A stretch of DNA of 63,691 nucleotides, counting the filler, from Intoshia linei (taxonomy: Eukaryota; Animalia; Orthonectida): NCBI GenBank assembly GCA_001642005.1. It is 10 parts of 10 records of this genome, joined end to end, with 100 filler letters (N's around TTAATTAATTAA, not from the genome) between each part and the next. Parts side by side here need not be neighbours in the genome. Positions count along the whole stretch, not along the records: positions 29,838 to 40,859 come from LWCA01001227.1; 9 more parts are not named here. One strand, 5' to 3'. This document shows, in pieces, positions 1 to 63,691 of the stretch; position 1 is the stretch's first letter; every line of letters starts with the position of its first letter. The position numbers and the translations under genes were made by a program. Under the pieces are notes generated by a model. That model was not told the DNA's origin, ran no database searches, and saw nothing but the letters and a program-made list of their open reading frames with translations.

Positions 1-99
1 GTAAAGGATTGGTAACATTCCTTCATTTAAAAATGTTTTTAAATATGCTGAATCCATTAATTATTGATAAAAAATATTTTTTAACATTTAATCACAAAA

Positions 100-495
100 T
101 ATGATACAAAATACAATTATATTGTATTCGTAACATTACGATAGAATAAAATACCACATGTATTTATGACGATTTTTAGGGTTGTATCTATAATTGTACT
201 ATTTTTACTTTATTTTAAAGATTATACACTCATTGTCTCTAATAAATTAAAAATATGCATCACAAAATTGTTTGTAAATTGTTTGTACCAATGTTAACAA
301 AATAACATTAAGTGTGAGTAATTCAGTTTAAATTTAAAACAATGGATTGGTTATAGTGAATAGTAATATGTTTGGTAATAGAGATGTTTATGTAAGATTT
401 TATTATTGAATTCATTTTTTTTGTAGAATTAAAAAAGTTAGCTCTCGGCAGAACAAAATACTGTCTATACGAAGTACATAACATTTAATCTGGTA
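100..495 (+). mobile_element. Degenerate 3' part of the non-autonomous Helitron-like family
   Basis: Similar to 21700-22134; ends CTGTCTATACGAAGTACATAACATTTAATCTGGT, a decayed version of the hairpin + CTAG terminus. Confidence 0.55.
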
Positions 496-859
496 AAATA
501 TTTTTTAATCACAATTATTATTACAAAAAAAAATGTAATTATAAAAAAATACCAAGTTGACTGATTGCTTAAGTTGCAATAATAAAATAATATTCCCTAT
601 CTGAAGATACTTCTTCCAGAAAGGGTAACTTACATAAATTGATTAAATTATTCAAGGGATCTATGTACAGGTTGTTTAAATTTGATCTATCTGCACATAT
701 ATTCATTATTTTGAAAAAAAAGACAACATCCTTTAATGGCTACATAAATTTTAAAAATTTTAATGTATAAAATTACAATTCCAAATTTGAAAAACAAGCA
801 AATATTATTCAATGCGACAACATGTCTATTCACCATCAACACCTACATTAATGATACAA

Positions 860-1240
860 TATATAAAACAATAATTTAAAAAATTCTGTCTAGTCTGCCA
901 ATACTGGGGCTTGCATAATTTTGATTCAGAATAAAAAAGAATTTAGCCAAATATATCTTAATCTATTTAATCATCGATAATTCCACTTAATAACCACTTT
1001 TTATCAGAAAATTTTTATACCTTGGTTCTTGTTAATAAAAGCAACATTTCCAAAAAATTTCTTGCAATCTATAGACCTGGTAAACGATTGAACTTGACAA
1101 TTGTAGAAGGAATATTGTATTAAAACTATGTGTGGTATCTAATGTATATGACATATACTAAATTCAATAATTGGAAAATATAGAAATTTCAAACAGTGTT
1201 CAAATTTTACTGCACGCATAGTGTCAATATTTTTATGAAA
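860..1240 (-). mobile_element. Possible highly decayed CMC/EnSpm-like transposase remnant
   Basis: Broken minus-strand frames give IDTMRAV and KFNRLP/RSIDCKKF, resembling D-x-MH and FNRLPRS motifs; many stops. Confidence 0.3.
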
Positions 1241-1587
1241 TGATAAATTTATTTACGGAATGTTTGTCGCATAATAGCTTTATCACATTCTGCAGGTTTA
1301 TAAATCTTGATTGTTGATGTAGCTAAAAAATGTAGAGTTTACCGTCATGTATAAAATTAAGAAAACAATTAAAATTGATTATAAAGTATATAGATCCATT
1401 AGAAAGGATGAAATAACGATGATCACGTTTATTCTTGATTTTGATGGTATTTAGTATACGCTATTTACCTTTCTATGATTCTGTTTAAGTGCAGTTTTCG
1501 AACCCGTACAATATTTTGAATTTGCTGGAGTATGTTTTAACGTCAGTCATTGTATTTCGAAAAAAATTTAAAAGTTGGAATGTTCTC

Positions 1588-1687
1588 NNNNNNNNNNNNN
1601 NNNNNNNNNNNNNNNNNNNNNNNNNNNNNNNTTAATTAATTAANNNNNNNNNNNNNNNNNNNNNNNNNNNNNNNNNNNNNNNNNNNN
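1588..1687. other. Artificial contig spacer (44N-TTAATTAATTAA-44N); identical spacers at 9732-9831, 29738-29837, 40860-40959, 43120-43219, 50895-50994, 55672-55771, 58452-58551, 61512-61611
   Basis: Nine identical 100-nt blocks with a six-frame-stop linker centred in Ns; gene fragments do not continue across them. Confidence 0.97.
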
Positions 1688-3196
1688 ATTATAAAAACAT
1701 AAATAGAAATTTTTTTTAATATATTTCAGTATAGTAAAATTAATGCGGTACCAAATTTAAAATATAGTTACATGTCAATGTTAATTGATTTTTTTATTAT
1801 AACATTTTAATTATTAATTACACACATTTACAACACATATAGTGTATACCCAAAAAACAATTTTAGATGGATAGAGTGAAGCGTTGATGAATTTTTTAGT
1901 TGTAAGGGGATATTAATATAGCAAGTTTGGGATCCACTGATATAAAAAGTCACAGTAATAAATATATACGACGTAGTAGAAAAATTTTTTAGGGGGCGTA
2001 AAGAAAATATATTGCTAAAAAGGGGGCGGTAGGCAAAATGAGTTTGAACCCCTGCATTACTGTATCTCAATTTTACAATTTAACTGGGCGACGAAGTTAA
2101 CTTTTTTAGGAAAATTTTTGATCTTATGTTTATTTTTCCATAATTTTATTATTTATGCTAACTAAAAGGCTTTTTACACCCACAAATCCGAACCAATTTT
2201 GATTTTTTTAACTACACGGCAGATATATAAGTATGCTCTAATTATTTTAAAAAAATGGATGAATATAAAACATTTTATAATGTTTATAAAATTTTTAACA
2301 TTTAATTTTTTGTTTGTAAATATTTTATTTTACGTTCTAGACTTATCTGTTTCTTAATTTTTTCGAAAATTTTTCAACTGGTTAGATAGGTGAAAATGTA
2401 TTTTAATAACATAATGTCTGCGTTTCTAATATAAAGTCGCTTAATTAAATCTATTTTTGCATTTTATATAAGTATTTTTAAATATTTTTTTTATTTTATA
2501 TAAAATAGAATTTCATTTCATCAAAAAATCAATCAAATTTTATGAAGTGACAAGAAAAAAATATTTATACCGTTCAGCAACATTGTCTAAACTCCATCCT
2601 TATTCATAACAGTTTTATTTAACGATTTATTTATTTAAGGACATGTTTCATTTTTAAAATAAAGAGTCATTTGTGGTTTTGACCTTGAAAGTATGCGTTT
2701 CTGAGGCTGATATTAACGAGAATGTTAATGATTTTAAAACGTGTCTCAAAATGTATGTTTTATTCAATTTTTAAGCTTATTTTTTTAAACAAAAGATAAA
2801 ATTAGGTTTTTGACCATGAAGAAGTCAAATTTTGAAATTGAAAAATAGATAAAAACACTCTCTGGAAAAACTGTATTAGAAATTGGGTTTCTTAAACTTG
2901 CAACTCGATTTTTAATAAATGGTTACAAACACATACATATATTCATTTCTATATGCAATGTACAAGTAAAGGTTATTTTACAAGGTTTAAATTCAAATTA
3001 CTTATGTAACTTAAATTACTAATCACATAATAAAGAATTATAAATATACAGTGTATATTATACACGTACATTACATTAAATTCATTGTGTTTACACATAT
3101 TTACACACTTATACAATGCACATTTACACATTGTGTGTTTTGACGCATAAATATTAGCGTATCTAAAGTTATTTTATTTAAAATAAATTTAAAAAA

Positions 3197-5607
3197 ATGA
3201 CAACCAAATATGATGGACTGTTTAGTAACGATTTACCATATTATACATCGAATGTCAAAGCCGAAACAAGGATTAGAAAAGTAGATTTAGTCAATAAACC
3301 AATTACTATACCTGATTTGTTGAAAAAAACATTAATAAATTTAAAAGATGAAAAAGATACTGTAAATGCTTTGGCGCATCAAAAGAAGATTGGATCCATA
3401 TGGAAATTTATCAGTTATCAACAATATTACCTCCAAATAAGACAATTTTCGAACGCATTAATTGAAATTGGCATTAAAGAAGCAGATGCAGTGTCAATAA
3501 TAGGTTTCAATTCAATTTATTGGCATATTTCGTATATGGGAGCAATACATGCTGGAGCTATTGCAGTAGGTTTATACCCTACAAATAGCGAAGAAATTAC
3601 CATGCACTGTATTAAATTAAGCAACACGCGCGTAATTGTCATTGATGATTTGAAATACCTTGAAAAATTGCAAAAAATAAAGGAATCTTCGCATGACTTT
3701 TCAATAGTGTTTTGTGGGAATGATTTGGGCAGTATTGAAAATTGTAAAAATGTATATACTTGGAATGAATTTATTAAATTATCCCACAATCAGGATGAAA
3801 TATTGGATGAACGTATTTCAAATTTAAGACCGAATAAATGCGCTAGTTTGGTTTTTACCAGCGGAACGACTGGTTTTCCTAAAGCTGTCATGCTAAGTCA
3901 CGATAATATGATTTGGACAGCCAGTCAATTTTACAATGAAATTGGGGAAGAGTGTGATAGAGAAAAGTTGATCAGTTATCTACCACTATCTCACGTTGCA
4001 GCTCAAATGCTTGATATTATTTTTCCAATAGTTAAAAGTTGTACCGTTTACTTTGCTCAACCTACCAGTCTTAAAGGTACGTTGGTCAATACGTTAAATG
4101 AAGTTAAACCAACACTCTTCTTGGGAGTACCTCGAGTTTTTGAAAAAATTTATGAAAAAATGAAAGAAAGTGGAGCTCATAATTCTACTATTAAGTCATG
4201 GATAGTAAATTACGCTAAATATGTTGCAAATGATTATTATACTACAAAAATGGAAAAATCAGACTATAGTAAGGGAATGGTTTTTGGATTGGTCAATAAA
4301 ATTGTTTACAATAAAGCAAAATATGCTTTGGGGCTTGATAAATGCAAATACATTTTTTATGGCGCTGCACCCATTTCTTTTAACACTATTGATTTCTTTA
4401 TGAGCGTTGGATTACTATTACATGGTGTGTATGGTTTGAGCGAATGCAGTGGACCTCATTCTGTAATGAAAAGTGGTCAGTTTCACAATAGAACTGTTGG
4501 CGTGTAATTTTTTATTTATATATGTTTTTAAGTCTGAATCCAAATGACATGCTGAGATTATTAATTCATAACAGATTAACTACAAATTATTTTCAGTAGA
4601 TATGTAATCAAAACAAAACGTATTTTATTAGTACACATTGAATTTATTTAAAATTATTGAATTAATGTGAAAATTTAATTTTCAGAAATCCTTTAAGGTT
4701 AAAAATCCCAAGTATTATTTTTTTTTTTAAACTCAAAAGACTTCTAAAATTATAACAAATAGACAATATGATAATGATTTTAAAATCATCAACATTATGA
4801 TAAATTTCAATAGGCAATCTAATTTTTGGCTTGAATACAAACCAGTTGAAAAATTTTATTTTAATGTTTGGCATGTATACATGACAGTCTGGTAAGGGTT
4901 AATACTTTGCCAATGTCTAAGATAACATAAAAAATATTAAAAACTTTTTAAGTGAATTATTGATTTGACGGGTCGATGCTTTAAAAAATTGAGTAACAGT
5001 AACAACTCGTTAATGAATTATGGAGGGGCGATTCTAAAAAAAGGTTGAGAACCCCTGTAGATTCGACAATATGCCATAATGAAAATTTTAACTATATTTA
5101 GACCCATGAAGTGGACAGAAACGAGAATCGGAAAAGAAGATGAATTGGAAATTAGTGGCCGCCACATATTTATTGGATATAAAGATAACGATGAAGTTAA
5201 CGATTCTGTTTTTTCCGAAAATTTTTTTAAAACCGGTGATCAAGCAAAATATGTAAAATACCCAAACTCAAAAGATCATATTCAAATTATTGGTAGACTG
5301 AAAGGTTTCATTTTTCACCCTATTTGTATTTTCAATAATACAATGTATAATATACATGTATTTATTTTAGAAATGGTAATAACCTCTGGTGGTGAGAATG
5401 TTCCAGTTGTTGAAATTGAAAATAGATTAAAAAAATACATTCCGATTGTCAGTAATGCGATTATTATTGGTGACAATAGAAAATTTATTAGTGCACTACT
5501 CACCATTAAAACTAATGTAAACTTGGAAACAATGGAGCCTTTACCTGAACTGACAGATTCGGCTATAGCATGGTGTCAGAGCATTGGATCGGATTCTAAA
5601 ACTATAG
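3197..5607 (+). CDS. ACSBG: Long-chain fatty acyl-CoA ligase, bubblegum (ACSBG) family; exons 3197-4503, 5102-5304, 5371-5607; 3' exons not found in this contig
   Basis: AMP-binding motif VFTSGTTGFPKAVMLSHDN, SYLPLSHVAAQ, GVPRVFEK, YGLSECSGPH, FKTGD; splicing GT-AG introns restores TVGVP and GRLKEMVITSGGENV. Confidence 0.92.
4895..5057 (-). mobile_element. Partial hAT-type MITE in ACSBG intron 1
   Basis: Terminus GGTTGAGAACCCCTG; reverse complement aligns with 5695-5895. Confidence 0.7.
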
Positions 5608-5694
5608 GTTTATAGCTTTTCTGAGATTTTTTTGAATTAAAAATACAATCTAAGATTTAATATGAAAAATACTTATTTATATTATATATGCAGA

Positions 5695-6137
5695 CAGGGG
5701 TTCTCAATTTTTTTTTAGAATTGCTCCCTAAGCCCATAATTCACACATATTTTTTTAAAATTATCTGTCTATAATTCATAAAAAACTTGTTACAGTTACT
5801 CAATTTTCATAAGAATGGACCCATTGAACCAATAATTCTCTTTAAAAAAATTGTAATAATTTTGGTATATTATTTTAGACATTGGTGGAGTATTAAAATA
5901 ATTTATAATTATAATTTTATAAGTAACAATATAAAAAATGTTATATAATCTTAAGTATCAATTAATTCATAAATTGACTATCTGAAAATTGTAATAATGT
6001 TAAGATTTTCACAAATTTATAATTTATGAACTCTTTTTAGAAATTATTTGTTAAAATTTTTTTGCTTATGTATTTTGTGAAATAAAATAAAAAAATCGAC
6101 CCCATGGGGACGATTTGCCCACCGTTGAAAACCTTTG
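5695..6137 (+). mobile_element. hAT (Charlie-type) MITE
   Basis: TIRs CAGGGGTTCTCAA ... TTGAAAACCTTTG with TCTAGA-like flanks (ATGCAGA / CTGTAGAA). Confidence 0.7.
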
Positions 6138-7212
6138 CTGTAGAATGACTTAACATTTATTTGCTCAGTGTATATTATAATTATATTATTCATATATTCC
6201 GTTTTCAATCATACAACACGAAATGTATATAATACTACACATATCTACTTTATTTAACATTTCTATTGACCTTCAAATACATGTATGCCCATTTTAGGCA
6301 CTTTGACGATTTTTAGATGTATTTTTAAAAAAATCTGGACGTGATGAAGAAAAATTGATTACACCATCTTGTTCAGAATAACAATTTTTTTCAGATGCAC
6401 TAAATTTTAATCTTGCATTCAGAAAAGTTGTTTGACTGTGTAATCAATTGCGAAATACATAATTGTCGAGTTATAGAGTTGGTGAGTGGTAGAAAAATAT
6501 TCTATATTTTATATATTCGAACTAATCATCGTTAGTAAATTTGGAAATAGAAACTAGGCTATATCATTAAAATAGCTATTATTTCTAACTTCTACCTGTA
6601 TGAAAACCTATCATTAAAGCTATATTTGTATACTCATTTTTCTACATTAATATTGATTTCTAAATGTTTTAACGGTAATAACCTGCTACCCTTTACAAAA
6701 TCAATACTAAAATTTAAAAAAAAGTCAAAATATCCAAATATTTACGCAAATTATATGCATTTCAAATAATTGGAGTATATATAAATGTATTGGTTTTCTT
6801 GGTATTTATTAATTGTATATTTTGATAGAGAACTGTAAAATGGGGATATCGCCCACTTTAGGAACTACTCCGGTAGTGTATACAATGGTCACTCTATAAA
6901 AGGTGATTATTAGAAAACCCCATAAAAGTGATGAATTTGGAGCGATTACAGCCTTATATTTTAAATATTTATTAGCATAAAATTTTTACAATAAATAAAG
7001 AACCAATTAATAATCTTTAAATGTTTTCAACGTGATGTAAAAATTTAATCTTGATAAAGGATGAAATTAAGATTAATCGAACAACTTCAGCAATACATAA
7101 TTTGATAATATCATTAGGTGTGTGCAATATTTCAACTATGGCTTTTTTCGTTGATATCAATATATTTATACAAAATATATGAGGTGCATATTTCAGTACA
7201 CCGAATATATTA

Positions 7213-8645
7213 TCCTAACTGATATAATTATATATATTATAATATGCGACGCGATTTTTGTTTGTGTGTCTCTGTGTCCTACTTTATCGAAATAACTAGC
7301 ACTCTTAGAATTTTTTAAAGACCACATTTCAATTACAGTTTTTTCTGGGACGTATAATAAGATTAATTTCAACCTCCCAATTTCACATCTTAAGGGTCAA
7401 AAACCCCTGTTGTCCCTCTTTTTGAAAATTAAACAGGTTGGAGAATTTAAAAAAATATATACGCTGATGCGGAAATTAAATTCATAAATATTATCATAAA
7501 TTTAAATTGAAAAAAAATTATCTCTTCAGGGCCAAAACCACAAATTACCCTTCTTTTTTAATGAAAACAGCCCTAAAATTTCAAAAAATTTACAAGTGGT
7601 ACAGTTGTATCCTGTTAACACACTTAAAAAATTTCAACCCCAGAAATGTACGCATTCCCGGTGAAAAATAATTTTTAATATATTATTAACCAATATTTTT
7701 TTAAATATTTCGATTAAAACCAAAAATTGAAAATGTAAATATCGATCCTACAATTTTAAAAAAAATGTTTATTGTACGTCTACACATTTCCAATGAAGAC
7801 ATATGGGTGAAAATCTATATAATTCATTCCTTCGGAATTTTTTTTATTGCTACGCAATTTTTAAATTTCAAATTTTTATTTTGAAAACATTTTTTATAAT
7901 CTTCAAATTTTAACACTACAGCAACGAATTTATAAAATTAAATTTATATTAAATGAAACGTGTCATTTTTTTATTGATAATTGTTACAAATTTAACATAA
8001 AATGGTAAAAAGAAAAATTACATTCAGTAGCTAAAAGTCCAAAATAATGAAGATGAGACGTCTTAATGAGTCTCAAAAAGAACATGATATCCGAAATAGG
8101 TAAGACAACAATCCAATTTTTTTTATTAAACAAGAAAAAAGGCCAAAAGTATGGACACATTTGTAACATCAATCATTTTTATATTACAATCATTTGCAAT
8201 AATGGTAAAATTCGAGCGAAATATTTATAGTGAAGATTAAATTAATTATTGATACACAATTGGTATTTATTTAAGTATTTATTAAATTGGTACTGAATAT
8301 ACATTTGTATGTCATCATATTGAAAATGACAAAATAGGTTTTTATAATTTTATTTTTTCTGGAATTTATGCTATTTTGACAAATTTTTAGGATTGGAATG
8401 TTTTTACTTTATTTTTAATATTATATACACATTCTGTCTAATAAATTAAAAAAATGGGATAATAATTGTTTTTAAAATTTTTTACGCAAATGTTAACAAA
8501 ACAAAATTAAGATGGAATAATTCACTTTAAAGTAAAAAAGTAATGTGATATAGGTTTTACCTGAAACAAATTTGGAATACACTCCTTTAAAGGACTGATA
8601 ATGGTTAATAATAAAATTTTTAAGTTAAATTTTCAACGTGACTCG
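7213..8645 (+). mobile_element. Non-autonomous Helitron-like element, long copy lacking its 3' terminus
   Basis: 5' TC start followed by AT-rich and TTTGTGTGTCTCTGTG tract (as at 34527); body matches 32470-33270, 34527-34980, 56460-57438 and 21600-22134. Confidence 0.65.
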
Positions 8646-8789
8646 TATACTATACGACACTAATTAATATTATTAAATGAAATTTCTCCTCGGCACTCTA
8701 GAAAATCTCGCGGCACATCGTTTGAGAAACACTGGTCTAGACTCTAGATAAATATGCACATTTGGTATGTGGGCCAAAACTTGGTCCAT

Positions 8790-9290
8790 TAATTGTTGGC
8801 AGGTTGAAGGGATTTTTTTTAGACTTTGTGGCATTACTCGGTATTGATAGAGTTTTGCCCCAAATCCTGTTGTAAAAGCTGTTTTAACCGATCATTTCTG
8901 TTTAAAGGTTTTTGCCAGTATTCTGATTGGAGGTCCAATGTGGAGAAACATTTTTGTTTACTCAATGAATTTAAAACATTTTCAACGTTTGCGTGTGGAT
9001 AGCTATCACTGTGGATTATTATGTTAATATCTTTAACATCTACCAATAGGCGATATGACCCATTTTTCTTCTTTTTGAGAAAATGAGGTATGTGGCAAGT
9101 GCTTTTAGATGGTTCTATCTGTTTTTCGTTTATCATATTTTGTATTATCTCATGTTCCGATCGTTGCATATACTTGGGAGTTGCATGATTTTTTGCCACT
9201 GGATGGTTTGCACCTTCTATGAAGGGTATCTCGTGATTAATTAAAGTTGTTAATCCGGGTTTGGTATCAAATACGTCAGAATAATGAATA
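8790..9290 (-). mobile_element. Ty3/gypsy reverse transcriptase fragment (degenerate)
   Basis: KPGLTTLINHEI...IEPSKS...KKKNGSYRLLVD...DSYPHANVENVLNSL...FSTLDLQSEYWQ, then frameshifted VMPQSLK. Confidence 0.88.
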
Positions 9291-9831
9291 ATTGTTTTGT
9301 ATTTATCATTTATATTGTTAGGTATTAATATGCTATTTACTTTACGTATTATTCTAATTTAATAATTTAATCTTTATAAATTCTAATTTCAAAGAGTCTG
9401 TTAATCCTAATAAATTTTCTGTGTTTTGGGTTATCATAAATTCGGAGGATAATTGTTTATTTATTATTAATTTCACCACCAACAAGATTTTGTTTGTATT
9501 TATAATCTGGGGAGTAACGCTGAATTGATTCAATGTCTATAATATTAAACATTTAACTTGTGAGCCAATATCAATTTGAAACCTTTTGTTGACAGTATAA
9601 ATTTTCACACAAGTTATCATTTTCGACCAAACGCACTTTTTTGTTGTAGTAATTGTTGTTTTGGAAGAGTTTTTGTGTATTATTGTTTAAATCTTTATAG
9701 GTTTTCATGATACTTATCAATTGTACTGGTTNNNNNNNNNNNNNNNNNNNNNNNNNNNNNNNNNNNNNNNNNNNNTTAATTAATTAANNNNNNNNNNNNN
9801 NNNNNNNNNNNNNNNNNNNNNNNNNNNNNNN

Positions 9832-10163
9832 ATTGAAAGATGTAATAAAAACTTTATTTGACATGTAAAACATGTCACTATGTTTATTAATGGACCTTAA
9901 TTATGAGGTATTTGATCACCCACCATATTCTCCAGACATTGCTCCTTCTGACTATCACCTTTTTGGTCGATGAGTAACCATTAACATGGAAAAAATACCA
10001 TTCAATTGAGCATTTAAAATCTGACATTGATACATTTTTGACAAATAAAAGTCAGAGTTTTTTTCAAAATGAAATTAAGAAGTTACCGGAACGTTCGAGA
10101 AAAACTTTAAATAAGAAGAACTTTAAGTTATAAAAACGACATTACTTTGTGAATGACCCAATA
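9832..10163 (+). mobile_element. Mariner transposase 3' fragment with right TIR
   Basis: YEVFDHPPYSPDIAPSDYHLF (mariner YSPDLAP-D motif) at about 9902-9963; ends AAAAACGACATTACTTTGTGAATGACCCAATA, a mariner-like TIR. Confidence 0.88.
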
Positions 10164-10836
10164 GTACTTAATATAATTATCTCGTTGAAGAATGTACTTA
10201 TAACTTCATTTTTATGAGTCATACACCCAATTACGTTAATAAAATTAAGGAACTTTTGATAATTATTAAAATTTGATATATAGTGTTTTGCGATCCCGAT
10301 TGACTGTTATTCAATCTCTATTGACATATGTCAAAATATTTTATTACTTATGTAATAATACTTATTCAATCTCTATTAATTCTTTTTGTAGTAAATACTT
10401 GTTATAAGTTTTAATCAAAATAAATACAAATTAAAACGTAAATGGAGAGAGATAATATAACAATCAAGTTAAGTTATCAAAATATAGTATCATATGATAC
10501 TACACTTTTAACAATTAATTTTTAAATACATTTTAATACATTTAAAAATAAACTTAAAGTTTAAACTATTTAATGTACATTGGTTTTCAAAGTATCATTA
10601 AAATAATATATTAGATTAACTTGACTGAGTTTATTGTCATTATCCTCTGTAACACCATTCGAATTAATTCCAGTAACATGGATCATCAACACAAGAATGA
10701 TATCACCAATCCTTAAAAAAATTTACAAATCACAGTAAAACTAACAAACAATAAAATGCATTGTAGTAAATATTTCCATATCAACATACGAAATAAATAA
10801 AACTTAAATTAAATTTGAAATAATATTTAAATATTA

Positions 10837-13800
10837 ATGGAGCGCCAATACGTAATAAAAAACTATAAATAAATCAAAAATACAACTAAAAAATAAATAC
10901 ATCAATAATTTAAATATTAGCCACAACGAAAACGTAAAAAGAATCCAAAGTTTTTCAATCCAGATAATTCTATTGATTTTGAGAAACAAGAGAAATTCGA
11001 ATTATCAAAACGTGACAGAATGAATCAAGTAAATTTTATATAATTTACCCCCAAAACTTACAAAAACATAATATTTCAATTTTATCGAATTTCAATAATT
11101 TTTACTCACTACAGTCAATTCTCCAGAGATGAACGTCTTCAGATATGAACATTTTAATGCATTAATAATTAACGGAATCTTCACTTTATAAACATATTTT
11201 AGGTGAATTTTACCAATATTGCAAAATATTGTAATAAATATAAAATGATAATAACAAAGTTGTATTACTTTTAGTAGTCGTTGTTGTAGTTATTATTTAA
11301 ATTTCTTAGAAAATGTTTTGAAATTTAAAAATTGCCTAGCAATGAAAAAAATTCCGAAGGAATGAATTATATAGATTTTCACCCATATTTCTTTATGGAA
11401 ATGTAGAAAATTGGAATTGTATGATCAATATTTACATTTTCAATTTTTATTTTAATCGAAATATTTGAAAAATATTGGTTGATATATATTAAAAATTATT
11501 TTTTATCGGTAATGCGTAGATTTCTCGGGTTGAACTTTTGCATTTATATTAACTGGAATAAGCTCTATCGGAATAATTTTTTTTTTTTAATTTTTGGACG
11601 TTAATTATTTCACATTTTTTGTTAATATTTTAATCTCTTACATAAATATTTTAATTGCGATGAAACAGGTCTTAATTTTAAACAAACCCTAAACAAAACT
11701 CTTAATTATAAAGGATGTAAACAAATAAATCGTTTAAAAAATTTAATAATATAGTAAAAATAATATTTCGTTGGTCATATATATGAAAAAATTTACACCT
11801 TTGATCAGATAATAATCAAAAAACCTTATTGTTTTTAAAACAATAATCACGTATAATAAAAAGTATTGATATTATTTTTATTTACAAAATTTGTTAATTT
11901 CTTGTATATTGAACATTTTTTTTAATTTGATATTTTTATGTTCATCTTTGATGAATTTACTGTAATTAAGTACACCTATTTTAAACTATATTTATAAATT
12001 AATAATATTTATTATTAAATTTAAGACAGAATTAATCAAGTAAATTTTTAATAATGTACTCTCGAATCCTGCTAAAATAAAAATATTTCAACTTTATTGA
12101 ATTTAAATAATTTTTCTACCTTAAATGACTAAAATGAGTACTATTGAACCATATTTATATATTACAATATTAATTATGTATTTGACAGATAATTACAAAC
12201 ATTGGTTTAAAAAACACTGAAAATCACCTTGAATACAATGAAAAACGATTAAGAAACTTTCTGGGTCACTTTAAAGCCATGCGGTGGGCCTATTTTGAGT
12301 TTTTTGTGTCTACAATCGACAGGTTTTTATTATATTTATTAATATACATCGGTTGTTTAATTGTTTAATTATTAATGATTATAGCGGATGGGTAAATGAA
12401 GAAAGTGATTTTTCGCGGTGTATAAAAAAACTTTTTCCAGAATATTGTGACCAAAAATTGAATCGTAAAACTTGGAATACCATCAAGCGTAAAATTGGAA
12501 AACCTAGAAGGTAAAGTGTGTTTTAGAGTTTTACATTTTTATAGATTTTCACCTGCATTTATTCTTATGGAACGAACAAAATTGATGTATGTCAGAAATA
12601 CAATTCGAGAAATTGTTACTTTTCGAAATTTTAAAAAAGATTATAAAATTTCTAAACTAACTTGTGCTATTCCATTACCTATTGCCGTCGGAACGTCTGT
12701 AACAGGTGCATTCTTTAAATTTAAAATTAAAATTATTTAGCTAGATTAACAGAACCGACAGATGGTCTTTATAAGGGTATTATTGCAGCTATTGAAAGAG
12801 ATAGTAATATGGTTCGAGTAGTTTTTGATAAATCTGACATTTTCCCACAGTCTGTTCCAGATTACAATATTTTGGTATTTTTAAAAATATATATCCTGTA
12901 AATAAATGTAAATTATTAGAATAATAATTACAATCAAGTCATATCCAGTAAAGACATTAAATTTAAAAATTATGATGGAAAAATACTTAAAACTTTACCA
13001 CAAAAGAATAATTTGGATTATGCAAAATTGAATGAAAAAATATTGGCTTGTTTGGTAATTTTTTAACGTTTAAATTAAATTTACATTTAAAATTTAAAAT
13101 TTTTTGTTGTGTAGATTAGAATGGAATACGTTTTAATTATCAAAGGTAAACGAATTATTCAACTCAAAGATTTAAATAATGATTTTGAAAAAATGGTTTT
13201 TTGTTTTTTATTATTTTTTAATTATTTGTAGAATACTCCAGAACTTTTTAGCAATATTTACAAGTACATTAGTTTGGGTAAAAAAATTGATAGATACAAT
13301 AAATGTTTAAGTCGTTGTCTACATGATTTGGATAATATGGTTTTAAAGGTGATTTTTTATTATTATTGTTTAAATTTTTTCATCAAAGAAAATAAATTAT
13401 TAGTTTTAATATTAATTTAATTTTCTGGCATTTTTATGTAAAATGTACGTAAAATGTATTATTCTTGAAATATTTTTAGGTTGACAAAAATTTTATCATT
13501 CGAATATAATCGAATTTAGTTGCCAATGAATTATATAAATGACTGCAATGTTCCGTATTTGATTGAAAATTGTCAAAAAAAGAGTCAACAAATGATGAAG
13601 CAAATACATGTGGTAATTAGGCCGTCGTTTTCAATTTTAGGATGTAGATGGTGCAAAAATTTAAGATTTAGAAAAGTGGTTTAATCTCATCAAAAGTCTA
13701 GAACAGCCATTCACAACGGGGTACATGTGGACCCCAGGGGTCCATAGCAGTTTTTTGGGATCCATGAAAAATTATTTAGATAATTAAAAAAGTGAAAATG

Positions 13801-16184
13801 ATAGTAATGATTTTTAATTAACGCCGTCTAATTTAATATCTTTTTTCCATTACGACTAAATTTAAGTGAATATATTAATTTTTCAATATTTTAATTTGAA
13901 TCCTTCAATATGAAAAACCTAATTTACATTAGTTTAAAAATAAAATCAACCCAAAAATTTAATAAAACATAAATTCTGGGACGCGTTTTAAAATCATTAA
14001 CATTGTCGTCAATCTCAGCCTAACAAACGTACACTTTCATTGTCAAAACTTCAAATTACACAGTGTTTAAAAAATGAAACACATCCTACAATTTTATAAA
14101 ACATAAATTCTGAGATATTTTTTAAAATTATAAGCATTATAATAAATTGAAACCTCAAAAAAATGCGTTTCACGACCAAAACCAAAAATTGCCATTTTTT
14201 TAAAAAGCTAATAAATTATTACTAATGATAAAGTAAATTTAAAGGTAATAATTTTCAAATCCGTCAGAGGAAGTGTGTTTTTTTTAATTTTAGGTTTGGT
14301 TATATTTTTAAAATAAGATGAATTTAGTTTTTTTACCCTGAAGGACTCAATTTCGGAAAATCAAATTTTATCTAAGTATAGGATGTAATGAACTTTATAT
14401 GTAAATGTATATTATTTTTTTGGGGTCCCCAGTGAAAAAGGGTTGAGAATGCCTGGTCTAGAAAACTGGCACCAAACTTGAAAAGTTTGCTTTGTGTCGC
14501 TCAAAAACACATTTTAACTTTTTATTAACCAAAGTCGTTGAATTTACAAAATATTACATTACATTGAAGATAATAGCTGACAAACGTAAATATGGATGAC
14601 ACAGGCCAACCTATTTTTTTAAGACTCATTTTTTAAATAAAAATAAAAATGAACATTAAAAAAAAACTTTTAAGTGACTCAACTATTCTGTGTCAAACTT
14701 AAATGAAGATGCGTGAAGAATGGTTAGGGATATATGAAATTGAGTATTTTTTTAATTTAGTTTGGATTTTGGCGGGACCTGGAGTATAATAGGTTCTGTT
14801 ATGTTGAGACGTGACCCTTAATTTCTTTTACCTCTGAATGGCACAAGTTCAAAATTATTGAGATCTACTGATTTATAATTATACGTGTTTAATATTAAAA
14901 TTTGATTTATTTTAGAAAATTGAAAATGAAGATATTAAAAATTATATTACCTGGTTCACCTCTATTTTGTTTTTATTGGAGGTATTTTTTTTTAATTTAT
15001 GAATTTATTAATCTTATTCAGAAATATAAAGAAAAATCGTTTGTATTTATGCAACATGTAATTGATTATAGTGTTGAAAGAATGATTGAAAAAATTCCTC
15101 ATCAAAATAAACAGTAATTTTATCATGTTAATTTTAAATAGACTACTTTTACTTATACTGTCTTTTCTCGATTATAAGCAGACCCCTGAAATACAAATTT
15201 TCAGTGAAATTTTTAAATAAATAAAATTTGAATATAAGCAGTTTCTGCTTGTATTTGAAAAAAAGAGCTTTAAACAAAAAATAGACAACATATCAATTTA
15301 TTTCTAAAAAATAACTTCCTTCATACAATAGAATGTCTAATTTATCAATTTATACTAATTAGAAAAAACTTTTAGTTTATTTTTTATATTTTTCAAGGTC
15401 TTCTCAATGGTCTGTTTGGTTTTGATTATAAGCATTTTTCCTTCTACTTTCGAATATATCAAGACTTATTATAATTGAGAGAAGACAGTAGTCACTAGTG
15501 ATTATTAAACTTAAAATTCCACGCACTCCAAATTTCACAAAATTTTTTAAAAAGCAAAGAGGCTAATTTGTGAGATAGAAGCTGATATTTTAATTCTCAA
15601 TAAAAATGTGTAACATTGATCGGAGCCGAAACTACCATACCCGATTACCCGAAAATCAAAAATTTGTCCTGTAAACGTTTTTGCAATTGATGCGTAATGA
15701 CGTGACCGGAGCCACCTCTCCGCGGTTCTGGACTTGTATATTTACTTTTACATACAAGTTATGATAGTCTAAAATAAGTTTTTTTAAAATGTTCAATTTG
15801 GAAAAATGAGATCCTATTTTACACAAATTACGTGGAGGTCACTCAACGAGAGGTATCAGTACGGTAAATTCTGCTCTGCCATTAATATTTACGTTTCTAT
15901 ATTTTGTTAATTCAAAAATTTTGGTTGATAAAATGTAAAAATGAGTACTTCAAGGTCAAAAACCAATTACCCTTTTTTTTTTTTGAATAAAATTAGCCAT
16001 AGAATTTAAAAAAATACATTATGCGACGCTGTTTAAAATCATTAAAATTTTTGTAAATCTTAGTTTAAAAAACACTGAAATATACCATTGTTTGAAAACG
16101 ATGTCTGTATATTATATATTTAGAAAATTTCAAGATTCTATTCAAATATTGTTATATGGTATCGTGAAATCTCATTATATGTAA
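10837..16184 (+). CDS. LIN9: LIN-9 (MuvB/DREAM subunit); exons 10837-10851, 10921-11028, 12189-12322, 12385-12510, 12545-12705, 12741-12874, 12920-13054, 13115-13195, 13232-13348, 13520-13612, 14916-14981, 15022-15113, 16124-16184
   Basis: Spliced product has RLRNFLGHFKAMRWAYFEFFVSTID, DIRP domain WNTIKRKIGKPRRFSPAFILMERTKL, Tudor-like LPIAVGTSVTARL..DGLYKGII..RVVFD, coiled coil and C-terminal KFQDSIQI; all junctions GT-AG and in phase. The first two exons are less certain. Confidence 0.88.
13704..14455. mobile_element. hAT MITE in LIN9 intron with perfect 8-bp TSD GTCTAGAA
   Basis: TIRs CAGCCATTCACAAC / GTTGAGAATGCCTG; GTCTAGAA at 13696-13703 and 14456-14463. Confidence 0.9.
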
Positions 16185-16907
16185 ATTTTGTTAATAAAAA
16201 TGTAATTGTTTATTATAATTTAATGATTGTTTGTCAAAATGTTAATTGGTCGTTGTCAACTTTTAAAATACACTTCAAAAAGTTGAAATTTAGAGAAAAT
16301 TCAAAATGAGAATAGTAAACTTAAAAACGAAATTATTAAATTTCAGAATGAAAAATTTTAAAAGATTTGAAAAATTGAATGATCAACATCAATTTATGGT
16401 GAATTGTATTGAGCAAAATTGTGTAGTATCTCTCCAAGAACATTTAGATGCCATTCGTCTCAAATTTTATTTAATTGTATCAAAAGTTTTCCAGCACCTC
16501 AATAATCTTGTATACATTCTAAAAACTATTAGACATGAACCTGAATATCCACATAATACTGTAAATAAAGAGAAAGAAGAAATTTTACTTTAGGGTTACT
16601 TGAATTACAATTTTAATAAATTCGTCATTTTGAAATTTACTATTATTGTTTTGAAGTTTACTTGAAGTTTTGAAGTTTGTCGATATGAATTTTGTTATTC
16701 TCATTTTGAAATTAAAAAAGTATAGTGCCATTGCTGCAATTCACTACTGAAATTTAATGTTTTAAGCTCATCAGTCCGCGGAAATTTACAAAATTGGAAA
16801 AGTACAATATTTTTCAATTTAGAGTCCGCAACATATTCGTATCTTGGAAGCCGTGGATTATAATAGATAGAAAGAAATGATGAAAAAATTTTATTGAATT
16901 AAAAAAT

Positions 16908-17632
16908 TTACAATAATATTGTCAATAGTCCAATCATTTGCAATAGACTTCCTATGGGAGGAATGTATTTGTTGAAATTTTTTTTCTCGGTTAAACCAAA
17001 GTAATAGTACGGTATACTAAACAATAACATTCCAACAACTATTAAGCATGTAGTCATGATTGGATATGTATATAATGGTCCAGGTAATATCGATAAGGCT
17101 GCCAAAATGTGTAATTTATAAGCAGATTCGTATGCCTAAATACACAATATATGTTGTGTTAGAATTTCCATAAAAAAGTTTTTCAATATTTTAAATATTT
17201 TGGAAATTACCATGTGGCCTTCCTCATTTATTTAGAAAAATTTTTAGTTTTGAGATATAAATTTACTTACAAAAATAAATAACAAACCTCCAATTAAGCA
17301 AAATATACTATAAAAACACTTGTATGAAACACCTCTTACTACATGTGTAATGTAAGCGTATCGTATATAAATCAAATAAACAAAAAAGTAAATGATATAC
17401 ATATATAGCTCTTTTTTGTTTTTTTCTATCTTTTATTTCTTTATCACCATAATCTAGATTTTAGAACCAATAAAAATTAATACAATATAATACTGTGGGC
17501 TCCTGGAGCTATTGCAGCCATCACAATTGCTGTGAAACACAAAAATGCGCCTATTTTTGTAGGTAGAACACAGTTAATCCATTTATTGCAACTATCTAGG
17601 CAAAAAATTGTACACATTTTTTGGTATTGCAT
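16908..17632 (-). CDS. TMEM256: TMEM256 / DUF423 family small membrane protein; exons 17632-17494, 17453-17401, 17135-16908
   Basis: Spliced: KIGAFLCFTAIVMAAIAPGAH...AYESAYKLHILAALS...GMLLFSIPYYYFGLT...PPIGSLLQMIGLL*, matching the GAH, GxxLF and PxGxxL pattern of the family. Confidence 0.8.
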
Positions 17633-17929
17633 TTTTATTTCCAAATTCTATTTAACAATAAATTTAGTGAATAAAACTTTATTTTTTATAAATTGAGATG
17701 TTATAAGTTATAATTTTCAAAGTTAAACTTTATCAAACTCCCTTTAAACTATGAGTCATAGAATTTTAAAAATTCCATATTTCCATTACAGTTTTTTCCA
17801 TGAATGGAATTAAGCTATATTTCAATCTCAGAAAGTAATATCTTCATGGCCAAAACCAGAATTACCTTTTTTCAAAAAATTACAATTCATACAGTTATCT
17901 CCAGTTAATACACACAAAATTTTTATTGT

Positions 17930-18135
17930 GCCACATTTTGAAAGAGGTTTAGAGAGATTTTTTTATACCATATTTTAAAGAGTGTTTTAAGGTAAATTTT
18001 GTTTTTGGGGAAATTTTTTTTTCATATTTTAAAGAGTTTTTAGCGGAATTTTTTGTATCACATTTTAAAAAGAGCTTTTAGGAAAAATTTTTTTTATCAT
18101 TATTTTATCATATTTTTAAAGGGGATTTTTAAGTA
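17930..18135. repeat. Degenerate minisatellite, about 37-40 bp unit, about 5 copies
   Basis: Recurring CAYATTTTAAAGAG...TTTAG...AATTTTTT units. Confidence 0.65.
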
Positions 18136-18254
18136 AATCAATTTACTGTTATTTTTTTGTAATTATTTCATTAAAACAAAAAATTTGATATAATTAATGG
18201 CCCTAGAGTTTAAAAATAAACATTGTCGTCACACGTTTTGAACCATTGATAGTG

Positions 18255-18554
18255 CAGGGTCGACAACCAGTGACCCACAGAATAATTGTTGTTGCCCTTT
18301 GAGTAAATATGTAAATTATTTATTTGTAAAAATTTCAACTTTTAAAAGCCGTTTTAAACATTTTCTACTAAAATTGGCTCATTAATATTCATTTGAATAC
18401 AGAATTATTAAATCGACCTGGATTTTGTTTTGTTGAATATACTAGAACCGTTTCTCTTTAATTAAAATTGAAATGTATCAATTCAAAAAGGGGCAAGTGG
18501 AATTTTTTGATGTAAAAAAGTGGCCTACGAGATGCAAAAGGTTGCCGATCCCCG
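18255..18554. mobile_element. hAT MITE
   Basis: Termini CAGGGTCGACAACC / GGTTGCCGATCCCCG; imperfect flanks TGATAGTG / CTATAGCG. Confidence 0.6.
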
Positions 18555-19088
18555 CTATAGCGAATAGTATCATTTTTATGGTATTCCTTGATACTTATGG
18601 ACTCAATTTCTAAATATGAAATATTCAATAAAACGTGACACTCGAAACACTGTATTAGAAATTTGATATTTTTAAAATATATGACGTTTAATATTTTAAT
18701 TAAACGGTAACTTACACAGACATTCATTTTTACACAAATAAGCGACATCATCAATGATTGACTTTATTTTTTAACTTGTAGTCATCAAATCATCAAAAAG
18801 CAATATGTGTTTAGATCTGTTAAAATCACATTACAGGACCGTTTTTTACAGGTAATCTCATAGACTACATGAAAACCCATCAAATCAACACCTTCATTGT
18901 CAAATGAACATGTTGCGATTTAACAAAAAATTAATTTTCATTAATTTTATATTTTGACATGTTTACGTTTTTCTAATGTACCAACAAAACAGTTACAGAA
19001 TCAATTTTATAAACGGATTCTACAATATTAAATTAAAAAATAAAAAGACTAATATTTACTTATTTATAGCATTACAAAAACTACATTT

Positions 19089-22000
19089 TCAAACTGTCCC
19101 ATTTTTTAATAGTAAAAGTAACTTTTCAATGTTATTATCTTTGATAAAAATCTTTGATTTCGAAATAATATTAGAAGTAAAAGATCCAACTAAAAATTAT
19201 ATAAAATTGAGCATAAAATTAAAAAACCTCTCAATCTGGACGAATAATGCAAAATCTGTTTTATAGTTTTAGCCAAATTGATATATTCCTGGTTACATTG
19301 AACATTTTCTTGTTGTTTATAAATGAAATTCAATGAAATGTCTTTAATTTGATTGTAAATACTTCTTAAATGGACCCTAACAGAAAAATGACAATAATTA
19401 ACATTTACAAACTACATATTTTGCATATCAATTGCCAAATCTGATTCTATAAGAAATTCTGGTATTTTGGTTAAATTTTTCAGAGTGTTTTGATTATTCA
19501 ATGATCGGTTGAGCTGTATTTTTTTTGCGTCATACTAAAAGTAATTTTGAAAAAATAAATCTGATACCATATATTTTTCCAATAAAGTAAATTCATTAAA
19601 AAAAGCGGTGGAATTGATATCATTAATTTTAAAATGATTGCTAAAAGATTGAACAACTTTTCCAGACAATATGATACTATTTGTGTATATAAAAATCTAA
19701 AAATCGATGGTTTTAGTAATTTGAATATTTAATAAATTTGATTTATCAAATTCATTTACCTTATCATTGTCAAAATTAAAATTCATGTATAAATAAATTT
19801 TTTCATCAATTCTGGAACTTTCAAAGCATACATTACATGAATTGTCCGTGTTTTTTAAAAATTCTTTTGAACTAATAATAAAATTTTCACTTAGCCATTT
19901 AGTTAATTCTTCAAAATTTATATTCCAAACAAATGTAGTAAAGTATATTTCATTTTTTTTTAAATTTGGTTGGTATTCGTTTACTGCGTTCAGAAAAATT
20001 GGTCTGTACATTACAAATTTTGGTAATCTTATATTTTCCTTGTATGGATCCAAAAGTTCCCTATATAATTATTAAGTGTAAAGTTTATCATTGTTGCAAA
20101 ATTATTTTGTTAAATGTCAAATAATTATACATGGTAGCTTCTGCTAGGTCTATTGAAACTTCAATTTCACATGTAACATCGTTTTGACTATATATTTTAC
20201 ATTTGCAACAATTATTCAAGTTGTTGTTTGAAAATATTCTAAAAAATGATTTATAACAGTAATTCCATTAATGGTATCAAAATTCCAAATAAATTGTTTT
20301 TATGGTAATTTTTTTAAATTTTTACTAAAAAACTACAAAATATTATTATAAAGTTTTATTTTACAATTTTGTTATTTTTTGGATTTATGATATCACGTCT
20401 AGGTTGGTTTTAAAAATATAAAATTTAGTCATAATAATATATATATACTTTTTGTATGGCGTGTTCTTAAAAAGGTAGAAACAGTTTAATGTAATTGATC
20501 GAACCAACAAATCTACAGTATTATTTATTATTAGCGTGTATATTATTTACTACTAGCTTAACTGTTATGTACTTCGTACAAATAGCAGCTAGCTCTGCAG
20601 TAGACCGACTTTAACTTTAACTGATATTAAAAACAATCAAATTATTGTTACAATCTTAAAAATTGTCATAAAAAACATGAATTCCATAAAAATAAAATTT
20701 TAAATACGAGCAATAATGTGATGGAGTCTATTTAGACCAGTGTTTCCCAACCTTTTATGTGTCATGCCCTACTTTTATCCTTACGAAATTACTACGCCCC
20801 ACCATAATGTGTAACTAATATTTCCGTAGTAGTGTTGTAACAGATTTTTTTATGCATATATATTACTGCGCAACAAAATGGGGTAAAACGTTAGAAAGAC
20901 TCTTTGGTGGTAAATTATCATAACTATATTTTTTATGAGATTCCTGAATGAATAAACTCTTGGCTATAACATTAAACCTTAATCCATCTTTACAAGCTAG
21001 TCGCGCAACATCTTCATCTGTAGATATTTTTGCTAAATAATTATATACGATTGGTTGATTTGAATTTTTATTGTCACGAGTGATATTATGTACAACCTTT
21101 AAATGGCATAATAAAGATGAGGTAGAACCACCATCACATTTAATTTATTTAGAACACGCAGTATATGTGGCTTCACCATTGATTTCTTTAGAGAAATATA
21201 GAATTAAATTAACCGGTTATCAACACTATCACTAACTGCACTGAAGGCAGATTCTGCTAAGTATGAAGAAGGGAAAGGTAACATACCTCATGTTTCTATC
21301 TCATTATTCTAGATTGTTGTCAAAATCGAATATTGGGGGGGGGGGAGATGTTGTAATAGTGAAGTTACAGTTCCAACTGAACTGCAACTTCACTTTAATA
21401 TTAAACTTACTTTGAGCACATGTATTTTATCTATACATTTACTATGTACATTTACATGTATCTATACATTATGTACTTATGTTAGATTCGAACATTAAAT
21501 CTACAAGGTTCCTTCAAATCTAATAACCTATCTATCATTTTACTACTACACTTGATAATCTATATTTTACTGTTGGTTCAATATTAATTAATATCATTTT
21601 TATATTTATTACAATCCTTTGCAATTTTGGTAAAATTCGACTGAAATGTTTCTAAAGTGAAGATTCGGTTAATTATTGATACATTATTGGTATTTTTAAG
21701 TATTTATTAAATTAATACTTAATATACATTGTATATCATCACATTGAAAATGACAATATAAGTTTTTATAATTTTATTTTTTCTGGAATTTATGCTAGTT
21801 ATGATAATTTTTAGGATTGGACTGTTTTTACTTTATTTTTAATATTATACACACATTTTGTATAATAAATTTAAAAAATGGGATAACATTGTTTTTAAAA
21901 TTTTTTACGGAAATGTTAACAAACAAAAAATTAAGATGGAATAATTCACTTTAAAGTAAAAAGTAATGTGATATGATGGTTCCACCTGAAACAAATTTGG

Positions 22001-24636
22001 GAACCACTCCTTTAAATGATATATAATAATGAATAGTAGGATTTTTAACCTGAATTTATTTTTTAAGTATAATAAAAATGTGCCCTCGGCAGAGCTAGAT
22101 CCTGTTTGTACGTAGTACATAACAGTCAACCTAGTACATCTATTTAAAGGATATGTAAAAACAGTAACTGTTATGCCGAGGGTTACCAGAGCTATATTAT
22201 CATTTTGACATTTTTTCAAACTTTATATTATATTAACAAAGTATATATATATTAATTAACAAAGTATTCTTTCTTCATACTTCACTTTTACTTACTTATG
22301 AGTATTAAAAATTTCTGAGACTCACTAGCGTCATTGCATTTGATTTATTTTTTACAAATTAGTCATATATAGATTAAAAAAATATTTCTGGTACCAGCGA
22401 ATCGACGACCCTTGCCTATAATCAATTAAAAAAATCAGTCTTAAGATAAACTCCACTTAACAGAGCTATAAGGAGATGTAGGTGTTCTTTGTACGAATTA
22501 TTTAATATGTGCAATACACATTGTGCATATTTTTTTAAGTAGATGCTGATTTTAAAAATGACATAACAGTCAAGATAATATGCTTATAATTTCAATTTTT
22601 ATATTAACCTTTTCTAATAAATTCATAATTCAATTCCAAGCTATACTAAAAATGTATGACTTTTTATAAACTAAAAACAAGGCCTATGAAATTAACCATT
22701 ACTTTCATCGACTCAGAATCACTACCATCTTGTACAAATGAAAGTTTTCTAATAACTTGATCATTTTGCATGTAATAAATGTCTTTATCAAAAACTGGCA
22801 ATATTTTTTCCTGTGTAGAAACGTCCGAAACTTCTAATGATTCATGAATATTTTTTCTAGATAGGTGATAATCGTTTACTAAAATTTTCATATATAATTA
22901 TATATTATTTATAGAAGTGGTTTTTAAAATTAAAAATTCATGCACCCACTGTTTCAAAATTTTTTTTTTGAACTCTAGTAAATATGGTATATGATGATAT
23001 CATCAAACTATTTGCAATCATTTTATGTGGTACCGAGAGGATGTTAGACCCTTTTAGAGCAAATTTGCGTTATATGACATAATTATATAAAATAATAACA
23101 CTATTTTATAATTATTTACCAGTTCCATCACTAAAAATAATTTTGATCAAAATTTCATCATTTGTATTATCATCATCTTTGCATAAATGTATAAATAGAT
23201 TCATTAAATTGGCTGAAGAATTCAAACCAACATTGCATGAATTCATTATTTCACCATTTTCAATCGATCGTATTTCAACTATACAATTTTTGTACCCAAC
23301 AATAAAAACTGGCTCATCAATCGATCGTAATAATACTACTTTTTCGTTTATCTAAGTTTTAGTAGATAGTTAAGTATAATTTTTTTTGTACCGTCAGTTT
23401 TGGTACATTATAGTTTCCATTAATGAATAATTATATTTTAAAGCTAGAATTATGTGAATGATTTTATAAAAATCTAATTTTGTCAATATTAAAGGATAAA
23501 ACTATCTAATAGGGTTTACTTGACAGAAGTTTGTTAAATTATGGTTTTTTTAAAGTGAATACACGTTTATTTACATTTTATTTTTACTGGAATTTAAGCT
23601 ATTTATGACAATTTTTAAGATTATACACTCATTCTCTCTAATAAATTAAAAAAATAGTTAAAAATACAATTGTTTTTAAAATTCTTTACAATAATTTGAA
23701 CAAAATACAATTAGGTGGGAATTAGTCACTTTAAATTAAAAGGTAATATGAAAAAAATTTCGGTCCACTCATTTAAAGGTAATTCATCATTTATAATAGT
23801 GAATGTAAAATTTTATTATTGAATTTATTTTTTGATTAGAATTAAAAAATGTCCATCCTCGCCAAAGCTAGGATTCTGTTTGTACCAAGTACATAACAGT
23901 CAAACCAGTAGAAAATACAATTATAACTGCAGCAAATTGAAAAAAAAGTTTTTCATTCTACATAGTGTATAAATATTACCGAGTCTGACCAAATTTTAAT
24001 TGAACCAATATAAACGCCAATAAAACTGTTTGAACTATAGGCAAAATATGCAGGTTTAGATAAAGTGCATACAATAAGCACCATTTCATTTTCATTAATT
24101 TCAATATCAATTTCATCGTTTTTAAAAACGCGTATATCGTAATCTTCTGAACTGACAATTAAATTGTAATTAGAATCTGGTAATTTTTGAATAAGATCCA
24201 TACATGTAACATTGTCACCAGTAATGGTCCAAAAAATTTCCATTCCGTTTTCATCAAATCCTGCAATAGTACAATTTCCTCCGACCAAAATTAAATTTGA
24301 ATCTTTAATTTCACCAAAGATCATATTGTTGATACCATCGGGCACCGATATATTTTGTAAAATGGATTTATTTGATAAATCATAATAAAATAAATTTGAT
24401 TTAGTTGCAACAAATAGTATAAAATCTTGACTAAATTGTTCTATACATAAAGATATTATTGAATTGTCAATTTTAAAAATGTGTAACTTTAAAATTTCCG
24501 TTTCTCCAATTTCTACAACATTGATTTCGTTATTTTCAATGACATGTGCCAGGTAAATAACATTTTTTTGAAAATTTATACAGGAATGTGATAATACCTG
24601 GGAGTTTAAATTACTAGATTTGATTAATTTCAACAT
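19089..24636 (-). CDS. BBS2: Bardet-Biedl syndrome 2 protein (BBSome), multi-exon; main exons about 24636-23980, 23352-23120, 22890-22700, 20238-20130, 20060-19710, 19680-19570, 19535-19417, 19376-19228, 19188-19089
   Basis: N-terminal DGINNMIFG..LILVGGNCTIAGFDENGMEIFWTITGDNV..SEDYDIRVFKNDEI and C-terminal KQILHYSSRLR/VGS...DNNIEKLLLLLKNGTV* match BBS2 motifs; internal exon edges approximate. Confidence 0.9.
20552..20720 (-). mobile_element. Helitron-like 3' end fragment
   Basis: Minus strand reads CTATTTGTACGAAGTACATAACAGTTAAGCTAG|T (hairpin then CTAG). Confidence 0.6.
20738..21285 (-). mobile_element. hAT remnants in BBS2 intron: TIR, BED zinc-finger fragment and C-terminal dimerisation motif
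   Basis: CAGTGTTTCCCAACC terminus at 20738; minus frames TACSK*IKCDGGSTSSLLCHLKVVH...VARLACKDGLRFNVIAKS and FPSSYLAESAFS. Confidence 0.7.
21335..21550 (+). mobile_element. Polypurine tract plus 3' LTR remnant (about 200 bp) of an LTR retrotransposon
   Basis: G11-AGA tract immediately before TGTTGTAATA (21349); segment ends TACTACTACA (21550). Confidence 0.6.
21600..22134 (+). mobile_element. Helitron-like 3' portion with intact terminus
   Basis: CTGTTTGTAC-GTA-GTACATAACAG hairpin followed by TCAAC-CTAG|T; a similar end is at 23876-23908. Confidence 0.75.
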
Positions 24637-26820
24637 TATAACAATTTATTTGGAAAAATAACTATGGATAAATAATAATTATATTTTAAAATGACGTGTC
24701 GGGAGAATTTTTATTTGTTGAATTTATATATTTAGCTTTAATCAAGTATTTTCATGGGTTACATGAAACGATTTGTTTCAAATGAGTCAGATGAGTGTAA
24801 TACACGGGATTGTGGGACGAATTGTAACCGCACTGAACGTGATTTCCATTTAGAATAATATGATTTTCCGAGTGAATTAACTCGATGAGCTGGATCCAAT
24901 GGCGGTTCATAGACAAAATAATTGGTGAGGCTGGAAGAGCATGTTATATGTATTGAACTATAATATGACTATTACAGTTTATTATATGAATTTCAGTAAG
25001 TTAAATTCCGAAATTTACAAACTGGCAAACAGTGCATTCCAATGTACTACAATTTTTTATAACAAATTTATAATTTTGAAAATAATTTTTTTTATATTGG
25101 TCAAAATTATGGTGGCGCTGCAACCCTCTATGACCAATGATCAATTTAATAATTATAAAAGTTTAATTGTATGTTTAATTATAATGACGCTGAAAAAAAT
25201 TCAAAATTTTCGATACTAACTCCTAGCGTATCCAACTAAAATTTATAAAATTGTATATTTAAAAGAATGAATATACCAATATATGATCTTTCATTTTAAA
25301 TAGTTTAACAACGTTTTCGCGGCCGAAACTATTAACCATGTTTGTAGTTTTTTCGATAATGTCTTGTTTTTTTCGTTTATATTCTTCAATGTGTCGTTTA
25401 GATTCAATTTCTAAATCTTGAAGTTCTGTTTCACGATTTTTTTCTATGTTTTTTTGTTCAAAAGTCTATATATAATTTAAAGATAAAAAGATATATTATA
25501 AAATGTACGTAAAATATTTTTTTTCAACCACTTTTAATTTCATATTTTCGAGACGTTGTTGACTTTCCAATTCGTTTTCTTTGGCTGATGCGACAGCTTT
25601 AACCTTGACGGTATTTATAGCCGACATTATGTCGTTTTCATTTTTCAGTTTTGTATATACAATTCTTTCGTTCTCGTTCAACATTTCGTTTTTAATCATA
25701 TCGATATCCAACATTTCTTTCGATTTTTGTTTTTCCAAAAGCAATTTATTTCTATTTAAAATTAAAAAAGTAAAAAATTAAAAATTAATATCTATATAAT
25801 ATATCTAATATTTATAATATAATATAATAATAATATAATTAATAAATAAGAAAAATTGAAATAATATTACTTTGCTTCGGCCTCTCGGGATTGAGATAAA
25901 ATGTCTATAGCCAAATGGACAGATTTAGAAATTTCATCGCTCATTTTTTCATCAGTATGCTTAACAGATAAAACGTCTATTGCAGTTATAGCCAATAAAC
26001 TACTCAAGAAAAATAATCTTCTTTCTTCATTAGTGAAAATTTCATCCAATATAATTTCAGATTATTTCTAGAATACCAAATAGACAAAAATTGTTAAGTG
26101 GACAATAATAAAATTAAAATTTTAAAGATTATAAAACATTAATTGTTAAACTAAACTTTTTATATACCTTGTGAAATTCTTCAAAAGGAATACGTGAAAC
26201 TATAGATCGAATTGACGAGGATATACTGTTTGTAATGTCAAATGTAAATGTCAAATTTGAAAATATTTTTTTACTTTCTTTTTGACTACAATCAGATGGA
26301 TTCACTTCAAATTTTCTAATAATACAACAATCATATAAATTAATTAATTCATAATATAATCGAAATCAAAATAAATCATACCATGTAATTTTAACTGCCA
26401 ATTGAAGACTTGCATGATCTAATGTTGTAACCAAAATGTTGGTAATTATATTATTGGGACCAAGAAATAACAATATATGGTTTTGAACATTTTCATATAC
26501 CAACATTCGAAATGTTGTAAATATTTCAAATGCTTCGGGAATAACAAATTGTGGACCAAATATTACTCTAAATCGTTTTGCATTATATTTATGATATAAT
26601 GTACCTAGACGTATTGGTACTGTAATTATTAAGTTGCATGGGATAATTTAATCAACTCGGTAGACGCGAGCCGGTCTGAACTTGTTCCATATAAAAGTTC
26701 CTATACCACCTGTGTTGTTACCATCTTATTTCATTTTTCATTGGTCAATCATATTCTAATTGACTCAACGGTTTCTGCCAAATTACTTCGTATGCACCAA
26801 GGCAATACGTTGTTCTAGAA

Positions 26821-27150
26821 ATTATGCTATAATTTTCTTTTTATTTGCAAAATTTTATAAAAATTTACTTAATTTTGCACAATTACGTTATAATACTGTT
26901 ATTTTGATTAATTTCTGTTTGTTTAATATTTCATTTTGAATAAATTTTCACTTTGATGATTTTTTTAATATTAAATTAAAGTTAATTGTGTTATTTAAGA
27001 AAATAATGTTAATCGAGGATAAATGTTATTTATGCTGTAATTTTTCTTTTTATTTACAAAATTTTATAAAAATTTACACAATTTTGTTAATTACGTTATA
27101 GTACCGTTATTTTTAATAAATTCCGTTTGTTTAATATTTAATTTTGAAAA
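26821..27150. repeat. Imperfect direct duplication of about 120 bp (26821-26940 and 27030-27148)
   Basis: TTATGCTRTAATTTT...AAAATTTTATAAAAATTTAC...TTACGTTATA...GTTTGTTTAATATTT..TTTTGAA occurs twice. Confidence 0.8.
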
Positions 27151-27280
27151 TAATAATAATAATAAATAACAAAAATTATATTATATAATTATATGGTATA
27201 TATAAAATTATAATGCAAGTTAATAAATAATTATTTAAAACATTTAACTCAGAACGGAGAATTTTTGTCAACTATAAATA

Positions 27281-27711
27281 CAGTATAACCCCGTTTTGGG
27301 GCACATTTTTAGAAGAGTACTCTTAAAACTGAGGGTAATGATAAATTCTGTTATCTACTGAATTAATTTAACAATGATAGCATTTAATCTATTAGTATTG
27401 CTTCATCAAAATTAACATTTATTACTTCATTACTCAAAAGTGATACAATTTGCTTTTTTATTCTAGATATTGTTCCTTTACGCATTGCACACATTACACA
27501 CAGGTTTCGTTTAGATAACTTTTAATCTTATGGGCTTTAATTTTAGCTATTTCTATTTTGTGTCATAATTTAATTTTTGTAATAAAATAAAGTGCCTAAA
27601 CGAGGTCTAATTGACACTAATTTATAGGCATAGTACAAAATACTATGGAAATAACACGATATTAAAAAAAGTGCCCCAAAAGCGAGGGTCGCCAAAACCG
27701 GGGTCGGACTG
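27281..27711. mobile_element. pogo/Tigger-type non-autonomous element in MVP intron
   Basis: TA|CAGTATAACCCCGTTTTGG ... CCAAAACCGGGGTCGGACTG|TA; internal minus frame SKRNL...RKGTISRIKKQ resembles a psq-type HTH. Confidence 0.75.
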
Positions 27712-30700
27712 TATTTTTATTTTATATTAACATTAGTAAAAATATTGTACAATATTGATTTAAATTGTGAACATATATTCTAATATTGAACCAAAATTAC
27801 TTAACATAAAATTATAAAATAATATAAAAATTATTATTATTAATTTGTTCAAATATACTTTGGCAGTTTTGTGATCCAAAATATAAACTGCACTCGTATT
27901 ATTAATTTCAAGATCTGGTCCTTTTTGTAAAACATCTATAATAATTGGTGGAATGTATTTAGTAGGTCCATGAATAACCCACTCTTCACCGGCAACTCTT
28001 TTTTTACCCTTAAAATAATTGAATAAATTAAAAATGAATATATAATATCATATAAAGTAAACGACCGACGTATGGTCTACAGATTTGCAACACTGTCGCA
28101 AGCACGATCCAAATCAAACTAAGATCGATATTTTGAATCGTGCTTTGGATCGTGTTAAAGAATTCTTATGACAACTAAAAGCTTTCAATAAGTAATTTAA
28201 TGGGATGTAAAATAAAAATGGTCCAATAATGTTTATCTTAAGAAAAGTTTTGACAATATTGCTGCATTTTACTCTCTACAACATCTATCGAACTTGAATG
28301 TCTGTGTGGGTTACCGTTTAATTAAAAAATTAAGAGTGTTAGAATTATAAAAACGCAAAATTTAATACATTTCATCAAATGATGCAGTATGACCAATTTA
28401 ATTCTCAAAAATTGAAACCTTAAAAAAAAACATGAATTTAAAAAATTAAAAAAATAATTTATAAAACTTACATAATCATCTAAAACTAACTAAAACATCT
28501 TTGTCGACAACATTAATTTTAGCTAACAATAAAATGGATTAATTGTAATTGAGAACATAAATAATTTTAACATTTGATAAAATTTCGTAAGGCATGACAA
28601 AATATATGCACGATCCGACCAGTTGATTAGACTTGTGAATATTATTTGAGTTTGTTTTCGGATTAAAGACATTACTGACATTTATATATTCATTATCTTT
28701 AATAACGCGCCATACGACTCGTCTAATAATCTAAAAAAATATTATACATAAATACAAACGAATAGATTTTAGTATAAAAATACCCGTTCATTTATAGAAG
28801 CGAAATAATATGATGTTATTTCATGAGTGATTTTCCAAATATCTTCAACTTTTCTATTAACTTTGAAAAATTTGTCGTATTTTTTTTTAAACAAAGTACG
28901 TTTAACACAAACTAAACAAATGTAAAATGTAATGGTACACTTACAGTTGGCTCCATAAAGGTAGTTTGAAATTTTTTGACTATCTTACAATTTTCGTCAT
29001 CCACATAATATAGATAATTATAATCTCTGTGAACACTCCAATTTTGACCACATTTTCGTTCAATTCCTTCATAATCAATAAAATCCGTTAGGACTTCCAA
29101 ATGCAAAACATCTGATATAGTCATAGTTTCAGGCAAAACGGATTCAGTAATAACCTCTTCATTTATGACTAGTGTGTACATGTTTAAAATGATATTTAAC
29201 CAAATTTGTCATATAATTTTAATAATTACCATCCTTAGTCAGCACGCCGTCGCTATTATAAACTTTGTACAGTACCCATGTATCATCAGTGTGTCTTTGT
29301 ACACCCAGAACATCAACCAGATCCCATCTTGCTTAAAGTCGAATTTTACGTTCTTTTGTTATTGTAGGATAGAATCTCGGTTTTAAAATCAGCTTTTCTC
29401 CGGAAGTTTCTCAGGAGTTTCTCTCCTGGTCAGATTACTCTTTGATATAAGGTACTTTGAAGGATTCCTTTTATTATAATAATCATTGTCCAACAAAATG
29501 ACATTTTTTTTTGCCTTTTTTTGAAATTTTTTTTATTACTAATGTTAGAATATCTAACGATAAAGACATCATCGTAAAAATTGTTTTGATTCTATTTCAA
29601 ATGAACCAATTATGAAAATTTAAATAACCCTTATTTTTGTAAATTTAACTTAATTTTTTTAATATATACCTTAAATAACATTCAAATAAATTAGTTTATA
29701 TATTTTTTGTTTATCAATAGATAATATTTTGTAATATNNNNNNNNNNNNNNNNNNNNNNNNNNNNNNNNNNNNNNNNNNNNTTAATTAATTAANNNNNNN
29801 NNNNNNNNNNNNNNNNNNNNNNNNNNNNNNNNNNNNNAATTATTATCATTGTGATTGTAATTTGATGCGTATGAACATATCAAAATTTGCCTAGTTAAAA
29901 AATAATCGCCCTAGTAATAAGTTAATTTTATTATCAATTGTTTTGTGAAATCTTAATTTTGGAAAGTTTAAAAATATTTAGACAGTGCAAAACTTTTATT
30001 TATACTGTAATCCTTTGAAACCACGAAACATTGAAGACATTCATTATGAAACGTTGCAACGTTTGGTTTTATTAACGTAGTGTCAATTCATTACAATCCC
30101 TTAAAAGTGTGTATTGTCTCTTTTTAGTCACCATTATAAATCTTAAAATAAAAAAAATTATGTAAATTAGAATGTGTTAATATGTATATTTAAAATAAAT
30201 TAATATTAGAGAGATGAATGGGACAAACACGGAAAATGTGCAGTAAAATTAAGAGCTTTAAATACAATGCACAAATATTTTGCATTTTCGATTGGTTTGT
30301 ATAAAGATCTCAATGTTTTGGGGTATGATTTTTCATTTTATAATACTGTATTCCTTCTCAATATCTCCAGTTTAAACGTGAACTTTATATACACAGTTTA
30401 TGGATTATATAAATATTTTTATTTGAACTGTTGACTTTCAAGTGGTCAATTCTCTTTAATTTGATGGATTTATTGAAAAAAAATATATATTAATATAATT
30501 TGAATCGGCAATATATGTATCTTACGATAGTGGTTCTGAACCGGGTGCATAATGAATTTTTGGTTGCACAGAATTATTGTCAATTTTTTTAAATTATATT
30601 AATAGATTAATTAATTTTTTTTTAAATGAGTCAAATTACATAAATTATATTTTTATTATCAACAAAAATAGAAGATATAAAATATAATTTCATTTTGTCA

Positions 30701-31591
30701 TTACTTAACGAAATAATTTTCTTTCATCAACTCTTTTTACATGTTCGTGTAAATAAAAAAATTTTATGTTTCGGATTACGTTTGCAGTAATAATTAATTA
30801 ATTTAATTAAAAACGTTGTTTGAGGACACACGTTAATAATAAACTATAAACCCATAAATGTACATTTGATTATTAGAAAATTGAACTCAGCCGGAATTAC
30901 TCCAAAATGCACATCTACTTACACGGTACATATTAATTCAAATATTGGTTAAATTTGCATATATTTAGATAATTCAACTCACTGCCGCATTGCCCTCTAA
31001 TGCGGTATTACTATGCCAAAAGCTTGTAATTACATTTTATAATTTAAATACAACGGTACAATAAATTATTCAGATTAGATTGAGACGGGCCGACATTTTC
31101 CCGGTCATACCCGTTAAGTAACTTAAATTTTTCGCTGATATTAATCTTTAAATCATGATCCATTTCCGCTCTAAGTAGCGATATACTAGCCATTGCAAAC
31201 AAACGCAATGGATGACAAGATATAAATAGAATTGAATATGAACCAATTACAAGATATATAATTATATATCCTAATTATAATTAATCCCATTGCCAGTTAA
31301 GATATTTTGAATAACTACTAATTATGAATTATTGTACTATGTTTTTCTGTTATACGTACATATTTATTTTTATTTTTGATATAGCAAGGTAAAGATTATT
31401 TAATTGGTATTCAATTTTGCGTTAAACTAAACTTGAGCCTAACCTGTCAAATGGATACTTCAACGATAAAAAACTTGTGCACTGCGCCGAACATTTATTT
31501 TGCCGACAAGAAATGCTAATGAACTCTAATTATTAAACTTTACTTTACAGCACTTATTATTATTAGTTTATTATTAATACACTCTCTAGAA

Positions 31592-31660
31592 CAGCCATTC
31601 TCAACGGGGTCTATGTGGACCCCTTAGGGTCTACAGCACTTTTTTGGGGGTCCATGAAAA
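31592..31660 (+). mobile_element. 5' end of the hAT MITE family seen at 13704
   Basis: CAGCCATTCTCAACGGGGTCTATGTGGACCCC preceded by a TCTAGA-containing site. Confidence 0.7.
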
Positions 31661-31805
31661 TTATATACATTTATTATATATTATAGACATTTTCAGTAAC
31701 ATAAAGTGGTTTTTAAAACATAGAGGCTTAGAAATACTAATATAAAACGTGAAAATCATGTAAAAGTAAATTACTTAGTGTTAAATTAAATTACTTACGC
31801 TGAGA

Positions 31806-32470
31806 TTAGGAAATTTTTTTTAATGATGGTAATACCTTTGGTAATCCATTGTTATTGTATTGTCTATTCAATTCACATAAAAATTGTTTAACCAATCCAA
31901 GTTTTATATGAAGTGGTGGTAAAATTATTTTGTTTTTATTTATTAATAGAGCATGTATATTATATTTATTAGTATCCTTACTCTGCCGGTTATGCCATAT
32001 ATATTTTAAATAATGGTATGATGATTTTCGTGAGTCAAAATGACATAGGAAGCACTGATATTTAATATATCCACTTTGAAACCGACACACAATGTTTAAA
32101 ACCTTTAAATCGCAGGAAAGAGACCATTAATGCTGTGAATAATTAATTAACGAGAATATTATTTTCAGATTTGCGTATGATTTGGTCATAGTTATTGAGT
32201 ATAAAAGAGGTATAGTTTTATATTGATTTTTATGATAAATTAGACAACACTTCACATTTATGGTTGATGAATCGATGAAGAGTCACTTGATATATATAAA
32301 ACGTTAAGTTCTTTCATGAGACCCAAAATATTAATATAATAAACTGCATCATTGTTTTTTTGGAAAAATTTTAAAAATACATCTCCACGATGTCTATGAT
32401 TCGTCGAAAAAACTACACCATATCACTTGTCTAATTTTTTAAGATTAGAAACCAAATACTCAGAGTTACC
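31806..32470 (-). mobile_element. Degenerate Chapaev3-like (CMC) transposase
   Basis: LFIDSS...WSLSCDLKVL..FQSGYIKYQCFLCHFDSR...ILPPLHIKLGLVKQF, with stops. Family label is from recalled motifs. Confidence 0.75.
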
Positions 32471-33270
32471 CGTCTTAGAATTTTATAAAGCCCACATTTC
32501 AATTACAATTTTTTCGGGAGTGCTCGCAAACTAAATTTCAACCTCCTAAACTCACATCTTATGGGTCAAAAACCCAAATTGTCCTTTTTTTTGAAAATCT
32601 TTACTACAGCCATGTCAAACTTGGGTCCAGAGGGCCGTATACGGCTCATTTAAAATTTAAGTGCGGCCCGCCGTGAATTTGTATATGTATATATTATATA
32701 ATATTTACATTATTAAATATTCCAAATTGAATAGTTTATCATTTTCAGACTTAAACTCCATATAGATCTACATCAACCTCCTAAACTCACATCTTATGGG
32801 TCAAAAACCCAAATTGTCCTTTTTTTTGAAAATCAAACAAGTTGGAGAATTTAAAAAAATATACGCTGATATGAATTTTATAATCATAAACATTATCATA
32901 AATTTAAATTTAAAAAAACTATATCTTCAGGGCCAAAACCACAAATTACCCTTCTTTTTTCAAGACAACAGCCCTAGAATTTAAAAAAATTTACAGATGG
33001 TACAGTTGTATCCTGTTAACACGCATAAAAAATTTCAATCCGAATAAGTAACGACTTCATGGTCAAAAAAGTATTTTAGTATTAATATATTTTTTTCCGA
33101 GATATTTTATTAAAACAAAAAATGTGAAATAATTAACAGTCCGAAAATAAAAAAAAAAATTAATTTGATAAAGCTTATTCCAGTTGATATAAATACAAAA
33201 GTTCAACCGAGAAATCCACGCATTTCCGATGAAAAATAATTTTTAATATATTATCAACCAATATTATCCA
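32470..33270 (+). mobile_element. Helitron-like family internal segment, interrupted at 32600-32772
   Basis: High similarity to 7300-7700 and 56490-57050. Confidence 0.7.
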
Positions 33271-33468
33271 TATATAATAGATTTAAATACTAAATCTAAC
33301 TATCATTGATTATTAAAATGGTGACATGAACTGTAATTGATAATGTTGATTAAACAGACTAGCCTCATTTAGTATATTATCATAAATGGTTTACTGACAT
33401 AAATAAACATTCTACAACTTCATATTAAATAAACGTATCCTATATATTTTGCAACAGAAAAGTATAAA

Positions 33469-36400
33469 ATGATGTCTATACGTTTTACCATATCATTAAT
33501 TTTGTTTTCTATTCTGGTAGTATGCAGTGGTATGTTTATTTTATCATTAACTGTTAATTTTTGAAGTCAATGAAATACCATTTTTAAATTCAATATCAAA
33601 TTTTTTGAAATGACTAAAAATACAATTTTTAAATTTAAAAATCAAATGGGTGTTTCAATAGAAATAAAAATATTCATAAACCGTCTATAAAACTAAATAA
33701 ATAAATGAAATTTAAATATATTATTTGAATTGTTACATTCGTAAATCATAAGATGCGTTTGGCACAATTATGAACTGAAGGAACTTGGGATAATAACTTT
33801 AAAAAGAAAAATTAATGGTGTATTCCATTAATGTTATATATATAACATTAATGGAATACACATATAATATATGTATGTTACTAAGTGATTATTTTTAGCT
33901 AAAACTGTAAAGAAACAGGAAGGTTTTCATTTAATATCGTTGACATTACATTTTAATTACTATAATATTATGTAATTATATATTAACACTATCTGTGTTG
34001 TAAGGTCTCACATTTATATGAAAAATACATTATTCACAATGTACCTGTTCCTGCACGGAATAGCTAAAAATTTAAAATAAAATAGTATTTTTGTGGTACA
34101 AAAAATAAAAAAAATTGATCTACACGACTCTAAGTGAAATGGTATACAGTTAGTTTTCAATTTTCCCGCAGCAAACATTAAATTTACTGGAAAAAAAGAT
34201 TTAAATTCAAATTTTTTTAACCTTTGAATTTCTTACATAAACTTAATGTTAATCATTTTAATTGATTAACGTTACTTGATATTACAATTTATTCATATCA
34301 CATAATTATCTCTTTTTTGTATGTTATAATTAATTGTGAACTATATGCCTATATAAGCATTGATTATTATAATTATTATTTATTATAAGCCTTATATCAT
34401 TTCAGATACAAAATGAAAATAATTTCATATTAGATAAGAAACAGTCAATACTAAATGAGAATATATAGAATACTGAATTCTAACTTATTAAGTATTATTA
34501 TAAACAGTACATTATTATGTAAGTAATCCTTATTTATATAATATGCTACGCAATATTTGTTTGTGTGTGTCTCTGTGTGTGTTACCGTTTATTTCAATAA
34601 CTATCAGTCTTAGAATTTTATAAAGGCCACATTTCAATTACAGTTTTTTCCAGAGGTGTTAGCAAAATAAATTTCAACCTCCCAAACTCACATTTTTCAA
34701 GTCAAAAACTCCAATTATCTTTTTTTTTTGAAAATCAAACGAGTTGGAGAATTGAAAACAATATATACTCTAATACGGATTTTAAAATCATCAATTTTAG
34801 TTTAAAAAAATATATCTTCAGGGCCAAAACCTCAAATTACCCTTTTTTTTTTTAATGAAAACAGCCATAGAATTTCAAAAAATTTCAATTTAATTAAGTG
34901 ACGACTTCACGGTCAAAAATGCATTTTAGTATTCATATATTTTTTTTCCGAAATATTTTATTAAAACAAAATATGTGAAATANATTGAATAGTTTATCAT
35001 TTTCAGACTTAAACTCCATATAGATCTACATATATGTAGATCAGTGACATGATTAAAAGCATGCTTATTAAATAATGATAATTAACAATGAATTCTAAAT
35101 TTGTATTAATACATGCGATCCATCTCAAATTAAAATTCTAGTTTTATCATTTGAAGATTAATTATAAAAAATCAATCTTGCACAATGAATACAAAACTAT
35201 TTAAAAAAAAATTCCAGGATAGAATTATAATGACGAAATAAGAACTCGCCAATTTTACTCTGTAACCGACGACGCTAATTATTTCTATTATCTTTTGAAT
35301 AATCTTAGCATCGCTGACGGAAAAATTTTTTCAAAAATAAAAAAAACCATGGCCGCTCGAATTCAAAACATATTTACGATTTTTTTCTCGATTGCGATTT
35401 TTACAGTTCGCTAAAATATTCAACTCAAAACAAATCTCTGAGCCAATACGTGAATTTATATTACGTCTCAATGTAAAATTCAAAATTTCTGAATTTGATA
35501 GTTGAAGATATTGAACTATACAAATATGTAACCCTAATGGGTGTCAAAAACTGGAGATTTGGAGTTATAATCAAATTCAAAAATAAATTTGACGAAATTT
35601 GCCTGTTTAAATTTTATCACTATTTTTCGTAACCATTCAATAATTTGATAAAATTCGCAATTAAAATAGTAGCTATATTTGTCTGTACATGGGTATGAGG
35701 GTGTCACATTTTTTCGAAAATTTTAGAATTTGATGAATGGTTAGTACTAACTGTGTGTATTTTTAAAAAACAAACTCTATAACATAATCAAAAACGACTA
35801 AAAATAGATATTCGCTGTGCGTTTAACATTTTAAATAAACGATTACAAATCTTATAGTAAAATTATATTATCATTTTACTTTTTTTTAAAAACAGTGTTA
35901 TAGTGAATTGTCATGGTGTACAGAGTATTGTATTAATCACCGTTTTTAACTAAACATCTTACTGTTTTAATTTTCATTTTAGTTGTCTTAGTTCGATTTT
36001 TATCAATAATTGAATTTCTTAAATTTTGTGTATAAGTGAAAAAAAATTTAGAAAATTCAATAGCCACACATATAGTCATACATAATAGTCAAACGTATAG
36101 TTACAATTCATGATTTAAGCACTGTTCAGCTCATATTTCATCATAAAACAATTATATTTATTGTGTAGTTATTATTTTTATCCACATTTGACATTTTGAT
36201 ATGAACGTTAGAATATATTTGTGAGGTAATTTTCTACCCCACTCGAGTAGTTACGTGTTAAAAAATATAAGGTGAACGGATTGCCAGTAGATCCAGTAGA
36301 TTTCCATTGGAAAAAGTTCAATTATTTTTCTACTACTACTGATTACCGAAAGAAATGAATCTTACTATCAATTTAAAAATTAATTTTCAGTTATCTCAAA

Positions 36401-38692
36401 ATATAAATTTAATTTTATCAAAATTGCCAATGCGCTACCTTGAATGACGCATCGCGCCACGTGTGGCGCATGTGCCATAGGTTGGCCACCCCGCGTGTAA
36501 ACGAATTTGATTAAGAATACAAAATAAATAAAATTATTTTTTGCACCCATTTTGGGAACCATTCATTTATTTATTTAGTTAAAAGTGGTAATAATTTAAT
36601 AATTATTAATTATATTAAATTATAGTGATCAATTATCACTGATAATACTGAGATAAATATATACATTTGTATTTTACTTATATTTTTTTATTATAATATT
36701 CAAATTTCGTTTGTTTGTGTATCCATACCAGGGGTTAGAAACTTTACATCTCGTGAGACACTTTTTTATATCAAAAAATTCTAGGTTAAAAGAAGGTTAA
36801 GGAAAGGTTAAAATTTAAAGTTCTAGCCATTTTTTTAAAAATTTCTAATATATTTTCAGATTTGGGTTAATTAATAAAATTCGTAGATTTATTGATCGCC
36901 ATATATTTCGTACATTTAATATTATATCTCCATAAAGGTGACAACTTGTCCAAAAAGTGGTCACTTTTCGAGAGTTTACTGTATTTATTTTTTTTTTAAT
37001 TTTAAAAAAAATTGTAATTTAGGTTTTTAACCCTGATGCATTCACTTTTGGAGAATAAAACATAGATATAAACATAATATGTGAAAAAATCTATTCTAAA
37101 TTGGGATTTTTAAATTTTAAGATTGTCATTTTTTAAATAATAGGTAAACACACAGATATTCAAATTGTAACTATGCTCGCATTTATAAATATTATTTTAT
37201 ACAACTGATTTATCTGTTCCCATTATTTTTACATCATTTAGCCTGTAAATTTTAATAAATAGTGATTATTAAAACTGTATTTGGACATATTCATTTCTAT
37301 ATACATATTTACCATAATATTTTAATATAATTGTTATTCTAGTGAGTATATAATTTATTGCATTATATATTATATGCAATTACATGCATGTAAAAATAAA
37401 AAATTATCTTCTTATATTATACAATAGTTCGTATATTAAAATTATAAATATGACTTTTAGAAATTTTATTTTATTCATTCATAATATTACTTCAGTTTGT
37501 AATTACTAATTAAAATAAAAATTTGATATTGAATATGGCTAATGGCATATTCAATTTAAATATGTAAAGTGAATGGGGTGAATATTAGTTTATCAGTTTT
37601 TAAAGTTAATCTGAATTTGCTGAAATTCACCTTGAACAGATGTACTATTATTATATTCATTATATTAACTCTAACACTCAAAAAATATAAAATTAGTTGG
37701 TAAATATTAATTTATATATACCAAAAAATGTACTTTTCCATACTTTTACACATCTTAACGTCCCATTCAAATCTAGTTTAATGCATACTTTAATTGGATT
37801 ATTTACACAATTATTTACAGTAGATTAGACTCCAAACGAACGGGAACATGTATACTTTTAAACGATGAATTTCCACATTGTAAAATTATTGAAAATAGCA
37901 AATTAATTTCGATTGGACACTTTCCAATGTCTATATAATTAAATTATAATTTAGGAAGTATTTTTATTAATATTTAAAAATTTCCACATTTACGCTTGTT
38001 GTAAATTTGCTTTTCAAATATTTTTGTGGTCTTTCCAACATTAACCAATGTTATAAAATTAATAATTGCAACAGGATACCTAAATGACTTGTATAATCAT
38101 CCTTTCTCTGAAGCAAAATTACATTATAGTTGGTAAGATATGTATTATTTGCAATAATGTATGTAGTTTAATTTATCATGCTAGCAAACGTTGTCACTGA
38201 AATGTATTTATATTATAAATAAAATTGATCAATTTATATATTGTACTGCCTTTTATTTTTATAATAAACATAATAAATAAGGATGATATTAAAATTTGTA
38301 AAACAACGAAATATTCAAATCGTATAATAATATGATATGATAGGTATAAATGAAAAGATGAAAAGTCAGGGATGGATAGCTGGCATTTTATGGCCAAATT
38401 GTTAAAATAGTTAATTTTACATCATTAATGATGAACAGATTGACAAAAATGTTAAATAAGATTCTTATCTTAAATAAGCTAAATATTGATTCTAAATATC
38501 AATAATAATGATTATTATAATTATATACTTATCTAGGAAGTAATTATTTTTCTGGATAACTAATGTTTTACATTATATGAATTAATTATATTCATAAAGC
38601 AAGTAAATTTTATTTACATTAAATGTTAGTATATTAATATATGAATAAATTAAAAATGTTTATTTTAGAAGGTATATAATATTGAAGATTAG
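33469..38692 (+). CDS. Candidate secreted micro-exon gene: signal-peptide exon 33469-33529, 24-nt exon 33899-33922, then a run of 2-21-nt exons at 36860-38671
   Basis: MMSIRFTISLILFSILVVCS followed by G|GTATGT; ttttag-24nt-GT exon; ten AG-NNN-GTA motifs at 37242-38671; at least one stop-free spliced path exists. Exact exon set is not resolvable from DNA alone. Confidence 0.5.
34527..34982 (+). mobile_element. Helitron-like 5' portion
   Basis: A|TCCTTATTTATATAATATGCTACGC...TTTGTTTGTGTGTGTCTCTGTG start; body shared with the 7213 copy. Confidence 0.7.
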
Positions 38693-38862
38693 AAAAAAAA
38701 TGGCTACAAAGACTTATTAAAATAATTTAATTATTTCACTTAATTTTTTGATGAATGTATAATATTTGAAAGGGAAGATGTAATGACATCGTCATATCAT
38801 TAATCCTTAATTTAACTTTATAATAACTTTATTTAGTTTTAAAATAATATTTTAATGTATAT

Positions 38863-40180
38863 TAGGGCTGTTCTTTTTTTACAAAAATTGATTTTTGCTA
38901 TAAATACCCTATACCACGGTAAAGAGGGTACTTGAAAACCCCTATAAAATATATTTTTAGAAAAATGTACCGTAAAAACATTAAGCTATTTTACTTTTTA
39001 AGGTTTTCTCGCGCTTTTCCCCCTTTTTCTTAAACGGTGCCAATGATTTTATTTTAAACTTGGATACGATGAATGTACGACTCACTAAGACATATACCAA
39101 ATTTGGAGTGAAAAAATGAATATTTAACTTCACAGAGTGTTTTTTCCATAAAAAGGGGTTTTTGTAATATTGGTCAAATATAAAAATTCCAAAATTTATA
39201 ATTACAAAAATAATAACTGTGCAAGTTTGTGTGTGTAATTATTAAATTGGGTTATTTACGTTTTAAATACATTTTAATGAAAAAAAGTAATATAAACTCT
39301 CTAGAAGCCGAGCTAAAAAATTAAACTGTATTTATTCTAATCGATTAATTTTTATAAAAATTGTATGACGATATGTAAAATGTGACGCAGATTCGTGACA
39401 GGTGAGTGTAGTTTTTTTGTATTATTAGTTTCTGCGTTTAAATTAATTTAAATCACAAAAAATAACGAAAATACTTTATTATCTTCAAAAAATATATATT
39501 TTATGATTAATCATGGAAAAAATTATTAATGGTGTTGAAATTCAAAGTAATTTAAAATTGAAACGAATAATTCTGTTATTATAAAAATGAAATTAGTTTA
39601 TTAATTCACCAATAATTGTCTAATCTTTTTCAACCTCTTAATGTTAACTATCATTATCTGACGAAATGATCAAGCATTCCTTTAATGTTGTTTCTCCCAA
39701 TTTTAAGTTATTGAAGAATTATAAATCTTAGATTTGTTTATTCGTCAAATTGTTAAAAGTGCTAATTGTGTAATTTTAACAATTGTCTGGTTTTATTTAG
39801 TTTTTCCATTTATATTTGTCATTGATTTTGGTTTATTATATTAATCATTTTATTTCAGTAATATGGAAGTGAGGCTCGATATGCATGCCGATTGATAATA
39901 TATAAAATTATGTTGTTTAAAGTTCAATATAAAACTAAATTTTTGTAACTAAAAAATAATCTAAAATTTATAATATATGTAACCAAATGAATTATAATAT
40001 TACGCTAATTAACGACTAAGTTAAAAATAAGTATCACTTATTATATAGTATTATTAAGTTATTAATGGAATTCCGCTTAATGTTTTTTGAGAATTGAGAA
40101 TTTTTAATAACGGCATATTATTTTTCATATATCAGCATACTCTCTGCTCATGTGCTAATTTTTGTTTCTGAACAGCCCTA
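38863..40180. mobile_element. hATm-like non-autonomous element (1318 bp) with perfect 8-bp TSD ATGTATAT
   Basis: TIRs TAGGGCTGTTC / GAACAGCCCTA; ATGTATAT at 38855-38862 and 40181-40188; a related 5' end is at about 55290. Confidence 0.88.
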
Positions 40181-43100
40181 ATGTATATACAGTGAAACTT
40201 ATCCATGGAAAAGTTTATATAAAGTAAATATATCACGTTTTGTAATATCTACACATTTTTTATAGTACAGTTAAGTTTCGTTAGTAAAGACAAGTTTGGT
40301 AGATAACTTTTTGAAATGTTTTGTTAATAATGATTTATTTATTTTGTCATTCAAAATTGCAATTTTCTTTATAAAAAAGCTACATTTTTTTCTGATTTGA
40401 TTCTGATCATACAACACATTTATTCTCTATTCGCAAATATATAAATTAAATTGTAAATTTGTATATATATTTATTTATATTTTATATGTAGAATATTTTA
40501 TATTTTAGTTACATTTTATTACAAGTCATTTTTTATGACACTTATCACACTTATTTGTTATTCGATAAAGCAATTTATTCGATATTGCAATTTTTAATTT
40601 AAAATCGTTTGCGCATAAAGAGATTTCACAGTAAAACGTATTTATGGTCACACTAGTTATATGACACTTGCATAATTTATGTAATATTTAAATTAGTTGG
40701 TATATTATATTATAAAAAGTGTTAAACCATCTTTCTAAAATTACCATATTACATCAGTGGTTATTAACCGTGGGTGCATAATCAATTTTTGGGATGCACA
40801 GAGTTATTTTCAGTTTTTTTTAATTACATTAATAAAATAATTAGTTAAAAATTAATTTTNNNNNNNNNNNNNNNNNNNNNNNNNNNNNNNNNNNNNNNNN
40901 NNNTTAATTAATTAANNNNNNNNNNNNNNNNNNNNNNNNNNNNNNNNNNNNNNNNNNNNCGAGATATTCTTGTATTTAATAACGAGTGTATTTATAAACG
41001 AGAAACTACTGTAATTAGTTTTTAAAGTTTTTTTAATATATTTAATATATAAATATGCTCTATTTTGGCTTCTAACAAAATCTTCTAATGGCTATAACTT
41101 TTATTCTCATAGATGAAAAGTTTTAATATTTTAGAATATAATTTTATTCATATAGATCAGTGATGCCCAACCTGTCAATTGCAGGTGATTTTCTAGTCCA
41201 TCGCCAAAATTAGAATTAATTTTATATTTTAATAATATTCGTTATTAAAATGATATCTATTTTAATATTGATATATATAATATATTTTTAAGATTGTACA
41301 CATTTCAATAAATGCGATGTAACTTGTTTAAATCATTATCTAATAAGCATCAGGCATCATTGACTTAAGCATCATGAGATAATATTAATTGTTTTATTAT
41401 ATTCTACAGTAGTGTTTATCAACCGGTGTCTCAGTATATTTTAAAAGTCCAACGCCAAATTCTAAGAGTGCTATATAGAACTTCACTATCGATCAGTAAC
41501 ACCGGATTATTTGATTTTGATATTCAAACATTTTTATTTTAATTTGCAGAGTTTATTTGAAAAAACCAATCCACCATTAGAGATTTTAAACAAACGATTT
41601 ACCAATTTCACACTTCATATAATGTAATATAATAATAATATATCATATTTATTATGTGCAATGTTGAATTCCAAGTTGGAAATTCCAACTAACTTTAAAT
41701 CAAACACAGTGATTCCTAACCTTTTTCACTACAGCCCACCGCAGCGTCATAAAAATATTCCACCGCACCTTAAAATTTTTTGTTATACACTTATTACCTT
41801 ATATTCATGTGGAGAGGGCTAGGGGCCATATGGCCCAGGCCTATAATCATGAGGTCTACTTTTTTAATTTATTAAAAGGTAATGTTAGAAAAGTTCTTAA
41901 GAACACCAAAATTATCGTATAATAAAATGTTATATTAACAAGCCAGTTAGTTATTTTTAATTTTTAGATAATGAACGATGGATTAAGCAAGTATAGAAGT
42001 CCCATTTTTAAGAAATAATTTAATATACTATTGAATTATGTAGAATACGATAAAATGCGTTTTAAACACATTTAGTCATTTCTAGGCATCTTTCAAATGT
42101 CAATAAAAAACAACTCAGATCGGTTTGGTTCTGCTAAAACTTTCCAATAAATAAATCTGGATGGATGTAATCCATTGAATTTATCTGTAATCCTACTAAC
42201 CAATTATTTTATCCAATCATTAATGAGTGGTCAAAATTTAAAAGTCATTTTTTTCAAAAATCCCATTTAACCAAACTTTTAGATCAAAAATACTATATCT
42301 CATCCCTAAAGAAAAAACCTAATTTTACCAATCCTTAAAAAAAAACCACTTTTAACCATATTTTTCTGAAAAATCCCATTATCAAAAATTAATATTCTAA
42401 AAATAATATAATAATTTTAAATGAAAAATAATTCAAATTGTTCAGAAGGCCGCGCCAAATCCTCAATAAAGCCACACTTTCCGCACCTCCAGTATATCCT
42501 GTACTAATTACAGTCAATAATCAAACAAGTAATAAAATAGAATTTCTGTTACCCTATACAAAATGAATTTACAAAATTAACAGTCATAGAATTTACAAAA
42601 TCCTTTACTTATATAAAAATGAATGTCTGTGTGTAAGCATTTATTGAAAAAATTGAGTCGCAGAATTAAAAAAAACCCAATTTCTAATACAGTTTTTCCC
42701 AGAGCGTGTTTTAATCAATTTTTCAGTTTCAGAATTTAAGTCCTTCATGGTCAAACACCCAATTTCCCCATTTGTTAAAAAAAATTCAGCCCAAAATGTA
42801 ATAAAACACTCTAGAACGCGTTTTAAAATCATTAACATTGTCGTTAATATCAGCTTCAAATACGCATACCTTCATGGTTAAAACCCAAATTACCCTGTTT
42901 TAAAAATTAAACATATCTTAAAATTTTTTTAAACATAAATTCTGAGATACTTTCAAAAAGTTGTGTCTCAGTGGTGTTTATATTTCTACAAACTAATTCT
43001 TTCCATTTACTAAATACGTTCTCTATAGGGTTTGAAAATCATGGAGTAGGGTGCTAAAAATTCATTTCTGTGACCAGAATTTACAATTAAATTCACAATA

Positions 43101-44377
43101 TCAACCATCTTATGAAATCNNNNNNNNNNNNNNNNNNNNNNNNNNNNNNNNNNNNNNNNNNNNTTAATTAATTAANNNNNNNNNNNNNNNNNNNNNNNNN
43201 NNNNNNNNNNNNNNNNNNNAATGGGACATACAGTCAAAAATACTTTTTGAATTTCAAACAAAAATGTTAAATTAGCACACTCTAACATACATGTTACTTA
43301 TCCAAATTACCAAAAATTTAAGTCTCTACTCATGAAACTTGCAAATAAATTATTATGACATTTTAATCAACTTGGAAGAGATTTTATGTTTATTTTTAAA
43401 CAACATTTAAAATATTTTGAAACGAATACCTAAATTCAAAAATATACATTTTCAGATCTTAATGTTTTAGTTGAAATAATCTAAAATAACCCTGACCATT
43501 TACCAACATCACGTCCCGGGATATAAGATCAAAAAGAAAGAAATCCAATAGAAATCCTAAAATTGCGATTCCAAAAAATTTAAAAGTAAATTTACTTATA
43601 CATTATTGTAGTATAGCCATTATTCGATTTCTCTATATCTACCATTATCTAAATAAACTTTGAATTTTTTATTGAATTTTGCACAATTCAATCAAAATCT
43701 TTTAATCCTTAGTTTTAATTTAATATGGTAAATACTCGTATCATTGCTAGAAATCGCAATCAAGCTTATTTTGATGGTAAATTTAATTTTAGTCAATTTA
43801 TTTAATTTAATACAGTAGTGTAATGCAGTGGTTCCCAAATGGAGGCCTTCAGAGTCTGAGGGCCTTATATAAAGTTTAGTGGACACTGTTTTTTTATTAT
43901 ATAAATCAAGGATCCCTAATTTTTTTCTCACACTGGATGAGCCTAAGAAGGATTTAGCATCTCTGATCTATTTTTAAACTATAAATTGAAAAATAATATA
44001 TTTTTGTTATAGCGTGTTTTTTCTTAAGTTACTGTATATTAAAATTGTAGTTTCATTATTTTTATTTAGACATTATTATATTTGAAAGCAGAATTCGAGA
44101 AATTTTTCAGCATTGTAAACAGAATTGCATCAAATGGACATGTAAGATATTTTATTTCATCAATATTACTGATATAAAATAATATTAATTAAACCATTAC
44201 ATTATATTAAAATTTTATACAATTTAAGGGTAATCCTACCAACTATCAATAGAATGAAATCTTTTTATTTTCGAAACCCGTGTAATATCTTGTACTATTT
44301 TAAACAAAATATGATTTATATAATTTAGAAAATCTAGTTTAGAGATACTGAACTAAACATTATTTTATCGTTTAATG

Positions 44378-44644
44378 CAACCATTCTCAACGAGGTCCAC
44401 AGCAGTTTTTTGGGGACCATGAAAAAATTTATAGTTAAATTATTTACAAAAATTAAATAAAGAGAAAAATGATATTTCCTCAATGATAGTACATTATTTT
44501 GAATTAACGCCATCTAATTTAATATCTACTTTCCAATGAGACTAAAAATAAGTGAATATATTAAATATTCAATCTAACAGTAAAAACAGGGTTTTTTAAA
44601 TATCATCGTAAAGGTCCACGTATAAAAAGGGTTGATAATGTCTG
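44378..44644. mobile_element. Short hAT MITE with perfect 8-bp TSD GTTTAATG
   Basis: CAACCATTCTCAAC / GTTGATAATGTCTG; deletion derivative of the 13704 family. Confidence 0.85.
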
Positions 44645-45905
44645 GTTTAATGATATTTAATATTTCAATTGGGACTTGAAATATATCGTAAACTGTATAA
44701 AATAATACTTTTACGTTGAATTTTGGTTGAATCAAATCTTTTCATTGGTCCTTAATTTTCTTTAAACGTTTTGTATACTGTTTCATAAATAATAACACAA
44801 ACAACTGCATAATTTAGCAGACATGTTCAACCCGTTTTATATTTGATTATAATTTATGTTTAGGTTTAATATCATTATGCATTATATCATGGATATTTAT
44901 AGTTTTGAAAAATATCATTTACAGTGAAAATCGTGTAATTCAAAAATATTTATTATATTAAATTTAGTTGAGAAGCATTTTATACATGCTTTTAAGCAAA
45001 TACTTTATATTGCTTACTATAATCAACCTTTGTATATACTGCTTTGCCATCTATAAAAAAATATTTCCAAATTTAGTGTAATTTTTGATTATTATAGTGA
45101 GTTTATAATTATTATTTCAATAGTTTTTGTATAAAGTAATCTCTTGATTATGACCATTTAAAGCAGGGCGATTTATTGTCAAATTAATGTTATAATTTCC
45201 TTGTTAAATTAGTAATAATAATGTAATTTAACAGTAAATTAAACATATGCAGTGCCGTACCTACTGTAGCTGAGACTGATTTGGTTGTCTTGGCGTAATT
45301 TTTGTTAAATGGGGGTTCATTTTTCTAAAATAGATTTTTAAAAAAATTATATTCCTGATTATCATTACTATTTTAAAATGTCAAGTGAATAGCGTTATAA
45401 CTATACAACGTATAGTATATATGTATAACACTACGCGGCGCGCCGCGTTTGCGAAAAAATTTTGTAGAGTATAATTATAATTCTTGGAAGCTTGGCCTCT
45501 GAACATATGCATTACATTCATGAAATGAAACTACAATTTGTACTAAATTAATAAAGCCAAGCGATTAAAAACCAAGACTAAAACCACAAATTACTCTTTT
45601 TTTTAATGAAAACATTCCTAAAATTTAAAAAAATTTTAATCTGAATAAGTGACACCTTCACTGAATATATGTCATCACATTGAAAATGACAAATTATTTT
45701 GAAGCGCGTCCCAGAAATGTGTTTATAATTTTAGGGTTGATTTTATTTCTAAAATAAAAAGAAATTGCGTTTTGTGCTTTGAAGGATTCAATTTCGGAAA
45801 TGACACTTGCGATACTGCATCACTCTTGAAAAACGGTATTACCAATTGGGGTTTTTATATAAGTAAAGTAAAGAATGTAATGTATATATTTTTTGGGTCC
45901 ATAGG

Positions 45906-46504
45906 GAGAGCCGTCTTAAGCCATTTTGTGGCTCTGGGCTAAGTAAAGGACCGGAGGCCTTTTAAAGTTTTGAGCGAAGCGATAAAAAATTTAGGGCCCC
46001 TTTTTAGAAGACAGGGCATACTGTTGGTTGGAGACTTAGAGTCTTATTTAATTGATTATTAATAAAAGCATTAAAAGATATTATGTAGGTTTTTAGTAAC
46101 TTTTATTTTTTTTACAAAAACTTAATGAACAAAGTTTACTTTTTCATTTGAAAATTTCCTACTTTCTTGTTTGAATATTCACTTAATAGAAAGGTTTTAA
46201 TGTTTAATATTATCATTTGAAACAATTTTTATGTCAATATTATATGATGAACATTGTAGAATATATTTCAAATTGAATAATTATCAGAACTTTGATTCTT
46301 TAAACTATTTTCTTTCTAGCTATTTGAATTCCTACACTTTAAAACTTATAAACTGTTTCTTAAGATATAAATGTGAAGTATTTTTTAATAAATTGGGGCC
46401 TCTTTTTAAGATATACATGTAAAATACTTTTATTAATTTGAGGCCTTTTTTAATGAGTGGCCCTGGGCTACAGCCCATATTGCCCATGCCTTAAAACGGC
46501 TCTG
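45906..46504. mobile_element. hAT MITE nested within a copy of the 13704 family (about 45700-46563)
   Basis: TIRs AGAGCCGTCTTAAG / CTTAAAACGGCTCTG; TSD TCCATAGG / TCCACAGG; host right TIR GGTTGAGAATATCTG ends at 46563. Confidence 0.8.
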
Positions 46505-48053
46505 TCCACAGGTTTTTTCAATATCATTCTCGGGTTCCAGTCAAAAAGGGTTGAGAATATCTGATGTAAATGACGACCACCGGTAGATGTACAGTTAAGC
46601 TACAAGGTTATGGAGTAACTGTTCCCAACCCTTAAAAATATTAGTATCATTTTGAAAAAGGTTGCAAATGCGACTCAGAAATTTAAAATGATTGGTCCTT
46701 CACCTTTTTTTGTGGGATTAACCTGATATATTAACCATTATTAATATATTGTACAATATACAGGGTAATTTATAATGGAGAGATTACTCTTGTTTAACTG
46801 ATGTTAAATTTCGTTTATTTTTTATATTTTCAGCTTGATGCAACGACTGAACAATGTGTTACTATTGTACAATCTAAAATGTGACAAGGTATATTCATTA
46901 GGGATATTCTCAAATTGTAATTTATATTTCTGTTATCAAAAGCAGTCTCGAATTTTTTTACTGCTACCCATCCAAATGAAATTAATGTAAATTAAAAAAT
47001 TTTCAATGCAATTGTTAAATTATCCATCTTTTTATAATATTGTACTAGCTTGACAGATTTCTAATAGTACAAACATACAAGTATCAAACTTTTTGAATCC
47101 ATCCTCCGGAATACCTGGCTAAAGTTTGGGACTTATTCTCTTTGAGTACTGATCTAATCACTCGTCTATTAGATTAAAATTTTTCACTACACTCACTACT
47201 ATTCGCATCGGTCAAAATGTGTCAATGATTTAAATAAAGTGCAGTATGTATTTATGCGATTTGAACTAACATAATGGCATTTAACAATACTGAACTAATT
47301 TTTTAATTATCAAATTTTAATATGCGTTTTTTGTCATAAATGTGAAATCTGTGTAGACGTAGAATATATGATTTTAACTTTTTGAATTATATACATATAT
47401 TTAAATCTAGAATGGAATAATGTCAGGTCTTTACGATGAAACTCCTAAAAGTTTATTTATTGATAAATTACGAAAAACCAATTTGTTGTCGTATTTTTTT
47501 TAATAAAATATACATATCATGTATATCGAAATAACTTATCTTATTGAATCTAACATAAGTTTAGACAATATATTAATTTCTTTTATTTATTAAGATCAGA
47601 TGCTCTTTCAAAAATGTGAGAATCGTAATTCAGATAATTCTCGATTGACACGCAGTAAACTTCATACTCGGGCCTAGCTTGCATTATGTCTATTTCATAG
47701 TTATACTGTGTATAATAATGCAAGATGTTTTCTTTTCATATGAACTACGCTTTACATTTTAATTTAGAGGTATCCTTGTATACATTTTGCATGAACAAAT
47801 TATATGAAAATGATTTATTGATACTACTTTTTTATGTATTGCAACACCTGCAACTGCTTAGCACGTTACGCTAAATAAAATCATAAGTTTCAATTCAGCA
47901 TAAAAGTGGAACGTTGTAAATAAATTACCTTAAATAGAGCATCTGGTTAACATGGAATCGCCTAGGAAAGAATCAATAAATTATTTTCATTTACATACTC
48001 AATCTGAGTAATTCAAACATTTTATGTAAGCTATTAATTTTATCATGTAATTT

Positions 48054-50348
48054 ATGAATACCGTATGTATTTTATGGGTTATAACTGCATTTCTTTCTGC
48101 AATAAAAGGCTATGCAAAACCTTGTTCAGTATTGACTGACAACATTGATTTAAACAGTAATCTCTACCAATTTTCTCAATATATAACATTAAATACCCTT
48201 ATATGTAAAAATACAAAATTTACCAACAATTCTCTCAAATATTTAGGATTTGAAAATATAACTTCCATATTTATTATAAAATCTAAAAATGTAAATATAA
48301 CTCAATTTGCTCAAACATTTCCTAAAGCTACAACAATCAATTTGATTGATTCATCTTTACGAGAAAACAAATATTATGGTATCAGATCAACATTCAATAA
48401 CGAAATTGTCTTGGATTGTCAACTTTTTATCAAATACAAATCAATAAGGTTAATTTCTGTCCATTTTGATGTTTTTAATTGCAATTTATCCCAGAATAAT
48501 TTTAAAAGTTTTGCTGAAATATATTTGAAAAACAATTTTCTCAACAAAATGTACCTGGTAAATATTGGGATTGAAAATTTACACGTTTCCAATAATCAAA
48601 TTGGGATTTTTTCGTCGTGGTCACCTGGACATTATCAAAATGGTCATATTCACATTAAGTATGGAGAATTTATCCAATCTTTATTTTTGGAGTCAAATTT
48701 TTTAAAAAATGTAACTGGATTAACAGAATTAATTTGTCATGATAATAATTTAAAGAATTTTACTTTAAATTTATCAAAATTACAAAAATTAACTTTCGCT
48801 GATTTGTCATTTAATGAAATTTCTAATTTTAAATTTACTGGATCAATATTTACTAAAACCAAGTTAAAATTGGCATTGGTTATTAATCTTGGAAATAATT
48901 TAATTAAAAATTTGGACTTTTTATCAATGTTTTATTCTAAATCATTAAACCAACCTCTAGTGTATTTAAATATGGCTGTGAATAAATCTAGTACTCAATT
49001 TCTTCCAGCGCACCTTCCAATTAAACTGTCAAATACAAAAAACCTCATTAATGCATCGTATCATGAAATGAACATTATTTTGACAGATAATATTATACAA
49101 CCAAGTTGTAGTGATAATTACATTAACGAAAGATTAGAAGAGTTGGGTTATCTTAAAATTGTGTATGACGATTTTTTTATTGTTGGTTCAAAAAAATTAC
49201 AAAATTCGTGCACCAATATTAGAATTCCACGTAAAAAACTTGTCCACGTTCGTTGCATGTCCGACTTAAAGAATGACGATTCTCTCATAATTTCAAACCA
49301 TTCCAAATATATTAAAAAGTCATTTACAGTGAAAGAATTTTCCCCATTTATGAAACAAAAACCTTTTTTGACAATATTAAAATCTATGCAAATACAACCA
49401 TATCAAATGATGTGGATTTTACCTTATATCGGAAACCAATCCAATATTGTCGTTACTACAGAAAAAAATGGTATATTTACAATTCCTTCAATGGGCAATA
49501 AAAACAATGGTAATTATACGTGCATTTATTACAACCAATTTAACAGCAATTTTTACATCTCTACAATAAACGTTAAAATTGATTATGCCTTCTATCTGAA
49601 TTATCTAGAATTGGTTAGCTATGCAATAGGAGCGACTTGTTGCGTCATTGCCTTCATGTTGGCCGTCTTAATTGAAGTGTTTAGAAGAGTTATGAGAATT
49701 TGCCGTGTTCGAATCGAATTTGAAAAAATTATTAAACCCTTTTATTTCGATTTATCCAACCTCAACAAAACAAAGTTGGAAACTATTAAACAATTTAAGA
49801 ATAAACACAAAAAACTTTTATATACAGGAAGTAATAGAATAAAGAAAATATTTGGTGTTCACAAACAAATGACGTCCTCACTGCTAAATTTAATATCCCA
49901 TATAACAGAAGCATATCACCAAAATTCAGAACAACTTCGAACTCGCTATCAAAACATTTATCAAAGCACAGTGACAAGAATGGGTAATTTGTCGGCTCAC
50001 GTGGAATTGGAAAATATTCGAAAACAAATTGAACGATTACGCACAAGTTATTGTAATCAGTATTATAATGTATGCAACTTGTTTCGATCTTTGGGTGATA
50101 AAATTTATTCTTCTGGAGACAGAGAAATTATATTCACTGATTTTGCGGAAAAATGCGGTCTTTTAAATAATCAGTCATATTTAATTGAAACCCTTGATGA
50201 AAATGGAAATTGTTACGTTAGCCTTAATCGACATTTTTATCATAAAAGATGTCATAGTCATAATTTTTGCAATGATAACAAAAGCTCAACTATTCCCAAG
50301 TGGAACAGTATGGTTAATTTAAATTATAATGAACCAAAACATTTATAA
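48054..50348 (+). CDS. Intronless type I membrane protein: signal peptide, LRRs, Ig domain, TM, helical cytoplasmic tail (IGLR-2-like)
   Basis: 764-aa ORF; LRR motifs (LTELICHDNNL, LTFADLSFNEI, INLGNNLI), Ig motif NGNYTC, TM YAIGATCCVIAFMLAVLI, tail with EQLRTRY..QIERLRTSY. Confidence 0.85.
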   Translation: MNTVCILWVITAFLSAIKGYAKPCSVLTDNIDLNSNLYQFSQYITLNTLICKNTKFTNNSLKYLGFENITSIFIIKSKNVNITQFAQTFPKATTINLIDSSLRENKYYGIRSTFNNEIVLDCQLFIKYKSIRLISVHFDVFNCNLSQNNFKSFAEIYLKNNFLNKMYLVNIGIENLHVSNNQIGIFSSWSPGHYQNGHIHIKYGEFIQSLFLESNFLKNVTGLTELICHDNNLKNFTLNLSKLQKLTFADLSFNEISNFKFTGSIFTKTKLKLALVINLGNNLIKNLDFLSMFYSKSLNQPLVYLNMAVNKSSTQFLPAHLPIKLSNTKNLINASYHEMNIILTDNIIQPSCSDNYINERLEELGYLKIVYDDFFIVGSKKLQNSCTNIRIPRKKLVHVRCMSDLKNDDSLIISNHSKYIKKSFTVKEFSPFMKQKPFLTILKSMQIQPYQMMWILPYIGNQSNIVVTTEKNGIFTIPSMGNKNNGNYTCIYYNQFNSNFYISTINVKIDYAFYLNYLELVSYAIGATCCVIAFMLAVLIEVFRRVMRICRVRIEFEKIIKPFYFDLSNLNKTKLETIKQFKNKHKKLLYTGSNRIKKIFGVHKQMTSSLLNLISHITEAYHQNSEQLRTRYQNIYQSTVTRMGNLSAHVELENIRKQIERLRTSYCNQYYNVCNLFRSLGDKIYSSGDREIIFTDFAEKCGLLNNQSYLIETLDENGNCYVSLNRHFYHKRCHSHNFCNDNKSSTIPKWNSMVNLNYNEPKHL

Positions 50349-50377
50349 ATCAAACAAATTTAATAAAAAATTTTATC

Positions 50378-50525
50378 TTAATTTGTTGATTCTACTTCTT
50401 TCGTCTGTAAACCTTTGAACGATGCAACATTCAGGGCTGTTACGAGAGTAAATACTTTGGGGTTGCTGTGGTCGTCTTCGTTTCTCTGACGAGATAATCT
50501 AACTCGAATTCGCCTTGGTACATTT
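50378..50525 (-). CDS. RPL31: 60S ribosomal protein L31 (eL31), last exon only
   Basis: After a ttttag acceptor: [48 protein letters not shown]. Confidence 0.93.
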
Positions 50526-51275
50526 CTAAAAATTAATAGTTATAAAATGTTATAATTGTCAGTTTTACGGTATCACCATATGGGTTTTATATTCTTCCAT
50601 ATTAGGATAGATAATATGACGAGTTTGGGGCCCAGAAAAATATCATTTGTACTCCTTAGAAAATTACATTTTAGATGGTATGCAATATATTTAAAATTAA
50701 TATTTTGGAGTGTCTATAGATTTGTTATTATGCAAAAAAGCTATACGACGAAAACAGTTTAACGAGCAACTTAGTTATTAATCATTTTACTTAATTTCAA
50801 TGCAATTAAAAATCAACTACATTTTATTAAATCATAACTATATCAGATCACTAGTTTCCTCAAAACAAAATTAGGAAGACCATCGTGATGTATTNNNNNN
50901 NNNNNNNNNNNNNNNNNNNNNNNNNNNNNNNNNNNNNNTTAATTAATTAANNNNNNNNNNNNNNNNNNNNNNNNNNNNNNNNNNNNNNNNNNNNTGAACA
51001 ATGTTCAGTGAGTATACATTGGGATAATTACTAAATCATTTTCTAATTTAAGTAGATAATATTTATTTAAAGTACATGTATGTCAAATAAATAAATCATT
51101 TTAAAATTTTTCTTAAAATATAATTTTCTATAAATAATAATTTGTATATTCCAGCGATCGACTCAAAAAATTTCGGGATTAACCTGTTGGCCACCCCTGA
51201 TGTATTGTATTGTCAAAGGGTTAATAAATTATAATTTATATAGATATAGATGTATATAAAAATTAGAGACGTTAG

Positions 51276-54200
51276 GATTCACATAAAAAGAGACAAAGTG
51301 AAATTAAAGGATGGAATATCCAATTCTTATTGGTGGATTTAATTAAATTTAAGTCTGTATTTGCCATGTTTAGCACTCGTAAAATTGTTCGAGGAATTAG
51401 CTCATATTGTTTGCTATCCTTTTGTATTGTTTCTTACGAATCAATTTATTTTACATGGCTATCCACTTCTGTAGCAAAAGGTAAAATTTTAAGTGTGTAA
51501 TCAAGATATATCATAAACTACTATAAGGAGGATTGCACTTGGATACTGCTCAATTATCTAAAATTATGGTACCTGTATATATCCCTGCGTCAATATTTAT
51601 GTTAATATTTTTCAATTGGTTTACAGCAAAATATAGAATCAAACATGTATAGTTACTTTTATACAAATATGATGTAATGTTTTAGCTATATTCTGTTATG
51701 GAATCAATTTTATTGTTTTTCATTATTTGTACACCATTAATATACTATTTTGTCAAAAGGTTATTTTAATGTACATGTTAATATATAAAATGGCAGATTT
51801 AAATTGAGTTAAGGTGTATATAAAAAAACCTGTGTACTCATATAAACTAAATTGTCTATGATTAAATATGAAAAGCCTGATTATTTGTTTTATATTTTAT
51901 ATTAATTTAGCAAAATTGCAACTTATAGTCTCATCATATTATTTCAAATATTTATATTCATTATAAGGAATTTTGTGTTTGTATACATAACAATTATTAT
52001 CAATAACAGCATTGAAGAAAAAAAAGTCGGCAAACTAAATGGAATTTCTTATTCAATATGTTGTTTTGTGCGGTAATTTATTATTGTAAATTAGTAATTT
52101 ATATTTAAAATGATTAACATTAATTTATATGAATAACATGGACAAATGAAATAACCTATAAAAATTTAAAACGCTAAAATGACTTTGTGCCCTTTGAGCA
52201 TTTATCATTTTAATTAGTTTTTAGATTAATAATTTCACTTATTTCTGTGGTGAGGACCAGGGTAGTGTTTCCAACCTTTTTTGAATAATCGCTCATCAAT
52301 GATTTATATTGATACATTTTTTTTAAATTTATTACATTAGGGTGTCTACTTTTTTTTATTAAAAAAACTCAGTTTCCATGTGGATACCTTTTTTAGGTGA
52401 TAAATACTTAAAATCAAAAAGGCATCCACATGCAAAATGGGCTTTCTAATAAAAAAAAAACATCAAAAGTGGACCCCCTGTTATTACATATATTAAAAAT
52501 ATAAAAATAAATTTTTCATGAGAACTTTGAGCTTGATATTTTCCACGTAGAGCAAGGCTTTTTCTGGGGACAATCAACCCCCAAGGGGTGAATATTTTTA
52601 TGAGGGAGTGAATAGGGGTGAATGATAAATTTTTAACATATTTTATATAATTTAGTCAAATATGTGAAAAAACCAAAATTTTACCAATCCTTAAGTAAAA
52701 AATACCTTTTTACCAATATTTTTTTGAAAAATTCAATTTTACCAGACTTATAGATAAAAAATCCCTCTATCAGATCCCAAAATAAAAAAGCCAATTTCCC
52801 AAACCCTCAAGGAAATAATGCCCTTTTACCAATATTTTTTGAAAAATCCAATGTTATCAAACTTTTGGAATAAACCTTCTATCAGATCCCAAAAAAAAAA
52901 CCCAATTTTACCAACCCTTAAGGAAATAATTCCTGTTACCAATATTTTACAATATTGAAATCAATTCTTACATCTCCATGTTCTACTCTGATATCTTCTC
53001 TCGAGGTAATATCAAGTGTATTACTTTTTAGTGATAATTTCATTAATATGACTGAAACAGCATTCAACCATATAAGACGTAGATAATAAAATTAAAAATT
53101 GCCCCACTTTTCGCTACATGGAAAAATACAAATTTTTATAATATTTTTAATTTTTTTGTAATATAGTTTGTAGGTAAAAAATTAATCTTAATATTTCAGT
53201 TTTAACTTGGGTCTTTAGTCAATGAATTTTTATGAAGTTAATAATAATAGTTAATAGTTAATAGATATTGATAATTTAAAGTTAATTTTTCAGTTTTAAC
53301 TTGAGTATATAGGCATCATCATTCAATTTATAATATAATCAGCTGTAAATAAATGAAAAAAGATTTTCTGATAAACAAACAATGAATAAATCGATTGAAA
53401 ATGTAAAGAATTTATACTAAAAAACACAATTCAATTAATTTTTGATAATTTGGTTTGAAACAAGACTAGTTACATTTGTATTTTGATTAGAGTATTTATA
53501 TCTTGGACTGTTTTAAAATTTTTAAAGGATTCTACCATGCTTAATCGATAATATAAATTATTTATTTATGTTTATAATAAACTTTATTTATATTTTGTAA
53601 TTCTAAATTAAATACAGTTTAAGTCCTATTTAACGGAATTTTAAAATTTTGACAAACCAAAAATTCCGTTAACTAAAATTTTACTCTTAAAATATGTTTT
53701 CTTATTTATTTACAAGATTATCTTAAATAAAAAAAAATAAAAAGCAAACATTTTATAAATTTGATTTTATTGAGCGATATTAAACAAATCTAAAAATAGC
53801 TTTTATCTACCCCACTTATTTGAATAACTATTATAATTCATTATAAACATTCACATGTATTTATTTAGTATTCACAATCTCCAATAAAGAAATATGTATA
53901 TCTCTTCATAGCTATATTTAATAATTTTAATTTTCAAAATAATTCCGTTAAATATGACGTTTTTATAGAAAAACATCGAACAGGATGTTTACCGGAATTC
54001 CTAAATTTTCGAGTTCCAAAAATTCCGTTAAATAGTACTTAGACAGAATGTCCAGATTTTATAAGTACTAAATAAGTATTTTTCGAAATGTCTTAAAAAC
54101 AAAAAGAACAATAAAATTTGAATTGAAAGTTCTAACAATTTGAAATTTAAAATATGAAATGTAAATGTTAATTTTATTGGTATTTATCATTGCAAATTAT

Positions 54201-54703
54201 TTTTTTACATAATTATCTATAATTTTCTAAATGTTTTTAAAAATCAATAAACTCTCTTTACTATTATTTTTTTGGCATAATTAAAAAATAATTAATTTTT
54301 ATTAATTAATAAATTTGAAGTGATCCAAATTAAACGATATAAAGTGTGTTTGTATAAAATATAAAAGATAAATTTATTAAAACTTCACTTTATTAAGAAA
54401 GTGAAAAATTACAAGTAAAATATTGACTAAAATTATCTATGGTATTTATGAGTACTTATGGACACACTAACTTAGACTGTATATTTGAACTGAACTTTAA
54501 ATTTTCGTTCCAGTTTTTGGGATGTTCCATCAATGGTATAGAACAATAAATATATTATATTTAGAACAATCGGACCTTATATTATGGGATATGTGTATAC
54601 GTGGAGTATCACATCCGGTGCGCCTTATCCTTTTGATGTTAACTTTTCCTTTATTTTGGTATCATTGGCCGGATTTTTATCTTCCGTAGTTATATCAATC
54701 TGA
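51276..54703 (+). CDS. MFS transporter, ZIFL-like, C-terminal half; exons 51276-51480, 51528-51646, 51686-51759, 51910-52072, 54565-54703
   Basis: Spliced SYCLLSFCIVSYESIYFTWLSTSVAKGGLHL...IIINNSIEEKKVGKLNGIS...RTIGPYIMGYVYTWSI..PYPFDVNFSF*; phases consistent. Confidence 0.85.
52670..52950. repeat. Imperfect tandem repeat, about 110-120 bp unit with about 30 bp subunits; related sequence at 42240-42400
   Basis: CCAATTTTACCAA.CCTTAAG...TTACCAATATTTTTTGAAAAAT...TCTATCAGATCCCAAAA repeated about 2.5 times. Confidence 0.75.
53615..54046. mobile_element. pogo/Tigger-type MITE
   Basis: TA|CAGTTTAAGTCCTATTTAACGGAATT ... AATTCCGTTAAATAGTACTTAGACAG, with internal AATTCCGTTAA subterminal repeats. Confidence 0.75.
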
Positions 54704-55122
54704 AATGAATTAATCACATTCCATTTGCAATTGAAAAGATATAATTATAAATTGTAAATTGATAATATGTTGTATTTATTATTTAATAATATATTACCAA
54801 TAAATTGATTCATTTTTTAAAACTGAGGTTAAAGTTGCAAAAATTCCAAAAATATTATTATATAAATTATATGGTAAATATTAGTTTCACTTTCGCATTT
54901 TTTTTTTAAAAGACGTTTTTTCTTTTGATTATAAATTTCACGATAGCAATTGATTTGTTTAAAGCTGCTACAACGTTTCTACTTTTTTCGATATTAGAAC
55001 TTGCACTTGAAAATGTTGCACGCATGTTTCAAACTTGCAAATGCTTGAGGAAGCGTTTGCAAAGTCAATTAATAAGCAGTTTTTCTTATTGTACTGGTTC
55101 TTGATAATAGATTAATAATTTG

Positions 55123-55271
55123 AATTTTCAAATTTGACCTAATTAATTAATGTAACATAATAGTATATATTATATTATTATTATATTATATAATAAACAA
55201 AATTCAAATTATAATCTATTATTATTTAATTTCTTATGTTACTTTAATTAATTAGGTCAAATTTGAAAATT
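55123..55271. repeat. Near-perfect inverted repeat, 38-bp arms (37/38 match)
   Basis: 55123-55160 is the reverse complement of 55234-55271. Confidence 0.9.
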
Positions 55272-56459
55272 GCCTGTAACATATAAATTAGGGCTGTTCA
55301 AAAAAATGGTCACACCATATACTTCAAAGTGTGTAATAACGTATGTGCCTATTAAAAATGGTCAATTTTTTAAAAATGTATGCCCTAAATCAATTTATAT
55401 CTTCAAAAGTATATATAAAATGTGAGGTTTATTTTTAAATATTTCAACGGTAACTAGCGTAACAATTCTATTTACATTCATTTATTTATTCGTTTATAAA
55501 AGTTTTATAATAATGAATAAGTTAAGTGATTTATCTCGATTGGCAACTGAAATTAATACATTAGATTGATATGCATTTCTATTTCACACTATAAGTCCGT
55601 TAATGATCGAATTGATGTGATTTCTGATGAATTGATATTTTTATGGAAAAAATGTCGAATTAAAACAATTANNNNNNNNNNNNNNNNNNNNNNNNNNNNN
55701 NNNNNNNNNNNNNNNTTAATTAATTAANNNNNNNNNNNNNNNNNNNNNNNNNNNNNNNNNNNNNNNNNNNNTTTAATATATTATCAACCAATATTTTTCA
55801 AATATTTCGATTAAAATAAAAAATGAAAATGTAAATATTGATCCTACAATTTCAAAAAAAATGTGCAGTAAATGTCTACACATTTCCAATAAAGAAATAT
55901 GGGTGAAAATCTATATAATTCATTCCTTCGGAATTTTTTTTATTGCTACGCAATTTTTAAATTTAAAATTCTCATTTTAAAACGTTTTTATTAAAACATT
56001 AAATAAAAACTACAACAACGACTACTAAAAGTAATACAACTTTGTTGTTATCATTTTGATATTTATTACAATTATTTACTGATATATTTTAAACAACCGT
56101 GAAATATCAAGAAGAATTGTTCGAATTAAAAAATGATGAAACATTTTTTGTATTTTTCAAAGTGTATACATAAAAATGTTGCAAAGATGTTCAATGTCGA
56201 ATTTATATACAAAATGTAAAAAAATTAGAATTGTAATTTTTAGCGTTCCCTTCAACATTCCCAGTATAAAGTTCATTTAGTTCAACTGAACTTAGTGATA
56301 TATACTGACTAAGAAGAGAAACCAATTAAATATTGTTAATCGAAGAGACCTGTGATTAAATCTATCCAATTTGAAACTCAATATAAAAAAATTTATATGA
56401 ATCATGAAACTGAAGGTTCCAAAAATCTATTCTTAAATATTCAAATTACGAATCCTAAC

Positions 56460-57438
56460 TAATAACCTAACTTATATATAAAATTATAAAGTCTTAGAAT
56501 TTTATCAAGACCATATTTCAATTACAGTTTTTTCCGGGACGTATAATAAAATAAATTTCAACTCCCAAACTCCCATCTTACGGGTCAAAAACCCCAATTG
56601 TCCCTCTTTTTGAAAGTCAAACGAGTTGGAGAATTTAAAAAAATATATAAGCTGATACGGATTTAAAATCATAAACATTATCATAAATTTTAATTTAAAA
56701 AAATTATATCTTCAGGGCCAAAATCCAAATTAACCTTCTTAATTTAATGAAAACAGCCCTAAAATTTCAAAAAATTTACAGTTGGTACAGTTGACTCATG
56801 TTAACAAACTAAAAAAATTTGAATCTGAATAAGTTACGCTTTCACGGTCAAAAAAGCATTTTAGTATTCATATTTTTTTTTCGAAATATTTTATTAAAAC
56901 AAAAAATGTGAAATAATTAACAGTCCGAAAATTAAAAAAAAAGGATTATTGTGATAAAGCTTATTCCAGTTAATATAAATACAAAAGTTCAACCCCAGAA
57001 ATCTACGCATTCCCGGTGAAAAATTATTATTAATATATTTTTAAGCATTATTTTTCAAATATTTACAATTAAAAAAAAATTGAAAATGTACATATTGATC
57101 TTACAATTTCAAAAAAAATGTACATTGAACGTCTACACCAGTGGTTTTCAACCAGGGGTCGTGGCCGCCAGATTATTTCTTTAAATAATAAAATTCTTTA
57201 CGCAAATGCGAAGAAAAAAAATTAAGATAAAATAATTCACTTTAAAATAAAAAGTAATGTGATATGATGGTTCCAACTGAAACAAGTTTGAGAACCACTC
57301 CTTTAAAGCATTGATAATAGTGAATAGTAAGATTTTTAAATTAGATTTTCAACGTGAATTTATTTTTTAAGTATCATAAAAATGTGCCCTCGGCAGAGCT
57401 AGGTCCTGTTAGTACGTAGTACATAACAGTCAACCTAG
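56460..57438 (+). mobile_element. Internally deleted non-autonomous Helitron-like copy with 3' hairpin and CTAG
   Basis: 5' body as at 7300/34600; terminus CTGTTAGTAC-GTA-GTACATAACAG-TCAAC-CTAG|T; hAT TIR fragment at about 57139 marks the deletion junction. Confidence 0.75.
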
Positions 57439-58907
57439 TACTATATAATTTAGGCCCTCAAAAAGATATCTATTCAATTTTAAATAGGATTGTTTATCCA
57501 TGAATACTAGGCTGTCATATTTTTTGTAAAGTTTGGGAATTTCTTTGATGTGTAATGTAGGTTTGGTGTATTCATGAAATATCAATATAATTATTTTAAA
57601 TATTTTAAAAACAAATACCTATTCGAGTTGCGCAATGCGCATTGCGCACACCATTTTAAGATTCTCATACAAAAATGTCGAAAAATCGAAATTAAACTTT
57701 CATTTACTAAATTTGTCCATAAAATACAATTTCATTTTTTAGGGCGTTAGACTAAAAAAGGTTGAGTACCCCTGATCCATTATGGATCATCTATATAGTC
57801 TATCTGTTAACAATTATCATTTGATGACAATGAATATTTTGCATATAAAAAATATAATGATTTCAACTTGAAATGCTTTCTATTGAAATATAACCTTGAA
57901 AGTAGTTTTATTTAAAATGAATATACAATAATTTATGTATTATATATGTTTTTGACAAATTTTGATTAGGTCTATTTAACATTTTAATAATGTCATTTTA
58001 TTTTCCCCCCATATTCAAGCTATTCGAAATGAATAATTATAATTATTTTTCATACAGGTATCAATTTTCTGTACCTAAATTACATGCAATGTATTGTATT
58101 ATATTAATGATTCAGTCAGTATTACTGACAGACTGCATGCAAATATTAATCATACAGATTCCAAAAAGCAGAATAAAATTTTACTACAATGTAATAAATT
58201 TATATTAAAAAGACACATGTAGTGTTAACAAATTATTGATTTAATTTAGCTTATAATAAGAAATTTGTAACAAAAATAAAAATAAACAAATTAATTGCAA
58301 TGCACCACGTTACACGTCACATAGCTATAACACTATAGTTATTTTGTTACATTTTATCATACTAGACTTGTTTGTATTGACTACATTAAATGAAAAAAAT
58401 TAAAAATTAATTAAAAGCTCAATTTTTGATAATAAAATATAATTAATATTTNNNNNNNNNNNNNNNNNNNNNNNNNNNNNNNNNNNNNNNNNNNNTTAAT
58501 TAATTAANNNNNNNNNNNNNNNNNNNNNNNNNNNNNNNNNNNNNNNNNNNNGATGCTAGCCGGAAACTAAAGAATATTTCACTTTCCAATGATACAATTA
58601 ACCGCTGAACCAAGAATAGTTGAATTGTCAAAAATCAAACTGAAACATCCTTCATATTAGTTTAATAAAATTTAATTTGAATTAATAATGTTTGTGGGAG
58701 CTACAAATCAGAATATATCAATAAATTTCATTTTTTTTTGAACTAATAATGTTAATAAAACATTTTTTAAAAATTAAATAATTTTTTTCGACATGTTTTA
58801 TTTGGGGGTCCGCGAGCAAAATTAAAATTAAAAATGAACCAAAAAGTTTGAGAACCCCTGTCTTAGACTGAATGGCTGAAAGATTGGTGCATTGTCTGTA
58901 AATCATA

Positions 58908-61041
58908 CCATTTGGACAAGCCAATGGTTTTTTATCATTTGTAGTGCAATATTTTCCAGCTGAACAGATTAAGCATTGTGTCATGTCTCCATTCGTAATA
59001 AAATCAAAGTGATAGTAACCACTTGGACAAAATCGTGGTTGATTATTATAATTGTTACATGCCTGACCGTCTAAAAATTGTTTATTATTAATGCGCTCGG
59101 TCAATATGTTTATAAAGTATACGTTAATTAAAAAATTTATTTAGACGGTAAATTTTAGAGTACAACAATATAATAATATCAATTTAATGTTCAAAATTTC
59201 TATCAATTAATTAATGATAAATAGATATATAAACTATTTAAAATAATAAATAAATGGTATTATAAAACGTAATTAAAATTACCCAAACATTTAGTACAAG
59301 TTGTAGCTCCAGCTACTGAATAATATCCTTTAGTGCACGCAACTTTTAATTCTGGCTTATCACATTTAAATCCTGATTCACACAAAGTACATTTTGTGGA
59401 TCCAATTAATGAATAGTAGCCTACATTACAAGATGTACCTTGCCCTACTAAGAATTTGCAGTACTTTCCAGCTTCACATTGTATACATGTCGCACCTATA
59501 AATATATTTTTAAATTATCGATTACATCTACTCTCCATGTATAATTAAATACTAGCTTGTCTGATACGTATTTTTTATAAACAGAATTACATTTTATTTT
59601 ATGATTTTACTAACCAAAAATGCAAATATTCCAAATTTAGAATGATAAAAAAAGTTTAAATTTAATTTAAAATAAATTTTTGAAATTGAAACTTAGAGTT
59701 TTATATTTCAAATATATAAGTTAAATACTGATTTTTTTGAAATTAGGACCATATGAGCCGACTATTGTCATTAGAAGTATACTATTTGAGTTTTAATTTT
59801 ACTGATATTTGAGAATTGTACCCATGTTCATCAAACCCTGTATACGATTCATGCAAATAAACCAATTTAAAAGATATATTACCTCCAGCAGGACTATAAT
59901 ATCCCAAATCACATTGAATAGGCTGAGAACTCTTGGATGCACATCTAAAAATAATATAAAACTTTTAATGATATGTATTTTCTTCTAATATAATAAAAAT
60001 GTAAATTTACGAATGGCCAATTGGACAATCCTTACATGCAGTTTGTCCTTGCATAGACCACTTACCTAAAATTAATAATCAAATAAAATATTATAAAGTA
60101 ATTATTGTTTAGTAACTTATTATTTTATTATTATTATTATTACTTTTATTATTTAGTAACTTTTATTTTCACACTTAAACTATTAAAAAAAATACCGTTA
60201 GAACATACTGTAACTGTTGTGCTGTCCTGGCAGAAAGACCCTGATGGGCAAATTGTACAAATTGCATCGCCGGCAGCAGAAGTATACCCAGAGCGACAAT
60301 TGACAGGTGGATCTCTAAATTTTTCGGATGTGTATTTATATACAATGTGTAATGTATTCACTTAGCAAAATTGACAAAATAGCATGTTCGATTAATATAA
60401 ATTAAGTTTTAAAGGATATACATTGAATTTGGACATTCTTTTCCAGCAGGGCAATTAATGCATGCGTCTCTATTTGTATTTGGAATTTTACCAAAAGGGC
60501 ACAGTGTACATGAAGTTGCACCAACCAGAGAAACATAACCAGTTGTACATTGGGTGGGTAAAATTGTTGGATCCTTGCAAAAATTACCCACAGGGCATTG
60601 AATGCATAAACTTTGAGTAGTTTGTGCGTTGTAGTATCCAGTGTCACAGTAAGTAGGTTTTGAATTTGTGTTTGTTGGGCAATATGTTCCAATTGGGCAT
60701 GGTGTGCCTTAAATATTATTAATTATATTAAGTTTATATTTATTTGTGATCAATGATCACACATTTCTATATTTTATAATGATTTGGTAATTACACAAAT
60801 TAGAATTAAAAAATGAGTATTTTCCTTTTCCACATGATTTTTTGTTTTGTAAACCAATTACGTCGCAATAAGAACCAGAAGTGCATATAATACAAGTATT
60901 CTGTTTAAGTTTATTTTGGTATGTTTTAATTGGACATTTTGTATCAATTATTAATGCTTTTGTTGAACAATAAGAACCTTTTGGGCAGTCTAGGCACGTT
61001 ATTTGTTTTTTAGCAGATTGATATGTTCCGATTGGACAATC
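58908..61041 (-). CDS. Internal exons of a large cysteine-rich protein with CPxGxY/FC (ephrin-receptor-like/GCC2-GCC3) repeats; about 7 exons
   Basis: DCPIGTYQ..CLDCPKGSYC, CTTGYVSLVGATSCTLCPFG, CRSGYTSAAGDAICTICPSGSFC, CPSGYY..CLICSAGKYC, separated by GT-AG introns. Confidence 0.85.
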
Positions 61042-61699
61042 CTATATAATTTTATTTCAAATGTTAATGAAAGTAAATACTAGTCACCAAGTATAATACA
61101 TAATTTGCGGTTTTTACAATATTTTTCAAAACGTTTCAAATAGTACTGTGCTACTAAATTAATTTCGAAATTGGGGTTATTGCCGCTGAGGGGATCGTGA
61201 AATTTCTCAGGGGTCGAGTTGAAGTTGACATTATTTTATATATACAAAATTAATGTTTTTAAATTTTTATAATATTAATTATAATTTTAAAACTTTCTGA
61301 TACGGATTGTCTATATTAAAGATGCATAACCTGTCGATCGCATGTGATTTTCTAATCGATTGTCAAAATTAGAATTTATTTTCAATTTATTTATTATAAT
61401 AATACTCGTTATTAAAATGATTTTAATATTGATATATACGATTAGTATTGTAAATAAATTATAATATTATTTTTTTCGGAATAAATGTCTGTTCTTTTCC
61501 ATATTATATTANNNNNNNNNNNNNNNNNNNNNNNNNNNNNNNNNNNNNNNNNNNNTTAATTAATTAANNNNNNNNNNNNNNNNNNNNNNNNNNNNNNNNN
61601 NNNNNNNNNNNAGAACAACAAAAATCTAACGTTTCATGTCAGCAATTATATCACTCATTAAAACATAACAAAAAATTACCCTTTAATCACAAATATTCT

Positions 61700-62865
61700 T
61701 CAAAGCACTATAAAATATTTGAAAACACTTTAATCTTCAATCAAAATAACATAAAAGGGAAACTAGCACCTGATCTACTTATATCAACAATGTTAAACTA
61801 TTTTCACAATTCAAAACTAAACGTACACCCAGGAATTACTGCTACCCATCAAAATATTTCAAAGTACTATTTTTGGCCCAATATTTACAAGGATGTTTAT
61901 AATTACGTATCCAAATATCACAAATGTAACATCCAAAACCGGCAAGCGTCGTTATACTTTGAAACTTAAGCAAATAAAAACCAACGAATTTGGTGAATTG
62001 TGGGAATTTGACCTAATGGTCCGCTACTTGAAACACCCGAACAGTAAAAGTACATTGTAACTATGATAGACCACTTCACTGGGTGGCCAGAAGCAGTCCC
62101 ACTGAGGATATTACAATTTATTCGGTTGCCATGGAAATTGTGGATAGAGTCATTGTATAACACGGAATACCTGCAGCCATTCACAATGATCATGGAACAC
62201 AGTTTGTGTCCTTTTTAGTTAAAGAAATATGCAATTTATGTGGAATAAAACAGTCGACATGCTCGGCGTATGATCACAAAATTACTGGTTTAGTAGAGCG
62301 TCTCAATCGAACTATTCGAGATCGTCTCCGCATTACCACTAACCCAAAATTTAATGACTGGGATACACAATTACCGTTTATTTTAATGACTTTGAGGAAA
62401 ATTAAATTTTCTAAATTACTACTAACTACTAATTACAAAATTAACCATCCTATATTATCAAAAAATCAACTTCAATACGCACTCAAAAAACCTCGTCCTC
62501 GTAAACCTCCAAATTACTTAAATGACTATGTTCTCAATTAACCCCATTCTTGGAGGGGGACAAGTAACGTAGTTACACTACTAAACTTCAATCTCCATAC
62601 ACAAAATATATTATTAACTAAATATTAATTACAAAATTTCCTTAAATACTTAATATATTTGGCGTTATATTACTAGTATATTATGGAAATTGGGTAAAAA
62701 TGATTTGTACAAATTTTTACAGATTAGAATTAATTATTGCTTCGCCACTCATCACTACCAAATTTACGTTTCTTATATATTGTATAAAAATGTAGTGTTG
62801 GTTACACGTTATAATGCATTGTTAAAGTTTAACTTAAATAAATAAAATAGAACTTATTTATTACA
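61700..62865 (+). mobile_element. Ty3/gypsy integrase (degenerate), PPT and 3' LTR
   Basis: HPGITAT..YFWPNIYKDV, IDHFTGWPEAVP, HGIPAAIHNDHGTQF, GLVERLNRT, RPRKPPNYLNDY; PPT GGAGGGGGA at 62552-62560; LTR from about 62563 with TATA, AATAAA and a TTACA end at 62865. Confidence 0.88.
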
Positions 62866-63691
62866 TTATCAAATTATTCTAATTTTTTAAACAATTTATG
62901 TGTTAACAGATGTATTATGAAATTATGAAACATTTGTTGTTTTTTTTTTATTTATAAATCATTTTATTTTAATTTTGGTCCAAATTTTAAAATCTATAAA
63001 AAATCACATATTCTGTTAAAAAACCTATGTCTTTCGAATCGATACGACTATTATTTTTAATTAACTTTTTCATAAAATGAATTTTTGCCTTTGTCACCCA
63101 TTGGATTATGGTTTTAATTAATAATCGTCACTCGATTTTCATGGCTACCATTGAAATATTAATATTATACAAATTCTATAATCTTGATTATTCCCTTGTT
63201 CCGTTGGCGATAGAAATTTAATAGAATCGAATTAATTTTTTTGCCTAATGGATAATGTCACTACTGGATGAACGTTTTAATTAATGTTCATGGTTATCAT
63301 TAAAATATTTATATTATAAAATACTATATTATAGATTCCCCATGCTCGGGTACCAAAGAAAAATTAATTGAATCGAAATAATTTTTTTGCCAATCATCAT
63401 TATTTTTTACTCTTATCAAAATATCAAAAGTACATATAAAAATACAATACTTTCTTAATTTCAAAAATTTTCTTGTTTTTGAACCACCCTAATGTCTATA
63501 TATCTATCTATATGTGTAGTGCGTAAAGTTTCATTTTATGATACGAGTTTTGTTCTAATGCATGAACTGGAAGAGTGAGTGCATTTATTTTGTTTATTTC
63601 GAAACTATTTTATAAAATATAATATATACCCACTTTGTTCCGAAATAATGTTTACATTTGGGATAAACCTTTCCAATTATCACTGTTTTTG

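Follow-up and report, generated by a model that had tools for sequence, protein, structure and literature searches.

A cluster of candidate 3-nt micro-exons in the orthonectid Intoshia linei and the small secreted-peptide gene it may encode

The locus and its neighbourhood

We analysed a window of 63,691 nt from the orthonectid Intoshia linei (assembly GCA_001642005.1), the window being the whole stretch of DNA, filler included, in which ten parts of ten records of this genome are joined end to end; all positions count along it. The locus of interest lies in the piece at 29838-40859 (record LWCA01001227.1). This piece is AT-rich, with a G+C content of 19–31% per 500 nt and ~24% overall, and it looks like invertebrate nuclear DNA carrying transposon fragments; Rfam and tRNA scans of it returned no match. 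On its plus strand, 1.43 kb (37242-38671) hold ten sites of the form AG-NNN-GT (an acceptor-like and a donor-like dinucleotide separated by exactly 3 nt), extended to GTA on the donor side in all ten and to YAG on the acceptor side in nine (Table 1). The preliminary description of this DNA had listed these ten acceptor–3 nt–donor sites, and every one of them is present. Successive sites are separated by gaps of 98, 82, 65, 198, 255, 172, 404, 60 and 66 nt, five of the nine falling between 60 and 98 nt. Compared with one another, the spacers have no similarity beyond the motif and are not repeats of each other, which bears out the earlier claim that they are non-repetitive. Since the motif is all that they share, it appears to have been maintained while the remainder was free to drift.

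Table 1. Candidate exons and associated signals at the locus (slashes mark putative splice junctions)
Feature	Position	Strand	Details
Candidate first coding exon	33469..33529	+	ATG; 61 nt = 20 codons + 1 nt; donor GTATGT
CCT, candidate 3-nt exon	37242..37244	+	tttag/CCT/gtaaat; preceding AG 86 nt 5'
TGA, candidate 3-nt exon	37343..37345	+	tctag/TGA/gtatat; upstream intron 98 nt, last 80 AG-free
TTC, candidate 3-nt exon	37428..37430	+	aatag/TTC/gtatat; 82-nt upstream intron without any AG
TTT, candidate 3-nt exon	37496..37498	+	ttcag/TTT/gtaatt; 65-nt upstream intron
2-nt exon of the preliminary description	37640..37641	+	aacag/AT/gtacta; flank scores at 25th–27th percentile
TTG, candidate 3-nt exon	37697..37699	+	attag/TTG/gtaaat; 57 nt AG-free upstream
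21-nt candidate exon of the preliminary description	37829..37849	+	GTATAC donor; flank scores at 43rd–53rd percentile
GAA, candidate 3-nt exon	37955..37957	+	tttag/GAA/gtattt; top leave-one-out acceptor flank score of the ten
TTG, candidate 3-nt exon	38130..38132	+	tatag/TTG/gtaaga; lowest flank score, sole +5 G donor
GAA, candidate 3-nt exon	38537..38539	+	tctag/GAA/gtaatt; 58 nt AG-free upstream
CAA, candidate 3-nt exon	38600..38602	+	aaag/CAA/gtaaat, AAG acceptor; 60-nt upstream intron without internal AG
AAG, tenth site	38669..38671	+	tttag/AAG/gtatat
ATTAAA, possible polyadenylation signal	38716..38721	+	45 nt past the last site; inferred

A candidate first coding exon lies 3.7 kb 5' of the array on the same strand, with transposon-like repeats between the two, and we found no stepping sites like those of the array within this 3.7-kb stretch. 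Its translation has a signal-peptide-like pattern (a basic n-region, a 13-residue hydrophobic core and V-C-S at -3..-1), and the exon ends 1 nt into a codon, which places the following intron in phase 1. When both strands of the 11-kb piece were scanned, no other ATG exon combined a strong signal-peptide-like sequence with a donor. Judged by its position, the array probably belongs to the gene of this exon. A search with the exon-1 ORF (31 aa) among 1.8 billion protein representatives returned one unrelated repetitive protein, a 20-residue match being near the limit of detection, and a metagenome pattern scan for the 3' end of the exon gave 0 matches. Dispersed-repeat copies of ~450–650 nt, with blocks 76–100% identical, occur on the plus strand at 32467-33121 and 34602-35031 (one ambiguous base, N, at 34983 within the latter) and form direct repeats on either side of the exon. 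In the intron just 3' of it, a palindrome at 33811-33868, with 29-nt arms that are 90% complementary and no loop, may represent either a small inverted-repeat transposon or an element able to form a hairpin.

At the other end of the array, stop codons follow shortly after 38669-38671, within 8 codons in phases 0 and 1; for this reason the tenth site may mark a further 3-nt exon, or it may instead be the acceptor at which a short terminal exon begins.

Several further features were observed in the piece. An open stretch on the plus strand (30210-30323) encodes the conserved second active-site block of RNase T2 (D-E-W-D-K-H-G-K-C...) and ends at a GTATGA donor; it matches Pfam PF00445 (E=3e-6), and among solved structures its best relative is human RNASET2 (3t0o), at ~60% identity across 35 residues. 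A possible preceding RNase T2 exon lies at ~29982-30040 (C-N-P-L-K-P-R-N-I-E-D-I...) in another frame arrangement, and this may be an RNase T2 gene split by short introns, or a pseudogene. Downstream of the array, a strong consensus donor on the plus strand (39385-39410; gacag/gtgagt at 39402) precedes, by ~450 nt, a good acceptor (ttatttcag/) with an ATG (39850-39895, +). Another gene, separate from the array and in the same orientation, seems to begin in the region from 39385 to 39895. Short G+C-rich islands at 36420-36500, 30530-30570 and 40757-40805 are miniature inverted-repeat or SINE-like (e.g. ...gcgccacgtgtggcgcatgtgccataggttggccacccc...), the last two of them being related copies (...ggtgcataatgaatttttggttgcacaga...) near both ends of the piece.

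Enrichment of the motif and splice-like features of the sites

To the plus-strand counts over 37201-38720 (ten AG-N3-GT and nine YAG-N3-GTA), the other spacings from 0 to 12 offer no counterpart: each yields 0–1 YAG-Nk-GTA and 0–3, mostly 0–1, AG-Nk-GT. Spacing 0 in this region gives YAG/GTA once and AG/GT twice, and spacing 2 gives a single occurrence, which is background. On the minus strand of the same region, spacing 3 yields 0 YAG/GTA and 1 AG/GT, and the other 9.5 kb of the piece contain two YAG-N3-GTA on the plus strand. The enrichment in the array is ~30-fold, and it is specific to spacing 3 and to the plus strand.

Chance occurrence was assessed by simulation under Markov models (orders 1 and 3) of the whole 11-kb piece. 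Simulated sequences contained 2.7–3.1 YAG-N3-GTA per 11 kb and at most 4–5 per 1.5 kb, compared with the 9 observed; the chance expectation of ~0.5 put forward in the preliminary description was of the right order. When the maximum was taken over spacings 0–12 and both strands, a count of 7 was reached once in 1500 simulations and a count of 9 never. We conclude that the motif cluster is beyond chance, and these simulations rule out a chance cluster in AT-rich DNA. A tandem or dispersed repeat was also ruled out, the spacers being without mutual similarity, and transposon insertions with a 3-bp target-site duplication were rejected because neighbouring triplets differ.

The sequences around the sites were then compared with other AG and GT dinucleotides. 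In site order, the AG-free stretches 5' of the acceptors measure 86, 80, 81, 35, 57, 56, 16, 58, 59 and 39 nt, compared with a control median of 18 nt (735 AGs, both strands; Mann-Whitney p=3e-4); against the 36 other AGs within the array, the difference had p=0.0013. On the donor side, T occupies position +6 at nine of the ten sites, compared with 41% of other GTA in the piece (p=0.002), and A occupies position +3 at all ten AG-N3-GT sites, compared with about a third of GTs in the piece. The shortest gap between sites is 60 nt and none is smaller (p ~0.02 under uniform placement), a floor that is the expected effect of a minimum intron length. Leave-one-out scores of flank similarity to the array sites, from which the YAG and GTA cores were excluded, mostly exceed the 80th percentile. 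Read off the sequence, a CTAAC also lies ~21–25 nt 5' of the candidate exon at 37697. The AG-free zones, the +6 T and the minimum spacing are splice hallmarks on which the earlier reader had not selected, and they point to splicing.

Some features of the sites are nevertheless points against this reading. A G at donor position +5 is found at only one of the ten sites, whereas all three ordinary-looking donors in the piece carry it (33530 GTATGT, 30324 GTATGA and 39402 GTGAGT), and the exon-side donor positions of the array sites are non-consensus. The pyrimidine content 5' of the acceptors is barely raised, at 54% compared with a background of 50% (p=0.1). The weak pyrimidine tracts and the missing +5 G both count against splicing.

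Reading frames, a proposed splicing route and its alternatives

Entered in phase 1 from the signal-peptide exon, the ten triplets are open and read A-L-I-L-F-G-I-G-T-K (by hand). They are also open in phase 2, and phase 0 stops at the second triplet, TGA, which is a stop codon in that phase only. The conceptual products, of ~30–65 aa, are short, of low complexity and obtainable by several open paths, as any AT-rich DNA gives. The preliminary description had drawn a path through a 2-nt exon that switches phase and through a longer exon of 21 nt. We rejected the 2-nt exon and its phase switch because the flanks of this site are ordinary and, with the ten triplets already open in phase 1 (and in phase 2), no switch is needed; the site is probably a chance match. 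The 21-nt candidate, whose flanks are likewise ordinary, forms an island of relatively high G+C content; three AGs compete at its 5' side, and in unswitched phase 1 the candidate leads to a TGA at the next triplet (by hand). A path through these two exons is possible and is not favoured. We also observed, at 36938-36980 on the plus strand, a 43-nt candidate exon with splice-like flanks, a 51-nt AG-free stretch upstream and an internal inverted repeat (GTGACAACTT...AAGTGGTCAC). If used, this exon would shift phase 1 to phase 2, a phase in which the array can likewise be read without a stop.

On balance, we think it somewhat probable that each of the ten sites is a true pair of 3' and 5' splice sites, bounding a 3-nt, frame-preserving micro-exon of a plus-strand gene. 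The array of 3-nt micro-exons that had been proposed thus stands as the best explanation of the array statistics and of the splice hallmarks, with splicing itself predicted from the DNA sequence. The gene would most likely start with the signal-peptide exon and end shortly past 38669, near the ATTAAA at 38716. Introns between the triplets would be 60–404 nt long, five of the nine measuring 60–98 nt, and at such lengths splice-site recognition would take place across introns. U1 binding at a donor and U2AF binding at an acceptor just 3 nt away are hard to accommodate at the same time, which makes an ordered removal of introns probable. Removal would proceed from 5' to 3' in a recursive-like manner, most simply during transcription, with each ligation adding one triplet to the growing exon and freeing the next donor, at a footprint of 3 nt per step. 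The AG-free introns would agree with the use of the first AG downstream of the branch point. The predicted product is a secreted or membrane-anchored peptide of very small size, about ten codons of which would each be split by an intron.

In full, this reading has a coding body assembled from exons of one codon length each, with about ten consecutive 3-nt exons in phase 1, ordered recursive-like splicing and donors without +5 G; the product would be a tiny secreted or membrane peptide, perhaps occurring in combinatorial variants that differ by single residues. This combination is predicted from the sequence and held tentatively, with a confidence just short of even.

An unlikely alternative is that the spliceosome uses the sites but that the array is no part of the coding body of the signal-peptide gene. 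An untranslated region, a non-coding transcript or an intron of another gene might then contain it, and the triplets would serve as alternative, decoy or poison micro-exons (TGA is among them) or as stepping stones for stepwise removal. Such an array would have the same splice-like hallmarks as the codon-by-codon gene. It would be in keeping with a first exon tied to the array only by position across 3.7 kb of transposon-like DNA, with the lack of a favoured frame (phases 1 and 2 open, phase 0 meeting the TGA) and with weak donors, of which one in ten has +5 G. However, the phase in which the upstream signal-peptide exon ends is the symmetric one that matches the triplets, and no further candidate exon presents itself. 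The version with stepping stones meets further difficulties: stepwise removal is unneeded for gaps of 60–400 nt, the long 3.7-kb stretch is without such sites, and 3 nt would in any case stay behind in the RNA at each step.

We regard it as yet more doubtful that the array is a relic, a micro-exon gene that was once functional and is now unexpressed or mis-spliced. Transposon-like insertions between exon 1 and the array would fit such a history, the near-match to the motif at 37640, with 2 nt in place of 3, could have arisen by decay of a site, and no exon-1-like protein was found among the 1.8 billion representatives, a weak indication given that a 20-residue match is at the edge of detection. 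Yet the AG, the exact 3 nt and the GTA are intact at ten of ten sites while the spacers have diverged beyond recognition, a pattern that speaks for selection on the motif to the present or until recently. Least probable among these explanations is a motif unrelated to splicing (a spaced protein-binding site YAG-N3-GTAWWT or an unrecognised repeat property) or a chance cluster. The weak pyrimidine tracts and the missing +5 G would suit a non-splicing motif, but a DNA-binding motif predicts neither the upstream AG-free zones, nor the 60-nt minimum spacing, nor GT-A..T. No repeat structure was found, Rfam and tRNA models gave no match, and a chance cluster is excluded by the simulations.

Comparison with known micro-exon systems

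The exons of schistosome micro-exon genes (MEGs) measure ~6–36 nt, whereas the candidate array here is a run of 3-nt exons. MEGs open with a signal-peptide exon, after which tiny symmetric exons (multiples of 3 nt) account for most of the coding sequence; they encode secreted or membrane-anchored proteins, tolerate exon skipping without loss of frame and were reported as restricted to flatworms (PMC4350168). The locus would resemble them in its putative signal-peptide first exon and its symmetric tiny exons, both of which are candidates here.

Aphid bicycle genes and other sternorrhynchan micro-exon effector genes (Korgaonkar et al. 2021; Stern and Han 2022) are described as having an N-terminal signal peptide and 5–25 micro-exons; nearly all internal exons begin at codon position 2, and long introns also occur (PMC9168663; bioRxiv 10.1101/2020.10.28.359562). 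The same codon-position-2 phase would be set here by the 61-nt exon 1 and kept by the 3-nt exons, a likeness conditional on a link between exon 1 and the array. The aphid-like look of the locus comes solely from its base composition, its intron size and this phase pattern. In contrast, paired CYC motifs define the bicycle family, and neither the array triplets nor the 21-nt candidate encode a Cys in any phase. Because the triplets cannot encode CYC motifs, the locus falls outside the bicycle family on that feature. Bicycle genes also average ~17 exons, and the conceptual product here looks far too short. The excerpts available for these genes report no runs of 3-nt exons (PMC9168663; bioRxiv 10.1101/2020.10.28.359562).

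Single 3-nt exons have been documented in RPS24 (PMC12207440) and MAP4K5 (PMC8632122), in mouse by MicroExonator (PMC7821500) and in plants (PMC8831610). These cases from vertebrates and plants show that the spliceosome is able to include a 3-nt exon. They are isolated, however, each lying between normal exons, whereas ten would follow in a row here as the coding body. A full-text literature search, aphid micro-exon genes included, retrieved no description of an array of consecutive 3-nt exons.

Ratchet points have a spacing of 0, contribute no nucleotide to the mRNA and break up introns tens of kb long. These zero-nucleotide recursive sites are said to have been described in long introns of Drosophila by Burnette in 2005 and Duff in 2015. 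Like the sites of the array, they juxtapose an acceptor and a donor that are used successively, and the ordered re-splicing proposed here would be the same in kind. They differ in spacing (0, compared with exactly 3 at ten of ten sites) and in their steps, which in the array would span 60–404 nt and leave 3 nt each. Classic zero-nucleotide recursive sites were ruled out as an explanation of the array by this spacing of 3.

Single 3-nt exons are rare curiosities that aligners and gene finders miss. If the codon-by-codon reading is true, exon length can repeatedly shrink to one codon within one gene, and pairs of splice sites 3 nt apart are usable serially. The locus would then be an unprecedented extreme of micro-exon gene architecture and a test bed for acceptors and donors 3 nt apart. 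Annotation pipelines may in that case miss a whole class of small secreted-peptide genes, for which strand-specific clusters of YAG-N3-GTA at intron-like spacing would provide a search signature in this genome and its relatives. It would also link micro-exon effector genes, as found in parasites and in sap-feeding insects, with an extreme of splicing mechanism.
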